A stretch of 64,000 nt of DNA, from the IMG/VR virus record IMGVR_UViG_3300034283_002790, positions 1 to 64,000 of that record; one strand, written 5' to 3'. This document shows positions 1 through 64,000 of the stretch, one piece after another. The translations under genes and the position numbers were made by a program. The stretch's first letter is position 1. Every line of letters begins with the position of its first letter. The notes beneath the pieces were generated by a model. It did no database searches. It was given only the letters and a program-made list of their open reading frames with translations, and had not been told where the DNA came from. Source of the DNA: a virus.

Positions 1-1015
1 TACCGTTTGTCCCTGAAGTTCCATTGGTTCCACTACTTCCTGATGTCCCATTTGTACCACTAGTACCATTCGTACCTGACGTTCCATTAGTCCCACTACT
101 ACCACTAGTTCCGTTAGTTCCTGAAGAGCCACTCGTACCATTAGTTCCGCTAGTTCCATTAGTACCGCTAGACCCCGAAGTACCATTAGTCCCTGATGTT
201 CCGTTTGTGCCCGAAGAACCTGAAGTACCATTAGTACCACTACTACCACTTGTCCCATTTGTACCTGATGAACCGCTAGTACCATTTGTTCCGCTAGTTC
301 CATCTGTACCCGATGAACCAGAAGTACCATTAGTACCTGATGTTCCATTTGTCCCGCTCGTACCATTGGTTCCATTTGTCCCGCTAGTACCATTAGTCCC
401 ACTTGTACCATTAGTCCCGTTGGTACCTGATGATCCATTAGTTCCATTAGTTCCTGAAGTCCCATTTGTACCGCTAGTTCCATTCGTACCGTTAGTCCCA
501 CTTGTACCATTAGTCCCTGAAGTTCCATTGGTTCCATTGGTTCCACTAGATCCATTTGTACCATTCGTACCTGAAGTCCCGTTAGTTCCGCTAGTTCCAT
601 TTGTTCCACTAGATCCATTTGTACCATCTGTGCCTGAAGTTCCATTGGTTCCGCTAGTACCGTTTGTACCATTAGTCCCACTAGTTCCGTTCGTACCTGA
701 AGTTCCATTTGTTCCTGATGTACCATTTGTTCCTGAAGTACCGTTAGTACCGTTTGTCCCACTAGTTCCATTCGTACCGTTTGTTCCCGATGTACCATTT
801 GTACCGCTAGTCCCGTTTGTACCATTTGTTCCTGACGTACCGTTTGTTCCATTAGTTCCACTACTACCACTTGTGCCATTAGTTCCTGACGAACCGCTTG
901 ATCCTGATGTTCCTGACGAACCGCTTGATCCTGATGATCCACTAGTACCATTTGTACCCGAAGTTCCGTTAGTTCCTGATGTTCCACTAGTTCCCGAAGA
1001 ACCACTTGAACCATT
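1..1015 (-). repeat. Collagen-like repeat block 3, (S/N-G-T/S)n
   Basis: 9-nt periodic, synonymously diversified repeat with Gly every third residue on the minus strand. Boundaries are approximate. Confidence 0.9.
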
Positions 1016-4000
1016 AATTACACCTAATGTTGTTTGACCAAAAGAATAATGAGTCGTACCTTCGGTAACAAAAGTAACTGTATGTGATTGATTTGAAGTG
1101 TTAGTAGCATTTACTTTAACCAAAATTCTATCTGTTGTATTGATAGTATAACCACTCTGATAAGTATCGCTTAACACCATTGATGGATTTGGTGAATTAG
1201 TTGTTACGGGTCCTGGGTCTGTTGTAAATAATAATGTTTCAGTTCCTCCTGTTGTTCTTGAATAAACCTCACAAAAAATATTAAAACTTGCGTTATTGTT
1301 TTCTTTGTATGAGTGTAAATAAAATGACCAAATTCCCGCAGGAATAACCGAAACATTTGGATAATTTGATGGTGTTAAATAGGATTGAATTGTTGATGTA
1401 ACACCATTTGCAATAGTAACTGTAACTGTTTGTTGAGATCCTGTAGTTGGAATTGGTGAAAATTCTTTATATGGTGTTTGTGTTACTGATTCGTTAAAAT
1501 AATAAATAAGACCACCTGAAATACCATTTACTCCACTTGTACCTGAAGAACCTGAGGTTCCACTAGTTCCTGATGTTCCATTTGTACCATTAGTCCCTGA
1601 AGTCCCTGATGTTCCGTTTGTTCCTGATGAACCGCTAGTTCCATTAGTACCACTTGAACCCGATGTTCCATTTGTTCCGTTAGTACCTGAACTACCGGAT
1701 GAACCACTTGTACCATTAGTCCCCGAAGAACCTGACGTACCATTTGTTCCGCTGGTTCCATTTGTGCCTGATGAGCCTGAAGTACCGTTTGTGCCGCTAC
1801 TTCCAGAAGTACCATTTGTTCCACTAGAACCTGATGTTCCATCTGTTCCGGATGAGCCTGAAGTGCCATTTGTTCCTGACGTTCCGTTTGTGCCCGAAGA
1901 ACCTGATGTACCGTTTGTTCCTGAAGAACCACTAGTTCCGTTAGTACCTGATGTACCGCTTGATCCACTAGTACCATCCGTACCTGAACTACCACTTGTT
2001 CCATCAGTACCGCTAGATCCGTTTGACCCATCCGTACCTGAAGTTCCATTTGTACCAGATGTTCCTTGTTCACCTACAAGACAAAGTGTAACACCCGCTT
2101 GTGTTTTATAACCAGGGTTTGAAGAATATGTGATACCAGCAACTAAAGTACCCGTTGAAGCAGTGTAACCACTAATAAAGATATATTCTATAACATCATC
2201 AGGTGCATACACACTTAATGTTTGTCCAGGACCCCATGACATATTTGGATACGAGGGTCCATTGTAGGTTGTACCTACCGATTGAAAATAATAATCTCCC
2301 GCTAAGAATGGTGTACAAATTACCGCGGATGTTCCTGAAGATCCATCTGTTCCACTAGTCCCTGAAGACCCGCTACTTCCATCTGTTCCTGAAGTACCAC
2401 TACTTCCGTCAGTACCTGATGTCCCACTAGATCCATCTGTTCCGCTTGTCCCACTACTTCCGTCTGTTCCTGAAGTACCACTTGACCCATCTGTTCCACT
2501 TGTGCCCGAAGATCCTGAACTACCGTCAGTTCCTGAAGTGCCACTACTACCATCTGTACCACTTGTACCACTACTTCCGTCTGTTCCGCTTGTTCCACTT
2601 GATCCATCTGTACCGCTAGTTCCGTCTGTTCCGCTTGAACCTGAAGTTCCATCCGTTCCGCTAGTTCCGCTTGAACCTGAAGTTCCATCCGTTCCGCTAG
2701 TTCCGCTTGAACCTGAAGTACCATCCGTTCCGCTAGTTCCACTAGAACCTGATGTCCCATTTGTTCCTGATGTTCCATCCGTACCCGAAGACCCGTTTGT
2801 ACCACTACTTCCTGACGTACCATTAGTTCCTGAACTTCCATTAGTGCCATTAGTACCACTTGTTCCATTTGTTCCTGAAGACCCGCTAGTTCCATTAGTA
2901 CCACTTGAACCTGATGTTCCATTTGTTCCTGAAGAACCGGAAGTACCTGAAGACCCTGAAGTACCGTTAGTTCCAGATGATCCAGATGTCCCATTTGTTC
3001 CGCTTGTCCCATTTGTTCCACTAGTTCCATTGGTGCCACTACTTCCTGATGTTCCATTTGTTCCTGATGTGCCGTTGGTTCCATTTGTTCCTGAGGATCC
3101 ACTTGTCCCATTTGTACCCGAACTTCCACTAGTTCCATTGGTTCCTGATGTTCCATTAACTCCAGATAAACCACTTGTACCATTGGTCCCGCTCGAACCG
3201 TTAGTACCATTCGTTCCTGATGTGCCGTTTGTCCCGCTTGAACCTGATGTCCCACTCGAACCTGATGTCCCATTTGTACCACTGGTTCCATTAGTTCCCG
3301 AAGAACCGCTCGTACCATTTGTGCCCGAACTTCCTGATGTTCCGTTTGTTCCTGAAGATCCACTAGACCCAGATGTACCGCTTGAACCTGAAGCACCAGT
3401 TGCGGTAACACCAGTTATAGAAACCGTGTTTCCAGAATTATCGTAAAGTACTATTGTACTTGAACCCGAAAAATATGTACCTCCTGTTGTGTAAACATCA
3501 AAAGGTTTGAAAATCCTCCAATTAGAATTTGATGTTCCTCCACTTACACCTTCAATTGTTGATCCAGTCCATGAATTAATAAATGATTGTCCGGCTGGGG
3601 TATTATTTTTTACCGTTGTCCCAAAGTTAGAAATAACAACAGTAGGTCCTCCAGGTCCTGTTGCACCAGTGGCGTTTGACCAAAGTGTATCGTAATTAGG
3701 TATATAATATTGATAGAACTGATCCAATTCATATACATAAACAACCATTCCCAATCTTCGTCTACCACTAGAAATATTATCAGAGTTTAGAGTTAAAACA
3801 TCCGGAGAAAAAACACTTCCAGAACCTTTTGTAAAACTTATTGGAATTGAGTTACCACTAAACTCAATTGATCCAGTTTGTCCAACTGGTATTTGATAAA
3901 TCAAATCTGTCAAGTTATAAACCTCAGAATACCCTCCAACTGATAAAATACTAAACGTTGTTCCAAAAGTTTGATTTCTCAATACAGATGGTGTTCCTAT

Positions 4001-4042
4001 TGATAGTGTTGGTGATATGGGATTTTTATACAGACCTGACAT
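1..4042 (-). CDS. Collagen-like (Gly-X-Y, Ser/Thr-rich, Pro-free) tail fibre or virion appendage protein, at least 1347 aa; 3' end lies beyond the window edge
   Basis: Translated by hand from the ATG at 4042 (MSGLYKNPISPTLSIGTPS...). I found no in-frame stop through the globular parts (4042-3400, 2330-2065, 1535-1015), and the frame (SGTSGTNG...) continues to base 2. It is absent from the ORF track, presumably because there is no stop inside the window. Confidence 0.9.
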   Translation of the reverse strand, partial: MSGLYKNPISPTLSIGTPSVLRNQTFGTTFSILSVGGYSEVYNLTDLIYQIPVGQTGSIEFSGNSIPISFTKGSGSVFSPDVLTLNSDNISSGRRRLGMVVYVYELDQFYQYYIPNYDTLWSNATGATGPGGPTVVISNFGTTVKNNTPAGQSFINSWTGSTIEGVSGGTSNSNWRIFKPFDVYTTGGTYFSGSSTIVLYDNSGNTVSITGVTATGASGSSGTSGSSGSSGTNGTSGSSGTNGTSGSSGTNGTSGTNGTSGSSGTSGSSGTNGTSGTNGTNGSSGTNGTSGLSGVNGTSGTNGTSGSSGTNGTSGSSGTNGTNGTSGTNGTSGSSGTNGTSGTNGTSGTNGTSGSSGTNGTSGSSGTSGSSGTNGTSGSSGTNGTSGSSGTNGTSGTNGTNGSSGTNGTSGSSGTNGSSGTDGTSGTNGTSGSSGTSGTDGTSGSSGTSGTDGTSGSSGTSGTDGTSGSSGTDGTSGTDGSSGTSGTDGSSGTSGTDGSSGTSGTDGSSGSSGTSGTDGSSGTSGTDGSSGTSGTDGSSGTSGTDGSSGTSGTDGSSGSSGTSGTDGSSGTSAVICTPFLAGDYYFQSVGTTYNGPSYPNMSWGPGQTLSVYAPDDVIEYIFISGYTASTGTLVAGITYSSNPGYKTQAGVTLCLVGEQGTSGTNGTSGTDGSNGSSGTDGTSGSSGTDGTSGSSGTSGTNGTSGSSGTNGTSGSSGTNGTSGTNGTSGSSGTDGTSGSSGTNGTSGSSGTNGTSGSSGTNGTSGTNGTSGSSGTNGTSGSSGSSGTNGTNGTSGSSGTNGTSGSSGTNGTSGTSGTNGTNGTSGTSGTSGSSGTSGVNGISGGLIYYFNESVTQTPYKEFSPIPTTGSQQTVTVTIANGVTSTIQSYLTPSNYPNVSVIPAGIWSFYLHSYKENNNASFNIFCEVYSRTTGGTETLLFTTDPGPVTTNSPNPSMVLSDTYQSGYTINTTDRILVKVNATNTSNQSHTVTFVTEGTTHYSFGQTTLGVINGSSGSSGTSGTSGTNGTSGTNGTSGSSGSSGSSGTSGSSGSSGTNGTSGSSGTNGTNGTSGTNGTNGTSGTNGTSGTNGTNGTSGTNGTNGTSGTNGTSGTNGTSGTNGTSGTNGTNGTSGTNGTSGTDGTNGSSGTNGTSGTNGTSGTNGTNGSSGTNGTNGTSGTNGTSGTNGTNGTSGTNGTSGTNGTNGSSGTNGTNGTSGTNGTSGTNGTNGTSGTNGTSGTNGTSGSSGTDGTSGTNGTSGSSGTNGTSGSSGTNGTSGSSGTNGTSGTNGTSGSSGTNGTSGTNGTSGSSGTNGTSGSSGTNGTSGTNGTSGTNGTSGSSGTNGTSGTNG
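1535..2065 (-). repeat. Collagen-like repeat block 2, (S/N/D-G-T/S)n
   Basis: Same Gly-X-Y periodicity. Boundaries are approximate. Confidence 0.9.
2332..3400 (-). repeat. Collagen-like repeat block 1, (S/N/D-G-T/S)n
   Basis: Same periodicity. Contains three near-identical 36-bp units at 2631-2738. Confidence 0.9.
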
Positions 4043-4065
4043 TTTATTGTTATGAATTCAATTTA

Positions 4066-5424
4066 TTATTGTATATCATTTCCTTTAAAATAAATACGGA
4101 AATTATTGTTTAATTTGAAGATTGGACTTGGGAAAGTTGTATAAACTCGATACACATCTTGTGGTATTGTTGATCCCGTATAATTGAAGGTATATGTATA
4201 TATTGTTTGTTCCATATTTACCGGACTTAATGATTGTGCATTTCCTGAATCATTTAATCCAATTTCCACTTGTTTCAATCCATTGGTTGATCCAGTTGGA
4301 ATAATCCATGTGTACCATGATTGACATCCAACATAATTTTGAGGAACCTCTGTTGTAAAGAAATTGTAAGCCACTATATTGTTTCCAAAACTATCTAATC
4401 CACCAGAAGTTGTTGGAACAAACTGTGTAATTATTCCAGGGAATGAACCACCTGTCCACCCACTATAATTTACATATAGATTCATGTCTATGTTGAACTG
4501 TGTTTGATCCTGAGTTGGTTGAGATGAATTTGTAAACCCAAAGAAGTTAGATCCCCCATCATACATATACTGACCTATTGCCGTAGATCCTGTTACTGGT
4601 TCTATGAACAAAAAGACTTGATTTACAAACGTTGGACTTGAAGTAGGTGTTGGTGTTAATGTTGGGGTTAACGTTGGTGTGACAGTTGGAGTTACTGTAT
4701 TTGTAGGAGTTATTGTTGGAGTAATTGTTGGTGTAACCGTATTAGTTGGAGTGATTGATGGAGTTGGTGGTGGAGAAGTTGAAGTGACAGTTGGTGTAGG
4801 TGTTGTGGTTGGAGTTTTTGTTGGAGTAGTTGTTACCGTTGGTGTTGGTGTATATCCAGAAGAAGGGGTTACTGTTGGTGTTACTGTATTTGTTGGTGTT
4901 ACAGTATTCGTTGGAGTTGGGGTTACAGGACACCCACTTGTGTTACTTGGTGTTGGTCTTGGTGAAGTTGCCGGTCTTGGGGTTTTGCTTGGTTTTGGAC
5001 AACCACAAGGATTTGTACAAGTTTCTGTTGGTGTTGGAGTTATTGTTGGAGTAATAGTTGCGGTTATTGATGGTGTTGGTGTTGGAGTAGGCACTTTGCA
5101 AGGATCGTAAGATGGTGTAGGTGTTGGTGTTGAGGTTGGTGCCGGAGTTGGGGTTCTTGTAGGTGTGATAGTAACGGTCGGTGTTGGAGTTAATCTTGGT
5201 ACTTGTAAAATGTTATTACAATCGTTTCCACAAAATTGACCCAATACTAAAATTGTATAAGTTCCATATATTTCTCTTGGTGGAGTTAAAAGTGAAGAAT
5301 CAAAAAAATATGGTAACAATTGTGTTCCAAGATTTATAACAATATTTTGATTGTCTGGCTTGAACAATATTTGTGCATATTGACCATTGTAAGACGGACT
5401 AGAAATTGTTATTGTTTGACTCAT
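4066..5424 (-). CDS. Virion structural protein with a long mucin-like Thr/Pro linker, 452 aa
   Basis: Globular N- and C-terminal domains separated by about 190 aa of TPT/TPTPT repeats. TATTTAT motif 13 nt upstream of the ATG. Confidence 0.75.
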
Positions 5425-5463
5425 CGATACTTTTTTATAAATACCTATTTAAACAAAATTGGT

Positions 5464-8400
5464 CTAAACAAAATAATTTGGATCCAATATAATTGGTGGA
5501 TTTGCACCTACTTGACGATATATAACAGTTCCATTAATACCCACCTCTATGTCAAAACTTCTTGGATCATTAACATCTGTTCTTCTAATAAGGTATTCGG
5601 TGTAAGAACCTTGGAAAATTTTCTCGGGATTTTGACCGTCTGGTCCCGGACATAATGGAAATAAATAAGTCGGACTTGTACTTACGGCTTTTCTCGGAAC
5701 CCACGCACTTGCCATACACCCAATTGTGGGGGGCCAAGCATTACCATCACAATCAACAAAAAAACCGTCTGAACCAAGCCAGTCACAAGTTGTGGCAGAT
5801 AACGAAGGTATGATTGTCAATGGATTACCAGAGTATGGATATGTTATATTAGAATACCACGGAACAATCCAAGTACCTGTTGAATTACGGTAACTCATGT
5901 TGCCAACTGTTCTTACAATACCTCTCACTCTAACAAAAGGGTCAATACTTCTAAGTGCTGTGTTAGAAATTGATGAATAATTTATATCAGCATAATAACT
6001 TGGGTTTACATTGTTGGCAATGAAAGTAGTTACCGTTCCAGAGCAGGCGGAACATAAAGGGTCATTTCCACCGTAGTTGTTAGTTATCAAATTCATATTG
6101 ATTATCATTTGGAAATTTCCAGGTGTATTAGTTGTGGTTACTGAAGATGAAGGATGAAATGACCAAGATTTTAATGTAAATTGATTATCAGCACAATTTG
6201 AATTTATATTAAGTGGTTGATAGTGATCAAAAATAATTACTTTATAATAATCGACTGATGTTGGTAAAGGGGCTGTTGGTAACCATCCTATATTAGTCAT
6301 TCTGGATAAATAAGAATTATAAAATGCGTCTCTATCGGTTTGACTTGAACACGTAATTGTTATCACATTATTAACTTTTGTGACATTGACTGTGTTTGGT
6401 ATATTAGAAGTACAAGTTGTAGTTACACCAGTATTAACTGTTGTACAGTTTCCACCTAATGGACCAAGAGGACTTATAGGTGAATAAAGAGTTGGTGTAA
6501 GTGTGTCCATTCTTGAATTGTCACCGGCACTACATGGACATTCCGGACCCCCCTGATTTGAGGCGTTTAAATATGGATTACTCAACCCAGGAAATTCAGG
6601 GTGAAAATACTTGAAAATATCTTCGTTTGCCAAAATGTTTGCACTACAACCTGTAACGGTAAAGTCAACATCGAGAAGGTTACAGGTAAAACTAGGATTT
6701 GAAGTTAATGTTGATAAAATAATTTCTTGACCATACGGGTAAGAGTAAAATTGTTGTATACAAGAATCACATTCGAACCGTTCCAAACAAGTGAAGTATA
6801 AATCCCAAGAAGTTTGGTTTTGAGTTTGATTCGGTATCACTTCGATTATTAAATAATCGCCATTATTAATAACAAAGTTACTCAAATTAATAACTTTCAT
6901 AAAATAATTGTTAGATGCCTGAAAAGTTGTGGTGAAAACATATTTTTTTGGTAAACTAGTTACTCTATAATCAATATTTTGATTTAGGTTAGGAATTACA
7001 CTATTTGGACATTGCATAACCCCACCTACTTGAATATATTCTACCACAATTGGTACATTACCATAATTCGATCCAATAAATGTTATTTTTAATGTGTCTG
7101 GAACAAGTTGACCTTGAAATGCATAGGGAATATATTTTTTACTCGGGTCTATATCAAAATGTGCATACATACTTCCCGGAGGAACTGCCGAACCCGGGAA
7201 TGTTGAATACTGTACTCTATGTTCATATGCTCCAGTAAGTGTTCCATTGGTACAATTAAATGATTGTATATTAACTTCTTGAGATGTGAAACAATCCATC
7301 ATTGCTTGAGTTGTTCCAGAAATCCCAGTTGGGGTGTATGTTGTTCCAGCAATTGTAACGGCTTGTAGAACTGGTGTATAAAGACCAGGAGGTAACATCG
7401 GGGAATTTAATCCAGTCATCGGATGGTTGTAATTGTAAGGACCAACAAACGGAAAAGGCGTACCAAAACCAGATTTTAATGCAATGTTTCCAGATGAATC
7501 ATACCAGAAAATTGTGTATGCCTGAATGTTTCCACAAGTTCCAGTTAAATTTCCACATGTCAATTGACCAACAGTATTTAAGTTATATCCAGAAAGACCT
7601 AAGTTACATGGGTCTGTACATAAATTCATGGTGGTCACACAATTCTCATCTAATGCGGTGACGATACCACTCGCATTGAACGTATTATCAAATGGTGTAC
7701 TTACAACGCTACCTCCAGTTGCAATTGACATATTAATTAGTGCGGTTATTCCTGCCGGATAGGTTGATGATGCAAATGTACTTGCCGGTGGAATGATTAA
7801 GTTCATTGTAATATTTTGAGAAATACAATTAGATGTTAACTGTTGGATTACTAAATCATCAAGACCTAATATATAATTATCATTATTACCACTTGGTTCA
7901 TTATCTGTAATTAAAATAATTATTTTTTTATGAGTTGGTAAGAAACTTCCCGCAATTCCAAAATTAATAATTCTATCAATTGCAACATCAGATGGCTCTG
8001 GACCACCGATACCATTACCCAAAAAGAACCCAAAAAGAGGATTATTTAATTTATTTAATTGTACTGAAAAAGATGATTGATTGTTTGGTGTCATAACTTC
8101 CATTGCAGTTATAACCTGTGCTCTATTTGGTCCAATGTTTTGGTAAACATATTTTTGTGATGCTGGAAGTGAAGTATATTCTACTGATGATACGTATGTT
8201 AAATAATTTGGAAAATCGTCAGTTTCATCAAAAATTACTAATCCAAGTCTATAATTGTTATTTGAATTAGTAATAATATTGTTTACAATAGTTGCTATGT
8301 TTGTTTTGATAGCATTTATTGCAGGTCCCATACTTCCAGTATAATCCACAACAAATACGACATCCATTCCATCTTCACAATCAACCTCAGGTAGAGGTAA

Positions 8401-10788
8401 AGAAGAACTACTTGGGGTGGGTGTTGGTGTAGTAGTTGGTGTTGGTAATGGAAAAGTAGAAGAAACCGTAGGTGTTGGTGTGGTAGTTGGTGTTGGTAAT
8501 GGAAAAGTAGATGAGGGAGTTTGAGTTGGTGTCACGGTGACTGTTGGAGTGATAGTTGCTGTAATCGTCGGTGTTGGTGTTGGTGACTGAGTATTGAATT
8601 GGAAGTCATTCGGTTCACAAACAAGTGGATTACAATCCGGACAATCCGGATTAAACATAGAAAATCTATCTTTTAAAATTTTAAAGTTATGTTTGATTTC
8701 AGGGGCTGTCAATGGAGAAACGTAAAATCTAAATTGTGATAGAGCACCATCAAAGGTACCCCCAAAATTTTGTTCTAAAACAATATTTGTATTTAAACCA
8801 GAAAGTGAGGTTCCACTCAAAACATTTTTTGGGAACAACTCAGGATCTTGTATATAATCCGTATATGGTAAAGTACAAGCGGATAATATTAAATTTTCAC
8901 GTAATCCCTGGGTTCCACCACCCCAAGACATATTAAATGGTACTCCAACTTGTCTTTCTTTATCAGTGTCAAGAGGCCGTGGAATAATCTCTTCAAAGTC
9001 CTCTACTGTAAAAAATATTTTTCCATTTACATATATTTTTAAAGAACCTTGTCTATAAACAACGTCATCTAACCATTTTTGATTAAGTTTTACAATTTCT
9101 ATTTCTTTTGGATCTAAACTACAGTGCGTAATTGGAGGTGAAATTAATTTTACAGTATCGTTTGCTAAAGAGTCCAAATATTTTATTTCTGTAATATCGC
9201 CTAGACCGCCAAAATATCTTAAGTCACATTTATCAAAAAATGTATATCTTCTCCACACAATATCTAACAACAACCATTTCGGTATATCAAAAAATTCACT
9301 ACACCTATCTAAACAGTAGTCGTATATACCCTTAGGTGAACAATAGTTATCGATTGTATGTCCAGTTGTATAAGTAAATCCTGTTGTCTCACAAGTCCCG
9401 GTTGTTTCGCAAGATCCAGTAATTCTCAAACTTCTAATGCAAATTTTAGGGTTTTTTGGATCACCAGAAAATCTTACTGATAATGCGTTAGATAGTGCGT
9501 CTAATTTTGGATCTTTTTCGCAAGTATCTTCGATAGAAGTCCACCCACTCATTGAACATGGGTGACAATCCTCACATTCACAATCATTACAAGTTGTACA
9601 TGTTGGTGTACAGACTGGTTCTGGTATACAATAAATTGGACTCGAGGTGGGAGTTGGTGTCGGTGTGGGTGTTGGTTCACAAGGTGGACATATCAAAGGT
9701 ACAACAGGTAATGGTGTTGGTGTATATCCAGTTGTAAAATAACAAGGATGAGATTTACATTCCCAACCACACTTATCGCAAGGTAATTCATTACACCCAC
9801 AACCACAACTTGTTATTTGTTGTCCACAAACATGACACCCATAGTTTACATGCGGATCATGAATTCCGTCTTGGGATCTTGGTGGATAAACAAAAATACA
9901 TCGACTGTTTGTAACCCCTGTGTTACAACAAGCACAAGTTACCCAACAATCTCTCAGCGGTGTTGTCACTCTTGTATATCCAGTAAAACAATTCGGTGTA
10001 CCGTCAGCATGATGATAAAATTTGTTTTCAGCACGAGTCCCTAAATAAAATACAGTTCCCGCATTATCTGGATATAATTCATTTAGAGTAGTTTCATTTG
10101 GACCTGGAGTATATTGATCTATGAGTCGTGGTCTGACAACCATTTCTACAGCCCAACCTTTAGGTACTCTCTCAGGTAAAATTTCATAATCGTAACCAAA
10201 TAATTTATAAAATCCTTGATAAAACCCACCGTAAAGTTCATGATACTTTCCGACAGAAGGCTCAATCTTTCCCTCAACCTCATAAAGTGTTGTTTTTGTA
10301 ATTCCGGAAAACCTATTATACTGTGAAGTATAACCAGTTACCTGAAACATTTTCATTCTTCTATCAAAATATGTTCTTTGAAATTTCAATAGGTCGTCAA
10401 ACAAGCCATTTGTGTAGGTAATAGTTGGTCCAACAATTTTGTCAACCAACCCATTATCCATACCGACTAATCCTATGTCACAAATTGTTTGAGCGGTAAA
10501 ACATGACAAATCTAAATTTTCTTCATTATAGTATGTTTCTGATACAAGAAGATTTCTGTTGTCATAATTTTTATATGTCAGATTTAATTCTTGTGTTGTT
10601 TCTAAATTATTGATATCATAATATACCGGTAATCTATTCCCATATCCTTGAGCAATCAAATATGGTGAAAAAACTACTTCTTCATTATAATCTTTCTCAT
10701 CAGATGTCAAAGACATATCTGAAATCTCATGAGCAAAGTTGAGTTTTAACTTATTATATACGTATTGATTAATGTTTTGTTGAGCCAT
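5464..10788 (-). CDS. Large virion or adhesion protein, 1774 aa: LamG/ConA-like region with Cys-rich inserts, TP repeats, VWA domain, C-terminal beta-rich region
   Basis: VWA MIDAS-like motif DVVFVVDYTGSM, plus GGPEP and IIILITDNEP. LamG-like elements LKIYVNG and FDGALSQFRFYVSPLTAPEIKHNF. Many CxxC and CxC clusters. Confidence 0.75.
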   Translation of the reverse strand: MAQQNINQYVYNKLKLNFAHEISDMSLTSDEKDYNEEVVFSPYLIAQGYGNRLPVYYDINNLETTQELNLTYKNYDNRNLLVSETYYNEENLDLSCFTAQTICDIGLVGMDNGLVDKIVGPTITYTNGLFDDLLKFQRTYFDRRMKMFQVTGYTSQYNRFSGITKTTLYEVEGKIEPSVGKYHELYGGFYQGFYKLFGYDYEILPERVPKGWAVEMVVRPRLIDQYTPGPNETTLNELYPDNAGTVFYLGTRAENKFYHHADGTPNCFTGYTRVTTPLRDCWVTCACCNTGVTNSRCIFVYPPRSQDGIHDPHVNYGCHVCGQQITSCGCGCNELPCDKCGWECKSHPCYFTTGYTPTPLPVVPLICPPCEPTPTPTPTPTSSPIYCIPEPVCTPTCTTCNDCECEDCHPCSMSGWTSIEDTCEKDPKLDALSNALSVRFSGDPKNPKICIRSLRITGSCETTGTCETTGFTYTTGHTIDNYCSPKGIYDYCLDRCSEFFDIPKWLLLDIVWRRYTFFDKCDLRYFGGLGDITEIKYLDSLANDTVKLISPPITHCSLDPKEIEIVKLNQKWLDDVVYRQGSLKIYVNGKIFFTVEDFEEIIPRPLDTDKERQVGVPFNMSWGGGTQGLRENLILSACTLPYTDYIQDPELFPKNVLSGTSLSGLNTNIVLEQNFGGTFDGALSQFRFYVSPLTAPEIKHNFKILKDRFSMFNPDCPDCNPLVCEPNDFQFNTQSPTPTPTITATITPTVTVTPTQTPSSTFPLPTPTTTPTPTVSSTFPLPTPTTTPTPTPSSSSLPLPEVDCEDGMDVVFVVDYTGSMGPAINAIKTNIATIVNNIITNSNNNYRLGLVIFDETDDFPNYLTYVSSVEYTSLPASQKYVYQNIGPNRAQVITAMEVMTPNNQSSFSVQLNKLNNPLFGFFLGNGIGGPEPSDVAIDRIINFGIAGSFLPTHKKIIILITDNEPSGNNDNYILGLDDLVIQQLTSNCISQNITMNLIIPPASTFASSTYPAGITALINMSIATGGSVVSTPFDNTFNASGIVTALDENCVTTMNLCTDPCNLGLSGYNLNTVGQLTCGNLTGTCGNIQAYTIFWYDSSGNIALKSGFGTPFPFVGPYNYNHPMTGLNSPMLPPGLYTPVLQAVTIAGTTYTPTGISGTTQAMMDCFTSQEVNIQSFNCTNGTLTGAYEHRVQYSTFPGSAVPPGSMYAHFDIDPSKKYIPYAFQGQLVPDTLKITFIGSNYGNVPIVVEYIQVGGVMQCPNSVIPNLNQNIDYRVTSLPKKYVFTTTFQASNNYFMKVINLSNFVINNGDYLIIEVIPNQTQNQTSWDLYFTCLERFECDSCIQQFYSYPYGQEIILSTLTSNPSFTCNLLDVDFTVTGCSANILANEDIFKYFHPEFPGLSNPYLNASNQGGPECPCSAGDNSRMDTLTPTLYSPISPLGPLGGNCTTVNTGVTTTCTSNIPNTVNVTKVNNVITITCSSQTDRDAFYNSYLSRMTNIGWLPTAPLPTSVDYYKVIIFDHYQPLNINSNCADNQFTLKSWSFHPSSSVTTTNTPGNFQMIINMNLITNNYGGNDPLCSACSGTVTTFIANNVNPSYYADINYSSISNTALRSIDPFVRVRGIVRTVGNMSYRNSTGTWIVPWYSNITYPYSGNPLTIIPSLSATTCDWLGSDGFFVDCDGNAWPPTIGCMASAWVPRKAVSTSPTYLFPLCPGPDGQNPEKIFQGSYTEYLIRRTDVNDPRSFDIEVGINGTVIYRQVGANPPIILDPNYFV

Positions 10789-10833
10789 TTTTGTATAAAT
10801 ACCTCCATCGCAATATTTATCAAAAAAATAGAT

Positions 10834-11958
10834 ATGTTAGTTTTTAATAAAAATATTCTTAAAGGATCTTACTTTTTTCATTTAAAGGAGCAGAACAATA
10901 AACTTATGCTACACTTTAATAACCTGAGAGTTTTAAATGAAAATAATACAAATTTAATTACATTTATTTTTTCTAAAGATAAACTAAGCAATGTGAGTCA
11001 TCTAATTGAAAATCTTGTTAATGAAAAAAAAGATTTGAAAGGTAAAGATTTAGAAAATGAATTTGTAAAAATTGATCAGGGTCTTGACCAAAAAGAAATC
11101 CGAGACCTTACACAAAAGTTAAAATCAATTTTTACAAAATTTAAAGAAAATAAAGAATTTCAACTTGATTCTAAGGACAAAAAAAGTATAGAAAAAAAAT
11201 CCCCGAAATTATTGGAAGTAATTCCCATGATATTAAAAAAAATAATTTCATCTAAAGTTGATCTTAAAAGATTTGTAAGATTCTTAGGTAAGGAAATAAC
11301 CGTTAAATTACCTAAGGAAGTTCCATCTGGTGAAATCGATGAATTGGTAAATGATGATGGTACTTTTATAAATTCTAGTGTTCCTTTATTAAATCTTTGG
11401 TTACATCCAAGATATACTCAAGATATGACGGTTGCTATGACAAGACAAACTACAAATCCAATAGTTCGTGGTTATAGAGTTTACTATGGTGAATCAAAAA
11501 ATTTAGAAAAGTCATTAATCAAAGAAGTGGATTATACCGGAAGTTATGCTTGGGAAGATGTCCAAGATGCCAAAACTTATAAGGAAGCCGATAAAATTTT
11601 ACAAAAACGTAATGGGATTAAAAATGAAAAAAATAGAGAGGAAAGATTAGATATTTTTGGATTTGATCCTGAATTAGATGCTGAATTAGAGGATGAAAAA
11701 AGACACGGTTTTTGTAAAAAATGTTTTACCAAAAGAAGACTGTCTGAGTTAGAAAAAAATAAAATGGAAAGTATAATTGATGAAATATTGTTAGATAAAA
11801 AAAAATCTAACAAAGATGTAATTAAGAAAAATACAGAATCTTCGTCAAATCCAGTAGAAAAAATTTTAGTAAAAAATTTAGAGTCAATAAAAAAATTGGC
11901 AGATAAAGAAGATTTGGATTTCAATTCACTTTTAAAAAAAATAAAAACTGATGAATAG
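10834..11958 (+). CDS. Hypothetical protein, about 374 aa (possibly head-associated)
   Basis: Long ORF. ATG at 10834 chosen because TATTTAT lies at 10814-10820 and the track's start overlaps the divergent gene. Confidence 0.7.
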   Translation: MLVFNKNILKGSYFFHLKEQNNKLMLHFNNLRVLNENNTNLITFIFSKDKLSNVSHLIENLVNEKKDLKGKDLENEFVKIDQGLDQKEIRDLTQKLKSIFTKFKENKEFQLDSKDKKSIEKKSPKLLEVIPMILKKIISSKVDLKRFVRFLGKEITVKLPKEVPSGEIDELVNDDGTFINSSVPLLNLWLHPRYTQDMTVAMTRQTTNPIVRGYRVYYGESKNLEKSLIKEVDYTGSYAWEDVQDAKTYKEADKILQKRNGIKNEKNREERLDIFGFDPELDAELEDEKRHGFCKKCFTKRRLSELEKNKMESIIDEILLDKKKSNKDVIKKNTESSSNPVEKILVKNLESIKKLADKEDLDFNSLLKKIKTDE

Positions 11959-12421
11959 TGAGTTATATGGTCAAGAAATTGTAATTCCAGATGAAGTAAT
12001 AAATCATCTTACCGTTTGTTTTGAAAATGTACCAAGTTCAAATTCGAACACAGAAGGACATAATAGAAATCAGGAATTACGAGATACTGGATATGTGACA
12101 TATCAACAACTTGGAAGAATGAAAAATTGGTTTGATTCTTTTGATGGAAAAAAAGAGGATGCTCCCTATGTCTTGAATGGTGGAGACTATATGTATAATT
12201 GGATAAATAATACATTACAAAGTCTTAGAAACGGGTCCAATCTTCAAACAAAAATAGATAAAGAGTATCGTCCTGAAGATGTAAGTGACGAACTCATAAC
12301 CGACATGGGATGGTTATCAAATATGAATAGACCCTCCAAAGAACACAGTAGTGAAATTGATGATTTGAAAATTACAGAAAGTGTAAAAAGAATAAACCAA
12401 ATAATTAAAAAAATAATATAA
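11951..12421 (+). CDS. Hypothetical protein, 156 aa
   Basis: Start overlaps the upstream stop. Typical composition; no recognised motif. Confidence 0.7.
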   Translation: MNSELYGQEIVIPDEVINHLTVCFENVPSSNSNTEGHNRNQELRDTGYVTYQQLGRMKNWFDSFDGKKEDAPYVLNGGDYMYNWINNTLQSLRNGSNLQTKIDKEYRPEDVSDELITDMGWLSNMNRPSKEHSSEIDDLKITESVKRINQIIKKII

Positions 12422-12422
12422 A

Positions 12423-12710
12423 ATGGCAACTTCAGAAAGATTGGATTTTAGTCAACCTCTAAATGATCTTGGTATTATTGGTCAGGACCAAAGAAAAAAG
12501 TTAATCCCAAAAAATGACTATAAAGAAACTAATCAGTATTCAGCAACTAACAAAGATGCAATTAGTGATGGTGATGATTTTGGTAAAGGTACTGGTGTTT
12601 TTTTAGACACAGTAAATGGTGGTTCTCAACTTGATATCATTGAAAGAAAAAATGAAATCAAAATAAACGAATATCAACCAAACAAACCATATACAACCCC
12701 TTCGGCTTAA
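12423..12710 (+). CDS. Hypothetical protein, 95 aa
   Basis: Tightly packed in the operon (1-nt gaps on both sides). Confidence 0.65.
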   Translation: MATSERLDFSQPLNDLGIIGQDQRKKLIPKNDYKETNQYSATNKDAISDGDDFGKGTGVFLDTVNGGSQLDIIERKNEIKINEYQPNKPYTTPSA

Positions 12711-12711
12711 A

Positions 12712-13095
12712 ATGAAACTTTACAAAAATTTAAAAGGTCTTATTCTTGAAATAGCATCCTCAAGTACAATTGTAGATGCAATTAAAAAAAGAAGAAGAGT
12801 TATAATTTATTATGAGGGTGACGAACCAGGAGGAAATGGTCTTAGAATTATTGAACCGGTTTGTTATGGGTATAGCAAAACTGGAAATCCAGTTTTGAGA
12901 GCATGGGATTTAGAGGGTGCTTCTCATAGAGCATACCTAGGTGAAAAACCACTTCCTAGTTGGAGGTTATTTAGATTGGATAGAATACAATTTATAAGAC
13001 CAACAACTGAGTTTTTTGACTCACCTCAACCAAATTATAATCCTTTGGGTGACAAAAGTATGTCAAGGGTAATAATAAACGCAAAATTTGAATAA
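12712..13095 (+). CDS. Standalone WYL-domain protein, 127 aa
   Basis: AIKKRRRVIIYY...RIIEPVCYG...LRAW...WRLFRLDRI matches the WYL pattern. Confidence 0.8.
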   Translation: MKLYKNLKGLILEIASSSTIVDAIKKRRRVIIYYEGDEPGGNGLRIIEPVCYGYSKTGNPVLRAWDLEGASHRAYLGEKPLPSWRLFRLDRIQFIRPTTEFFDSPQPNYNPLGDKSMSRVIINAKFE

Positions 13096-13096
13096 T

Positions 13097-13678
13097 ATGA
13101 GTGCTGAAGATGATTTGATAAAAAAACTGATGATATCAAAACAAATCATGCAAAAACATGATACCATGGGTAGAACAAAAGGAAATGATGTCACAACACC
13201 CATGGTTGAGGAATTTACTCCAGTTGCTGGTCAATACAATATTCCCCAAGAACTAATGATGGAATCTAAACCATCGACGAATTATAATACAGAAATTCCA
13301 TCTGAGGATAGAATTAAAAATTCAAAACTTCCTGACGAAATAAAAAGACTGATGTTGGAACACCCAATTGAGAAACCAAATGTTGGATCTGGAACAGTTT
13401 TATCAAATGATCTAGTTGAAAAAGCATCTCGTTTAATGAATACTGACGCATCAGGTAAACAAATTAAACCTAATCAACCTTCACCAAAATCACCAATAAC
13501 TGAATCTGTTAATATCAATAACATACGTGGGTTACTTAAGGAAGTCGTTGAAGAGGTTTTAAATGAAAATGGATTAATTGTTGAATCTGAAACAAATTCT
13601 AATGAAATTTTTAAATTTAGAGTGGGTCAACATATATTCGAGGGAAAATTGACAAAAATTAAAAAACTAAAAGATTAA
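13097..13678 (+). CDS. Hypothetical protein, about 193 aa
   Basis: ORF directly after WYL. ATG at 13097 preferred over TTG at 13088. Confidence 0.7.
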   Translation: MSAEDDLIKKLMISKQIMQKHDTMGRTKGNDVTTPMVEEFTPVAGQYNIPQELMMESKPSTNYNTEIPSEDRIKNSKLPDEIKRLMLEHPIEKPNVGSGTVLSNDLVEKASRLMNTDASGKQIKPNQPSPKSPITESVNINNIRGLLKEVVEEVLNENGLIVESETNSNEIFKFRVGQHIFEGKLTKIKKLKD

Positions 13679-13687
13679 AGAAATAAG

Positions 13688-13716
13688 TTGATTTGTTTGT
13701 AAAAAAGTTTTATACT
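13688..13716 (+). promoter_or_regulatory. sigma70-type promoter for the glycan/nucleotide cluster
   Basis: TTGATT (13688-93), 17 nt, TATACT (13711-16), 20 nt before the ATG at 13737. Confidence 0.65.
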
Positions 13717-13736
13717 TAACTCAAACAATTTATTTT

Positions 13737-14951
13737 ATGTCAAACAAAATTAATGTATTAGTACTTCCCAGTGACAAATCCGGAGTTGGCAAGTTTCGAT
13801 CAGTCGATCCCCATATTCATTTACAAAATTTATACCCAAACGATTTTCATATCGATATTGATTATGAACCCAAAATTAACGACTTTAATTTTTGGAAAAA
13901 ATATCAGATAGTTCATGCCCATAGAAATATTGGGCAAAGTTACGAAAATACTCCACACTTAATTAGAATGTTAAGACAAAATGGAATCATTGTAATCATT
14001 GATATTGATGATTATTGGTTACCAACGAAAGAACATCCAATTCATCAACTTATTGTTACAAACAAGATTCATGAAAAAATTATTGCAAATATAAAAGAAG
14101 CGAGTTATGTCACAACAACAACCGAATTGTTTGCATCTGAAATCAAAAAGTTTAACCCAAATGTTGTAGTTTTTCCAAATGCTGTTGATCCCAACGACCC
14201 ACAATTCAATGAGCCAACACAACCGTCAGAAAAAATTAGAGTTGGTTGGTTAGGTGGATCTTCTCACTTACATGATTTAAAACTTATGGACGGTTTTGTT
14301 AATAAACTTAAACCAATTCAGAATAAACTACAATATTATCTTTGTGGGTTTGATGTAAGGGGAGTTGTAACTGAAATTAATCAAGAAACTGGTGAACAAA
14401 AACAAAGACCCATTCGACCTGATGAAACTGTTTGGGCAAGATATGAAGAATTATTCACAGATAACTACAAAATCATTTCTGAAGATTATAAAAGTTTTTT
14501 GATGAAGTTTGAAGAAAAAGAGTTCTTAGAATCTCAAAACGAAAATTATGTAAGAGTATGGACAAGACCAGTAAACTCTTATGCAAAAAATTATTCTAAG
14601 TTTGATATCTCGTTGGCACCGATCAAAAACCACATGTTTAATAGAATGAAATCTCAATTAAAAGTTATTGAGGCTGGTTTTTATAAAAAAGCATTGATTG
14701 CGTCCCAAGTAGGACCTTACACTTTAGATCTTAAACACGCTTTAAATCAAGGTCAATTTACAAATGGAAACGCCCTTTTGGTTTCAGAAAATAATAACCA
14801 TAGTGATTGGGCCAAAAACATTAAAAAATTAGTTGATAACCCGAACATGATCGAAGACTTGGGTAATCAATTATATGAAACAGTGAAGGACAAATATAGT
14901 TTAGTTACTGTTTCGATCGAAAGAAGTCAATTTTACAAATCTATAATTTAA
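13737..14951 (+). CDS. Glycosyltransferase, GT-B fold (GT4-like), 404 aa
   Basis: IDIDDYW, PNAVD, RVGWLGGSSH, and FDISLAP...NRMKSQLKVIEAG...ALIASQVGPY. Confidence 0.8.
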   Translation: MSNKINVLVLPSDKSGVGKFRSVDPHIHLQNLYPNDFHIDIDYEPKINDFNFWKKYQIVHAHRNIGQSYENTPHLIRMLRQNGIIVIIDIDDYWLPTKEHPIHQLIVTNKIHEKIIANIKEASYVTTTTELFASEIKKFNPNVVVFPNAVDPNDPQFNEPTQPSEKIRVGWLGGSSHLHDLKLMDGFVNKLKPIQNKLQYYLCGFDVRGVVTEINQETGEQKQRPIRPDETVWARYEELFTDNYKIISEDYKSFLMKFEEKEFLESQNENYVRVWTRPVNSYAKNYSKFDISLAPIKNHMFNRMKSQLKVIEAGFYKKALIASQVGPYTLDLKHALNQGQFTNGNALLVSENNNHSDWAKNIKKLVDNPNMIEDLGNQLYETVKDKYSLVTVSIERSQFYKSII

Positions 14952-14957
14952 TACTTT

Positions 14958-15677
14958 ATGATTACTATTCCTATAACTAAAATTTTATTCCTTGACATTG
15001 AAACTGTTGGTATTACAAAAGATTTTGATACTTGTAAAGAAAGTTTCCCTAAACTTTCGAATCAGTTTGAAAATTATTATGATTGGTTCTTAAAGAGGTT
15101 TCCTGAAGATCAACTTGAGGGTAAGTCATTAGAAGAACAAAAAAACCATGTTTTTTCTACAAGGACTGCACTTGTTCCGGAGTTTGCAAAAATAATTTGT
15201 GTTTCCATGGCATTTGTTACTGATAAAGGTGAAATTAAACAACAAACTTTTGCAAATGATAATGAACTTATCCTATTAGAAGATGTCCAAAAACTCTTGG
15301 AAAGATGTGGTAAATTAGATTTTTATATGTGTGGACATAATTTGAAAAACTTTGACATACCAATGTTAGCAAAGAGGATGATCATAAATGGTTTGAAACC
15401 ACCATCAATTCTTCCTTCATTTGACACTAAACCATGGGAAGTTAAAGCCTTGGATACAAAAGAGATTTGGCAATATGGTGCTTACACCTCCATTGGTTCC
15501 CTGGATTTAATGTGTACATGTTTAGACATACCTACTTCTAAAGATGGTGAAATTTCTGGTGATCAAGTCCACTCGGCATATTGGAATGATAATAAGTTGA
15601 CTGAAATATCAAAATATTGTGAACGAGATGTTGATGTATTGATTCAAACAATTAAAATTTTAAAAGAACTACGTTGA
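14958..15677 (+). CDS. DnaQ-like / PolB-type 3'-5' exonuclease, 239 aa
   Basis: Exo I FLDIET, Exo II GHNLKNFDIPML, Exo III YCERDV. Confidence 0.85.
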   Translation: MITIPITKILFLDIETVGITKDFDTCKESFPKLSNQFENYYDWFLKRFPEDQLEGKSLEEQKNHVFSTRTALVPEFAKIICVSMAFVTDKGEIKQQTFANDNELILLEDVQKLLERCGKLDFYMCGHNLKNFDIPMLAKRMIINGLKPPSILPSFDTKPWEVKALDTKEIWQYGAYTSIGSLDLMCTCLDIPTSKDGEISGDQVHSAYWNDNKLTEISKYCERDVDVLIQTIKILKELR

Positions 15678-16267
15678 TGGATGAAAAAACAAAAGAATTA
15701 CTAAACCAAGTAAAACATATTGAAGAAATTTTTGGTAAAGATTTTCAGGGATCTGAAAGTGAAATTATAAATAAATTTGGTTTGTTTATCGAAGGTTTAG
15801 AAAGCGATGTAAAAAAAAATAATCCAACATTGGATTTAGAGTTTGTTCGAATTGATGGAGAAGCAATTACTCCAACATACGCATACCCAAGTGATTCTGG
15901 TATGGACTTGTTCTCAACTCATGAAGAAGAAATCCAACCCTTGGAAAGAAAACTAATTGGTACTGGATTGAAATTTAATATCCCTCAAAATTATGAGATC
16001 CAAATAAGGTCTAAAAGTGGATTGGCACTCAAACAGGGATTAATGGTGTTAAATTCACCTGGAACTGTAGATCAAGGATATTTAGGGGAAATCAAAGTGA
16101 TATTATTTAACACCTCAAATCAAGTTGTTAAAATACAAAAAGGACAAAAAATTGCTCAAGCGGTCTTGACTCCAGTTGTTTCGGGTAAATGGGTAACACT
16201 CAAAGAAGTGGCATCTTTAGAAGAAAAAGATAGATCTGATAATGGTTTTGGTAGCACAGGCATATGA
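15677..16267 (+). CDS. dut: Trimeric dUTPase with an N-terminal extension
   Basis: SDSGMDL, RSKSGLA, NSPGTVDQGYLGEI, KIAQ, and DRSDNGFGSTG motifs. Confidence 0.93.
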   Translation: MDEKTKELLNQVKHIEEIFGKDFQGSESEIINKFGLFIEGLESDVKKNNPTLDLEFVRIDGEAITPTYAYPSDSGMDLFSTHEEEIQPLERKLIGTGLKFNIPQNYEIQIRSKSGLALKQGLMVLNSPGTVDQGYLGEIKVILFNTSNQVVKIQKGQKIAQAVLTPVVSGKWVTLKEVASLEEKDRSDNGFGSTGI

Positions 16268-17775
16268 TCAGTATTATTTACTCAACACACAAAGACTCTG
16301 AGTACAATAACAAATTTAAACAACACTTATTACACACGGTTGGTGTTAAGGATGTTCAAATTTTAGAATATGTCAATCATAATCAATATTCCTTATCAGA
16401 AGTTTATAATAGTGGAATAACTGAATCTATTTATGACATTGTTGTGTGTTGTCATAATGACATTAAATTAGAAAAAAATTGGGGAAAAAAACTTTTAAGT
16501 GACTTTTCTAATAATCTGGAATTTGGTATAATTGGAAAAGCCGGATCATGTTATTTTCCCAAGTCCGGGGTTTATTGGGAAAAAATGAACCTAACAATGG
16601 TTGGTCAAGTATATCATCATCCACCAGGTCAAAACAAATGGTTAAGTAAATATTGTCCAAAATTTCCATTTTTAATCCCCGTAGTTACAATTGATGGGTT
16701 ATTTATTAGTTTTGATAAAACTAAAATTAAACATAATTTTGATGAGACAATTGGTAAGTTTCATTTCTATGATCATTTATTCTGTATCCCAAATTATATG
16801 GACGGAGTTAAAATTGGTGTGTCCTCTTCATTTGAGATTACACATGAATCTGTTGGTCAACCAAATCAAGAATTTTGGGAAAGCAAAGAAAAGTTTCTTG
16901 AAAAATGGAAACATGTTTTACCAATTGATTTAAAGCCTTCACACCCATATCTCAATGAAAATAATAAGTCAAAACAAATAAAAAACCAACCCAAAGTTGC
17001 CGTTATTATACCAACTAAAAATAATATAAATTTATTAATAAATTGTTTGAATTCTTTTTTCAAAAATTGTGACCCAGATTATTTTGAAATTTTTATTGCA
17101 GATACAGGATCTTCTGATGACGAATTAAATGAAATAAAAAAGTATATCCAAAAAGAAAATAATATAAATTTGTTATTATATGATTATTATAATTTCTCTA
17201 AAATTAACAATGATGTTGTTAAAAATCATTTATCTGATAAATTTGAGTATTTATTGTTCTGTAACAATGACATAGTTTTATTGACTGATGTAATTTACAA
17301 TTTGATTACTATTTTTAAAAACCATAAAAATGTTGGAACTGTTGGTTGTAGACTTCACTATGAGGATAATACCTTACAACATCAGGGGATAACAATTTTT
17401 TTGAAACAAAATGTTAAACAAATATCTGTTGATCATTTTGGAAAAAATAGTTATTACAATTTTGATACGACAACTAAACATGTTTTGGGTAATACTGCCG
17501 CATTAATGATGATTAGAAAAAACACATTTGAAAAAATTGGAGGTTTTGATGAATCATTAAGACATTGTTTCGAAGACGTTTTATTAAATTTAAAGTTGAC
17601 GGTTTCAGGTTATAGTAATTATTATTCTCCTGACTCTGTTGCTTACCACCTTGAGTCTGCCTCAAGAGATATAAAAACAACAAATAATGAAATGATTCAA
17701 GATTACAATAATATATTGGTTCCATATATTAAAAATAATTTTGAAAAACTTAAAAAATTTGTATTAATTAATTAA
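16264..17775 (+). CDS. Two-domain glycosyltransferase (GT-A-like N domain plus GT2 C domain), 503 aa
   Basis: N domain: VCCHNDI, VTIDGLF, FHFYD. C domain: VAVIIPTKN, IADTGS, NFSKINN, LFCNNDI, GGFDE, FEDV. Confidence 0.85.
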   Translation: MISIIYSTHKDSEYNNKFKQHLLHTVGVKDVQILEYVNHNQYSLSEVYNSGITESIYDIVVCCHNDIKLEKNWGKKLLSDFSNNLEFGIIGKAGSCYFPKSGVYWEKMNLTMVGQVYHHPPGQNKWLSKYCPKFPFLIPVVTIDGLFISFDKTKIKHNFDETIGKFHFYDHLFCIPNYMDGVKIGVSSSFEITHESVGQPNQEFWESKEKFLEKWKHVLPIDLKPSHPYLNENNKSKQIKNQPKVAVIIPTKNNINLLINCLNSFFKNCDPDYFEIFIADTGSSDDELNEIKKYIQKENNINLLLYDYYNFSKINNDVVKNHLSDKFEYLLFCNNDIVLLTDVIYNLITIFKNHKNVGTVGCRLHYEDNTLQHQGITIFLKQNVKQISVDHFGKNSYYNFDTTTKHVLGNTAALMMIRKNTFEKIGGFDESLRHCFEDVLLNLKLTVSGYSNYYSPDSVAYHLESASRDIKTTNNEMIQDYNNILVPYIKNNFEKLKKFVLIN

Positions 17776-17786
17776 AAAAATATCGT

Positions 17787-18653
17787 ATGAAAATTTTAAT
17801 CGGTTGTCTCTTATTTCGTGAATTTACTGGTTCCGAGATGTATGTGTTCGAACTTGCTAAAAACTTACAAAAGTTAGGGTGTGATGTCACCATCACCTCA
17901 CCTCATATTGGTGGACCACTAACAGATTTGGCCCTTAGTTTAGGAATAAAAGTTCACAATATCAAAGTTCCATTTATAAACAAAAATTACGATATTATTC
18001 ACTCACAACATTATCCCGTAACTCAAACTTTACTCAAGTTATTTCCAAAAAATAAAATGATTTGTACAATTCATTCTGAGGTAATTTCCCTAGAAAACCC
18101 AATTATTCACGAAAACATCAAAAAATACATCACAATCAGACCAGAAATTCAAAATCATATTATAAAAAACTTTTGGATTCCTGAAAATAAAACATGCGTG
18201 ATTTACAATCCAATTGATACCAACAAGTTCAATATGAATGATACAACATCTGGTAATTATACATTATTCGTTGGCACTATAGATTATTTGAGACAAAATA
18301 CTATTAGAGATCTTGTAGATAAAACAAAGTCCGAAAACAAAGAATTATATTTAGTAGGAAAAAATCATGCAAATTATTTGAATGAAATTTTATCTAATCA
18401 CCATGTCAAACATTTCAACCAGACCTATGATGTGGAAAAATTTGTAAAAAATTGTGGTGAAACTGCTGGTATTCTTCTGGGTAGAACCACAATCGAAGGA
18501 TGGTTATGCGGTAAACCTGGATGGATTTATGATATAGATTCAAACGGATCGATCAAAAATAAAACACTACACCAAGTACCAAATAATTTAGAAATATTTA
18601 ATTCAGAAATTGTTGCCCAACAAATAAAAGACGAATATTTAAAAATCTTGTAA
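17787..18653 (+). CDS. Glycosyltransferase, GT4-like, 288 aa
   Basis: GSEMYVFELAKNLQKLGCDV, IIHSQH, IYNPID, LFVG, GRTTIEGWLCGKP. Confidence 0.8.
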   Translation: MKILIGCLLFREFTGSEMYVFELAKNLQKLGCDVTITSPHIGGPLTDLALSLGIKVHNIKVPFINKNYDIIHSQHYPVTQTLLKLFPKNKMICTIHSEVISLENPIIHENIKKYITIRPEIQNHIIKNFWIPENKTCVIYNPIDTNKFNMNDTTSGNYTLFVGTIDYLRQNTIRDLVDKTKSENKELYLVGKNHANYLNEILSNHHVKHFNQTYDVEKFVKNCGETAGILLGRTTIEGWLCGKPGWIYDIDSNGSIKNKTLHQVPNNLEIFNSEIVAQQIKDEYLKIL

Positions 18654-19667
18654 ATGAAAATATTAATTTGTTTTGGAACAAGACCAGAATGGTTAAAAAT
18701 AAAACCTTTATTAACCGTTTTTAATAAGAAAAATTATGATCTTCTTTTTACTGGTCAACATCAGGACTTACTGACGGATATTGATTTTGATTATGAAATT
18801 AATATTTTTTCCAAAAATAATAGACTCGATGATATTTTAATCTCTTGTATGTCGAATTTCCCGAAACAAAAGTATGACTATGTTTTAGTTCAGGGAGACA
18901 CTGGATCTGCTTTGGGATGTGCTCTCGCGGCATATAATAGAAAAATTAAAATAATCCACTTAGAAGCGGGATTAAGAACTTATGATGATAAAAATCCTTA
19001 TCCGGAAGAATCCTATAGACAACTTATTTCTAGAATTTCGGACATAAATTTGTGTCCAACTGAACTTTCACTAACAAATCTTAATAATGAGAAAGTTAAA
19101 GGTAAATCCTTTGTGGTCGGTAACACAGTTTTGGATAATCTTTATGAAACAAAAAAAAACTCAACATACGGAAACAAAGTTCTCATAACCTTACATAGAA
19201 GAGAAAATCACGAAATAATGGAAACCTGGTTCAAAACTTTAAATAATTTGAGTGAAAAATTTAGTAACCTTGAGTTTATATTCCCAATTCATCCAAACCC
19301 AAATGTCAAAAAATTTGAAACGTTGTTAAGTGATAACATTAAAGTTATAGAACCTCTGGAACATAAAGAACTTGTGAATCTTTTATTAAATACAAAATTT
19401 GTAATTACTGATAGTGGTGGAATACAAGAAGAGTCGTCATTCTTGAATAAAAAGGTTATTGTATGTCGTAAAACAACAGAGAGGCCCGAGGGAATTGAAA
19501 CCGGTCATATTCATTTATGCGAATCACCAGACCGACTAATTGAAATGGTTTACAAAATAGATTCAAATTATTATATTGATAATGTGTGCCCCTACGGAGA
19601 TGGTCAGTCTTCGATAAAAATTTTAAATATTTTAATAAATGATTACAGTAATATTGAACGGATATAA
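18654..19667 (+). CDS. wecB: UDP-N-acetylglucosamine 2-epimerase (non-hydrolysing)
   Basis: FGTRPE, TGQH, VQGDT, HLEAGLR, YPEE, VGNT, TLHRREN, TDSGGIQEE, TERPEG, YGDG. Confidence 0.93.
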   Translation: MKILICFGTRPEWLKIKPLLTVFNKKNYDLLFTGQHQDLLTDIDFDYEINIFSKNNRLDDILISCMSNFPKQKYDYVLVQGDTGSALGCALAAYNRKIKIIHLEAGLRTYDDKNPYPEESYRQLISRISDINLCPTELSLTNLNNEKVKGKSFVVGNTVLDNLYETKKNSTYGNKVLITLHRRENHEIMETWFKTLNNLSEKFSNLEFIFPIHPNPNVKKFETLLSDNIKVIEPLEHKELVNLLLNTKFVITDSGGIQEESSFLNKKVIVCRKTTERPEGIETGHIHLCESPDRLIEMVYKIDSNYYIDNVCPYGDGQSSIKILNILINDYSNIERI

Positions 19668-20364
19668 AAGATCTTCTCATTTTAACAACCAATTGAACGC
19701 AATTAGAAATCAAACAATGAAGCCTAGTCAGATTCTTTTTTGGCAAAACAAAGGTGAGGATTTTGATAAAAGTCTAACAGAACAAACAATCCACGCTAGT
19801 TGTAATCATAATCTTGGTGTTTGGGCGAGATTTGCATTTGCACTCAACGCAAGGACAGAATACGTTTGTGTTTTTGATGATGACACAATTCCAGGAAAAA
19901 AATGGTTGGAAAATTGTTATAACACTATTCAAACCCATGATGGTCTATTAGGCACAATTGGAGTCAAGTTTCATGATTCTAAAAATTATGTAAAACATAC
20001 AAGGGTTGGTTGGGACAAACCAAATGAAAATACTGAAGTAGTCGATATCGTTGGGCATTCTTGGTTTTTCAAAAGGGAAGATCTTTCAGTATTTTGGCGT
20101 GAGTTACCAGATATAACCCATAGTCCGATTGTCGGTGAAGACATGCATTTTTCGTACATGTTGCAAAAGTATACCAACAAAAAAACTTATGTCCCTCCAC
20201 ACCCAATTTTAGATTCTGAAATGTGGGGAAGTAACCCCAAATCTGCTTGGCAAATTGGTACTGACTCTGTTGCAATTTCTCGTAACCCATCAAACATGAA
20301 TATAATGAACGATTGTTTTGTGAATTATGTCAATAAAGGTTTTAAATTGTTAAAAAATGGATAA
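19639..20364 (+). CDS. Glycosyltransferase, GT-A fold, 241 aa
   Basis: NLGVWARF, YVCVFDDD (DXD), VDIVGH, GEDMHFS. Confidence 0.7.
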   Translation: MITVILNGYKRSSHFNNQLNAIRNQTMKPSQILFWQNKGEDFDKSLTEQTIHASCNHNLGVWARFAFALNARTEYVCVFDDDTIPGKKWLENCYNTIQTHDGLLGTIGVKFHDSKNYVKHTRVGWDKPNENTEVVDIVGHSWFFKREDLSVFWRELPDITHSPIVGEDMHFSYMLQKYTNKKTYVPPHPILDSEMWGSNPKSAWQIGTDSVAISRNPSNMNIMNDCFVNYVNKGFKLLKNG

Positions 20365-21076
20365 ATTTGATTCCGACTTTGATTTTTTTTGGGATAAAAT
20401 AAATTCTAATGAAAATTTTACTTTTGCTCGATATGCAGATGGTGAAATATTGTTAATGAAAGGTCTGACTGTTGGTTCAAACACTCAGGCATATAATGTA
20501 GATAAATGGTCAAGTGGGAACGGAATATCTAAAGTCGGAAAAGAACTTTTAAATTCCCTGAACCATCAGGAAGACAATTATTACTATGCAATTTCCTCAA
20601 AAACCGATAATCCAAGTGACTATAGTTTTTTAGTAAATAATATTAAAAACACCCAAAATTTAACATTTGTAAATCTTTGGATTAATAATAATTATAATAG
20701 ATCAAAAGAAAAATACCAATCTTTGAAAAGACCGGTCAATATGATTTGCAACGAAAATGCAAAAATAGAAAATTTCCCCTTTCCGATTAAAAGTTTAACT
20801 TATTTTCCTAATGACTGTATAAATTTTTGGGAAAAAAACTCCGATAAATACTTGAGGGATCTCTATGAAAAGTTTTCCAATGTTGAAGACAATTTGTTTT
20901 TTATTTCTTGTGGTCCGGTTTCTGAAATAATAATTGATTATTTGTACAGAGCGTTCCCAAACAATACTTATATAGATGTTGGGTCATCAATTGATGAATT
21001 TGTTCACGGAAAAAAAACTAGGCCATATATGTTCGATAATACGATATATAGTAAAATGAAATCTTATTTCGATTAA
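20357..21076 (+). CDS. Putative GT-D fold (DUF1792-like) glycosyltransferase, 239 aa
   Basis: FTFARYADGE resembles the RFGDGE motif. FISCGP and IDVGSSID resemble the GP...IDIGH segment. Confidence 0.55.
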   Translation: MDKFDSDFDFFWDKINSNENFTFARYADGEILLMKGLTVGSNTQAYNVDKWSSGNGISKVGKELLNSLNHQEDNYYYAISSKTDNPSDYSFLVNNIKNTQNLTFVNLWINNNYNRSKEKYQSLKRPVNMICNENAKIENFPFPIKSLTYFPNDCINFWEKNSDKYLRDLYEKFSNVEDNLFFISCGPVSEIIIDYLYRAFPNNTYIDVGSSIDEFVHGKKTRPYMFDNTIYSKMKSYFD

Positions 21077-21664
21077 ATGAAAGATTTAGTTATATTAATA
21101 CAGGGACCATCTTCAAATGTCAAACAACTTAAATCACTTTGGTCCGATTTTCCAGTTCTTTGGTCTACCTGGACAGGTCAGGAAAATAATTATAACGATT
21201 CAGACATTACTCTTTTTAACACTTTACCGTCTAACCCAGGACAAAAAAACATAAATTTACAAAAAGTATCGACTTTGAATGGTATAAAACTTGCTCGAGA
21301 ACTTGGGTTTTCTAGAGTTTTAAAATGGAGAAGTGATCTTATACCTACTAATACAGTAAAATTGGTAAACTGTTTGGATAAAGAAAAAATAAATTTTCTT
21401 ACCTGGCATTCTTCGTGTAATTATTTTGTTGATTATTTTATGGAGACCACAATAGATGAGATGGAAAAAATTTGGTCATTTGATAATTTGAGTAATCTAG
21501 TACCCGAAGAAACAATAACTGAACAAATACTGAAAATTGAAAATAAAAAATATAATTATATATTAGATTATTTATCAGATGATTGTGAAATTTTTTGGAC
21601 AAAGTATAATATAAACCTTTCTTCTTATAAAAAAGAAAGTTGTTACATGTTGAATAGACCATAA
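21077..21664 (+). CDS. WavE-like polysaccharide-synthesis protein, 195 aa
   Basis: ILIQGP...WSTW...NINLQKVSTLNGI...VLKWRSD pattern. Confidence 0.6.
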   Translation: MKDLVILIQGPSSNVKQLKSLWSDFPVLWSTWTGQENNYNDSDITLFNTLPSNPGQKNINLQKVSTLNGIKLARELGFSRVLKWRSDLIPTNTVKLVNCLDKEKINFLTWHSSCNYFVDYFMETTIDEMEKIWSFDNLSNLVPEETITEQILKIENKKYNYILDYLSDDCEIFWTKYNINLSSYKKESCYMLNRP

Positions 21665-23037
21665 TGAATGTTAAACTAATAATTTTTGATCTGGATGGTG
21701 TTTTGGTAGATGCTAAAAACATACATTACGAAACTTTAAACAAATCATTAGGTCTGATCGATAGTAGATTTGTTATATCTTGGTCTGATCATCTTAGTAA
21801 ATATGACGGTTTAAAAACAAATCAAAAGTTAGAAATTTTATCTGAAGAACGAGGTTTACCAGTAGAGTTACATAAAATTGTGTGGAAAGAAAAACAAAGA
21901 TTAACATTGGACTCTTTAGAAAATTTACAAAAATCGGAAAAACTAATATCAGTATTTTCAAAATTGACTGATGAAGGATACAAAATTGCATGTTGTTCAA
22001 ATTCTATAAGAAAAACTGTTTTAACAGTCCTATCAAAGTTGGGGATAATACAATTCTTTGATTTAATTTTGTCTAACGAGGACGTACAAAATAGTAAACC
22101 TCACCCTGAAATATACTGGTCAGGTATTGCTAAGTTAGGATTTTTACCAGAAGAAACCCTTATAGTTGAAGATTCTCCTCATGGACTGTTGGCGGCATCT
22201 CGAAGCAAATCTCACGTTTTTCGAGTTTTATCTCCTGAGGAGGTTACATATGAAAATATTATTAATAAAATAAACAAAATAAACCAAACAAAAGTTATGA
22301 AAATTCCGAAATGGGTTGATAATAATTTAAATGTATTAATTCCTATGGCCGGAGCGGGGTCAAGATTTGAACAATCTGGGTATACCTTTCCAAAACCACT
22401 AATAGATGTTAATGGCGAACCAATGATTAAAGTTGTGACAGAAAATTTAAATATAGATGCAACTTTTATTTATATTGTTCAAAAAAAACATAGAGAAAAA
22501 TATAATCTTGATACTTTATTAAGTTTAATATCACCAAATTGTAAAATTATTGAAGTTGATGGACTGACAGAAGGGGCCGCATGTACTTCTCTTTTGGCAA
22601 AAGAATTAATTAATAATGATCAACCATTATTAATGGCTAACTCAGATCAATTTATCGAGTGGGATTCAAACGAATTTATTTATAAAATGAATGAGACAGA
22701 ATCAGACGGAGGAATCGTCACATTTAAATCTTCTCACCCGAAATGGTCATTTGCAAAAATAGACCAAAGTGGGTTTGTAATTGAAGTTGCGGAAAAAAAA
22801 CCAATTTCTGACATTGCGACTGTTGGGATTTATTATTGGAAAAAGGGATCTGATTATGTGAAATACGCCGAACAAATGATTTCTAATGACATACGTGTTA
22901 ATAATGAATTCTATGTTTGTCCGGTTTTTAATGAGGCAATTAACGACGGTAAAAAAATAAGAACTTTCAATGTTGACAAAATGTGGGGTATTGGCACACC
23001 GGAAGATTTAAATTATTTTTTAGAAAATTATAAGTAA
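21664..23037 (+). CDS. HAD phosphatase and sugar-phosphate nucleotidyltransferase fusion, 457 aa
   Basis: HAD motifs FDLDGVL, SNS, KPHP, VEDS in the N half. IPMAGAGSRF...PKPLI, EKKP and GTPEDL in the C half. Confidence 0.88.
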   Translation: MNVKLIIFDLDGVLVDAKNIHYETLNKSLGLIDSRFVISWSDHLSKYDGLKTNQKLEILSEERGLPVELHKIVWKEKQRLTLDSLENLQKSEKLISVFSKLTDEGYKIACCSNSIRKTVLTVLSKLGIIQFFDLILSNEDVQNSKPHPEIYWSGIAKLGFLPEETLIVEDSPHGLLAASRSKSHVFRVLSPEEVTYENIINKINKINQTKVMKIPKWVDNNLNVLIPMAGAGSRFEQSGYTFPKPLIDVNGEPMIKVVTENLNIDATFIYIVQKKHREKYNLDTLLSLISPNCKIIEVDGLTEGAACTSLLAKELINNDQPLLMANSDQFIEWDSNEFIYKMNETESDGGIVTFKSSHPKWSFAKIDQSGFVIEVAEKKPISDIATVGIYYWKKGSDYVKYAEQMISNDIRVNNEFYVCPVFNEAINDGKKIRTFNVDKMWGIGTPEDLNYFLENYK

Positions 23038-23705
23038 TGGTTATTTTTTATAAAAATTATAAGAGAAGTGAAAGAACATTTTTATCTATTCAATCAGTAA
23101 AACACCTTTTTCCTGAATTGGATGTTAGATGTTTGTTTCTTTATGATCAAACCTATGACGAATACTCAAATGTAATTTCTAAATTCGAGTCTTTAGGAAT
23201 CAAATGTTATGGTGATCAAAAAAAATATAACTTTAACGAAATCTCGGGTGCCGGAAGTGAATATAATGGGTTTTATTTCACAGAAGGGATTAATAAAATA
23301 CAAAATATTATGTGTAAATTTGATGGTAAATTATTAGTTTTGGACGAAGATTCCTATTTTACAACTGGTATTACTATTAAATTTTTATTAGAAGAACAAT
23401 ATGATTTAGCATATTGTAATTGGCCATCACCCACCCTTAAACATCCGATTGGAATAAATGGAAGTGTGATATCCTTTAACCCCAAAAAAATTATGAATGT
23501 TTTTCCCCTTCCGGAAAAAAAAGAATATATTGAGGATTTATTAGGAGTTAATTTGTATGATAAGTGTTTATCACAAAACTTTAAAGTAGTTAAAATTCCA
23601 ACAAGAGATTACGTAAATTATTTTGAAGACGGTAGGCATACAAATGATATTAATGAAATAAAAAATGATTTAATAAAATATAAAATTGAATTTAAAGAAT
23701 TATGA
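23037..23705 (+). CDS. Putative glycosyltransferase, 222 aa
   Basis: DXD-like LVLDEDSY and position within the GT cluster. Confidence 0.45.
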   Translation: MVIFYKNYKRSERTFLSIQSVKHLFPELDVRCLFLYDQTYDEYSNVISKFESLGIKCYGDQKKYNFNEISGAGSEYNGFYFTEGINKIQNIMCKFDGKLLVLDEDSYFTTGITIKFLLEEQYDLAYCNWPSPTLKHPIGINGSVISFNPKKIMNVFPLPEKKEYIEDLLGVNLYDKCLSQNFKVVKIPTRDYVNYFEDGRHTNDINEIKNDLIKYKIEFKEL

Positions 23706-24133
23706 AAAAATTATATACTGGGGGTACTTTTGATTTGTTTCATTATGGACATATTAATTTTCTGAGACAATGTTCTCTTTTGTGTGATCAAGTCATTGTA
23801 TCTTTGAACACTGACGAATTCGTGTCGTCTTATAAAAAATCTCCACCTATTTTGTCTTACAAGGAAAGAGAATTATCTCTTAGAAGTTGTAAATACGTTC
23901 ACGATGTTATACCCAATATTGCTAATCATGATAGTAAACCATCTATAATGTTAGTGAAACCAGACATAATTGCAATTGGTGATGATTGGGCAAAAAAAGA
24001 TTATTATTCACAAATGCAATTTTCTCAAGAATGGTTAGATAATAATAATATACTTTTAGTTTATTTATCATATACTTCTGGTATCAGCACTACTGATATT
24101 AAAAACAGAATAAAATCTTCTTTTGAAAAATGA
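23702..24133 (+). CDS. Cytidylyltransferase (TagD/RfaE-like), 143 aa
   Basis: YTGGTFDLFHYGH (HxGH), GDDW, SGISTT. Confidence 0.88.
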   Translation: MKKLYTGGTFDLFHYGHINFLRQCSLLCDQVIVSLNTDEFVSSYKKSPPILSYKERELSLRSCKYVHDVIPNIANHDSKPSIMLVKPDIIAIGDDWAKKDYYSQMQFSQEWLDNNNILLVYLSYTSGISTTDIKNRIKSSFEK

Positions 24134-24576
24134 TTTTTTTAATTTCACATCGAGGAAATATCAATGGTAAAATTAATGAATTAGAAAATAATCCCAATTA
24201 TGTTGACAAAGCGTTACGTTTGGGTTATGATGTTGAAATAGATATATGGGTAATTGAGGGTCAAATTTTCTTAGGTCATGATGAACCTCAATATCAAGTT
24301 TCAATAGACTGGTTATATAAAAGAAAAAATGAATTGTGGATTCACTGTAAAAATATTGAATCTATTGAATACTTTAATAAATTGATGGGTACTTACAATT
24401 ATTTTTGGCACCAAGAAGATACTGTAACTTTAACTTCTAAAAATTTCATCTGGGCATACCCAGGTAAACAACCAATAAAAAATAGTATTTCAGTATTGCC
24501 AGAACTATTCAATGATGATGTTTCAAACACGATTGGAATCTGTTCGGATTATATCGAAAAATATAAATCAATTTGA
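24130..24576 (+). CDS. Glycerophosphodiester phosphodiesterase-like protein, 148 aa
   Basis: ISHRGN, GYDVEIDIW, LGHD, WIHCKN, GICSD. Confidence 0.65.
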   Translation: MIFLISHRGNINGKINELENNPNYVDKALRLGYDVEIDIWVIEGQIFLGHDEPQYQVSIDWLYKRKNELWIHCKNIESIEYFNKLMGTYNYFWHQEDTVTLTSKNFIWAYPGKQPIKNSISVLPELFNDDVSNTIGICSDYIEKYKSI

Positions 24577-24580
24577 TATT

Positions 24581-25297
24581 ATGAATGAAATTGCAATAAT
24601 TATACAAGGACCATTGATTATAGACGATTTATATCAAAAACAAGTAAATATCTTACCGAAACAACTTGAAAGTTTTTGCGATTTCCCAAAACAAATAATA
24701 TTTTCAACTTGGGAACATTATAAACAAGAAAATTTACCTGTCGATGAATTTAATTTTATATTCAATGAACTACCCCCAGAACATGGACAGTTAAATTTAT
24801 GGTTACAAAAAAAATCAACGATTGAAGGTTTAAAAAGGGCAAAAGATTTAAATTTCAAATACGCACTGAAACTGAGATCAGATATGGTATTGTCAAACCC
24901 TGGAAGATTTTTTTCATTAATGAACTTGGAAAAGTTAAATTTTTTGTGTTGGAATCATCATCAATCTTATGTAGGTTTACCTGGTTACTTGACCGATTTT
25001 ATTATGTTTGGAGAAATAGATGAGATGATAAAACTGTGGGAAATTGATGAGGATTTTGCAAATGGTCCAGAGATTATGATGACAGAAAATTTAATTAAAA
25101 ATTGTAATAGTGATATTGAGTATTTTTTAAATAAATTAAGTGAGGATTGCGACTTGTTTTGGGTCAAAAATCAATTTAATTTTTCAATTTTTCCATTGAA
25201 TAAACCTAAACCCACGGTTTGTAACAAACCTTGGTATGTTTTTTCAGAAACAAAGGAATATCTTAATAAAAATTATTTAAACTGTTTTAATCGATAA
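24581..25297 (+). CDS. Second WavE-like protein, about 238 aa
   Basis: IIIQGP...FSTW...LQKKSTIEGL...ALKLRSD, a paralogue of 21077..21664. ATG at 24581 avoids overlap with the upstream gene. Confidence 0.6.
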   Translation: MNEIAIIIQGPLIIDDLYQKQVNILPKQLESFCDFPKQIIFSTWEHYKQENLPVDEFNFIFNELPPEHGQLNLWLQKKSTIEGLKRAKDLNFKYALKLRSDMVLSNPGRFFSLMNLEKLNFLCWNHHQSYVGLPGYLTDFIMFGEIDEMIKLWEIDEDFANGPEIMMTENLIKNCNSDIEYFLNKLSEDCDLFWVKNQFNFSIFPLNKPKPTVCNKPWYVFSETKEYLNKNYLNCFNR

Positions 25298-25299
25298 AA

Positions 25300-26001
25300 A
25301 TGATTCCTCAAATTTTGTATACAAATAAAAATTGTGAAGATGTATGGCAAATTTTTTATGACCAAAATAAAAAATTCTATAACGGTGAACTTTATGTCAT
25401 AACCGACAAAGATGAGTTTCTTGATGTTGATCAAAACAAAATTTATACATATAAAAACTCCGAACCATATTGGCAAGTTTGGGTAAGTGCTCTTGAAAAA
25501 TTTGGTGTGGAAAATTTTATTTATCTCCAAGAAGATTTTATTTTATATGATTATGTTGATGAAAAAAAAATTATCGAACTTCAAAATGTTTTGAATTCGT
25601 CGGATTATTCATTTGTACGACTTATAAAGTCTGGTAACCTTAACAATAAAAAAATTGAAAATAACTTGTTTGAAATAGAATCGAACAATCAAGATATTTT
25701 TTCTATGCAACCAACAATTTGGAAAACTAAAGATTATTCTAAATTAATGTCTGGGGTTAAAGAAATAAAATGGTTAGAAAATTATAAATATAGAGAATTT
25801 ATGGTTGATAAAAATATGAAAGGATTGTATTATTATAATGAAGAAAAAAAAAGAGGTCTTAATCATTATGATAGTTCTATCTATCCATATATCGCAACAG
25901 CATTAGTGAGAGGTAAGTGGAATTTAAGTGAATATAATTTTGAGTTAAAACCACTTCTAGAAAAATATAAAATTGAAATTAATTTAAGAGGAATATTTTA
26001 A
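25300..26001 (+). CDS. Putative glycosyltransferase, 233 aa
   Basis: FIYLQEDFIL, QPTIW and IVRGKW-like pattern, plus cluster context. Confidence 0.45.
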   Translation: MIPQILYTNKNCEDVWQIFYDQNKKFYNGELYVITDKDEFLDVDQNKIYTYKNSEPYWQVWVSALEKFGVENFIYLQEDFILYDYVDEKKIIELQNVLNSSDYSFVRLIKSGNLNNKKIENNLFEIESNNQDIFSMQPTIWKTKDYSKLMSGVKEIKWLENYKYREFMVDKNMKGLYYYNEEKKRGLNHYDSSIYPYIATALVRGKWNLSEYNFELKPLLEKYKIEINLRGIF

Positions 26002-26002
26002 A

Positions 26003-26614
26003 ATGTTAATAGATTTAAAACACGTTCAAAAAAAGTATAACTTGAATATAAATGGGGTGATTCATGTTGGTGCTCATTTTGGGGAAGAACACGAAACTTA
26101 TTTAGATATGGGTATAGATAAAATAGTCTATTTTGAACCAGTAAATAAAACTTTTAAAGTCCTTGAAGAAAGAATAAAAGACTTTCCGTTGTTTAATTGT
26201 GCGTTAGGTTCAACTGAAATGACAACAACAATGTTTATTGAGGACGAAGACAAGTTTGGATGTTCGTCAATTCTGGAACCTAGTGACAACTATATCGGAC
26301 ATGCGTTGTTTTCAGAAAAACAAATTGTGCAGATCAAGACTTTGGATTCATTTGAATTTTCAGATTTTAATTTTTTAAATATTGATGTTCAAGGTTATGA
26401 ATTAGAGGTATTAAAAGGATCAAAAGAAACTTTAAATAATATTGATTATATTATGTGTGAAGTTCATCGTAATGTAAAAGAAAAAAATTTGGACTATATT
26501 AATTCACCATTGATAGAGGATATTAATAACTTTTTGAGTGACTTCGGATTCGTTTTATGTGAACAAAATTGGGCGGGCATAAGTTGGGGTGATGCATTTT
26601 ATATAAAAAAATAG
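26003..26614 (+). CDS. FkbM-family SAM methyltransferase, 203 aa
   Basis: IHVGAHFGEE, FEP, TLD, LNIDVQGYELEVLKG, WGDAFY. Confidence 0.88.
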   Translation: MLIDLKHVQKKYNLNINGVIHVGAHFGEEHETYLDMGIDKIVYFEPVNKTFKVLEERIKDFPLFNCALGSTEMTTTMFIEDEDKFGCSSILEPSDNYIGHALFSEKQIVQIKTLDSFEFSDFNFLNIDVQGYELEVLKGSKETLNNIDYIMCEVHRNVKEKNLDYINSPLIEDINNFLSDFGFVLCEQNWAGISWGDAFYIKK

Positions 26615-26616
26615 AT

Positions 26617-27108
26617 ATGATAGAAATAGTAAATTTTAATGGTAAGACTTATCCCATGTTTCAAACAAAAGGATTTGCATCAAAATATTGTTTTCCTTTT
26701 GCAAAGGAAGTCTGTACAGGCACTGGATATGATATTGGATGCATGAAAGAAGAATGGTCTTTACCTGGATCAATACCGATAGATCTTTCTTTTGATGATG
26801 ATTATCATGCAAACAACTTACCTGAAGGTGAAGTTGATTACATATTTAGTTCTCATTGTTTAGAACACATAAATGATTGGGTGGGAACTCTAAATTACTG
26901 GGACACTAAAATTAAAAATGGTGGAGTTATTTTTTTGTACCTACCAGATTACTCCCAAGAATATTGGAGACCTTGGAATAACAGGAAACATTTTAATATA
27001 CTCAAACCTGAGTATCTGATGGATTATTTCAAAAACAAAAATTATAGAAAAATATTTGTTTCTGGAATCGATCTGTATAACAGTTTTATGGTAATGGTTG
27101 AAAAATGA
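26617..27108 (+). CDS. Class I SAM-dependent methyltransferase, 163 aa
   Basis: GYDIGC, DYIFSSHCLEH, GGVIFLYLP. Confidence 0.8.
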   Translation: MIEIVNFNGKTYPMFQTKGFASKYCFPFAKEVCTGTGYDIGCMKEEWSLPGSIPIDLSFDDDYHANNLPEGEVDYIFSSHCLEHINDWVGTLNYWDTKIKNGGVIFLYLPDYSQEYWRPWNNRKHFNILKPEYLMDYFKNKNYRKIFVSGIDLYNSFMVMVEK

Positions 27109-27842
27109 AAAAAGTATTGATTCATCAACCATACAAGTATGGGGACTTCATCAATTTAATACCTATGGCTCAAAAATTAAAAAATTTGGGTTATCAGGTT
27201 GTGTTCCCACACTCTAGACATACTCAAGATCTTGTGGAATATTTGGAAGGTATTGAAACCTTTGAAATAGGTCCTACCGATATCTCAACTAGTAAGAAAT
27301 ATTGCCTAGAAAACGATGCTATTTTAGTTGATTGTCAATTTTCTGATAATTACAATAGTTTATGTACAGTACATGGCGGTAATTTATTTATAGAAGAAAT
27401 TAAATACTATGTTGCGGAAGATATTCTAAAGTGTGGTTTGAAATATGAAGAAAAATATAATCTAGTTTGGAATAGAAATTATGAGAGGGAGGAAAAATTG
27501 AAAAAAATTTTGAAAATTGGTGATAATGAAAAATACAGTATTTCTCATCTCGTGGGTGATAATGGTCGTTTTGGAAAAATTCCAGATGAGTTTACAAGTA
27601 CAAAAATTATTGAGGTGAAGAGAATAAATGGTTTTTCTTTGTTCGATTGGTTTCCAATTATAATGAATGCTGAAAACATATTTACAATTCAAAGTTCCGT
27701 TCAATGTTTTGTAGATTGTATTAAAAAACAACTAAAACATAAAAACTTTTTTTTACTAAACGACTCTGTGGAAAAAGATCGTCTTTTGGTACCGGCATAT
27801 GACTGGAACACATCGTATTTTGTAAATAAAAGATTAAGATAA
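27105..27842 (+). CDS. Putative glycosyltransferase (GT9-like N terminus), 245 aa
   Basis: HQPYKYGDFINLIP start resembles GD(x)3P of GT9-type enzymes; cluster context. Weak assignment. Confidence 0.35.
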   Translation: MKKVLIHQPYKYGDFINLIPMAQKLKNLGYQVVFPHSRHTQDLVEYLEGIETFEIGPTDISTSKKYCLENDAILVDCQFSDNYNSLCTVHGGNLFIEEIKYYVAEDILKCGLKYEEKYNLVWNRNYEREEKLKKILKIGDNEKYSISHLVGDNGRFGKIPDEFTSTKIIEVKRINGFSLFDWFPIIMNAENIFTIQSSVQCFVDCIKKQLKHKNFFLLNDSVEKDRLLVPAYDWNTSYFVNKRLR

Positions 27843-27846
27843 TGAT

Positions 27847-28887
27847 ATGAAAAAAATTTTAATACTAGGTGGCGGTGGATTTATTGGTGGTCATTTAGCA
27901 AAAAAATTACACCAACAGGGAAATTTTGTTAGAGTTGTTGATTTAAAACAACATGAATATTTTAATCAAAAAGAATTTTGTGGAGAATTTATCCAAGGTG
28001 ACTTAAGAGATCCAAACTTCGTCTCAGTTGTCATGTTTGGACCAAATCAAAATTCTATTGAAGATCAAGAAAATTCATTTGATGAGGTGTATCAACTTGC
28101 TGCGGACATGGGTGGTGCCGGATATATCTTCACCGGAGAAAACGATGCGAATGTCATGCATAATTCTGCAACGATAAATCTAAATGTTGCGTATTATGCT
28201 TCAAAATTTAACGTTAAAAAAATATTTTATTCTTCTTCCGCATGTATGTATCCTGAACACAATCAATTGGATCCCAATAACCCAAATTGTGAAGAATCGT
28301 CTGCATATCCGGCAAACCCAGATAGTGAATATGGATGGGAAAAACTATTTAGTGAAAGACTTTATTTTGCATTTAATAGAAATTATGGTCTTAATGTTAG
28401 GGTCGCTCGGTTCCATAACATTTTTGGTCCATATGGAACGTGGACTGGAGGTAAAGAGAAGGCACCTGCTGCAATGTGTAGAAAAGTTTCTGAGTGTAAT
28501 GAGTCTGATGAAATAGAAGTTTGGGGGGATGGTAGTCAAACTAGGTCTTTCCTATATATTGATGATTGTTTGAATTCTATAGAGAAGATGATGAACAGTG
28601 ACTTTATGGGTCCAGTTAATATTGGTTCTGATGAAATGGTTACAATCAATGAACTTGCCAAAATGGCAATCGAAATTTCTAATAAAAATTTAAAAATCAA
28701 AAATATCACGGGTGAGGAATTTTTAGATAAGTATGGATTTAAATGTCCAATAGGTGTTATGGGAAGAAATTCTGACAACACCCTTTTTGAACGTATGATT
28801 TCAGAAACAAATTATAATTCTTTATATGATGGTATGCTTAAAACATACCAATGGATTAATAATAACGTAAACAAATTAAATGAATAG
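27847..28887 (+). CDS. NAD-dependent epimerase, GDP-mannose 3,5-epimerase-like, 346 aa
   Basis: GGGGFIG, LAADMGGAG, SSACMYP, YGWEK (YxxxK), RFHNIFGP, GGKEKAPAA.CRK. Confidence 0.88.
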   Translation: MKKILILGGGGFIGGHLAKKLHQQGNFVRVVDLKQHEYFNQKEFCGEFIQGDLRDPNFVSVVMFGPNQNSIEDQENSFDEVYQLAADMGGAGYIFTGENDANVMHNSATINLNVAYYASKFNVKKIFYSSSACMYPEHNQLDPNNPNCEESSAYPANPDSEYGWEKLFSERLYFAFNRNYGLNVRVARFHNIFGPYGTWTGGKEKAPAAMCRKVSECNESDEIEVWGDGSQTRSFLYIDDCLNSIEKMMNSDFMGPVNIGSDEMVTINELAKMAIEISNKNLKIKNITGEEFLDKYGFKCPIGVMGRNSDNTLFERMISETNYNSLYDGMLKTYQWINNNVNKLNE

Positions 28888-29608
28888 AAGAAAGCCAACA
28901 CAAAATGATGATACAGTCAAACCTTTTACCAAAAAAGATTTGATAAACTCAATTGTCAAAAAAAAATCCAAAAATAAATTTTTGACAAACAATCAAAAAG
29001 AATATTATGATTCTTTGATCCAAAACCAAATAACTATTTGTTCCGGACCTGCTGGAGTGGGTAAAAGTTATGTCGCAATGAAAGCGGCAATCGATTTATT
29101 GGTTGACCCCAATAATTCTTATGAAAAAATTATTATTGTAAGACCAGCAGTTGAGGCGGAAGAAAAGTTAGGGGCTTTACCAGGAAATTTAGAAGAAAAA
29201 CTAGATCCTTATATTTTTCCCTCTTATTATTTGTTGAATAAAATTATTGGTAAGGAATCAAGAGAAAAATTAAAGGAACATGAAATAATAGAAGTATTTG
29301 CTTTGGCGTATATGAGAGGTATGAATATTGATAATTCAATTTTGATTTTTGAGGAAGCCCAAAACTCAACACCTAATCAGATGAAACTACTTCTTACTAG
29401 AATTGGATTTAATAGTAAATTTTTTATATCTGGAGATCTCGAACAAACCGATCGATACAAAGACATCCGTCATTCTGGTCTTTATGACGCGATTACCAAA
29501 TTCAATTTTTTAGATGATATAGGTATATTTGAATTTGGTCAAAATGATGTTGTTAGAAACCCACTTATTACAAAAATTTTAAGAAAATATGATGAGGATA
29601 GGAATTGA
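28880..29608 (+). CDS. phoH: PhoH-family ATPase
   Basis: GPAGVGKS, RPAVE, LGALPG, AYMRG, EEAQN, LLTRIG, GDLEQTD, DVVRNP. Confidence 0.93.
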   Translation: MNRRKPTQNDDTVKPFTKKDLINSIVKKKSKNKFLTNNQKEYYDSLIQNQITICSGPAGVGKSYVAMKAAIDLLVDPNNSYEKIIIVRPAVEAEEKLGALPGNLEEKLDPYIFPSYYLLNKIIGKESREKLKEHEIIEVFALAYMRGMNIDNSILIFEEAQNSTPNQMKLLLTRIGFNSKFFISGDLEQTDRYKDIRHSGLYDAITKFNFLDDIGIFEFGQNDVVRNPLITKILRKYDEDRN

Positions 29609-30242
29609 AATTAATGGTGTTCTTCGAAATACTTTTGAAAAGATCAAACATGTTTACCAAAAAAATTTAATTGACTCTCAAACTATTGAGTCACAACCTA
29701 CGTACAATATTGACATATCGGGGGATACTCAAGATTTAATTACTAATGAAGATTTCAAATATGAAATATTAAGTGAAGAAGAATCTTTCGATTTAGAAAA
29801 AATGTATAAGTTTCAAAATAAAGAAGAACTTTATTCATTTTTATATGAAGAATATACAATGGAAGTTTTTGGACATGCTCCATCAACAGAAATGAACACG
29901 TTTAATGTCTTAAACGAATTTTATTTGGAGTTTAGAGACAATTATGATATATCAATTGTTTCTAACGAAATAGGAAAATCAAAACCTTCATCCCTTTTTT
30001 TCTTATCCAAATTCGGAATGTTGATAGAAAAAATCTTTTTTTACAGTGAAATTACAAAAAAAACCATGTGGGACTCAATTGATGTTTTACTTACTGCGAA
30101 TCCATACTTATTATTAGAAAGACCAGAAAATAAAATTGTTATAAAGTATGTTACAAATTATAACAAAGATATCCCTTCTGATTATGAAATAACTTCATTA
30201 TCAGAACTAAAAGAAATAATTAAAAATATAAAAAATGTTTGA
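29589..30242 (+). CDS. 5'(3')-deoxyribonucleotidase-like HAD protein with a degenerate motif I
   Basis: RIGIEINGVLR replaces the canonical IGIDIDGVL. Confidence 0.45.
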   Translation: MMRIGIEINGVLRNTFEKIKHVYQKNLIDSQTIESQPTYNIDISGDTQDLITNEDFKYEILSEEESFDLEKMYKFQNKEELYSFLYEEYTMEVFGHAPSTEMNTFNVLNEFYLEFRDNYDISIVSNEIGKSKPSSLFFLSKFGMLIEKIFFYSEITKKTMWDSIDVLLTANPYLLLERPENKIVIKYVTNYNKDIPSDYEITSLSELKEIIKNIKNV

Positions 30243-30489
30243 AATTTTAGGTGAAAATTATTACATTGATTTGGTAAAAATTAATGATTCCGTCACATTC
30301 AACGACTTGAGTGGCGAAACACAAATTGCGGTAGTTAAATATGAAACAATTAAATTGATGGTAGAATTGGTATGTAGTGAGGTGGAAAATATCGATGAAA
30401 AAATGAGAATGAAAAGTACGGAACTTTCTATTCCTTTTAAGTTGGCATTTAACACTCTTTTAATGCATAAAATAATAAATAAATTATAA
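30235..30489 (+). CDS. Hypothetical protein, 84 aa
   Basis: Start overlaps the upstream stop; operon packing. Confidence 0.6.
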   Translation: MFEILGENYYIDLVKINDSVTFNDLSGETQIAVVKYETIKLMVELVCSEVENIDEKMRMKSTELSIPFKLAFNTLLMHKIINKL

Positions 30490-30492
30490 TAT

Positions 30493-31551
30493 ATGAACAG
30501 TGAACAAATTCAAAAATTAGAAAAATCCATTAGTAATATGGAAGAAAAAAGGGCTAGGATTTATTTCTTAGTACAAGACACAAAAGGTAATGCTAAAGCA
30601 TCCGTGAGGTACATTTACCAAATGGCATACACATTATTCGAGAGTGGTTACAATTCGATTATTCTTCATGAAAAACCCGAATACTCCGGTGTTTCGGATT
30701 GGTTAGATGAAAAATATATGACAATGCCTCATAATTCAATTGAGGGTACTAATCTAGAAATTTCCCCGGAAGATTTAATTATTATTCCTGAAATCTATGG
30801 ATTCGTTATGGAACAAATAACTAAGTTACCATGTGGTAAAATTGTACTATGTCAAGCATACGATCACGTTTATGAAACTTTACAACCGGGTCAAACTTGG
30901 TCCCAGTTAGGTTTCTTTAAATGTATTACAACATCAGAAAAACAAAAAGAATATCTTGAAACAATGATGAGAAATGTTTCCTATGAAGTTATTCATCCAT
31001 TTATTTCAGATTCGTTTCAAAAAAACCCTTTACCCCCAAAAACAATTATTTCAATCTATACAAGAGATCATAGAAATACAACAAATTTTATTAAAATGTT
31101 TTACAGTAAATTTCCTCAATATAGATGGATTACATTTAGGGATATGAGAGGTCTTTCTGAATTAGAATTTGCACAAGGGTTGAAAGATAGTTTTTGTTCA
31201 GTATGGATTGATTCCCCAAGTGCATTTGGTACTTTTCCACTTGAATCTATGAAAATGGGTGTACCTGTTATTGGGTTAACTCCTAGCATGGTTCCTGAGT
31301 GGATGAAAGAAGAAAATGGTATTTGGATTAATAATCAAAACTTGTTGTTGGATGTCCTTGCCGACTTTATTCAAAACTGGTTAGAGGACAATATTAATCC
31401 AGATCTTTATGATCAAATGTCTCAAACGGTAGAACCTTACTCTAGTGAAGAAACTTTCAAAACTAGTGTCTTATCTTTGTTTGAAAAAATGATGGTAACT
31501 AGAATTGAAAACTTTAAAAATCAACTAACTAAATTTGAAACAGTAGAATAA
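30493..31551 (+). CDS. Glycosyltransferase-like protein (GT-B), 352 aa
   Basis: DLIIIPEI, VLCQA, and AFGTFPLESMKMGVPVIG (E-x7-E-like region). Confidence 0.6.
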   Translation: MNSEQIQKLEKSISNMEEKRARIYFLVQDTKGNAKASVRYIYQMAYTLFESGYNSIILHEKPEYSGVSDWLDEKYMTMPHNSIEGTNLEISPEDLIIIPEIYGFVMEQITKLPCGKIVLCQAYDHVYETLQPGQTWSQLGFFKCITTSEKQKEYLETMMRNVSYEVIHPFISDSFQKNPLPPKTIISIYTRDHRNTTNFIKMFYSKFPQYRWITFRDMRGLSELEFAQGLKDSFCSVWIDSPSAFGTFPLESMKMGVPVIGLTPSMVPEWMKEENGIWINNQNLLLDVLADFIQNWLEDNINPDLYDQMSQTVEPYSSEETFKTSVLSLFEKMMVTRIENFKNQLTKFETVE

Positions 31552-31552
31552 T

Positions 31553-32359
31553 ATGAAAAATAATAACACAATTTCGGTAATTTTACCAATTAAATCTTCA
31601 ATGACTGGGTTTTTTGAAGATTATTTTAAAAAATGTATTGAGTCAATCAAAATTCAAAAAGTACCTTTTGATGAGGTAATTATCGTTCACACTGATGAAA
31701 CGGCACTTGTGGAATTTTTGGATTCTTATGATTTTGGTGATTTGCAAACTAAACGATTCGTTTGGACTGAAGAGGCAAATTTTTGCGAACAAGTAAATTA
31801 TGGAGTCAAAAATTCAACATCAAAATGGGTTTCCATTTTAGAATTCGATGATGAGTACTCAAATATTTGGTCTAAAAATGTAAAAGAATATATGAACCAT
31901 TATCCAGAAGTCCAAGCATTCCTCCCAATAGTGGTTGATGTTGATGAAAAAGGAGTTTTTGTAGGGTTTACAAATGAGGCATGTTTTGCCGCAAACATTA
32001 CACAAGAACTTGGTGTGTTAACTAATGAAGTTTTACAGACATATCAAAACTTTCAAATTTCAGGAATGGTTATTCAGAAAGAAATGTATGAAAAATATGG
32101 TAAACTAAAGTCTAACATAAAACTTACTTTTGGTTATGAATTCTTTTTGAGAATGACACAAAATTCAGTCAACTTCATGACAGTTCCGAGAATAGGATAT
32201 AAGCACACAAATTTCAGAAACGGTTCTCTTTTCTGGAATTACAAAAATGGTACTGAAAAATTATATGAAGACGAAGTTAGGTTTTGGATTGATTCTGCAA
32301 AAAAAGAATATTTCTTTACAGAACAAAGAGATATAAATTACGAACCTCAAGAAATTTAA
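31553..32359 (+). CDS. Glycosyltransferase family 2-like protein, 268 aa
   Basis: ISVILPI, QVNYGV, WVSILEFDD. Confidence 0.65.
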   Translation: MKNNNTISVILPIKSSMTGFFEDYFKKCIESIKIQKVPFDEVIIVHTDETALVEFLDSYDFGDLQTKRFVWTEEANFCEQVNYGVKNSTSKWVSILEFDDEYSNIWSKNVKEYMNHYPEVQAFLPIVVDVDEKGVFVGFTNEACFAANITQELGVLTNEVLQTYQNFQISGMVIQKEMYEKYGKLKSNIKLTFGYEFFLRMTQNSVNFMTVPRIGYKHTNFRNGSLFWNYKNGTEKLYEDEVRFWIDSAKKEYFFTEQRDINYEPQEI

Positions 32360-33105
32360 TGTCAGATGAATTAGAAATAAATAATGATCTGAATGTTGTA
32401 AAAAAGAAAGGTAGAAAACCAAAACAAAACAATTATTTTGATGAAAGAGAAGAAACGGCCGTTAAACTTTATTTAATGGCCACAACCTTCGAAGAAAAAA
32501 ACAAAATATATAATGAGTTTTTAAGGAAACCTTTGGACAAGATGATATCGTCAATAATAAGACGATACAAATTATATAGAAAAGATATGAATTTCGAAGA
32601 GATTCATGTAGACACACATTCCTTTTTAATGACCAAAATAGATAAATTCAAACCATCGAAAGAAAAGAAGGCGTATTCCTATTTTGGTACAATTTGTAAA
32701 AATTATCTCATGGGTCAAATAATGAAAGATCAGAAAGAGATGAATCGCAAAATTTCATATGAAGATATCTCATCTGACTTGTTAAATACACCCGATATGA
32801 TATACCACATAGATAACGACGAACTTACATCTGAAGATGTGATTTATAGATTTTTAAATTTATTAAAAGACACTCTAGAAGAACCAAGTCTAACTGAACA
32901 AGAAGTTAAACTTGGAAGAGCGATTCAAGATATTTTTGAAAATTATACTTCAATATTTTTTGATTCCAGTAACAATAAGTTCAACAAAAACATTATTTTG
33001 TTTGAGTTAAGAGAGATGACAAACCTTTCAACTAAAGAAATTAGGGGATCAATTAAAAAATATAAAAAAATCTATAATCAAATGTTACAAGAACTTTTGA
33101 GATAA
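32359..33105 (+). CDS. Phage sigma factor, T4 gp55-like (putative late sigma), 248 aa
   Basis: KIDKFKPSKEKKAYSYFGTICKNYLMGQIMKDQKE resembles the region-2 segment of gp55-type sigma factors (F-x-P-x-K...AY-x-T...N). Confidence 0.6.
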   Translation: MSDELEINNDLNVVKKKGRKPKQNNYFDEREETAVKLYLMATTFEEKNKIYNEFLRKPLDKMISSIIRRYKLYRKDMNFEEIHVDTHSFLMTKIDKFKPSKEKKAYSYFGTICKNYLMGQIMKDQKEMNRKISYEDISSDLLNTPDMIYHIDNDELTSEDVIYRFLNLLKDTLEEPSLTEQEVKLGRAIQDIFENYTSIFFDSSNNKFNKNIILFELREMTNLSTKEIRGSIKKYKKIYNQMLQELLR

Positions 33106-33123
33106 AAAGTATTTATAGTTAAT

Positions 33124-33489
33124 ATGGCAAGACCGGTAAAAAAACAAATTAATTTATCCAAAGATTCGATGTTATCTTTGATGCAAGAAATTTACAATGA
33201 ATTGGTAGAACAAAGATCAACAGCAATAAGAATTCAAAATAAAATGTTGACAATGATGAAAGAACCGGAGGATATGACTCTTATTGGTCCAGTAATTGAA
33301 AAACAACAAAAAATTATAAACGATTGTGTTGAAAAAAAATTGACTTTATCTAAATTACAATCACAAATGTGGCAAAAATCTCAAGATAAAGAAGAAGATT
33401 TTACTTTATCTGATCTTGATTTAGATGACAGTACCTTCAAAAGTTTAATCGAGAAAGATATTTCTTCAGATAATAAATTAAAAATGTAA
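33124..33489 (+). CDS. Hypothetical helical protein, 121 aa
   Basis: ORF with TATTTAT at 33110-33116; coiled-coil character. Confidence 0.7.
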   Translation: MARPVKKQINLSKDSMLSLMQEIYNELVEQRSTAIRIQNKMLTMMKEPEDMTLIGPVIEKQQKIINDCVEKKLTLSKLQSQMWQKSQDKEEDFTLSDLDLDDSTFKSLIEKDISSDNKLKM

Positions 33490-33494
33490 TTTAA

Positions 33495-35438
33495 ATGGCT
33501 CTAGATAATCAACAGGGTTATACGGATATCAAAAAAAAAACTACCTTAAGTCAAAAGTACAGAAAGGTCAAAAAAGATATTAAGGATTTAGAAAAAAAAA
33601 CCGGAAATAACTTTGAAACTTGGGCTGGTGGTGTTGAAACAAAATATGGAAAATATGGTGCACAAAAATTAAAAAGTGCTGAAAATTATTTAAATTACCA
33701 GAAAAAAAATCTTAAAACACAATTTGATGAATTATTAGATATTAAATTTTTGTCTGCGGAGTCCGGTGACACCAAATCAATGAAATATCTTAAAAAAACT
33801 TTTTCTGCCGCATTAATAGAACTCAAACCAAAAATCGAAAAGATTCTGGCAGAACTTATGGTTAAAACTTTGGGTTGTGATCAGGATTCTAGTTTTCCCG
33901 CAAATACTTCGGTATATATCAAAGTCAAATCAATTGACTTATTAAATCTACTCAAAGAAGAACCTGATTCGTTAGTGGGTCAAGTATGTTATGAATCGAA
34001 TCCAATTATCTATCAGAATCAACCCTTCTCGATGAATAAAGAGTTAAGAAATAGAATACAAAACATTAACATACCTTACTCTGCACCATCATTTGGTAAT
34101 TCCAATTATATTGGTAGTTCTGGACAAGATCTTTTTGATATAACTTATGTGGATAATTATATCAACCCACTAGGTCAAACTGTTGTCGGAGATTTTTTTA
34201 AAATTGATTTTTTTCCAAGGTCTAGTAACACAAACAAAATCTCAGAATTTTTAGAAGATTATTTTAAAACAATTGATATTATAGATTATAAACATTTATA
34301 TGCGAATTTAATACAAAATCTTACAGGATCACTCTCAATCGAGAAAGGAGATGGTGACACCGTCAATGGTGATTTTACCAAAATTATGATTATAATGAAA
34401 AGAATTTTTGGTCTTTGTTTTGACGAAACTCAAGAGATTGATGTAAGTGGAATATCTAAGTTATCACAAAGTGATAATATTGATGATTCTTTTTTTGAAT
34501 TTGACGAAATGGATTTGAAGTACATTGATTTTATTAATTCAAATATCAAAATCAAAGTGGTTGAATTCGAGGAATGTCAAAACGTGAAACTAACAGTTGA
34601 TTCCAATTCACTTTTAACTGCGGTCAATAACCTAACATATTTTCCTGGACAAAATAATAATAACCAACTTAACGATGCATCAGAGGAACTTACAGAAACT
34701 ATGAAAAATAGTTTTTTTCCTTTCGAAATTAATTTCGATGAGACTTTTCTCAAAGAATATCCAAGAGCACTTGTCATGACAATACTTTCACCTAAAACAC
34801 TTTTACCTCTTATTGCTTTAGGTAAATCTTTGGGTCAGGATTTATATGATGATGTCCAATCCTTTGTAGATTTTGCAAAAAAATTCAAAACATTTTTTGT
34901 TGCATTTGTTTCAAAAGTTGGGGCTGAGTTTGTTAGAATAATTTTTAATCTAATAAAAAAAGATATTTTATCTTTATCTCAAGTTATTTTAACAGATATA
35001 AATGATGAGATACGTAAGAAAAAAGAAGTTTTAGTTCTGGCATTAATTGCAATTGCAGTGAAACTTGTATCTGATTTCAGAAGTTGTAAGAGTGTTATAG
35101 ATGAACTTTTATCTATATTAAATTTAGTCCAAAAAAATCTTGAGAAGAAAAAAAAACCACTACCATATGCTTTAGTGAAATCCTCACAAGTTCTTCAGGG
35201 ATTTTCAAAAACAAGAGCGGTAATAAATGTTATAGAACAATTTGATAAATTAGGTCTTCCTACAGACCCTATGCCCGATGGAAGTCCTAATTTAATGTTG
35301 GCAGCAGTCGATGCTATAATTGGAGGTATTGACAAAGAAGAAACACAAAATGGTCAAGTACAAGTTGCAATAGACCCATTAAGTTTAACTCCAATAGGAA
35401 CAACAATACCTCAAGTTATGTTCGGTAAAAAATTATAA
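33495..35438 (+). CDS. Hypothetical protein, probably structural (baseplate region), 647 aa
   Basis: Long ORF immediately upstream of the gp5-like gene. Confidence 0.6.
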   Translation: MALDNQQGYTDIKKKTTLSQKYRKVKKDIKDLEKKTGNNFETWAGGVETKYGKYGAQKLKSAENYLNYQKKNLKTQFDELLDIKFLSAESGDTKSMKYLKKTFSAALIELKPKIEKILAELMVKTLGCDQDSSFPANTSVYIKVKSIDLLNLLKEEPDSLVGQVCYESNPIIYQNQPFSMNKELRNRIQNINIPYSAPSFGNSNYIGSSGQDLFDITYVDNYINPLGQTVVGDFFKIDFFPRSSNTNKISEFLEDYFKTIDIIDYKHLYANLIQNLTGSLSIEKGDGDTVNGDFTKIMIIMKRIFGLCFDETQEIDVSGISKLSQSDNIDDSFFEFDEMDLKYIDFINSNIKIKVVEFEECQNVKLTVDSNSLLTAVNNLTYFPGQNNNNQLNDASEELTETMKNSFFPFEINFDETFLKEYPRALVMTILSPKTLLPLIALGKSLGQDLYDDVQSFVDFAKKFKTFFVAFVSKVGAEFVRIIFNLIKKDILSLSQVILTDINDEIRKKKEVLVLALIAIAVKLVSDFRSCKSVIDELLSILNLVQKNLEKKKKPLPYALVKSSQVLQGFSKTRAVINVIEQFDKLGLPTDPMPDGSPNLMLAAVDAIIGGIDKEETQNGQVQVAIDPLSLTPIGTTIPQVMFGKKL

Positions 35439-35439
35439 T

Positions 35440-35664
35440 ATGGAAAAAGATAAACAAATTGTAAGAGCACAAGACGTTGCGGAAATAGTTAAAAATTTCA
35501 CAGACAAATCAAATAGAGATTTGAGAATCGCAATGGAATTTTTAAAAAAAGAATTTGAATTTACAAAAGATAATATTTTAAAATTAACTGATCATTTTGA
35601 AAAAGTTAAAAATGATTATAATACTGTTTTAGAAGAATTTAACAAACGGAATGGAGCAAGTTAA
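35440..35664 (+). CDS. Hypothetical protein, 74 aa
   Basis: Operon packing. Confidence 0.55.
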   Translation: MEKDKQIVRAQDVAEIVKNFTDKSNRDLRIAMEFLKKEFEFTKDNILKLTDHFEKVKNDYNTVLEEFNKRNGAS

Positions 35665-37165
35665 AAATATAAGAATAGGTAGAGTCTTAAATAATCAAGA
35701 TCCATTACTTCTTGGTCGTTTGAGAGTTTATGCCCCCGATGGTGATCCAAAAGAATATTTGGAAATTCCAAAGTCCGAGTGGTGGACTTCAAAGGACCCT
35801 TTGATTCATATACCTCTAATCCCATACCATTTACATATTACACCCTCAGAAGATGAATATGTTCACTTAATTTATTCAACGGATAGAGAACCATATGATA
35901 GTAATAAATTTTACATTCCAGGACCAATAAGTCGCCCGTGGAGGAATTTAAAAGATACATTCAACGGGTCACAAGCAGTTTTGTCAAACGGAAATAATTT
36001 ACAACAAGCATATCAACCTCTGGATTCAACTACCGGGAAAGTAAACGTTGACATCGAAGGGGTCTATCCCAAACCAATTGATAACGCAATCCTTGGTCGT
36101 GGTACCAGTGATGTAATTTTGACTCAACAGGATGTATTAATAAGAGCAGGAGTCACATTACCCAGTCAAAACCCCGAACTTCCAATTATTAAAAATGATA
36201 AAAGAAGTTTTCTACAAGTCTCAACCTTTCCATTAGAAACTATTAGTACAGGAACAGAAACTGCTACTGAACGCACTTTCGAAGACGTAAGTATAAAAAG
36301 TTATGTTGAGTGGTATATTACTCCTAATAATAGTTTAGACTATGACGGATATATTAATTTTTATTATATAAATGGTAATGATGAAAAATTTAAAATATCT
36401 AACGTAAGTCAGAATGTTAATATTTTAGAAGGACAAAATTTTTTAACAGCATATACAATTAATTTTTCTTCGAAAACACTAGATGAGACCAAAGAATTAA
36501 TAAATCAATTTATAAAAGGGGTAAATGTTGGTTTTATTAATATAAATGGTTACCCTACATTTACTGTTGAAAATCAATTTCCATTTTTTTACGGATTGGA
36601 ATATTCAAATTATCTATTACTAACGTCTGACGATACTACTACTTCAAGTATAATAACAAATTTTATTCCCATTAATAAATTAGAACAATTATACCCGAAA
36701 GTAACTTTGAATGTTGCATTTCCAGAAACTGGAAATGGTTTGGTAACAAGAAAAAATCCCCCTCAATTAGGAATTATTTATGATGAAAATCAAACCACAA
36801 TAAATACATTTGGGTCAACACCAACACCAATAACATATTCATTGATGGGTGGAGATCGTGTGTATTTACTATCTCATAGATCTGAAGATAAGTTTAAAGT
36901 AGATCTTAAAGATACCTTATATGGAATTCAAGAACCACAATTAGCAACCGATATATATCAAAAAACAAATTCTATGGTTAGAGGAGATGAATTACTATCA
37001 CTTTTAAATTTGATAGTCAATTTTCTTCTTACCCACGTTCACGCATTTCCAGGTGTTGCACCAATTAAAGAGTATCCTAAAAAAGGGGTGTCTGCGTTGG
37101 AACTTGAAACCGTAATTAAAAATGCTCAAAATACCATACTGAACCAAAATATTCGAATTAATTGA
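35651..37165 (+). CDS. Baseplate central spike or hub, T4 gp5/VgrG-like, 504 aa
   Basis: N-terminal OB-fold signature IGRVLNNQDPLLLGRLRV. C-terminal VRGDEL...LLTHVH (HxH spike-tip motif). Confidence 0.7.
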   Translation: MEQVKNIRIGRVLNNQDPLLLGRLRVYAPDGDPKEYLEIPKSEWWTSKDPLIHIPLIPYHLHITPSEDEYVHLIYSTDREPYDSNKFYIPGPISRPWRNLKDTFNGSQAVLSNGNNLQQAYQPLDSTTGKVNVDIEGVYPKPIDNAILGRGTSDVILTQQDVLIRAGVTLPSQNPELPIIKNDKRSFLQVSTFPLETISTGTETATERTFEDVSIKSYVEWYITPNNSLDYDGYINFYYINGNDEKFKISNVSQNVNILEGQNFLTAYTINFSSKTLDETKELINQFIKGVNVGFININGYPTFTVENQFPFFYGLEYSNYLLLTSDDTTTSSIITNFIPINKLEQLYPKVTLNVAFPETGNGLVTRKNPPQLGIIYDENQTTINTFGSTPTPITYSLMGGDRVYLLSHRSEDKFKVDLKDTLYGIQEPQLATDIYQKTNSMVRGDELLSLLNLIVNFLLTHVHAFPGVAPIKEYPKKGVSALELETVIKNAQNTILNQNIRIN

Positions 37166-37185
37166 TATTTATTAAATAAAAGGTA

Positions 37186-38646
37186 ATGTCAATTAATAAT
37201 TCTTATTTTTCCAAAAATAATACAATACTATATGATAGTTTTACAAATACCGGAAGAAACCCGGTTATGGAATTGTATTATGGAGATGGGGGGATTGCAA
37301 ATCCAAAAGGGTATTCTAGATTCATATTCGATTTAGATCTCGGTTTGTTGAGAGAAAAAATTGATGATGGAACAATATCAACTGGGTGTACGTCAGCAAT
37401 GACTCACACTTTACGAATGACAAACACATCTTTTTTTGATAAAGATTTTTTGAACACAACTACTTCGCAAGGAAGACTCAGAGCAACATCTTTTGATTTA
37501 TTTTTATTTAGAATTCCCTACACTAATTTTGATCCGAACCAACCCCAACTTTGGGATGAGGGTGTCGGGTACGATTATATTGATTCTATAACAAATATCC
37601 CAAATGATAAAAATTACTCCGATCGACCTTCGAACTGGTCAGGAAGAACCACAATAGATAATTGGGAAAACCCTGGAATTTATAGTAATACAAATACTGG
37701 GATATTCAACTACAATCAATTACAAATAATTGACACTCAACATTTTCAATTCGGTGATGAAAATATCGAATTTGATATGACAACTGAAATCCAGAATGTG
37801 TTAGATGGTACAATACAAAATCCAGTAGGTTATGGAATTGCGTATTTACCACAAGTAGAAAATATCACCGGAACCTCCGGAACTTATTCAGTTGAATTTT
37901 TTACAAGACACACACAAACATTTTATGAACCTCATCTTTATACAAATTATGATGACTTGATAGAAGATGATAGAAATTTATTTTCCTTGGGAAAAGTAAA
38001 TAAACTTTATTTATATGTTTATGAGGATGGTAATTTTTTAAATTTGGATCAAAATCCGGTTGTTGACATAACAGGACCAAATTGTCAAGTAATACCCGGT
38101 CTATCTGGTCTAACAACTTGTAGAAGATCGAAAGGTGTTTATGAAGTTGTTATTCCACCATTATTAGGTTACTCAGTTCCTTGTACTTTTACAGATACAT
38201 GGAGAAATATTATATCAAATGGTTTTACCCTTCCAGACATTATAAATCAATTTACAGTTTATCCATTAGCAAAATCTTTTACGATTGGAACTCAATCAAA
38301 AGATCCAGTATTATATGGGTTTGATTTTTATGGTATTAAACAAGATGAAAAAATATTAAACACAGATGTAAGAAAAGTTGGGGTTATAATTAAAAAGGCA
38401 TATACCACAAATCATTTACAACTCAAAGTTGATGCTTATTATCGTGTTTATGTAAGAGAAGGTCAAACGGAAGTTCAAGTACAAGAGTGGACAAAAATTA
38501 ACAGGACCCCAAATGAGTATTATTTTATCTTTGATACTCGAGATAAAATACCTAATGAATATTTTATTGATATCAAAGTTTTGAGTAGTGGGGAAGTTAA
38601 CACTTACAAAAAACAAATTAAATTCCAAATAGTGAATAAAAAATAA
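37186..38646 (+). CDS. Putative structural protein, 486 aa
   Basis: Beta-rich ORF with the TATTTAT motif upstream, next to the spike gene. Confidence 0.55.
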   Translation: MSINNSYFSKNNTILYDSFTNTGRNPVMELYYGDGGIANPKGYSRFIFDLDLGLLREKIDDGTISTGCTSAMTHTLRMTNTSFFDKDFLNTTTSQGRLRATSFDLFLFRIPYTNFDPNQPQLWDEGVGYDYIDSITNIPNDKNYSDRPSNWSGRTTIDNWENPGIYSNTNTGIFNYNQLQIIDTQHFQFGDENIEFDMTTEIQNVLDGTIQNPVGYGIAYLPQVENITGTSGTYSVEFFTRHTQTFYEPHLYTNYDDLIEDDRNLFSLGKVNKLYLYVYEDGNFLNLDQNPVVDITGPNCQVIPGLSGLTTCRRSKGVYEVVIPPLLGYSVPCTFTDTWRNIISNGFTLPDIINQFTVYPLAKSFTIGTQSKDPVLYGFDFYGIKQDEKILNTDVRKVGVIIKKAYTTNHLQLKVDAYYRVYVREGQTEVQVQEWTKINRTPNEYYFIFDTRDKIPNEYFIDIKVLSSGEVNTYKKQIKFQIVNKK

Positions 38647-38673
38647 AAATAAAATATTTATAAATAAAAAAAC

Positions 38674-39300
38674 ATGGCAAATTATACCGGACAGAGTTGT
38701 ATAGATGAAGTAGTTGTAATATTGACTGGTAGCACAGGTTTTACAACCGGACAAATAGTTGGTGGATTTCCTATTGGATCAGGTCCAGGGGCAACACAAT
38801 GTTATACAATTTTAGGAAATGCATCATTAAGCGAAATTCCAACAATTCAGTTTCAGGGATTGGCATTTTATGAAGATTGTATTGAATGCTATATAGATAA
38901 AGAACTTGGTTTTGAATTTGAAGACTGTATAACTGGCGACTTAGAGGTGGTATCGGCAACTAGTCTTGGTTTTGTACCTACAATAGATTTAATTTATCAA
39001 TTTTCATTAGATGGCTCCGCACCAAGATGTTATATTGCAACAGGTAACGTTGATCCTTTGGGGGTTGATATTACGCCACAATCAATCAATGTTTTTACTA
39101 GTTGTATAAATTGTTATAAAAATCAAACAGTGACTGCTGGTACTGAATATACAGTCTGTGTTATTTGTTGTCCTTGTGATTCAGGTTCTACTGTAACAAG
39201 TGTGGCTGTACCTCATCCTGTATGGACATCAACAGATGGTAAGGCGGTAGTTCAAAGTAACATGGTCGTTTTAGGTGGACCTAATGGATTAAATAATTAA
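38674..39300 (+). CDS. Cys-rich putative structural protein with an internal duplication, 208 aa
   Basis: Two modules each ending CY...DC(I)ECY or SC(I)NCY; C-terminal CVICCPC. Confidence 0.6.
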   Translation: MANYTGQSCIDEVVVILTGSTGFTTGQIVGGFPIGSGPGATQCYTILGNASLSEIPTIQFQGLAFYEDCIECYIDKELGFEFEDCITGDLEVVSATSLGFVPTIDLIYQFSLDGSAPRCYIATGNVDPLGVDITPQSINVFTSCINCYKNQTVTAGTEYTVCVICCPCDSGSTVTSVAVPHPVWTSTDGKAVVQSNMVVLGGPNGLNN

Positions 39301-39302
39301 AT

Positions 39303-39791
39303 ATGAGAAATTTAAATTCAATTATTAAAAGAGTAATTAAAGAAACTTTTGAAGATAAACCATCAACTCAAGAAAGAGGGTCTTCAAGATATATGTTCTT
39401 TTCAAATTTACAACAAATGAGAAGACAATGTGATATGTTATTAGAATTGGATCATTCTATGATTGAAGAAATTCTTGAAAATGGTCACGACTGGGCTCAG
39501 GATCATATCGCGGAAGCAAAAAATAACATGGATCAAGTTTTTGATTTTTTAATGAATGAGACAAAAAAACATGGAATGCAAATGTCAATGAATATTGATG
39601 ATGAAGATATGGTCATGATGGAAGGTAGAAAAAAAACAGGAACAAAACTTTGTGCCAGAGGTTTAGCATCTGCTAAAGCGAAATATGACGTTCACCCCTC
39701 TGCTTATAGTAATGGTCACGCCGTTCAAGTATGCAAAGGAAAAATCAAAGGACTCGACGGAAAAAGAAGGTGTTCAGGTGCGTTTTGTTAA
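39303..39791 (+). CDS. Putative head-associated protein, 162 aa
   Basis: N-terminal IIKRVIKE helix; basic Cys-containing C terminus (KAKYDVHPSAY...VCKG). Confidence 0.55.
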   Translation: MRNLNSIIKRVIKETFEDKPSTQERGSSRYMFFSNLQQMRRQCDMLLELDHSMIEEILENGHDWAQDHIAEAKNNMDQVFDFLMNETKKHGMQMSMNIDDEDMVMMEGRKKTGTKLCARGLASAKAKYDVHPSAYSNGHAVQVCKGKIKGLDGKRRCSGAFC

Positions 39792-39852
39792 AGAATAAAA
39801 GAAATTAATATCTCTTTTTTTGAATTTTATGTTTATCCGTATATTTATTAGT

Positions 39853-40335
39853 ATGGATCAACAATGTAGTAAATGCGGAAAAATAAAATCTATAACTGAT
39901 TTTTATAAAACTCAAAGAGGAAATAAATGTAAAGAATGTATTTTAAAAGTAACACGAGAATATAAAAGAAAGAAAAGATTAGATCCGGAACACAGAAAAA
40001 GAGAAGGGATCTTACAAAAAGAAAGAAGGGTTAGATTGTGGCAAAACACTCTTATTCATGACTCAAAACATAGAAAAATAGAATGTACGTTAACCGTTGA
40101 CGACATCAATGAAATGATGGAGAAACAAAACGGTCTTTGTCATTGGTTTAAAATACCTTTAATACCTTCCCATCAAAAAAAACATCCACAACAACCATCT
40201 TTAGATAGATTAGATAATAATAAGGGATATACTAAAGATAATGTTGTACTATGTTGTTATTCCGCAAACATAGGTAGAAATGAAATTGATTTGGGGACTT
40301 GGAGAACTTTTTTGAAATTACTTTTGAATAATTAA
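39853..40335 (+). CDS. HNH-type (His-Me finger) endonuclease with an N-terminal zinc finger, about 160 aa
   Basis: CSKC...CKEC zinc finger and PSLDRLDNNKGYTKDNVVLCCYSANIGRN. ATG at 39853 follows TATTTAT at 39842-48. Confidence 0.8.
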   Translation: MDQQCSKCGKIKSITDFYKTQRGNKCKECILKVTREYKRKKRLDPEHRKREGILQKERRVRLWQNTLIHDSKHRKIECTLTVDDINEMMEKQNGLCHWFKIPLIPSHQKKHPQQPSLDRLDNNKGYTKDNVVLCCYSANIGRNEIDLGTWRTFLKLLLNN

Positions 40336-40354
40336 ATTTTCTTTTTTATATTTG
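40323..40354 (+). promoter_or_regulatory. Bacteroidota-type housekeeping promoter
   Basis: TTTG (40323-26), 20 nt, TATATTTG (40347-54) matches TTTG-N19-21-TAnnTTTG. Confidence 0.6.
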
Positions 40355-40373
40355 TAAAAACAAAAAAAACAAT

Positions 40374-40808
40374 ATGAAAAAAAGTATTCTAAGATTTTAC
40401 AAAAGATTTAAAGTTTATTTAGGAAAATTAGGACGTTCGAAAGGACTTAAAACTGAAGAATATTTACAAGATCACGAAAAAATCGCATTCCGTATATGTG
40501 TAAAACTTATTTCTCACGAGGATTCTGAACTTGTAATTGCACCAATGTCACAAAAAAGATTTATAGTGAATAATACCCTTAATTTATTTTGTACATTAGA
40601 CTGGGGAAGAATCGAATTGACCAATCATACATTTCATTATGACGTTAAGTTAAGTGGTAGAGATTTCGAAAGAGTTCTTTTCTTATTCGATAAAGAATCA
40701 GAAAAAAGAAGATCGGTTACTGAAAGTATAGTTCAAAGTCAAATTAACGACTCACTAATTAAAATATTAAATAAAATTAATAATAGAGTAGAAACTCACT
40801 TAAGTTAA
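40374..40808 (+). CDS. Hypothetical protein, 144 aa
   Basis: ORF after the host-type promoter. Confidence 0.65.
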   Translation: MKKSILRFYKRFKVYLGKLGRSKGLKTEEYLQDHEKIAFRICVKLISHEDSELVIAPMSQKRFIVNNTLNLFCTLDWGRIELTNHTFHYDVKLSGRDFERVLFLFDKESEKRRSVTESIVQSQINDSLIKILNKINNRVETHLS

Positions 40809-40810
40809 AA

Positions 40811-41824
40811 TTATAGATTCCTAAGTATTCTTCTTATAATTTGATCCTCATTCATTTTTTTGGTTTTGTAACTTGTCATAACAGGTTTTTGACCTTTTCC
40901 TGATTGAGGATCTTTTTTTTCTGCATTTCTTTTTTGTTGACATGCCGATCTTTTTTGTGAATCACTCATTTTACCTGCAACACCAGAGGCTCTACATTTT
41001 GGATATGATCCTGTGTCGGCATCCTTTCTTCCACATGGGGGATGTTTACCATCTACTTTTCTACATATATCTACCCAAGGTCCTTTTGGCTGAGATGACC
41101 CTTTTGTTTTTTTCTTTTTACCAAACCATACAGCCAAATCTTCGTTTACCGCATGAACCGGGTATTCTTCCTGATTATATGACCCATCTTTGTTTTTTTC
41201 CCAAACCCCGACCGTCCTTTTGATATTATTTTTCAAACTAGGTTTTTTGGCATAATCATTATAATCATGATCTACCTCAATAGAAAAAGGGCTTAAAAAA
41301 TTTTTTTTCCATTTTTTTAACCCCAATTCAACTGGGCCACTGTATACCCCTGCACTAGTTGATGAATCAACTTCATTGATTGCATTTTCATTTGATTTTA
41401 GTTTGATAGTTTCTCGTAAAATGTTTTTTATGACATCATCAATACTTTCAAGTTTTGTCTTAGGTTTTTGTTTTTTGGGTAATTTAATTGGTTTTGCATC
41501 TGTATTTTTTTTAGGAAGTGAGTTCATAATACCAGCATCCCCATCCCAGGCAAATTTATCTGGGTGTTTTTTAATATCATTTGTGACTTTTTCTGCCCTT
41601 TTTTCTATCTTACTTATCCATTTTGGGTGAGTCGACATATCACCATCTAAACTGTCATAATCAAGTAACGCACTGTCATAGTCATTAAGGATTTCTGTGT
41701 AAGGTTTGTTTAACTTATCTCCAAAATCCCGTAACCCGGGAAGTAACGGTGATACATAACTACCTCTAGAAGAACTGGTCGATGTAATTTCGTTTAATAT
41801 TTTTTTAATAATCTTATTTAACAT
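40811..41824 (-). CDS. Putative head-internal protein with several I/L-x-E sites, 337 aa
   Basis: MLNKIIKKILNE start; ILRE, AINE, AVNE; C-terminal WVDICR...PPCGR...YPKC domain. Confidence 0.6.
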   Translation of the reverse strand: MLNKIIKKILNEITSTSSSRGSYVSPLLPGLRDFGDKLNKPYTEILNDYDSALLDYDSLDGDMSTHPKWISKIEKRAEKVTNDIKKHPDKFAWDGDAGIMNSLPKKNTDAKPIKLPKKQKPKTKLESIDDVIKNILRETIKLKSNENAINEVDSSTSAGVYSGPVELGLKKWKKNFLSPFSIEVDHDYNDYAKKPSLKNNIKRTVGVWEKNKDGSYNQEEYPVHAVNEDLAVWFGKKKKTKGSSQPKGPWVDICRKVDGKHPPCGRKDADTGSYPKCRASGVAGKMSDSQKRSACQQKRNAEKKDPQSGKGQKPVMTSYKTKKMNEDQIIRRILRNL

Positions 41825-41870
41825 AGAAAAATAATACCTATACTTATAAATATCATAAAAGTTTAAAAAT

Positions 41871-42092
41871 ATGGAAAACTCAAATAATTTGTATGGAAAT
41901 CTATTCGGAACAATAAATATACTTGATGAAAATCATTTGGAATTAATTTTAACCTCAATGGATGAGGGTCATGCCATTTATTATTTGGTCGAAGCAATTA
42001 AAGCCGCTCACAAACGGGGATCCTTCACAATTGGTGAATCTGAAGTTCTATCAAAAGCAATTAGAGTAATATCTAAAAATTCCGAAGAATAA
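41871..42092 (+). CDS. Hypothetical protein, 73 aa
   Basis: ORF ending just before a bidirectional terminator. Confidence 0.6.
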   Translation: MENSNNLYGNLFGTINILDENHLELILTSMDEGHAIYYLVEAIKAAHKRGSFTIGESEVLSKAIRVISKNSEE

Positions 42093-42104
42093 ATCATATA
42101 AAAT

Positions 42105-42133
42105 AAAAAAGGTCAGACGAATCTGACCTTTTT
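42105..42133. terminator. Bidirectional intrinsic terminator
   Basis: AAAAAA-GGTCAGA-CGAA-TCTGACC-TTTTT between the convergent 41871 ORF and the capsid gene. Confidence 0.85.
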
Positions 42134-42154
42134 CTTTATTTAACCTTTAATTGA

Positions 42155-44017
42155 TTATCTCAATTCTTGTAAGTCAAATGTACGTACTCCATCAACTGTG
42201 ATACGTCCGTAGAAACGGTTGTTAACCATTTTCTTAGCGTATCGTGTCATAATACCTTTGATAGGTGTAAAGTTAAATGGATTGTACATTGTAGGTGTCA
42301 ATTGTAGAGGTACATACGGTGCGTAGATGTAACCAGTGTCTAACAATGATGTTCCTTTGTGTCCAATCAAAACTTGGTTTGGTGGGAAGTAAGGATCACG
42401 GTAAACTTGGTAACGTCCTGCTAAAGTACCTACTCTTTCGATACCCATGTTATATTGATCTTGCTCAGGTGAAGCGTTAGATACGTGGAAGTACTCCAAA
42501 TCATCAAAAATTGCGGAAACCTCAGATGATACAACGATCCAGTTAGCACCACCACGAAGAGTTGACTTGTGGATTTGTGCGGACAACTGGTTGATTGCTG
42601 TGATCAAAGTTTGGTTCCAGTCTTTTTGAGTGTAAGAAGTTGTTTGAGAAATTCTTCTCCATCCGTTGTAATCCCAACGTAAGTTCCAAGCCGCACCTTT
42701 ACGAAGGTCACGTAGAATTTCACGATCGATTTCAGCAGCCACTTGTTCAGACAACAATGCTGTAAGTTCAGCCTCTGCGTCGATGTTGTGGAATGCCGCA
42801 ACGTCTTGTGCTAATTCAGGAGACCATTGTGCTCTTAGTTTTCTTTCAGACACAGAAACAGTTACTGATTCTAAGTCAAAAGATACTTCACCAATTTTGT
42901 CTTCGAATTCTAATTCTTCATAACGTCTCCAAACAGCGGTAAACGATGTTGCAGATGCTGCAGAATAGATAGTAGTACCTGTGTAACCATCCAAAGATGT
43001 TGAGTTACAATCAGCACAAACTGGACAAGATAAGTCAACTTCTAAATAGATACAACCTTCTGGGTCACAGATGTTGTCAAAAGAACCACCGTTTCCGGTA
43101 GCGGCCCATTTAGTTTGAGAAGTTGTAGAGTTAGGATTAACGATTCCTTTACCGTATTGTTGAGTAACAACTCTAAACAATAATGGAACTGGAGCCGCTT
43201 GTGTACCTAATACATTACAAGGTGTTGTAGATGCGGAAATAGTTGGTTGGTTTGCGAAGATTTTAAGATCTGAAAGGAAAGTCTCAGAATCAACTTCAGC
43301 ACCATCCGGTCCTACTAATTTACCCCATCCGATGTAAGAATTCCATCCACAAAGTTTCATGATGATTTTTCGGTAATTACCTTCAGAAGTAATTTGGAAA
43401 TCAACCAAGTTACCGTTAGACCATTGTAACATGGATGTGTTTTGTGTTACAGCAGACCAACGACCTTTAGAATAATCGAATAATCCTGGAGGATCTAATC
43501 CTGCCTCAGAACCTTCATAAAACAAATCATAAAGATTTTTTGAGTAAGTAGGATTGTATGTTCCGTTACCACTGTCATATCCTGCGTTAGGATCACCAGG
43601 GTAGTTACCAGGTGCACCTACAGGAGAATAATGGTCTCCAGAGTTTGACGGATATGCTCCTGTGTAAGTACCACCAGAATATCCTTGAATTTTAGGTACA
43701 AAGTAGAACAATTTACCAATTGGTAAGTTCATTGCTTGTACTGATACGATGTCATTTGCCAACAATTTAGAGAAAACTCGACGAATGATTGGGAAAACAA
43801 CAGTTTCGAACGCTCCGTTAGAACCTTCAGAAGTTGCTTCGTTAATCAAATGTGACGCTTGGTTTTCATATAATTGTGCCACGTTTTCTTTTAGATGACC
43901 TCTAAGACCATCAAGGAATCCTAATCGATCCCATTTGTTAATAGTATCTTCTTTGATAACTTTAAGGTGCTTAAGACCGATGTTACCAACAAGACCTGAT
44001 TCTAATAATGCTCCCAT
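42155..44017 (-). CDS. Major capsid protein, T4 gp23-like, 620 aa
   Basis: IVSVQAMNLPIGKLFY, RKLRAQWSPELAQD, DAEAELTALLSEQVAAEIDREIL, YAPYVPL, KGIMTRYA. Confidence 0.95.
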   Translation of the reverse strand: MGALLESGLVGNIGLKHLKVIKEDTINKWDRLGFLDGLRGHLKENVAQLYENQASHLINEATSEGSNGAFETVVFPIIRRVFSKLLANDIVSVQAMNLPIGKLFYFVPKIQGYSGGTYTGAYPSNSGDHYSPVGAPGNYPGDPNAGYDSGNGTYNPTYSKNLYDLFYEGSEAGLDPPGLFDYSKGRWSAVTQNTSMLQWSNGNLVDFQITSEGNYRKIIMKLCGWNSYIGWGKLVGPDGAEVDSETFLSDLKIFANQPTISASTTPCNVLGTQAAPVPLLFRVVTQQYGKGIVNPNSTTSQTKWAATGNGGSFDNICDPEGCIYLEVDLSCPVCADCNSTSLDGYTGTTIYSAASATSFTAVWRRYEELEFEDKIGEVSFDLESVTVSVSERKLRAQWSPELAQDVAAFHNIDAEAELTALLSEQVAAEIDREILRDLRKGAAWNLRWDYNGWRRISQTTSYTQKDWNQTLITAINQLSAQIHKSTLRGGANWIVVSSEVSAIFDDLEYFHVSNASPEQDQYNMGIERVGTLAGRYQVYRDPYFPPNQVLIGHKGTSLLDTGYIYAPYVPLQLTPTMYNPFNFTPIKGIMTRYAKKMVNNRFYGRITVDGVRTFDLQELR

Positions 44018-44090
44018 TTTTAATTTTTTTTAGGCTTTATTTAGTTTTATGTATATAATAAATATACGAGTTTTTAAAAAAGTTTATTTT

Positions 44091-45581
44091 TTATAGTTTT
44101 TTCATCAAATCCTTCATTCGTAAGAACTGAGGATTCTCATAAGTTTTTGATTCGATCAAGTTTACTGAAGACCCATTAGATGGAGTTTTGTTTACAGTTC
44201 TCTCGATAGATTCGTTTATTTTTGATTTTGACTCATTGATAGTTGGTGTTGTGTCCAATTCTGATTTGATTGTACGATAAAGATTTTTAGATTCTTTCAA
44301 CGACTCCACTGAATCAAATCTTTTAAGGATATTGATTTTTTCTTGTTTTGTTGTTGAATGTTCTGTGAACAATCTTGTTGCGTAAGCCAAGTTTGAATTG
44401 AAAACTGCAACTTCGTTAAGTTTTTCTCTGAACACATTTAAGGCATTTCTGTATTCCTCATTTTTAGTTTTAAGAATTTCAAGTTCTTCAGTACTTTCTT
44501 TACGTAATCTACGTGGTGCCGCTTTTGGTTTAGGAAGACCTTCTCTACCCCAATATTTACCAGCCCCTAAAGTTCGTGAAGATTCTTTAGTTTCTCTTTT
44601 CTTCGGCTTTTCAGTATATCCTTCCATGTTAACCTCATCATCATAATCCATTTTCTTCGGAACTTTACCAGTATACTTGGTTGCATCTCCCTGTTTCATT
44701 TTTGTGTTGAAACCTTTGGAATTTGAGTCCTTTGAATATTTAAATTTATTTGGGTTACCCATTCCAGTACCTTTAGCCTTAAAGGATTTTGCCTCCATCA
44801 TTCTATCAGAAAGTTTAGTTTCGGCATCCAGTTCGAAATCCATTTCTAACATTTCATCAGATCCCATTCTGGACATTCTAGACATTTTAGATTCGTAATC
44901 TTTGTAGTGTCCACCTTTACCATACTTTCTTCCACCTACATCACCCATTTTGTGACCATCTCGTCTATGGAAGTCATGTTTGTTTCCACCGAACAATTCA
45001 TCTTCATTTTGTTCTCCGTAATTTTCATCACCAAAAGTAATTTCATACTCGGTTTCTGTACCCTTGTCTCCCATAAGTTCTTTTAGATAGTTTATTTCTT
45101 CAGTGTCGTCGTCTTCATCAGACTCACTGTATTCACCTTCTGGATAATCATCGATATCAGATTCATTCATAGTAATGATGTATTCAGTATCATTTTCGGT
45201 GTCTTTTAGATTTACAGATCTTCTACCATCAGGAGTTTCACTGCTAATTACTTCAACTGTGTCACCTGGTTGTAACTTTTTGAAAACATCAACCACAGCA
45301 CTCATGCTTTCTGGGTCATCTCCAAATGGACTTACATCCAAGACTTCATCATCGTCAAAGTCATCTTCATCATCCGGCATGTCCATAACTTCAAGTTCGT
45401 CTGCCGGTAAATCAATAATCTCCTCATCGTCTTCTTCGTCGTCAAGAGATTCTTTTACTAAAGATCTGATTTCATCCCTCATAGTAGAGGCAAGTATTCC
45501 TTTTGCATTTTCTTGTACAGACTCTTCCAAGTTTCGTAACTGGAAAAGAGCCTCTTCAACCGTTTGGTTTTTTTTATTCAT
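44091..45581 (-). CDS. Prohead core or scaffold protein, T4 gp22-like, 496 aa
   Basis: Acidic and coiled-coil rich, many I/L-x-E sites, located between the protease and capsid genes. Confidence 0.8.
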   Translation of the reverse strand: MNKKNQTVEEALFQLRNLEESVQENAKGILASTMRDEIRSLVKESLDDEEDDEEIIDLPADELEVMDMPDDEDDFDDDEVLDVSPFGDDPESMSAVVDVFKKLQPGDTVEVISSETPDGRRSVNLKDTENDTEYIITMNESDIDDYPEGEYSESDEDDDTEEINYLKELMGDKGTETEYEITFGDENYGEQNEDELFGGNKHDFHRRDGHKMGDVGGRKYGKGGHYKDYESKMSRMSRMGSDEMLEMDFELDAETKLSDRMMEAKSFKAKGTGMGNPNKFKYSKDSNSKGFNTKMKQGDATKYTGKVPKKMDYDDEVNMEGYTEKPKKRETKESSRTLGAGKYWGREGLPKPKAAPRRLRKESTEELEILKTKNEEYRNALNVFREKLNEVAVFNSNLAYATRLFTEHSTTKQEKINILKRFDSVESLKESKNLYRTIKSELDTTPTINESKSKINESIERTVNKTPSNGSSVNLIESKTYENPQFLRMKDLMKKL

Positions 45582-45650
45582 TTTTTAAATTTGATTTACA
45601 TATAAATATGTTGATTTTGTAAAAATTCATTTAAATTGTAAATAAATAAA

Positions 45651-45679
45651 AAAAAGGTGAGAATCTCTTCCCACCTTTT
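45651..45679 (-). terminator. Probable intrinsic terminator
   Basis: AAAAGGTG...CACCTTTT imperfect hairpin followed by a U-run on the minus strand. Confidence 0.55.
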
Positions 45680-45699
45680 ACCAAAAAAATTAATTTTGA

Positions 45700-45909
45700 T
45701 TATTCGATCACCTCATCGATTTTACTTTCAACAATTGAGGTGATTCTCCAATCCTGTGTATAGTTCTCGTAGATTTTAGTAATCTTAGCCTCAACATCAG
45801 TTGGTGAAAATGCTCTCACCAATTTTTCTTCTTTTAATTTCTTAACTCTTCCAGAATTTTCATCAACCATGTCAGTTGATATTTTACACACAAAATACTT
45901 TTCGTTCAT
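45700..45909 (-). CDS. Hypothetical protein, 69 aa
   Basis: ORF inside the head operon with normal composition. Confidence 0.65.
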   Translation of the reverse strand: MNEKYFVCKISTDMVDENSGRVKKLKEEKLVRAFSPTDVEAKITKIYENYTQDWRITSIVESKIDEVIE

Positions 45910-45950
45910 AACTTTATTTTTAAATTTACTTAAATATAAAAATAAAAAAA

Positions 45951-46688
45951 TTACTTATCAAGGTATGCGGATAATTTATCCATTAAATTTTTTGATTTAT
46001 CAATCTGAGATGGTTGTGAATTTGTCAATCGTTCTTGACCCATCTTTTTTTCTTCTTCCAAATTTTCCTCAAAATTAAATCTATCTTTTGGATCTAAAAA
46101 TAGATATGCTCCAGGTGTGGATGGAGATGAAACAAGATCAAAACAAATTAACTCGAAATCTTTTTGTACTTCATTTTGTTCACCAACTTTCTTCAAAGAA
46201 CCAACTCCTCGAGAAGAAATACCTAAAGTAACACCTTGACGAAGATAGTTTGCTGCTAAGTCCCCTTTTGTAGAAACAATTCCTCTTTCGTGAAATCCTG
46301 GACTTGTCAATAATCTTAACTTACCTAAAAGAACCGGACCTTCCCACCATACCTCAGTAATTAAATGTGATGCTCTATCCAAATCTATTAGTGAAGATTC
46401 TGGATGGTTTAATTCAGAAAGGGAAGTACCTTTCTCTATCATCTTTTTATAGTTATTTACTTCTCGTTTCAGGACTTCTTCAGGATAAACTCTTCCGTTT
46501 CGGTTGGGTGTATCATATTTTTGAAGTACGGCATAAAACTCGAATGGTTTTGAATAGTCCAAAAAGTTTTTGTTTTCTTTTAGAATTTCTAAGTTTCTAG
46601 ATTCTCTTGGGTTGATATATCCCGCATCATATTCAATAAGAATACCCTTACCAGTCTCTCTTGGTCCCAAAATTTTTAAATTATCCAT
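45951..46688 (-). CDS. Prohead protease, T4 gp21-like
   Basis: PNRNGRVYP, ELNHP, LGISSRGVGS, FDLVSSPS. Confidence 0.93.
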   Translation of the reverse strand: MDNLKILGPRETGKGILIEYDAGYINPRESRNLEILKENKNFLDYSKPFEFYAVLQKYDTPNRNGRVYPEEVLKREVNNYKKMIEKGTSLSELNHPESSLIDLDRASHLITEVWWEGPVLLGKLRLLTSPGFHERGIVSTKGDLAANYLRQGVTLGISSRGVGSLKKVGEQNEVQKDFELICFDLVSSPSTPGAYLFLDPKDRFNFEENLEEEKKMGQERLTNSQPSQIDKSKNLMDKLSAYLDK

Positions 46689-46710
46689 AGAATAGTTTTT
46701 TTAATAAATA

Positions 46711-47178
46711 CTATCCAGTTTGGAAATCTAAATTTTTTCTACTTTTGTTACCTGATTTTGTTAAAGAGAATTTGAAATATTCATTTTTGAAAAAAATGTC
46801 ATCGTAAATCGAATTGATTATATTTTTGATTGAATTTCTTAATTCTTTTGATTTAAATTCTATTTCTGATATTACAAAAAAATTCATTTCCAAATTCATA
46901 AATGATTTTTTATTTATGTTTAAACCACTTGTTCTTAGATCCATGTCGACAATATATTTTCTATCGAAAATTGAATCATCAATTGAATCATAAACTGAAT
47001 GTTTTATTGATCTTGACATGTTAGAAACAATTCTTGCCCAATTTTCCTCATCCTCTTTTGGCTCAACCCATGTTTGTAAATTTACGTATACAGATTTAAG
47101 TTCTTTAGAATCTACAGTTCCATATACGATTTTAGAGTCTTTAAAACCTTCCAGTTTTGAAGTTTTTCCTTTTTTCAT
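46711..47178 (-). CDS. Hypothetical protein, 155 aa
   Basis: ORF with upstream TTGATA-N17-TATTTT. Confidence 0.7.
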   Translation of the reverse strand: MKKGKTSKLEGFKDSKIVYGTVDSKELKSVYVNLQTWVEPKEDEENWARIVSNMSRSIKHSVYDSIDDSIFDRKYIVDMDLRTSGLNINKKSFMNLEMNFFVISEIEFKSKELRNSIKNIINSIYDDIFFKNEYFKFSLTKSGNKSRKNLDFQTG

Positions 47179-47213
47179 AAATAATTTTCATCATTGAATG
47201 TTTATTTTAACAA

Positions 47214-47242
47214 AAAATACACAATTTTTGTGTATATATCAA
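47214..47242 (-). promoter_or_regulatory. sigma70-type promoter
   Basis: Minus-strand TTGATA (47242-37), 17 nt, TATTTT (47219-14). Confidence 0.45.
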
Positions 47243-47251
47243 TAAAACAAT

Positions 47252-47440
47252 ATGATAATTGTTAAAATCAAAAAAAAGGGAAATATTGAAAAGGCTTTGA
47301 AAGACCTTAAATCAAAGGTAATTAAAACAAGACAAAGTTCTGAACTTATGGAAAGAAAATATTTTCAGAAAAAATCAGTTAAGAAAAGAAATCAAATTAA
47401 TAAAGCAATTCACGTTCAAAAATTAAGACTTAAAGATTAA
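47252..47440 (+). CDS. rpsU: Phage-encoded 30S ribosomal protein bS21
   Basis: 62 aa, basic. NIEKALKDLKSK...ELMERKYFQKKSVKKR fits the bS21 pattern (I-E/D-x-ALKR...R..F.KPS..RR). Confidence 0.8.
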   Translation: MIIVKIKKKGNIEKALKDLKSKVIKTRQSSELMERKYFQKKSVKKRNQINKAIHVQKLRLKD

Positions 47441-48146
47441 GTTTCAATTGATTTAATTTATAATAATCTAATTTATTATAACTAACACTTTTTACTTTCT
47501 CGATCGTTTCATTCAATTTAATTTTTGTAACGTCATCAGATTCGGTTTCTAATAAGGTGTCTAACTTCTCTAAAACATCTTCTTTAATAATTTCAAATCT
47601 AACTTTTAAATCTTTGTCGGATTTAGACAATATCTTATTTAATTCTTTTTGTTCTGACTCGTTGAGGGATGAGATATATGTTTTAACAGTTTTGTTTGCT
47701 ACGTCAACCATTTCATTTAAAGATGCTTTAATGATTGGTTTAGGTTTTTCAGTATTTTTCATTAAAGATTCTGCAATTTGATTTTTGCTAACAACTTTAT
47801 TAATCATGTCGGTAACATTCTTTGAAAACAAATTGTCTAAATCTGCATATCTATTTTTTGTGTTTTGGGAACCAACCCAAAGTTTGATTTCGTTAATATT
47901 TTCACTAGAAATTTTGTTCACTAAATTTTCATACAATGTAATAGACTGGTTGATCAATTCATTTGCCAATTCTTTTGACAAACCTTTGTTAGTTGAAAGT
48001 TCTTCATATAAATAATATAATTTAGAGAGGTTTTTGTTTTTTAATATAAGTTCATCAAAAACAAACATGTCTCTTTTTAATGTATCATTTTTATATGACT
48101 CAATTAAAAGATCTTCTATTTTAGTTTTAAGAATACCAAATTTCAT
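47430..48146 (-). CDS. Hypothetical helical head-module protein, 238 aa
   Basis: Between the portal and protease genes; TATTTAT upstream. Confidence 0.7.
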   Translation of the reverse strand: MKFGILKTKIEDLLIESYKNDTLKRDMFVFDELILKNKNLSKLYYLYEELSTNKGLSKELANELINQSITLYENLVNKISSENINEIKLWVGSQNTKNRYADLDNLFSKNVTDMINKVVSKNQIAESLMKNTEKPKPIIKASLNEMVDVANKTVKTYISSLNESEQKELNKILSKSDKDLKVRFEIIKEDVLEKLDTLLETESDDVTKIKLNETIEKVKSVSYNKLDYYKLNQLKLNL

Positions 48147-48167
48147 AATAATTTTTTATTATAAATA

Positions 48168-49988
48168 TTATCTATTTAATAATTTTGATAATTCTTCCTC
48201 AATTATACCTAATCCATTTCCTGCTTTAGATAAATCAACAAAAGAATCACCTAATACATCATCACTTTCCAAAAGTATTTTTAAGTTGTCTTTTTTCTCA
48301 CCCTCAGGTAATCCCCCTGGTCCTTCACCTGGTGGTGGCGGAGGAGGTGGTCCCCCACCTCCCAGTAATCCTGGAGGAGGTCCTGATGGTCCTCCCGGTC
48401 CACCCCCTTCTGGTGGTGTTTCTGTACTTCCTGTAACTTGTTTATACAACTTATCTACATTGTCGAATAAACCAGTATGAGTAATTACAGTAGGAGTATT
48501 TGCCAATTCGGCAGCAACCGCTCTTTCTAATCTTTGTTGTTGGATATCGAGTTTGATTTCTTCATCAGAAAAACCAAAAATATGTTTTTTCGCCCAAGTC
48601 GCTGAAGTAGGTGCCAAAGAGTTTGGAATTTCAGTTACAAGATCTTTATAAAGTAATACTTTTTCTTTCCAAACATCTACCATTAATAAGTCCGCTTGTT
48701 TCGACGGATTTGTTAGACCAAGGGTGAAATTTTGTAATTCATCTTCAAACCCCAATAAAAACAAATGGACGATTGCAATCTTATTCAATTCTGCAATCAT
48801 TGCTTTTTGTATTTTATTAATAGTTCTTGCAAATCTAATATCTTGTAAGGACAGATTTTTTCCATCACCTACAACTTCTTCGAAACCTAAATATGCTTTT
48901 GGTACCCTAAGAGCCGTAACCAGTTTTTTCTGAATATATTCAATATCTGCAATTTCAGAAAGGTTAGTACCACCAGGAAGAGTTGTTATCGGTTCTGGGG
49001 CTGCCATATCTCTAACTGGAACAAAATAATCTTGATCTACCGCCATTTGATTAAATCTTAAATCAACATTTCCTGTATTTTTATCTACAATTTGATCTCG
49101 TTTGAATTTATTTGCAACTCTTTGTACGTATGGTTCAATATCTTTGTCATCCATATTTCCAACAAAAACTTTAAATATCCTTCTTTCGGGTGCTCTTGAT
49201 GTACGATAAATTAACATTGCATCTTCTGATAACATTAATTGTTTCCAAATTCGTCTGGCTTTTTCTAACATCGAGGTTCCATAAGGTAATTTCCTATCAT
49301 CACCCAACAAACGAAAGTGGGCGATCTCGAAAGAATTGAACTCCATATTTTTTGCTTTCCAATTGAACTTCAAACCTTTTGATTTAGGGTCTACTTCAGC
49401 ATTTACTGATTTTGCTTCCATTCCTCTTTCCAATCGTTCAATTTCAATATTTGGTAATTGCATACATCCAACAATACCTCTTTCAGGATCCAATTTTAAA
49501 TAAACAAAATTATCTCCATACTTACAAGTGTTTCTTGTCCACATTTGTAAATTAGTATTGATGTCCAGTGCATTATCGAACAAGTCAGTTAGTATTTGTC
49601 TGATCCTTTTGGACTCGGAATAAATTTGTAGGATTCTACCGTCTTGGTCTGCTGTTGTGGATTCTTCCGCATATATATCTAATGCTGTTGATATTTCTGG
49701 GGTAAACTCCATAGATTCATAATCATAAAATGAGGCTAATCTTGTTGGTTCGTAATAAACCGCTTGAGTATAAAGATTATTTTCAATTTTAGTCCATTGA
49801 CCGGATAAATATAAAGATTGTTGTGCTTGAAGTTTTTCTCTTTCGTATTCTTGTTTATCTGTTGTCCTAAGAAGAGTTTTTTTATCAATATTGTATGTTG
49901 GTAAATCCTGATTCAACATAGAATTTGGTCCTAGAGTTTGGGACAATCTTTGCCATAGAGTCAGATTCTGATTATTATTATTTTCCAT
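48168..49988 (-). CDS. Portal protein, T4 gp20-like, 606 aa
   Basis: EDAMLIYRTSRAPERRIFKVFVGN, DYFVP, ITTLPGGTNL, DIEYIQKKL..AL.VP. Confidence 0.95.
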   Translation of the reverse strand: MENNNNQNLTLWQRLSQTLGPNSMLNQDLPTYNIDKKTLLRTTDKQEYEREKLQAQQSLYLSGQWTKIENNLYTQAVYYEPTRLASFYDYESMEFTPEISTALDIYAEESTTADQDGRILQIYSESKRIRQILTDLFDNALDINTNLQMWTRNTCKYGDNFVYLKLDPERGIVGCMQLPNIEIERLERGMEAKSVNAEVDPKSKGLKFNWKAKNMEFNSFEIAHFRLLGDDRKLPYGTSMLEKARRIWKQLMLSEDAMLIYRTSRAPERRIFKVFVGNMDDKDIEPYVQRVANKFKRDQIVDKNTGNVDLRFNQMAVDQDYFVPVRDMAAPEPITTLPGGTNLSEIADIEYIQKKLVTALRVPKAYLGFEEVVGDGKNLSLQDIRFARTINKIQKAMIAELNKIAIVHLFLLGFEDELQNFTLGLTNPSKQADLLMVDVWKEKVLLYKDLVTEIPNSLAPTSATWAKKHIFGFSDEEIKLDIQQQRLERAVAAELANTPTVITHTGLFDNVDKLYKQVTGSTETPPEGGGPGGPSGPPPGLLGGGGPPPPPPPGEGPGGLPEGEKKDNLKILLESDDVLGDSFVDLSKAGNGLGIIEEELSKLLNR

Positions 49989-50037
49989 GTATTAAAGTTA
50001 AGTTCTTAAATAAATATTTCAATAGTTTAAACATAAA

Positions 50038-50244
50038 TTATACTCTCGTGGGTGTTGGTGTGGGTGAGGGTATTGGAGTTGGAGTTGGTGTGGATGAGGG
50101 TGTCGGGGTGGGATAAACTCGATTTTCCCTTGTATCTTTTTTTAAATCGGGAGGAAATATTTTGGAAGGATATGGGGGCACACCTTCCACGATTAACTTG
50201 GAGTTAAGTAAAATGTTTGTTCTCCTTCTAAATGTTAATCCCAT
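50038..50244 (-). CDS. Small protein with a PT-repeat tail, 68 aa
   Basis: Fits between the terminase and portal genes on the same strand. Confidence 0.5.
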   Translation of the reverse strand: MGLTFRRRTNILLNSKLIVEGVPPYPSKIFPPDLKKDTRENRVYPTPTPSSTPTPTPIPSPTPTPTRV

Positions 50245-50249
50245 ATCTA

Positions 50250-52022
50250 TTAATTTTTACCAAATAACCAACCATATTTTTCATAGTCTTGTCTGCTTGG
50301 TCCACTATTATTTCTGTTATATCTATCGTTACTGACGTTCATGTTAGGAATTGCCGGATCAAAATGCATTTGTTTAGAAACATTATCATTTGAACTTATT
50401 GTCCAAGACTCCAACATAACTTTTGTTTGTTCAGTAACTTTTTCTAATTTTGCAAACGACGATTCACCAACATAAAGTGCCATTGATATTCCCATTATCA
50501 AGTCGTCATGTTGACCTTTTTGATGATCTGGTCTTCCATTTACATATACAAAGGTGTTCATTTCATTGTAAAGTCGAACACTTCTAATTTTAAATTTGTG
50601 TCTGACAGATTCTTCAAATGCCGCAATAATTTGAACTCTTTTAGAATTAAAATTAATTCCTGGGATTTTTTCTCCGACTCTTGGATTATAAGACCAAGGA
50701 TTGAGAGTGTCAACCCCATCTATGTATAGATTTTTATACCCTAATTCTTGAAGTTTTCTTACTGTGGTGATTCCCATCCCCCCGGTAATATCAACTACGA
50801 TAAAAGTACTATACATAACGCCCCATTTATATGCTATTTCCGCCAATGTGTCCGGGGGTATTTTTCCAACGTATTCTAAAACTTGTTCTCTATCGTCAAA
50901 ATCAACTATCTGAATTGAGGAAAAATCTTCACTATCACCACGAGAAACATCAATACCCATTATATATCGATGTCCTTGTATTGGTTCTTTCCAAATCCAA
51001 AGAGAATTACCCATTAATTTAGTTGTGGGTTCTTGTAATGAATCGTTTTTTATTTGGTCTAATTGAAGTGCGTCGAAAACATTATCCCCAGAACCTAAAA
51101 ATTCACAATTTAATTCTTGGTTTATTTTTCTTTTATCATATTTAAGTTTTTTGACCATTTTTTCATACCATGTAGAACAAGGTTTGTATCCTTGACTGAA
51201 AAAATGTTGTAATTCTTCATAGTCTCTTTCATAAGCACTTACATGGGAAAATGAAATATTTTTTGACTCATCATAATCTTCTCTATTCAAAAGGTAATGA
51301 ACAATGTCATCTGTAGGTACAAGATAAAGGTCTTTTGTATATCTTGGATCCCTGTACCAGAACATTTCAGAAATCTTAAATTGATTCATTCCCTTTAATG
51401 CCTGATCATAGATTTCGTAATAAATTGGATCATATCCATTTGGAGTAGAAATAACAATTACTTTACCCCCTGTTGATAATGATGCCATACACGCAGCCCA
51501 GAAATCATTGTCGGCCTCGATAAAAGCGGCCTCATCGAAAACTAGAATAGTTGGTGTAAAACCACGTAAAGCGTCTTTTGAGGTTGCAACTGCCTTAACT
51601 TCAGATCCATTAACCAACTTATAATGTCTTTGTGAATTTTTTTCGGGTGCAAAACCAGCACCAACCCAACTTGGCCATTGGTCAATAAAGGCTCTGATTT
51701 TATTTGCCATTTCTTGTGAAGTGTCAAGTTTGTTTGCAATAATCAGAATTTTTTCTGGTTGTATTTTTTTTGCAAATACCAACCTTTTTGAAATCCAAGC
51801 CGCGGTTACGGTCGAAACACCTGCTTGCCTATATTTCAATGCAATATTTTCTTCATATTCCTCATAATCATTCAATAATGATACCTGATCTGGAAAAAGT
51901 TCTAATGGTACATAACGAGAAACCGTATTATCATAAGTTTGTAAATACGTTCTTAATGCGTAAGGTGTATTTTTCATACACTTCGCATATTCTAACATTA
52001 CTTGTTCTTTAGATAAACCCAT
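50250..52022 (-). CDS. Terminase large subunit, T4 gp17-like, 590 aa
   Basis: KYRQAGVST (Walker A variant), LVFDEAAF (Walker B), ISTPNG, GIDVSRG, HDDLIM. Confidence 0.95.
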   Translation of the reverse strand: MGLSKEQVMLEYAKCMKNTPYALRTYLQTYDNTVSRYVPLELFPDQVSLLNDYEEYEENIALKYRQAGVSTVTAAWISKRLVFAKKIQPEKILIIANKLDTSQEMANKIRAFIDQWPSWVGAGFAPEKNSQRHYKLVNGSEVKAVATSKDALRGFTPTILVFDEAAFIEADNDFWAACMASLSTGGKVIVISTPNGYDPIYYEIYDQALKGMNQFKISEMFWYRDPRYTKDLYLVPTDDIVHYLLNREDYDESKNISFSHVSAYERDYEELQHFFSQGYKPCSTWYEKMVKKLKYDKRKINQELNCEFLGSGDNVFDALQLDQIKNDSLQEPTTKLMGNSLWIWKEPIQGHRYIMGIDVSRGDSEDFSSIQIVDFDDREQVLEYVGKIPPDTLAEIAYKWGVMYSTFIVVDITGGMGITTVRKLQELGYKNLYIDGVDTLNPWSYNPRVGEKIPGINFNSKRVQIIAAFEESVRHKFKIRSVRLYNEMNTFVYVNGRPDHQKGQHDDLIMGISMALYVGESSFAKLEKVTEQTKVMLESWTISSNDNVSKQMHFDPAIPNMNVSNDRYNRNNSGPSRQDYEKYGWLFGKN

Positions 52023-52039
52023 TTTCTATAAATATAAAA

Positions 52040-52077
52040 CCCCCTAATTATTTTTAAATAAAAGGGGGTCCTGTTTT
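52040..52077 (-). terminator. Probable terminator downstream of the 462-aa gene
   Basis: ACCCCCT...AGGGGGT stem. Confidence 0.45.
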
Positions 52078-52107
52078 TTTATTTATTAAATTTTTTAGAC
52101 AAATCTT

Positions 52108-53496
52108 TTAGTAATCGTTTTCTTCATCATCTTGACCATAACTATCATAAATTCTTACCGCTTCATCATAGAATTCTCTAAATTGTTTTTTTGCACGTTC
52201 ATTATCCGAAGGATTTTCAGACATAATATTATTTACAAGTTTGTGAAATGCCTCCACTTCCATACCATAAAACAATTTTTTGAAATCTATAACATATTTG
52301 AAACCTTGAGGTTCTCCTAGTTCTGTTGGTATTAAAACATTTAGTTTTTGTTGTAATTTCATCAACCTGAAATTCATGGGTTCATTTTGTAATGTATCAG
52401 TTTGCGAAATAATATCGGTCGCAGTTCCGGGATCCATATCTTTCCATTGACTTCTAGCGGGTAGCATTTCAAAAACCTTAAAAAGTTCATGTAATAAAAT
52501 TGGAAAAATTAATCCATTTGCTTCCCAGGTTTGGATACCCTCTCTAGAATCTTGTTCATCTTCATCTTCATCCTCATCATCAGAATCTGGTAAATTAATA
52601 TTATTTAATTTTTTCGCCGAACCAGAGGCATTTCCACCTAACATTTCTATTAAATCTTCATTCATAAAATACATTAAATCATTTGCCGACATAATTTTAT
52701 TATATAAACTAAAAAGTTCAGGATTAATTGCGTCTAATTGATTTTTGTAATAGAGATAGTAAAATTGACCTCTCTTTCCAGCAGCACCAATGAAAATATT
52801 AATTACATTCCTTTTATCAATTTCTAATTGTTTTTTTTCTTCTGGAGTTAACTCATCAATATCGAAAGAAAAATTTGGTGGTATAGGGAGTGGTGTATTT
52901 TCTTTTGGTGTCATTTGGAATTGTTCGGGTGAAATGGGTTGTTCAGAACCAAAATATGTTAAAAGATTAATATCAGGTAACAAATACAATTTTCCCCCCT
53001 CATAATCCATTTTTTCAATAGTTCCGTCTTCCAAACCTTGTTTGAGAGTGACTGGGTCATTCGCATAAAATATTACGTTACCATTTTCATCCTTGATGTC
53101 TTCTTGTCTAACCGGCATCCATCCTTGGAATGTAGAAGCAATCTCAACTGCCAAATCACGTAATTTTTCTTTATTTCCAGATTCGATTGATAAGACTCGT
53201 CTTAAAGCGGATTGAAAATCAGTCATGATTGCGGAAGTTAAAGTAGTCCCTCTGAAATCTCCTTGGATATTATAATATTCTTTTACTTTATCAACCACTT
53301 CTTTGAACCTTTCTGAAGCCAAGTTTTCAACATCTGAAATACCTCTTTTAAATGATTTGTTTTTAGCATATATTCCCTCTGGATCTTCAATTTTTTGTTG
53401 GGATCTTGGGTGTGGTCTTTCTTGATAGTCACCAAAATCCATCGGTGCCTCCAACATCACTTTTCTAATCGCTCTTCTAATTCTTGCGTTCATCAT
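52108..53496 (-). CDS. Hypothetical protein, possibly head-internal, 462 aa
   Basis: N-terminal IRRAIRKVMLE helix; acidic C terminus. Confidence 0.7.
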   Translation of the reverse strand: MMNARIRRAIRKVMLEAPMDFGDYQERPHPRSQQKIEDPEGIYAKNKSFKRGISDVENLASERFKEVVDKVKEYYNIQGDFRGTTLTSAIMTDFQSALRRVLSIESGNKEKLRDLAVEIASTFQGWMPVRQEDIKDENGNVIFYANDPVTLKQGLEDGTIEKMDYEGGKLYLLPDINLLTYFGSEQPISPEQFQMTPKENTPLPIPPNFSFDIDELTPEEKKQLEIDKRNVINIFIGAAGKRGQFYYLYYKNQLDAINPELFSLYNKIMSANDLMYFMNEDLIEMLGGNASGSAKKLNNINLPDSDDEDEDEDEQDSREGIQTWEANGLIFPILLHELFKVFEMLPARSQWKDMDPGTATDIISQTDTLQNEPMNFRLMKLQQKLNVLIPTELGEPQGFKYVIDFKKLFYGMEVEAFHKLVNNIMSENPSDNERAKKQFREFYDEAVRIYDSYGQDDEENDY

Positions 53497-54217
53497 AACC
53501 TAAATTTTTAAAAACATTATTTAATGCAAACATGAAATCATTTTTTTCAAGTCCAGAATCTGTTTCAGACATTTCTTTACCCATAGAAAAAACTTTTCCA
53601 ATTGGTTTTTTCATTTTCTGAGTTTTACCAATTTTATTCTGTATCGAAGACATAATTTCTTTTTTGGACATTTTAGGTGTAAGATAACTTTCAACCATTT
53701 CCACAATAGAATCTTCCAAAAATTTTTCAGTAACCTCATCTTTGTTCTGAGGCATTGTCTCATAATCTTTTTTAGTTGTTTTACTAGAAAATTCTTTTGC
53801 TAATGAACACCACTTACAGTTTTTATTTTTACACTTGTTACAACGTGCCCAAAATAAACCTTGTTGATCTTTAGATTGGAATTTTTCTGTTACCTCATTT
53901 TTATTTGAATCCATTGATAAAGCGACTGCTGTATTGGGATCTATCTTACCGGATGCCTCTAAACCCACGGCTAAGTCTTCCATACCATTTTCTTCCAAAT
54001 TCGTTTTGACATTACCGGCATCGTCCATAATCCCTTGATTTTTTGCAAAAGCAACATCTTTAGGATTTTTTGGGTCAATTTTTATTTCAACCTCGTTTCT
54101 TTCTTTTTTAGAATATTTTTCCGATAAAAGTTTTATTTGGTTCACATTTAACTTGGAAACAAAACTCAGAGGTAACCCACCCTCCAAAAGAATTTTTATA
54201 CTATTTTTAATGTTCAT
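53477..54217 (-). CDS. Hypothetical protein with a CxxC-x4-CxxC motif, 246 aa
   Basis: MNIKNSIKILLE start; FWARCNKCKNKNCKWC. Confidence 0.7.
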   Translation of the reverse strand: MNIKNSIKILLEGGLPLSFVSKLNVNQIKLLSEKYSKKERNEVEIKIDPKNPKDVAFAKNQGIMDDAGNVKTNLEENGMEDLAVGLEASGKIDPNTAVALSMDSNKNEVTEKFQSKDQQGLFWARCNKCKNKNCKWCSLAKEFSSKTTKKDYETMPQNKDEVTEKFLEDSIVEMVESYLTPKMSKKEIMSSIQNKIGKTQKMKKPIGKVFSMGKEMSETDSGLEKNDFMFALNNVFKNLGYDERKN

Positions 54218-54614
54218 ATACTACTTTTTTTTCAAATTCTAAGACAATGTCTCTTTCATAAAGTTTATCTTTTATTTGTTGTTCTTCCTCGCCAAAGTGA
54301 AAAACTAGTCTTTTTGTTATCGAAAAATCAAGATTATCGTTTTCTTTTTCCCAACCCAATGCTAATACACCATCCATACAATCAACAACAGAAAAAACAT
54401 CAGAATCTTGAACTAAATCAAAGGATATACCCCCCTTATTTAGTACGCCCACTCTAGTAATGTATTCAATGTCAGGTGGATGTGGATATCCATTCGCTGG
54501 TCTAGATTCCCAATTTTCACCCCACACTTCTTTAGTTTCTGAAAATATAAATTCATAAATGTTGTCACCTTTAAAATTAGGACCAAGTCCATTTATGTAT
54601 ATTAAATAATTCAC
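54207..54614 (-). CDS. Hypothetical protein, 135 aa
   Basis: Overlapping start and stop codons in the operon. Confidence 0.7.
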   Translation of the reverse strand: MNYLIYINGLGPNFKGDNIYEFIFSETKEVWGENWESRPANGYPHPPDIEYITRVGVLNKGGISFDLVQDSDVFSVVDCMDGVLALGWEKENDNLDFSITKRLVFHFGEEEQQIKDKLYERDIVLEFEKKVVYEH

Positions 54615-56122
54615 AAAATATTTCCTTTGGGGGTTATTTTAAATTCTCTGTTACTAGTTCTAAAAACTAAATTATTTTTGTTAGTTTTCCCCATGAATGT
54701 TGCGTGTGGGAATTTTTCCATCAATTTAATCGCATTTCTTTCTTGGGACACACTTTCAGATAATTGTTGAATTCTATTTTTTTGTTTATCTGTGTTATCA
54801 AAATATTTGGAAATTATTGAGTCAACTGTAGTTGATTCCATGAATCTATTTTTCTCGAATGTGCGATTCCTTTTTCTAGCCCCATGTTTAATGTGTTGTT
54901 TTTCACCAGTACCTTCACACCAATCACACATTGCATCTGTTTTTTCATCATGACCTGAACCATTACAATGATCACACACATCTACTTCAAAATCACCAAA
55001 TTCATCTAATTCACCCATTTTTTTCATCATCTCACCTTGGTGTTTCATAGACACTGACTTACCAATTGCACTACCCAAATTCATAGTTTCCATCATTTCA
55101 CCACCTGTGGGGGGAGTTGGTATTGGTGGTGTCACCGAACCATCGAGACCTAATTTTGACATGTCATAATCCATATCTTCTTCTGGTACTTTTCTTGAAT
55201 TTTCCGTATCTTCAATTCCTTCTTCACTAGAGAACTCGTCGTCAGAATCTGATTCTTCATCATTACCTTCTAATTTATTTAAGATATCATCAACATCATC
55301 ATCAGATAACTTAGTTAAATCCAAAGAAGATAATACTGAGTTAATAACCCACTTTACATTATCTGTCGTCATTGCTTCTTCATCCTCAGAAGAAAATTGT
55401 CTAATTTTCTGAGTCAATTTACCAACCATTTTTTGAATGGATTTATAAGTAACAACTTCTTCACCCTCGTTTGATCCCATCTCGGAACTATCCGGTTCTG
55501 GTGTTTCAAAATCAAAATCAGTTTCTTCGGTATCAGTTGTTTCTTCCGTACCTATTTCTGATCCTAAATCTGTTCCCATATCTGTTCCCATTTCAGGAGA
55601 TGGTGTTGTGTCCATCGCTGGTTCTGGTGCGGGTGCTGGAGGAGCAGGAACTGGAGGTGGAACTTGTGCTTGTGGTTGGGGTTTTGGTTTAGGAGTTGGT
55701 GCTCCTTGTTCACTCATTTCAGATTTTTTATATTTTAAAAAATATTTGTTTTTTTGACGTTCCTCAATTTCGTTTTCAAAAATGTTTGTACCGACAGTAT
55801 TTTCATTAACCATGTTTAACTCTTTGGCCATGAAATTTAATTTTTTAAGTGCGGTTGAGTAAGAACCAAAGTATTCCCTATTTTTCATTGGGGATATATA
55901 TTCACTATGCGATTCGTTTAATTTTCTTTTAATAACATAACCACCTTTTTCTTTTTCAATTTGGTATGTGTTTCCGTCCGCTAATTCTACAGAATAATTG
56001 ACAGAACTTGATTCATTTACATTTTGTGGAACGTTCTCATTGTATCGTGCAATTTGCATAATACGATTAATTTTTTCCATTCCTTGAAGTTTTTCACTTC
56101 CTACAGGTCTAAATCCTCCCAT
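54611..56122 (-). CDS. Hypothetical acidic, low-complexity protein with a DnaJ-type CxxCxGxG pair, 503 aa
   Basis: CDHCNGSG...CDWCEGTG; Pro-rich and acidic linkers. Confidence 0.7.
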   Translation of the reverse strand: MGGFRPVGSEKLQGMEKINRIMQIARYNENVPQNVNESSSVNYSVELADGNTYQIEKEKGGYVIKRKLNESHSEYISPMKNREYFGSYSTALKKLNFMAKELNMVNENTVGTNIFENEIEERQKNKYFLKYKKSEMSEQGAPTPKPKPQPQAQVPPPVPAPPAPAPEPAMDTTPSPEMGTDMGTDLGSEIGTEETTDTEETDFDFETPEPDSSEMGSNEGEEVVTYKSIQKMVGKLTQKIRQFSSEDEEAMTTDNVKWVINSVLSSLDLTKLSDDDVDDILNKLEGNDEESDSDDEFSSEEGIEDTENSRKVPEEDMDYDMSKLGLDGSVTPPIPTPPTGGEMMETMNLGSAIGKSVSMKHQGEMMKKMGELDEFGDFEVDVCDHCNGSGHDEKTDAMCDWCEGTGEKQHIKHGARKRNRTFEKNRFMESTTVDSIISKYFDNTDKQKNRIQQLSESVSQERNAIKLMEKFPHATFMGKTNKNNLVFRTSNREFKITPKGNIL

Positions 56123-56199
56123 AATGTTTTTTTGTTTTTTAGATTAATTTTTTCTTTATAAATATAGCGATAAATATAATTATGTGGATATGTTAGATA

Positions 56200-56961
56200 T
56201 TATTGTTTCATGGACAATTTTTTATCTATCATTTTAGTTGGGTAATCATAGAGTTTTTCAATGTAACCGTTTCTCCTAAGAACTTTGAAAACTAAATTTT
56301 CTAAACTCATCTCCCCACCTTTTTCAAGACCACAGTTCCTGAACTTTTTTAATTTTTCTTTATATTTTTTAATCAAGTCCTTAATTTCCTCTGGGTCCTC
56401 ATCCTCAATATTATCCAAAACACCATCAATTATAGACATCCATTGTCTTGATTTTTCCTTCAAAAGTTCGAAATCAATTTGGTCAGAACTTTCTTTTTTT
56501 GGAACACTAATCCATTCGTCAAATAATATAGAATAAACCCCACTACTGAACGTTGTTTCTTTTTCGCTCTGAACAAAACATTCAACGTCATAACCAAAAA
56601 ATTTAATATTGTGTTTTTGATTGAAAATAACTTTTTTGAGATCAAAAAATTCCACGTAAAGTTCCTTTTGGTTTTCAGCAAATTGATCATAATCAACAAC
56701 CACATGAAGATCTATATCGGAATATTCGGACCAATTGTAATTTACTAAAGATCCGATAATAATTAAATCAGAAATTACAACGTCAACTCCCAAAAATGAA
56801 ATAAATTGATTTGAAATTTCTAATAATTTTTCTCTTACTTCGGGTCGTATTTTATAATTTTCCGCACTATCTGTTTTAGAACCTTTTTTATCGAGATACC
56901 AAACTTTGGAATTTAGGTCTTTTTTTGGTATAAAACTTTTAAGCAATTCTTTTTCCATCAA
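56200..56961 (-). CDS. Pol-beta superfamily nucleotidyltransferase, 253 aa
   Basis: IIGSLVNYNW..YSDIDLHVV (hG[S]-x-DxD) and a third acidic residue in YDVECFV. Confidence 0.8.
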   Translation of the reverse strand: MMEKELLKSFIPKKDLNSKVWYLDKKGSKTDSAENYKIRPEVREKLLEISNQFISFLGVDVVISDLIIIGSLVNYNWSEYSDIDLHVVVDYDQFAENQKELYVEFFDLKKVIFNQKHNIKFFGYDVECFVQSEKETTFSSGVYSILFDEWISVPKKESSDQIDFELLKEKSRQWMSIIDGVLDNIEDEDPEEIKDLIKKYKEKLKKFRNCGLEKGGEMSLENLVFKVLRRNGYIEKLYDYPTKMIDKKLSMKQ

Positions 56962-56982
56962 TAATAAATACCAAAATATTCA

Positions 56983-57228
56983 TTAAGTTAATTTTTTGTA
57001 CTTAAAAGTTTTTGATATTTCCTTATTAAAAAAGTTTCCATGAGATTTTGCACTTCTAAATGAAGTATAAAGTTGGTGCGGTACTTCATCATATTCATAC
57101 CTTATCCCATTCTTAAATTCTACAACTAATTTTTTAGTGATTGTATCATATTCTGTTTTCACTAAATTTGAAGATTCAATTTCATTAATAATCTTCGTAC
57201 CCAAAATAATTTCTTTTAGTATTGCCAT
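56983..57228 (-). CDS. KTSC-domain protein, 81 aa
   Basis: SSNL...YD...LVVEFKNG..YEY..VP...Y..F..A.S.G.FFN. ATG at 57228. Confidence 0.88.
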   Translation of the reverse strand: MAILKEIILGTKIINEIESSNLVKTEYDTITKKLVVEFKNGIRYEYDEVPHQLYTSFRSAKSHGNFFNKEISKTFKYKKLT

Positions 57229-57306
57229 GTTTTTTATTTTAAAAATATGAACTTTAAAAAAAAAATCCACCCTATAGGTAGATTTAATAATTGGGATATA
57301 TATTTT

Positions 57307-57663
57307 TTATTTAAGTAAATTGATTACTTTTTTTTCTTTTTCTTTTTTAAAAGGAAAAAATATTTCTAAAATCCCATCTCGAAGATCTGCTTTAATTTTT
57401 TCCTGATCATATTTTTCCCCAATTGTATATTTTTTTGAAATTGTGGACTTTGAAACCGGGGATCCGGACTCAAAATTTAGTTCCCTTTCCCCCTTAATTA
57501 AAAGATGATTGTCCTTGACCTCAACACTAAGGTTATCTTTATTATATCCAGGAACTTCAATACTAAAATAACTCCCCGACTCCGAATGATGAAGTTCGGG
57601 TGTATTCAAGTTTTTTAAATTTTGACTCATTTGATAAAAGTCATCATAAAATAATTTAAACAT
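57307..57663 (-). CDS. Small heat-shock protein (Hsp20/alpha-crystallin), 118 aa
   Basis: IEVPGYNKDNLSVEV...LLIKGER...IKADLRDGILEI. Confidence 0.9.
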   Translation of the reverse strand: MFKLFYDDFYQMSQNLKNLNTPELHHSESGSYFSIEVPGYNKDNLSVEVKDNHLLIKGERELNFESGSPVSKSTISKKYTIGEKYDQEKIKADLRDGILEIFFPFKKEKEKKVINLLK

Positions 57664-57725
57664 TTTTTTTTATTTTTAGGTTTATTTTGTTATTTTTGTT
57701 CTCGAAAATTGTTCCATTGTGTGGA

Positions 57726-57775
57726 AAGTGTCATATTGACACTTATATTCTTATTTCAGTGACAAATTGACAAAT
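57726..57775. promoter_or_regulatory. Putative operator between divergent hsp20 and clpC
   Basis: Perfect inverted repeat AAGTGTCA-TAT-TGACACTT (57726-44) plus tandem TGACAAAT-TGACAAAT (57760-75). Confidence 0.55.
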
Positions 57776-57795
57776 ATGGACTTTATTAATATTTT
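57767..57795 (+). promoter_or_regulatory. sigma70-type promoter for clpC
   Basis: TTGACA, 17 nt, TATTTT. Confidence 0.5.
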
Positions 57796-57824
57796 AATTT
57801 ATATTTAAAAAAAAACAAAAAATT

Positions 57825-59879
57825 ATGATTGAGTTAGGTGATGAAAACGAGAAAAGAAATAAAAAAAGTGAATCAGGTACACCAGTACTAGATAATTTTA
57901 GTAAAGACCTGTTGAAGTTGGCAGAACAGGGTAAATTGGATCCTGTAATTGGAAGAAAGTCTGAGATTTTACGAATTGCACAAATTCTATCAAGAAGAAA
58001 GAAAAATAATCCAATTATTATCGGTGAACCTGGGTCGGGAAAAACAGCAATAGTTGAGGGTCTCGCGATGTTGATAAAAGAGGGTGAGTGTCCCAAAAAT
58101 CTTTTAGATAAAAGAATTCTTTCCTTGGATATTAATTCATTAGTTGCTGGTACCAAATATCGTGGTCAGTTTGAAGAAAGAATGAAAGTAATTATCGAGG
58201 AACTTAATCAAAATCCTGATATTATAATTTTTATTGATGAGATTCACACCATGGTTGGAGCCGGAAATAGTTCTGGTTCTTTGGATGCCTCCAACATCTT
58301 AAAACCGGCACTCTCAAGAGGTGAAATTCAGTGTATTGGTGCAACAACACTTGACGAATATAGAAAACATTTTGAAAAGGATGGTGCTTTAGACAGGAGA
58401 TTCCAAAAAATTATTGTAAGTCCATCCACTAAAGATGAAACATTTGAAATTTTGAAACAAAGTAAATTAAAATATGAAGATCATCATAAAGTCACATATG
58501 ATGATAATACTTTACGATTATTTGTTGAACTTGCGGATCGTTATATCACTGATCGAGAGTTTCCGGATAAAGCGTTCGATATCTTGGATGAGGTTGGTGC
58601 TAGAATGCAAATAGATATCAAACTTCCTGAGGTTATCGAAAATCTTAAACAAGAGGCATCCGACATCAAAAAACAAAAAATGGATGTCATCAAGAAACAA
58701 AATTACGAACAAGCGGCGGAGTTACGTGATAGAGAAAGACAAGTTTTAGGTTTGTTGGATGAAGAAAAAAAGAAATTCGAACAACAACTTAAAAATAGTA
58801 AAAGACCTATCGGAGAGGAATTAGTCTATGAAGTAGTCTCCAATATGACTAAAATTCCGGTTTCTAAAATTAACCTGGATGAGAAAAAATCTTTAGTTGA
58901 TCTTGATAAAAATTTAAATGGAAAAGTTATAGGTCAGGAAGATGCAGTAATTAAGATTACCAAATCCATCAGAAGAAATAGAATTGGTATAAAAGATCCA
59001 AATAAACCAATTGGTTCTTTTATATTTTTAGGATCCACCGGTGTAGGTAAGACATTTTTAGCAAAACAACTTGCCAAAGAAATATTTGGAAGTGAGGAAA
59101 ATCTAATAAGAGTTGATATGAGTGAATATCAAGAAAAACATACTATTTCAAAGTTGATAGGATCACCACCAGGATATGTAGGTCATGACGAAGGCGGACA
59201 GTTAACAGAACAAGTTAAAAATAAACCTTATTCAGTAATTTTGTTTGACGAAATAGAAAAGGCACATAAAGACATTTTCTCAACTTTGTTACAAATATTA
59301 GATGACGGACATGTAACCGATTCTTTGGGTAGGAAAATTAATTTCAAAAACACTATGATTATTATGACATCCAATATCGGTGTTAAAAAACTTCAAGATT
59401 TCGGAACGGGTGTTGGATTCAAAAGTTCGAATAGTGAGGCAGTGCAAGAAGAACATAGAAGAGATGTTCTTAAAAAAGAATTAAGTAAGTTCTTTGCCCC
59501 TGAATTTTTGAATAGAATTGATGACGTTGTTATTTTTAATTCGCTTAGAAAAGAACATATTGATGTTATTACTAAATTGGAGATCGATAAACTATTAGAA
59601 AGAGTGACTTCTAAAAATTACTTTTTCTCTTACGATCAAAATGTAATTGATTTAATATCTGAAGTGGGGTTTGATGAAACATTTGGTGCCAGACCCATCA
59701 AACGAGCAATTCAAGATAAAATTGAAGATTTGATTTCAGAAAAAATCCTCACGGATGAAATTGTGGAAAATCAAGAATATGTTTTAGTTGTGGAGGGTGA
59801 AAAAGAAAATAGAAAAATTTCAGTCTTAACTAAAGAGATTCCTAAAACAACCAAAAAGAGGACATCAAAAATTAAATAA
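57825..59879 (+). CDS. clpC: ClpC-type AAA+ unfoldase lacking the N-terminal domain, 684 aa
   Basis: D1 GEPGSGKT and FIDEIH; UVR-type middle domain NYEQAAELRD; D2 GSTGVGKT and LFDEIEKAH; ClpP-docking loop GVGF. Confidence 0.9.
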   Translation: MIELGDENEKRNKKSESGTPVLDNFSKDLLKLAEQGKLDPVIGRKSEILRIAQILSRRKKNNPIIIGEPGSGKTAIVEGLAMLIKEGECPKNLLDKRILSLDINSLVAGTKYRGQFEERMKVIIEELNQNPDIIIFIDEIHTMVGAGNSSGSLDASNILKPALSRGEIQCIGATTLDEYRKHFEKDGALDRRFQKIIVSPSTKDETFEILKQSKLKYEDHHKVTYDDNTLRLFVELADRYITDREFPDKAFDILDEVGARMQIDIKLPEVIENLKQEASDIKKQKMDVIKKQNYEQAAELRDRERQVLGLLDEEKKKFEQQLKNSKRPIGEELVYEVVSNMTKIPVSKINLDEKKSLVDLDKNLNGKVIGQEDAVIKITKSIRRNRIGIKDPNKPIGSFIFLGSTGVGKTFLAKQLAKEIFGSEENLIRVDMSEYQEKHTISKLIGSPPGYVGHDEGGQLTEQVKNKPYSVILFDEIEKAHKDIFSTLLQILDDGHVTDSLGRKINFKNTMIIMTSNIGVKKLQDFGTGVGFKSSNSEAVQEEHRRDVLKKELSKFFAPEFLNRIDDVVIFNSLRKEHIDVITKLEIDKLLERVTSKNYFFSYDQNVIDLISEVGFDETFGARPIKRAIQDKIEDLISEKILTDEIVENQEYVLVVEGEKENRKISVLTKEIPKTTKKRTSKIK

Positions 59880-59881
59880 AA

Positions 59882-60622
59882 CTATACGTCTTTTTGGGTC
59901 CAGGTTATTTTATTTTTTGTTTCTTTAGCCATTTGATTCATGTGATTTTTAAATGAATTGTAGAAACTTGTAGGTATTGTTAAACAAATCTTTTTCTTTT
60001 TAACTTTACCTTTTGGTACATTTCTAAATAAATCTCGTCTATCTACATTTGTATTATCCCCAGCGACACCTTGTATTTGGTAATTTGTGGTTTTTTCTCC
60101 AGTTATTGCTGCAGAAACGTATTGTTCTTTTACTGCTTCAGGACTATTCATTACTGTTGCTTTACCGACTTTAGTTGTCCCTGCGGTAATTACTACTCTA
60201 GGGTCTGTAATGTTTTGTTTGATATAAGTAATTAAATTATCCCGTCTTCTTGCCGCTAATGCATTATTATCATATCCAGATGTTGTCCCAACGGCTGATG
60301 CACCACCACCAACAGTAACATAAACTTTTCCTTTAGTCTCCTTTAAAAGATCCTTAATTGTTTGAATTATATCTTTGATTTTTGGATCGTTAGGATTTAT
60401 TGTATCAACACCATTAGCAAATGTAGTTGAACCATTCGAAACTATGTTGTAAGATACATTATATCCATTTGGATATCTTGCCTTTAATCTTTCGATACTA
60501 CTGAGTGCAGGACCACCGAGTGCCTCAGAAATAACAATATTACGTGTTGTACTAGATCCGTGAAGATTTAAAATTCTAAACTTTTCGTCTTCGGTAATAA
60601 ACGTTTTTTGACTCATGGACAT
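59882..60622 (-). CDS. Protein with an OmpA-like C-terminal domain, 246 aa
   Basis: F.NG...; GGASAVG...YDNNALAARRRDNLITYI resembles the N-x2-LS-x2-RA-x2-V-x2-YL motif. N-terminal ITEDEKFRILNLH. Confidence 0.5.
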   Translation of the reverse strand: MSMSQKTFITEDEKFRILNLHGSSTTRNIVISEALGGPALSSIERLKARYPNGYNVSYNIVSNGSTTFANGVDTINPNDPKIKDIIQTIKDLLKETKGKVYVTVGGGASAVGTTSGYDNNALAARRRDNLITYIKQNITDPRVVITAGTTKVGKATVMNSPEAVKEQYVSAAITGEKTTNYQIQGVAGDNTNVDRRDLFRNVPKGKVKKKKICLTIPTSFYNSFKNHMNQMAKETKNKITWTQKDV

Positions 60623-60653
60623 TTTTATAATAAATATGTCCTTAAAAAAAAAA

Positions 60654-61439
60654 TTAATGTTTAGAACATCCTAACTCCTCAATTATTTTTTTTCCGATAG
60701 AAATTCCATTATAAGTGTCTTCTAACACAACGTATTCTTGTCTTGTGTGATACCGGTAGTATCCGATAGAAAGATTGAAACAGGATAATCCAAAGTTTTG
60801 ATTTAAAGGGAATATGTCAGTGTAAGGATGATATTGATATAGTGGATCACTAGGGAAATTTTCACAAATTAATCTATTCCCAACTTCAAAAAACTTACTT
60901 TCTCGATTAAACATTTTCTTTCCCATCAGGTATTCTGATATCATATTGTTTTCCGGTGCGTCAAATTGAATGCAGTACCCAACGTTTGAAAAAAATTCTG
61001 GGTCTGCCGCTTTAGAACCGTGACACCCGGTTTCTTCAGAAACAAAGAATGCCGATTTAACATTATCGAGTTCCAATAAAGAAACCATGCAGGCAAATAC
61101 ACCACATTTATTATCACCACCAATACCTGTGGGATCACCCTTGTCATTAAGAGCCCTCCAGGATTTTTTCAGTTCACCCTGGGCGTTGGGTAACATTTCC
61201 TCAATAATATTAATTGGTTCAATGTTATGTACTGTATCGGTGTGTGCGATCACACAAGGAAAAAAATCAACGTCCTGGGAGGTTTGCTTTGTTGCATAGA
61301 TGTTTTTCATCTTATCAACATAAAAAGGTATTTTATTTTCCTCTAACCAATCACAAATAAACTTAACAAGTAAATCTTCTTGATAAGTTTTTGAAGGTAC
61401 TGAAAGTACACTTTTTAAAAGTTCTAAATTATTCATCAT
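60654..61439 (-). CDS. Zn-dependent peptidase, M20/M28 clan MH-like, 261 aa
   Basis: IAHTDTV, GGDNKCG, SEETG, IQFDA, and YH metal-ligand motifs. Confidence 0.82.
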   Translation of the reverse strand: MMNNLELLKSVLSVPSKTYQEDLLVKFICDWLEENKIPFYVDKMKNIYATKQTSQDVDFFPCVIAHTDTVHNIEPINIIEEMLPNAQGELKKSWRALNDKGDPTGIGGDNKCGVFACMVSLLELDNVKSAFFVSEETGCHGSKAADPEFFSNVGYCIQFDAPENNMISEYLMGKKMFNRESKFFEVGNRLICENFPSDPLYQYHPYTDIFPLNQNFGLSCFNLSIGYYRYHTRQEYVVLEDTYNGISIGKKIIEELGCSKH

Positions 61440-61443
61440 GGTA

Positions 61444-61475
61444 CAAATTTACAACGTTTTATTTTATCTACCAAA
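61444..61475 (-). promoter_or_regulatory. Bacteroidota-type promoter for the peptidase
   Basis: Minus-strand TTTG, 20 nt, TAAATTTG. Confidence 0.55.
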
Positions 61476-61479
61476 AAAT

Positions 61480-61508
61480 TTGACTCATTAAAAAAGTTTT
61501 TTTATATT
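61480..61508 (+). promoter_or_regulatory. sigma70-type promoter for the tmRNA
   Basis: TTGACT (61480-85), 17 nt, TATATT (61503-08). Confidence 0.65.
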
Positions 61509-61553
61509 TATGTCTGTAAATAGTTCATTGAAAACACACCGTACAAAATATAT

Positions 61554-61972
61554 GGGCCTATATTGGATTTGACGGGCGTTGGTTGGATTAAAGGAGCATG
61601 TCGGGTCTGAATTAAACTCGTTAAAAACTGATTCGAACAACAACTGGCAATGTGCTAAACAAAATGGAAACTCTTGGTTTACTAAGAGGTTCTGAAGTTA
61701 CTGTAGCCTAATAGGTTTACGGAAACGGAGGGTCGATCAGACAGATACCTAGTAACAGAAGTCGTAGATGAGTTGGTTTTCACTCTAAAAGAAAACAACG
61801 GTCTCGTTCAGAGGGCTACCGTAACAAAAGTGAACTCGACACAGTTTTTGGTAACAATGTCAAAATAGGAACCAAATATTTTGGAAGATATGAAAAATCT
61901 TAACCTAAACATGTAGTTGTCTTTTTGACAAAACGAGCCGGACGAGGGAGTCGGAGCCCTCTAGGTCCACCA
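61554..61972 (+). ncRNA. ssrA: tmRNA, 419 nt; predicted tag (A)GNVLNKMETLGLLRGSEVTVA
   Basis: Acceptor stem GGGCCUA/UAGGUCC with a G3:U wobble and ACCA end. 5' GGAUUUGACGGG; GCAUG/CAUGU helix; pk1-like pairings. Tag ORF 61646-61711 ends TAA TAG. Confidence 0.92.
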
Positions 61973-61976
61973 ATTG

Positions 61977-62007
61977 ATCCCATCATTTAATTATGGTGGG
62001 ATTTTTT
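61977..62007 (+). terminator. Intrinsic terminator after the tmRNA
   Basis: ATCCCATCAT-TTAATT-ATGGTGGGAT followed by TTTTT. Confidence 0.8.
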
Positions 62008-62215
62008 ATTTATCCTTCATGTTAAAATTAAGAGTATGGTTGATTGTAACTGTTATTTGATTAGTATCGAAATGACGTATTTTACCATCTTCAAAAGAAG
62101 AACATACCCATATGGTATTTCTATGTATCCCATAATCTATTATAAATAAAACCTGGGCTTCTCCAAAAGGTGTGTTCACTGTTATAACTTGTTGTACTTC
62201 ATGAATTGAGGTCAT
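62006..62215 (-). CDS. Hypothetical protein, 69 aa
   Basis: ATG at 62215 follows TATTTAT (minus strand, 62220-26). Confidence 0.6.
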   Translation of the reverse strand: MTSIHEVQQVITVNTPFGEAQVLFIIDYGIHRNTIWVCSSFEDGKIRHFDTNQITVTINHTLNFNMKDK

Positions 62216-62271
62216 ATTGATAAATATGAATATTATAAAATTATCACAGGTTAAATATTTATGATTCACAT

Positions 62272-62940
62272 ATGAAAATATATTTCGATCATATTAATGG
62301 TTTTGGTAAAATAAGTGATTTCGAGGTAATAGTTAACTGTGCCTATGGAATTCAAGAAAAAGAAGATAACCCATCCGAGTTGATGAATCAAGGGTGGATT
62401 CCCTGGAAAGATAGATGGTATAATGAAAGAAGTACAAGAATAAATCTTACAAACTATAAACCAAGTAAAACGACAAAAAGACTGTCAAATAAAATTACTA
62501 CCAGAAAAGGAGACATAAAAAAATATATAGAGATTTACAAGGAAATTCATCAAAAATACTCCACTCATAAATCATTTCAGAGAAATATAAGTCTTGATAC
62601 ATTTTTAGATTGTGAGATAATAGAATATTGGAAAGATAATCTTATTGCTCTGTCTATTTATAAAATGATCGGAAAGGATATGATTGCATATCAATTTATT
62701 TGGGACTATGAAGATCCAAAATTGTCTATGGGAAATGTTGCTCAGATGTTTGAGTGTGAACAAGCAAGGTTAAATCAATGTGACTATGTTTACCTTATGG
62801 GTGGATATGAAAAATGTTGTGAATACAAATCGGAATTTTCTGGATTTGAGTTTTGGACTGGTCTTGAATGGTCTTCCGATGTTGACTTATATAAAAATCT
62901 TATAAGTCGAGATCAAAAAGTTATAATACAAAATATATAA
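62272..62940 (+). CDS. ATE1/Bpt-like aminoacyl-tRNA--protein transferase, 222 aa
   Basis: ATE_N-like L..GW...RINLTNYKPSKTTKR. ATE_C-like WDYEDPKLSMG...ECEQAR...YVYLMGGYEKCCEYK (compare YDP...SLG...EI..AR...Y.YLG...C.KM.YK). Confidence 0.75.
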   Translation: MKIYFDHINGFGKISDFEVIVNCAYGIQEKEDNPSELMNQGWIPWKDRWYNERSTRINLTNYKPSKTTKRLSNKITTRKGDIKKYIEIYKEIHQKYSTHKSFQRNISLDTFLDCEIIEYWKDNLIALSIYKMIGKDMIAYQFIWDYEDPKLSMGNVAQMFECEQARLNQCDYVYLMGGYEKCCEYKSEFSGFEFWTGLEWSSDVDLYKNLISRDQKVIIQNI

Positions 62941-62961
62941 AAAAAGGGACAGACTGTCCCT
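62941..62961. terminator. Probable bidirectional terminator between the transferase gene and the large ncRNA
   Basis: AAAAAGGGACA-GAC-TGTCCCT. Confidence 0.6.
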
Positions 62962-62984
62962 AATATTTTACCGGTGGCTCCATT

Positions 62985-63923
62985 AAAAGAAACGCTGAGA
63001 TTACACGTTTTTGTGAGAACCTTTAGAGTCATTATTGTTTCTACTCTTATCCACTTCCTTTTGGAAAGTATTTCTCAGTGACGGTCTTTTAGGTTTACCA
63101 CTCCTTAAGGTTTGAATTACTCTCATCCTAATCTACTCTTTTCGAGGATGCCTCCCCAACTCGTCCTTGCGGGACTAAAGGTTTTTCGGATAATTACACT
63201 CAGACTTGGGATCTTTGTGTGCAATGAACGGCTCATTACTATGTAGTCACCTTTCATCCAAACCTGACGGACACTTTTCCTTATTTTTTATTAATTATTG
63301 GAATAATCAACTTCCATAAGTTTTGTGTTGTGGATTGTGAAAGTAGTGGTCCGCCAACCAAGCCAACCCATCTTTTGAACGAGTCGATACTCAACTACTC
63401 TCTGAAATGTCCCCATTTCCATATTTTTAGACTACTTCGAAACAAATCTTTTGGTAAAGATTCATTAAGGTTCATAACAGCACCACCTGTACATAAACAT
63501 ACCTTTCGGTTTTAAGTATCCTATAATATTGGAATCCGTAATTATAAAGTTGGATAACTCTATTTCTTACATAATTCCTACGGGTTATTCCTATCGGTGT
63601 TCCCACCTCAACTAGACGACCCACATCGCCCAATCGTCAAACCACTTTCCTTACAGCGTTGCCCTCAGTACTAAAGGTTTAACGGTATCCCGCTTGCATA
63701 CTCGACCTCGAATGTCCGAAGACAAACAAGACGCAAACCAGTTACACTTCTGATTCACTTTATCCCACTTTCGTGGTTTATTTATTGACCATATGCGGCC
63801 AAATATCTTTATTACTCAAAGGAGAGAATTACATCTCTATTATCGGTCAAATAATCTGACCGGACTTTTTTGTAAAAGGATAATTCAATTTTTCAAAGAA
63901 CTTTTCGGACGTTTCCGAACTGT
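62985..63923 (-). ncRNA. Large structured ncRNA, about 930 nt, probably GOLLD-like
   Basis: No credible ORF; GC-richer than flanking DNA. Tetraloop hairpins (CCAC-GAAA-GUGG, UGUC-UUCG-GACA, ACC-GAAA-GGU, GUCC-C-GCAA-GGAC) and long-range pairs (CAUCCU/AGGAUG, CUGAGA/UCUCAG). Has its own promoter and terminator. The family call rests on recall of GOLLD 3'-domain sequences and needs a covariance-model search. Confidence 0.7.
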
Positions 63924-63929
63924 TTGATA

Positions 63930-63958
63930 AGTATACGAGTAACATTTGAAAAAGTCAA
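63930..63958 (-). promoter_or_regulatory. sigma70-type promoter for the large ncRNA
   Basis: Minus-strand TTGACT (63958-53), 17 nt, TATACT (63935-30). Confidence 0.75.
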
Positions 63959-64000
63959 CTCGAAACGAAAATTTTTTTTAAAAACTTTCAACGTAAACTT

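Follow-up and report, generated by a model that had tools for sequence, protein, structure and literature searches.

Do the genes for a small heat-shock protein (Hsp20), a ClpC unfoldase, a peptidase, a tmRNA and an ATE/Bpt-like transferase, which stand together in a 64,000-nucleotide stretch (the window) of a 187-kb jumbo-phage record, make up a single protein-turnover system? A preliminary description had proposed so: the transferase would write N-degrons, the tmRNA would write C-degrons, and ClpC, together with a ClpP, would read both. Profile, RNA-family and structure searches bear out the presence of all five elements at the positions listed below. They are not one system, however; two unrelated things lie side by side. 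The reading that we favour, with a probability of roughly 0.55, is that a conserved clade block adjoins a separate mobile two-gene cassette. The locus is laid out as follows (coordinates in the window, strand, feature, basis).

54611-56122, (-), DnaJ-type zinc-finger protein, 503 aa, first gene of the block; PF00684, weak (E 7.8e-4)
56200-56961, (-), nucleotidyltransferase (NTase)-like protein; PHROG 36119, E 9.8e-38
56983-57270, (-), KTSC-domain protein; PF13619, E 4.9e-17
57307-57663, (-), Hsp20/alpha-crystallin small heat-shock protein; PF00011, E 1.8e-14
57825-59879, (+), ClpC-type Hsp100 unfoldase, 684 aa; Pfam AAA, AAA_lid_9, AAA_2, ClpB_D2-small
59882-60622, (-), orf246, variable gene, 246 aa; weak OmpA/TssL-like C-terminal motif (TIGR03350, 1.3e-4)
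60654-61439, (-), lidless MH-clan (M20/M42-like) di-zinc exopeptidase catalytic domain, 261 aa; PHROG 4191 'peptidase', 5.5e-28
61480-61508, (+), promoter-like TTGACT-17-TATATT upstream of the tmRNA; consensus scan, 10/12, a consensus match only
61554-61972, (+), tmRNA gene; Rfam RF00023, 74 bits against a cut-off of 47
61976-62003, (+), terminator hairpin and T-run directly 3' of the tmRNA; terminator scan
62006-62269, (-), orf87, small partner of the phage ATE family; family HMM, E 1.2e-10
62008-62938, no strand, inserted cassette of 931 bp (partner and ATE-like gene) between the tmRNA and GOLLD terminators
62272-62940, (+), Cys-less ATE1/Bpt-like aminoacyl-tRNA-protein transferase, 222 aa; PF04377, E 4.2e-9
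62945-62961, (-), terminator hairpin of the GOLLD transcript; terminator scan
62992-63402, (-), GOLLD RNA, conserved 3' domain; RF02032, 317.5 bits

Four of the things found here were missing from the preliminary description: orf246, orf87, the GOLLD RNA and a recent insertion in the stretch.

For comparison we used 80 related jumbo-phage loci, all from one clade, with ClpC proteins 67-85% identical. The zinc-finger protein, which combines an acidic low-complexity middle with a DnaJ-type CxxCxGxG finger, is encoded upstream of ClpC in 74 of them (tblastn). The NTase-like gene, a conserved neighbour in 75/80, belongs weakly to the Pol-beta/poly(A) polymerase superfamily (Pfam NTase families at 1e-3 only), and the KTSC gene just upstream of ClpC recurs in 77/80. 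Hsp20 is optional in the clade: it was detected by tblastn in 18/80 relatives, at a constant position, with 32-42% identity and divergent from ClpC.

The unfoldase aligns over its whole body with the ClpC proteins of Firmicutes and Actinobacteria (S. aureus 6em8, B. subtilis 3j3s, M. tuberculosis ClpC1 8a8u) and shares with them two AAA+ rings, a short coiled-coil middle domain and a ClpP-docking [A/V]GF loop. Because the alignment spans only residues 149-811 of S. aureus ClpC (6em8, E 1e-209), the phage protein is without the N domain (~145 residues); none of the 80 phage homologues has this domain, whereas the closest cellular homologues, ClpC proteins of Chitinophagales (55-58%), retain it. 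Both AAA+ modules have Walker A (GEPGSGKT and GSTGVGKT) and Walker B (FIDEIH and LFDEIE) motifs, as read off the translation. The docking loop is G-V-G-F at 528-531, its VGF standing opposite AGF of S. aureus, and [VIM]GF is invariant in 80/80 relatives, in support of the earlier assignment to the ClpP-docking type. The N domain of ClpC docks MecA, McsB-phosphoarginine or ClpS, and it is on this domain that ClpS and adaptors dock in ClpA/ClpC. Lacking it, the phage ClpC cannot recognise N-degrons by the known route.

The absence of clpP and clpS, previously noted for the window, extends to the whole 187-kb record, in which smpB was not found either. A genome-wide search for smpB and clpP had been suggested, and among relatives it did find both: ClpP is encoded in two of three complete relatives and in one partial relative, and SmpB (PF01668, 2e-46) adjoins the tmRNA in six, on either strand; the closest complete relative encodes neither. 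Where ClpP is present, ClpC is the only Clp-type ATPase, and ClpX was not found beside ClpP. The invariant docking tripeptide and a ClpP with ClpC as its sole partner point to ClpC as a protease component, and not only a disaggregase.

Between ClpC and the peptidase lies orf246, which has no match in Pfam or PHROG, occurs in 2/80 relatives and is outside the conserved block. The peptidase, found in 78/80 relatives and inverted in 13 loci, stays below Pfam thresholds and comes from a virus-dominated family. Its AF2 model (pLDDT 91.6) matched Peptidase T best in Foldseek (1fno, E 5.4e-12), followed by M42 TET aminopeptidases and then the DapE catalytic domain. With Peptidase T (M20B) and the M42 TET enzymes it shares the catalytic-domain fold, the catalytic Glu and the ligand set H-x-D, D, E-E, D, H; unlike them it has no lid/dimerisation domain (261 against ~410 residues). 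Across 23 homologues there is no variation at H66, D68, D109, E135, E136, D160 and H231, a set that takes in the metal ligands as well as the catalytic Glu.

The tmRNA gene, which ARAGORN misses in the window and its subclade, encodes CCA and has the G3:U70 pair. Its T-loop is non-canonical (8 nt), so that alanine charging and SmpB binding of this tmRNA are only putative. The tag frame (61646-61708) comprises 21 codons, GNVLNKMETLGLLRGSEVTVA, followed by TAA TAG. Across 16 aligned tmRNAs the length is exactly 21 codons in every one, G1, K6, G11, L12 and A21 are invariant, and pairwise codon differences include 379 synonymous ones. By these alignments the tag is clade-specific, unusually long and under amino-acid constraint, which suggests that something reads it. 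A second tag type, in less closely related tmRNAs, begins GNTFAKMAA or GNTFAKLAA and runs on as LGL...VVxA. Candidate host tags, in four of five genomes checked, start with GN like the phage tags; they have 9 codons ending A-L/M-A-A (GNTQYAMAA, GNNRFALAA and similar, then stop, in Chitinophagales), in contrast to 21 ending V-T-V-A in the phage.

Much of this matches bacterial trans-translation (SsrA tmRNA, SmpB, ClpXP/ClpAP). The tRNA-like domain has G3:U70 and its CCA is encoded, there is a resume codon, the tag frame is short and closes with Ala plus stop codons, and an Hsp100 ATPase of the ClpP-docking type is present; some relatives also have SmpB, and some a ClpP encoded by the same genome. 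The differences are that the tmRNA is phage-encoded with an 8-nt T-loop, that the neighbouring ATPase is ClpC and not ClpX, and that neither SmpB nor ClpP is encoded by this phage; recognition of the tag is only putative. Other large phages are known to carry a tmRNA, in some cases with SmpB, as well as genes for Clp proteases: tmRNA/SmpB in huge phages (Al-Shayeb et al. 2020, PMC7162821) and a tmRNA plus ClpP/ClpX in phage G (PMC12484599), the tmRNAs being ARAGORN-called and read as ribosome rescue (PMC7162821, PMC12484599). By gene number, the phage G tmRNA (between gp550 and gp556) is far from ClpP/ClpX (gp257/gp258; PMC12484599). Here, by contrast, the ATPase is an adjoining ClpC, the tmRNA is a clade-wide fixed neighbour of this N-less ClpC and the exopeptidase, and the tag has double the usual length, in a gene that ARAGORN misses in the subclade.

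Facing the tmRNA is a GOLLD RNA, whose whole transcript probably runs from ~63925 to ~62945, starting from a promoter-like site at 63958-63930 (promoter and terminator scans). Zero-mismatch contigs for both RNAs were present in four lake metatranscriptome runs: those of the tmRNA span 61562-61972, nearly end to end, at depth 7-53, and those of GOLLD span 63077-63783 at depth 120-850. Coding genes in the same libraries reached a depth of ≤5, a level at which DNA carry-over is possible. Like known GOLLD RNAs (RF02032), this one has a full-length conserved 3' domain (317 bits), is phage-borne and lake-derived, has tRNA genes nearby and is very abundant in RNA libraries; GOLLD has been described near tRNA islands and as a nanocage structure (PMC12286853). 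What sets it apart is that a tmRNA gene stands convergent to it, in this phage as in 26 relatives, with SmpB or other cargo sometimes wedged between the two. No description of this neighbourhood was found in the literature searched.

The preliminary description had looked to co-occurrence across relatives, and this holds for part of the set. ClpC, peptidase and tmRNA keep their order in 48/48 loci with enough sequence (6 kb or more past ClpC), the tmRNA was found in 66/80 loci, and GOLLD lies beside it in 26/48; the transferase is in 0/80 and Hsp20 in 18/80. Cargo turns over at two spots, ClpC-peptidase (orf246) and tmRNA-GOLLD. Near the 58%-identical ClpC of 635-642-kb huge phages, tmRNA, peptidase and Hsp20 were not found within 15 kb.

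The transferase is where the proposed dual-degron unit breaks down. Its family profile matches yeast ATE1 (7e-8) and K. lactis ATE1 (5e-6), and its AF2 model (pLDDT 87) has human ATE1 as nearest structure (8tzv, 1.5e-9). It shares with ATE1 and bacterial Bpt (Pfam ATE_N and ATE_C) the GNAT-type ATE_C core and the motifs F-I-W-D and S-L-G, and one of its invariant residues, Glu161, falls opposite Glu277 in the amino-acid pocket of klAte1. It has none of the four cysteines of ATE_N (klAte1 C23, C26, C95, C96), and elsewhere in the pocket it has Ala, Ala and Val (Bpt-like) in place of Ser, Ser and Tyr. At only 222 aa, and virus-borne, it travels with a ~65-residue partner encoded 3' of it in 82/85 other phage loci; the HMM built from these ORFs matches residues 21-85 of orf87, which here is inverted and upstream of the transferase gene and likely starts at M19 (62215), giving 69 aa. 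Homology to two relatives (L036 and L016) ends at 62007 and returns at 62939, and L036 has 46 bp in place of the insert. No ATE was found in 80/80 related loci or in 5/5 relative records, three of them complete genomes; among 87 other ATE loci, 84 have no Clp-type gene nearby and 86 no tmRNA. The constant companion of ATE is thus the small protein and not Clp. Some points do speak for a single system: 5/5 candidate host genomes encode ClpS, so the host may supply a reader of N-degrons; the genes are adjacent in this phage and in L094, a phage from the same clade and the sole other ATE locus with ClpC and tmRNA; and in a distant ATE lineage (L003/L004) an ATPase with Clp_N and AAA-D1 is encoded two genes upstream. 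Set against a 931-bp insert between terminators, an N-less phage ClpC and the failure to find a phage ClpS, these points leave the single dual-degron system very improbable. The occurrence of ATE independently of the block largely refutes the idea, which we regard as not supported. What survives of the proposal of two tag writers and a reader is a tmRNA beside a ClpP-docking unfoldase and an exopeptidase; this C-degron half (tmRNA to ClpC/ClpP to peptidase) is plausible but inferred.

Could the rest be pure juxtaposition, a stable-RNA island (tmRNA, GOLLD, tRNAs) abutting host-derived chaperone genes with no tag-reader relation? The tmRNA would then just recycle ribosomes, ClpC would be a general unfoldase/protease acting on phage or host proteins, and the peptidase would have an unrelated role. 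As the 80 loci are one clade with inherited order, the tmRNA-ClpC-peptidase adjacency argues only weakly for functional coupling; in many relatives tRNA arrays follow GOLLD at a distance of a few kb, in line with GOLLD near tRNA islands (PMC12286853), and tmRNA and Clp genes are apart in other phages. Yet the order survives to 67% ClpC identity despite cargo turnover and 13 peptidase inversions, and the tag is long, clade-specific and constrained, which makes this explanation a real but unlikely one. A still smaller chance attaches to the long tag being a mask and not a degron, its 12 codons beyond the host-like GN..A(M/L)AA letting rescued proteins escape host ClpXP, or the phage tmRNA competing with that of the host, with ClpC acting separately, for example in disaggregation together with Hsp20 or in the assembly of virions. 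The second tag type, which continues where Chitinophagales tags stop, would suit a mask, as would the Hsp20 divergent from ClpC in 18 relatives, but the invariant docking tripeptide and the relatives whose ClpP has ClpC as only partner ATPase speak against it.

Under the favoured reading, the block comprises the zinc-finger protein, the NTase, the KTSC protein, an optional Hsp20, the N-less ClpC, the lidless M20/M42-type peptidase and the tmRNA, with GOLLD joining in one subclade. The cassette of Cys-less transferase and ~65-residue partner has dropped into the tmRNA-GOLLD terminator spacer, a cargo hot spot, and would act independently. The clade, lake-water jumbo phages, probably infects Chitinophagales. 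During infection the phage tmRNA, its G3:U70 kept, would be charged with alanine and, with host SmpB or that of the phage in some relatives, would rescue stalled ribosomes and add a clade-specific 22-residue tag. We infer that this tag is a degron read by ClpC: the VGF loop would dock host ClpP, or phage ClpP where relatives encode one, so as to unfold and degrade proteins, possibly including tagged products, and the exopeptidase would act downstream, cutting the resulting peptides down to amino acids.

The stretch contains two units side by side, a conserved block and an ATE cassette. All five elements named in the preliminary description (Hsp20, ClpC, peptidase, tmRNA and an ATE-like transferase) were recovered by family, covariance-model and fold matches, and a GOLLD RNA, absent from its list, lies beside them. 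The source record is linear, 187,384 bp long and approximately 64% complete, and the window is its first 64 kb. The features are as follows.

Features of the block and the ATE cassette (window coordinates, strand, identity)
within 54611-57270 (-): 503-aa protein with a DnaJ-type zinc finger and an acidic low-complexity middle
within 54611-57270 (-): NTase-like protein
within 54611-57270 (-): KTSC-domain protein
57307-57663 (-): Hsp20 (PF00011)
57825-59879 (+): ClpC-type ATPase, 684 aa (Pfam AAA and AAA_2)
59882-60622 (-): orf246, 246 aa, no family, weak OmpA/TssL-like C-terminal motif
60654-61439 (-): peptidase, 261 aa (PHROG 4191 and fold match)
61554-61972 (+): tmRNA (RF00023)
61976-62003: tmRNA terminator, upstream of the cassette
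62006-62269 (-): orf87, 87 aa (HMM of the ATE partner family)
62272-62940 (+): ATE_C protein (PF04377)
62961-62945: GOLLD terminator, on the far side of the cassette
62992-63402 (-): GOLLD RNA (RF02032)

We compared the region with the best 80 of many IMG/VR ClpC loci (67-85% identical, on contigs of up to 321 kb), which were searched by tblastn, blastn and nhmmer profiles. The peptidase, KTSC and NTase genes are present in 78, 77 and 75 of these 80 relatives, respectively. The tmRNA was detected in 66/80 and in every one of the 48 loci whose sequence extends 6 kb or more past ClpC; GOLLD lies beside it in 26 of those 48. Hsp20 occurs in 18/80, and the ATE gene and orf87 in 0/80. As orf246 is found in just 2/80, its site, flanked by ClpC and the peptidase, counts as a second variable position. 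The five genes had been proposed to be linked; across relatives this holds for ClpC, peptidase and tmRNA, and fails for ATE, which is unlinked; Hsp20 is missing from most relatives. Almost all of the 80 relatives have the DnaJ-type zinc-finger, NTase-like and KTSC proteins in fixed positions upstream of ClpC; elsewhere, the KTSC domain is found at the C-terminus of some lysyl-tRNA synthetases. A search 15 kb to either side of the ClpC gene (58%) of the huge phages LR745206 and LR756502 found neither a tmRNA nor a peptidase or Hsp20 gene, and tmRNA and Clp genes lie apart in other large phages.

ClpC is composed of two AAA+ modules with both Walker A/B pairs and the pore loops intact (Pfam AAA and AAA_2; motifs from the translation) and matches Staphylococcus aureus ClpC residues 149-811 (E = 1e-209). 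Its second AAA+ module carries G-V-G-F at the position of the S. aureus A-G-F, the ClpP-docking loop, and the tripeptide [VIM]GF is invariant in 80/80 related ClpCs, with or without a ClpP of the phage's own. The body and docking loop are like those of S. aureus ClpC. By contrast, the N domain is missing: PF02861 (Clp_N) gave no match in the window ClpC, and the alignment begins only at S. aureus residue 149. This N-terminal Clp_N repeat domain is the docking place for adaptors and ClpS. The closest cellular ClpCs (55-58%), from Chitinophagales that include Sediminibacterium, Ferruginibacter and Hanamia, retain it, and one cellular homologue (L186) is an 871-aa ORF. On sequence grounds, the Chitinophagales are a lead to the possible host.

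Three relative records (G002, G003 and G004; two of three complete relatives and one partial) encode ClpP 22-32 kb from ClpC. No ClpX adjoins ClpP in them, and ClpC is the sole Clp-type ATPase in those genomes. Neither ClpP nor SmpB was found in this record (187 kb, 64% complete) or in its closest complete relative, implying host partners, and host SmpB is presumed to assist the tmRNA. ClpS was not found in the 187-kb record either; the lack of clpP and clpS described for the window extends to the whole record. SmpB genes adjoin the tmRNA, on either strand, in six relatives (L045:15345-15782(-), L021:14819-15268(-), L087:15621-16034(+), L046, L058 and L061), in five of the six inside the tmRNA-GOLLD spacer, and SmpB is encoded elsewhere in the complete genome G003.

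The tmRNA matches RF00023 with 74 bits (cut-off 47) over model positions 1-374. In its acceptor stem, 5' GGGCCUA pairs with UAGGUCC-ACCA, which gives a G3:U pair (G3:U70) that is retained in 16/16 aligned relatives; together with the 3' CCA, G3:U70 in an acceptor stem is an alanine identity element. The usual tmRNA T-loop has 7 nt (UUCGAnU), whereas the T-arm here (61940-61972) has the 8-nt loop AGUCGGAG, which is common to the window and the near-identical relatives L094, L016, L036 and L044; other relatives have TTCGA-type loops. ARAGORN reported no tmRNA in the window or the whole 187-kb record, and also failed on these four loci, because of the 8-nt loop; Rfam and an nhmmer profile of phage tmRNA, by which the gene was detected in relatives (alignment of 486 columns), do detect it.

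The tag frame, which follows a resume codon, is exactly 21 codons long in 16/16 aligned tmRNAs and ends in Ala and a stop, with G1, K6, G11, L12 and A21 invariant (n = 16) and plentiful synonymous codon differences. The window tag (61646-61714) is GNVLNKMETLGLLRGSEVTVA, and a second tag type, for example GNTFAKMAALGLIAEEAVVKA, is found on less closely related aligned tmRNAs. GNTFAK-type phage tags, which occur on these more distant tmRNAs, start with GNTFAKMAA or GNTFAKLAA and continue for 12 further codons; tags of 9 codons are present in 4/5 Chitinophagales genomes (GNNRFALAA, GNTQYAMAA, GNTSYAMAA and GNYNFALAA). The GNTFAK-type tag thus looks like a host-type tag after loss of its stop codon. 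A blastn comparison of the phage tmRNA with five Chitinophagales tmRNA loci returned nothing at E 1e-2, so that tag similarity is the sole basis of the proposed descent from a host gene. For locus L257, the 19-residue tag that ARAGORN called lies at an odd position and was discarded as a probable miscall.

The peptidase matches PHROG 4191; Pfam gave no match to it, and its NCBIfam matches are far under their cut-offs. Its AF2 model (pLDDT 91.6) is closest in fold to Peptidase T (1fno; Foldseek 5.4e-12, TM 0.78), followed by M42 TET aminopeptidases and the DapE catalytic domain. H66, D68, D109, E135, E136, D160 and H231, the full set of metal ligands plus the catalytic Glu, are invariant. The protein is predicted to be a lidless MH-clan (M20/M28/M42) exopeptidase. 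A second form, in the same position on the opposite strand, is present in 13 relatives (L036:13724-14752(+), L016:2153-3175(+) and 11 other loci); it is approximately 340 aa long, as against 261-281 aa, and 40-48% identical. The tmRNA, ClpC and peptidase identities are discordant among relatives, a sign of mosaic history. The alpha-crystallin domain of Hsp20 was confirmed (PF00011, 54 bits; cut-off 20.8).

The transferase contains an ATE_C GNAT core (PF04377, 37.5 bits; cut-off 25). Its family profile matches yeast and Kluyveromyces lactis ATE1, and the top fold match of its model (pLDDT 87) is human ATE1, followed by MprF, L/F-transferase and FemX. Whereas the ATE_C core is like that of ATE1, the four cysteines of ATE_N (C23, C26, C95 and C96 in K. 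lactis Ate1, klAte1), which form a metal or Fe-S site (PMC9351520), are missing from the phage protein: ATE_N gave no Pfam match, and across 26 family members no Cys is conserved within the first 100 residues. The amino-acid pocket is made of S255, S273, E277 and Y289 in klAte1 and of A, A, Q and L in Bpt (PMC9351520). Aligned to klAte1 by HMM, the phage pocket has A139, A157, E161 (invariant) and V173, a mixture of ATE1 and Bpt from which the donor amino acid is not readable.

The sequence is homologous to its closest tmRNA relatives (L036 and L016) up to 62007 and again from 62939; the intervening 931 bp, comprising orf87 and ATE, are therefore an insertion, for which L036 has 46 bp. The insert is placed exactly in the interval between two terminators, that of the tmRNA (61976-62003) on one side and that of GOLLD (62961-62945) on the other. 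Elsewhere in relatives, this spacer is 140-150 bp long or holds other cargo (zinc-ribbon ORFs, a SET-domain gene, a rhomboid gene or SmpB), and it is a cargo hot spot. A search of five relative records, including three complete genomes, likewise found no ATE_C. The ATE family is large (121 protein clusters and 445 viral stretches) and is found in phages of other kinds (one with a crAss-type capsid gene), where it is surrounded by small early or replication genes. Among 87 ATE loci (1.13 Mb), ClpC, peptidase, tmRNA and GOLLD are present together in L094 only, which belongs to the same clade as the window and carries the same insert at the identical position. The ATE cassette is thus a moron independent of the block, and the transferase drops out of the linked five-gene unit to which it had been assigned.

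An ORF of approximately 65 residues begins at the ATE stop codon in 82 of the 85 loci with room for it. Its HMM matches orf87 residues 21-85 (E = 1.2e-10), which identifies orf87 as the constant partner of the ATE family, in the window inverted and upstream. Outside the window's clade, the sole Clp-type gene near ATE in the 87 loci is a D1-only ATPase. This protein, with Clp_N and a single AAA module, is encoded two genes upstream of ATE (L004:7288-8667(+) and L003:963-2357(+)) and follows a DNA polymerase III alpha gene, on 25-40-kb phage contigs of a distant ATE lineage. The cassettes of other phages (L005:3322-3591 and L008:7133-7845) lie among small genes that include the anti-defence families Tad2-like and Acb2/Tad1-like, a setting that hints at an early or counter-defence context. 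PHROGs has no family for ATE, orf246 or orf87, and PADLOC returned nothing for ATE, its partner, the NTase, KTSC or orf246.

The preliminary description had combined transferase and tmRNA into a dual-degron system read by ClpC. This reading is not supported: ATE is a separate insert, the 187-kb record has no ClpS and ClpC has no N domain, which makes docking of ClpS by the known route impossible. The bacterial N-degron pathway combines a Bpt/Aat writer with ClpS as the reader and an ATPase able to receive ClpS (ClpA or ClpC, with ClpP); this record lacks that combination. Should the transferase write N-degrons, their recognition would fall to the ClpS of the host, together with its ClpA or ClpC. 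ClpS is encoded in 5/5 Chitinophagales genomes checked, and one of the five also has a canonical Bpt that is not related to the phage type.

GOLLD matches RF02032 with 317.5 bits (cut-off 150) over model positions 1-416, the full conserved 3' domain. Its region (62945-63958(-)) has promoter-like and terminator-like sites, and its transcript converges on the tmRNA. GOLLD has a cage structure and is located near tRNA islands (PMC12286853). Arrays of up to 12 tRNA genes lie 4-10 kb beyond it in many relatives, among them L014, L016, L024, L025 and L028; this record's only tRNAs, by ARAGORN, are tRNA-Arg(tct) (70136-70209) and tRNA-Asp (156874-156947). Fourteen lake-water DNA runs contain 89% or more of the words sampled from the stretch. 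Four lake metatranscriptome runs contain zero-mismatch contigs that cover the tmRNA almost end to end (61562-61972, depth 7-53) and GOLLD including its 5' region (63077-63783, depth 120-850); being contigs, they do not prove strand or transcript ends. GOLLD is far above the coding genes, for which the depth is at most 5 and may reflect DNA carry-over. No contig covers 62114-62824 in the ATE gene, although contigs cannot show absence.

With gene identities, synteny, conservation and RNA presence observed, the most plausible reading of the block is a phage set for ribosome rescue and proteolysis. The tmRNA would add its tag to rescued proteins, ClpC with host or phage ClpP would take the tagged proteins, and the exopeptidase may act as the last step. 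We infer the passage from tag to ClpC from synteny in a single clade, which suggests it weakly. An elaborated version, to which we give roughly one chance in seven, is a private branch of trans-translation. In it, a host-type tmRNA with a 9-codon GN..A(M/L)AA tag would have gained 12 codons, burying the host degron and creating a new C-terminal signal; the adaptor-free, N-less ClpC would read this signal with phage or host ClpP, the lidless exopeptidase would finish, and the highly expressed GOLLD cage RNA would also serve in this process of ribosome rescue or RNA handling.

Published work describes huge phages that carry tmRNA and SmpB (PMC7162821) and, for phage G, a tmRNA together with ClpP/ClpX (PMC12484599). 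In the literature searched, we found no account of the ClpC-peptidase-tmRNA-GOLLD order as a fixed arrangement, of the 21-codon tag, or of ATE/Bpt proteins forming a phage family. Phage tmRNAs have been described before, and so have phage Clp proteases. Recognizing ATE as an independent cassette, the true unit of which is the transferase with its 65-residue partner, stops a false "dual-degron system" from spreading. The block sets GOLLD, a solved RNA cage, beside ribosome-rescue genes. With its conserved 21-codon tag, an adjoining adaptor-free ClpC with a ClpP loop, variable SmpB and ClpP, and RNA from lakes, the clade is a clean and naturally abundant setting in which to ask what phage tmRNA and Clp proteins do in infection, and makes directly testable whether a phage re-addresses rescued proteins to its own protease.
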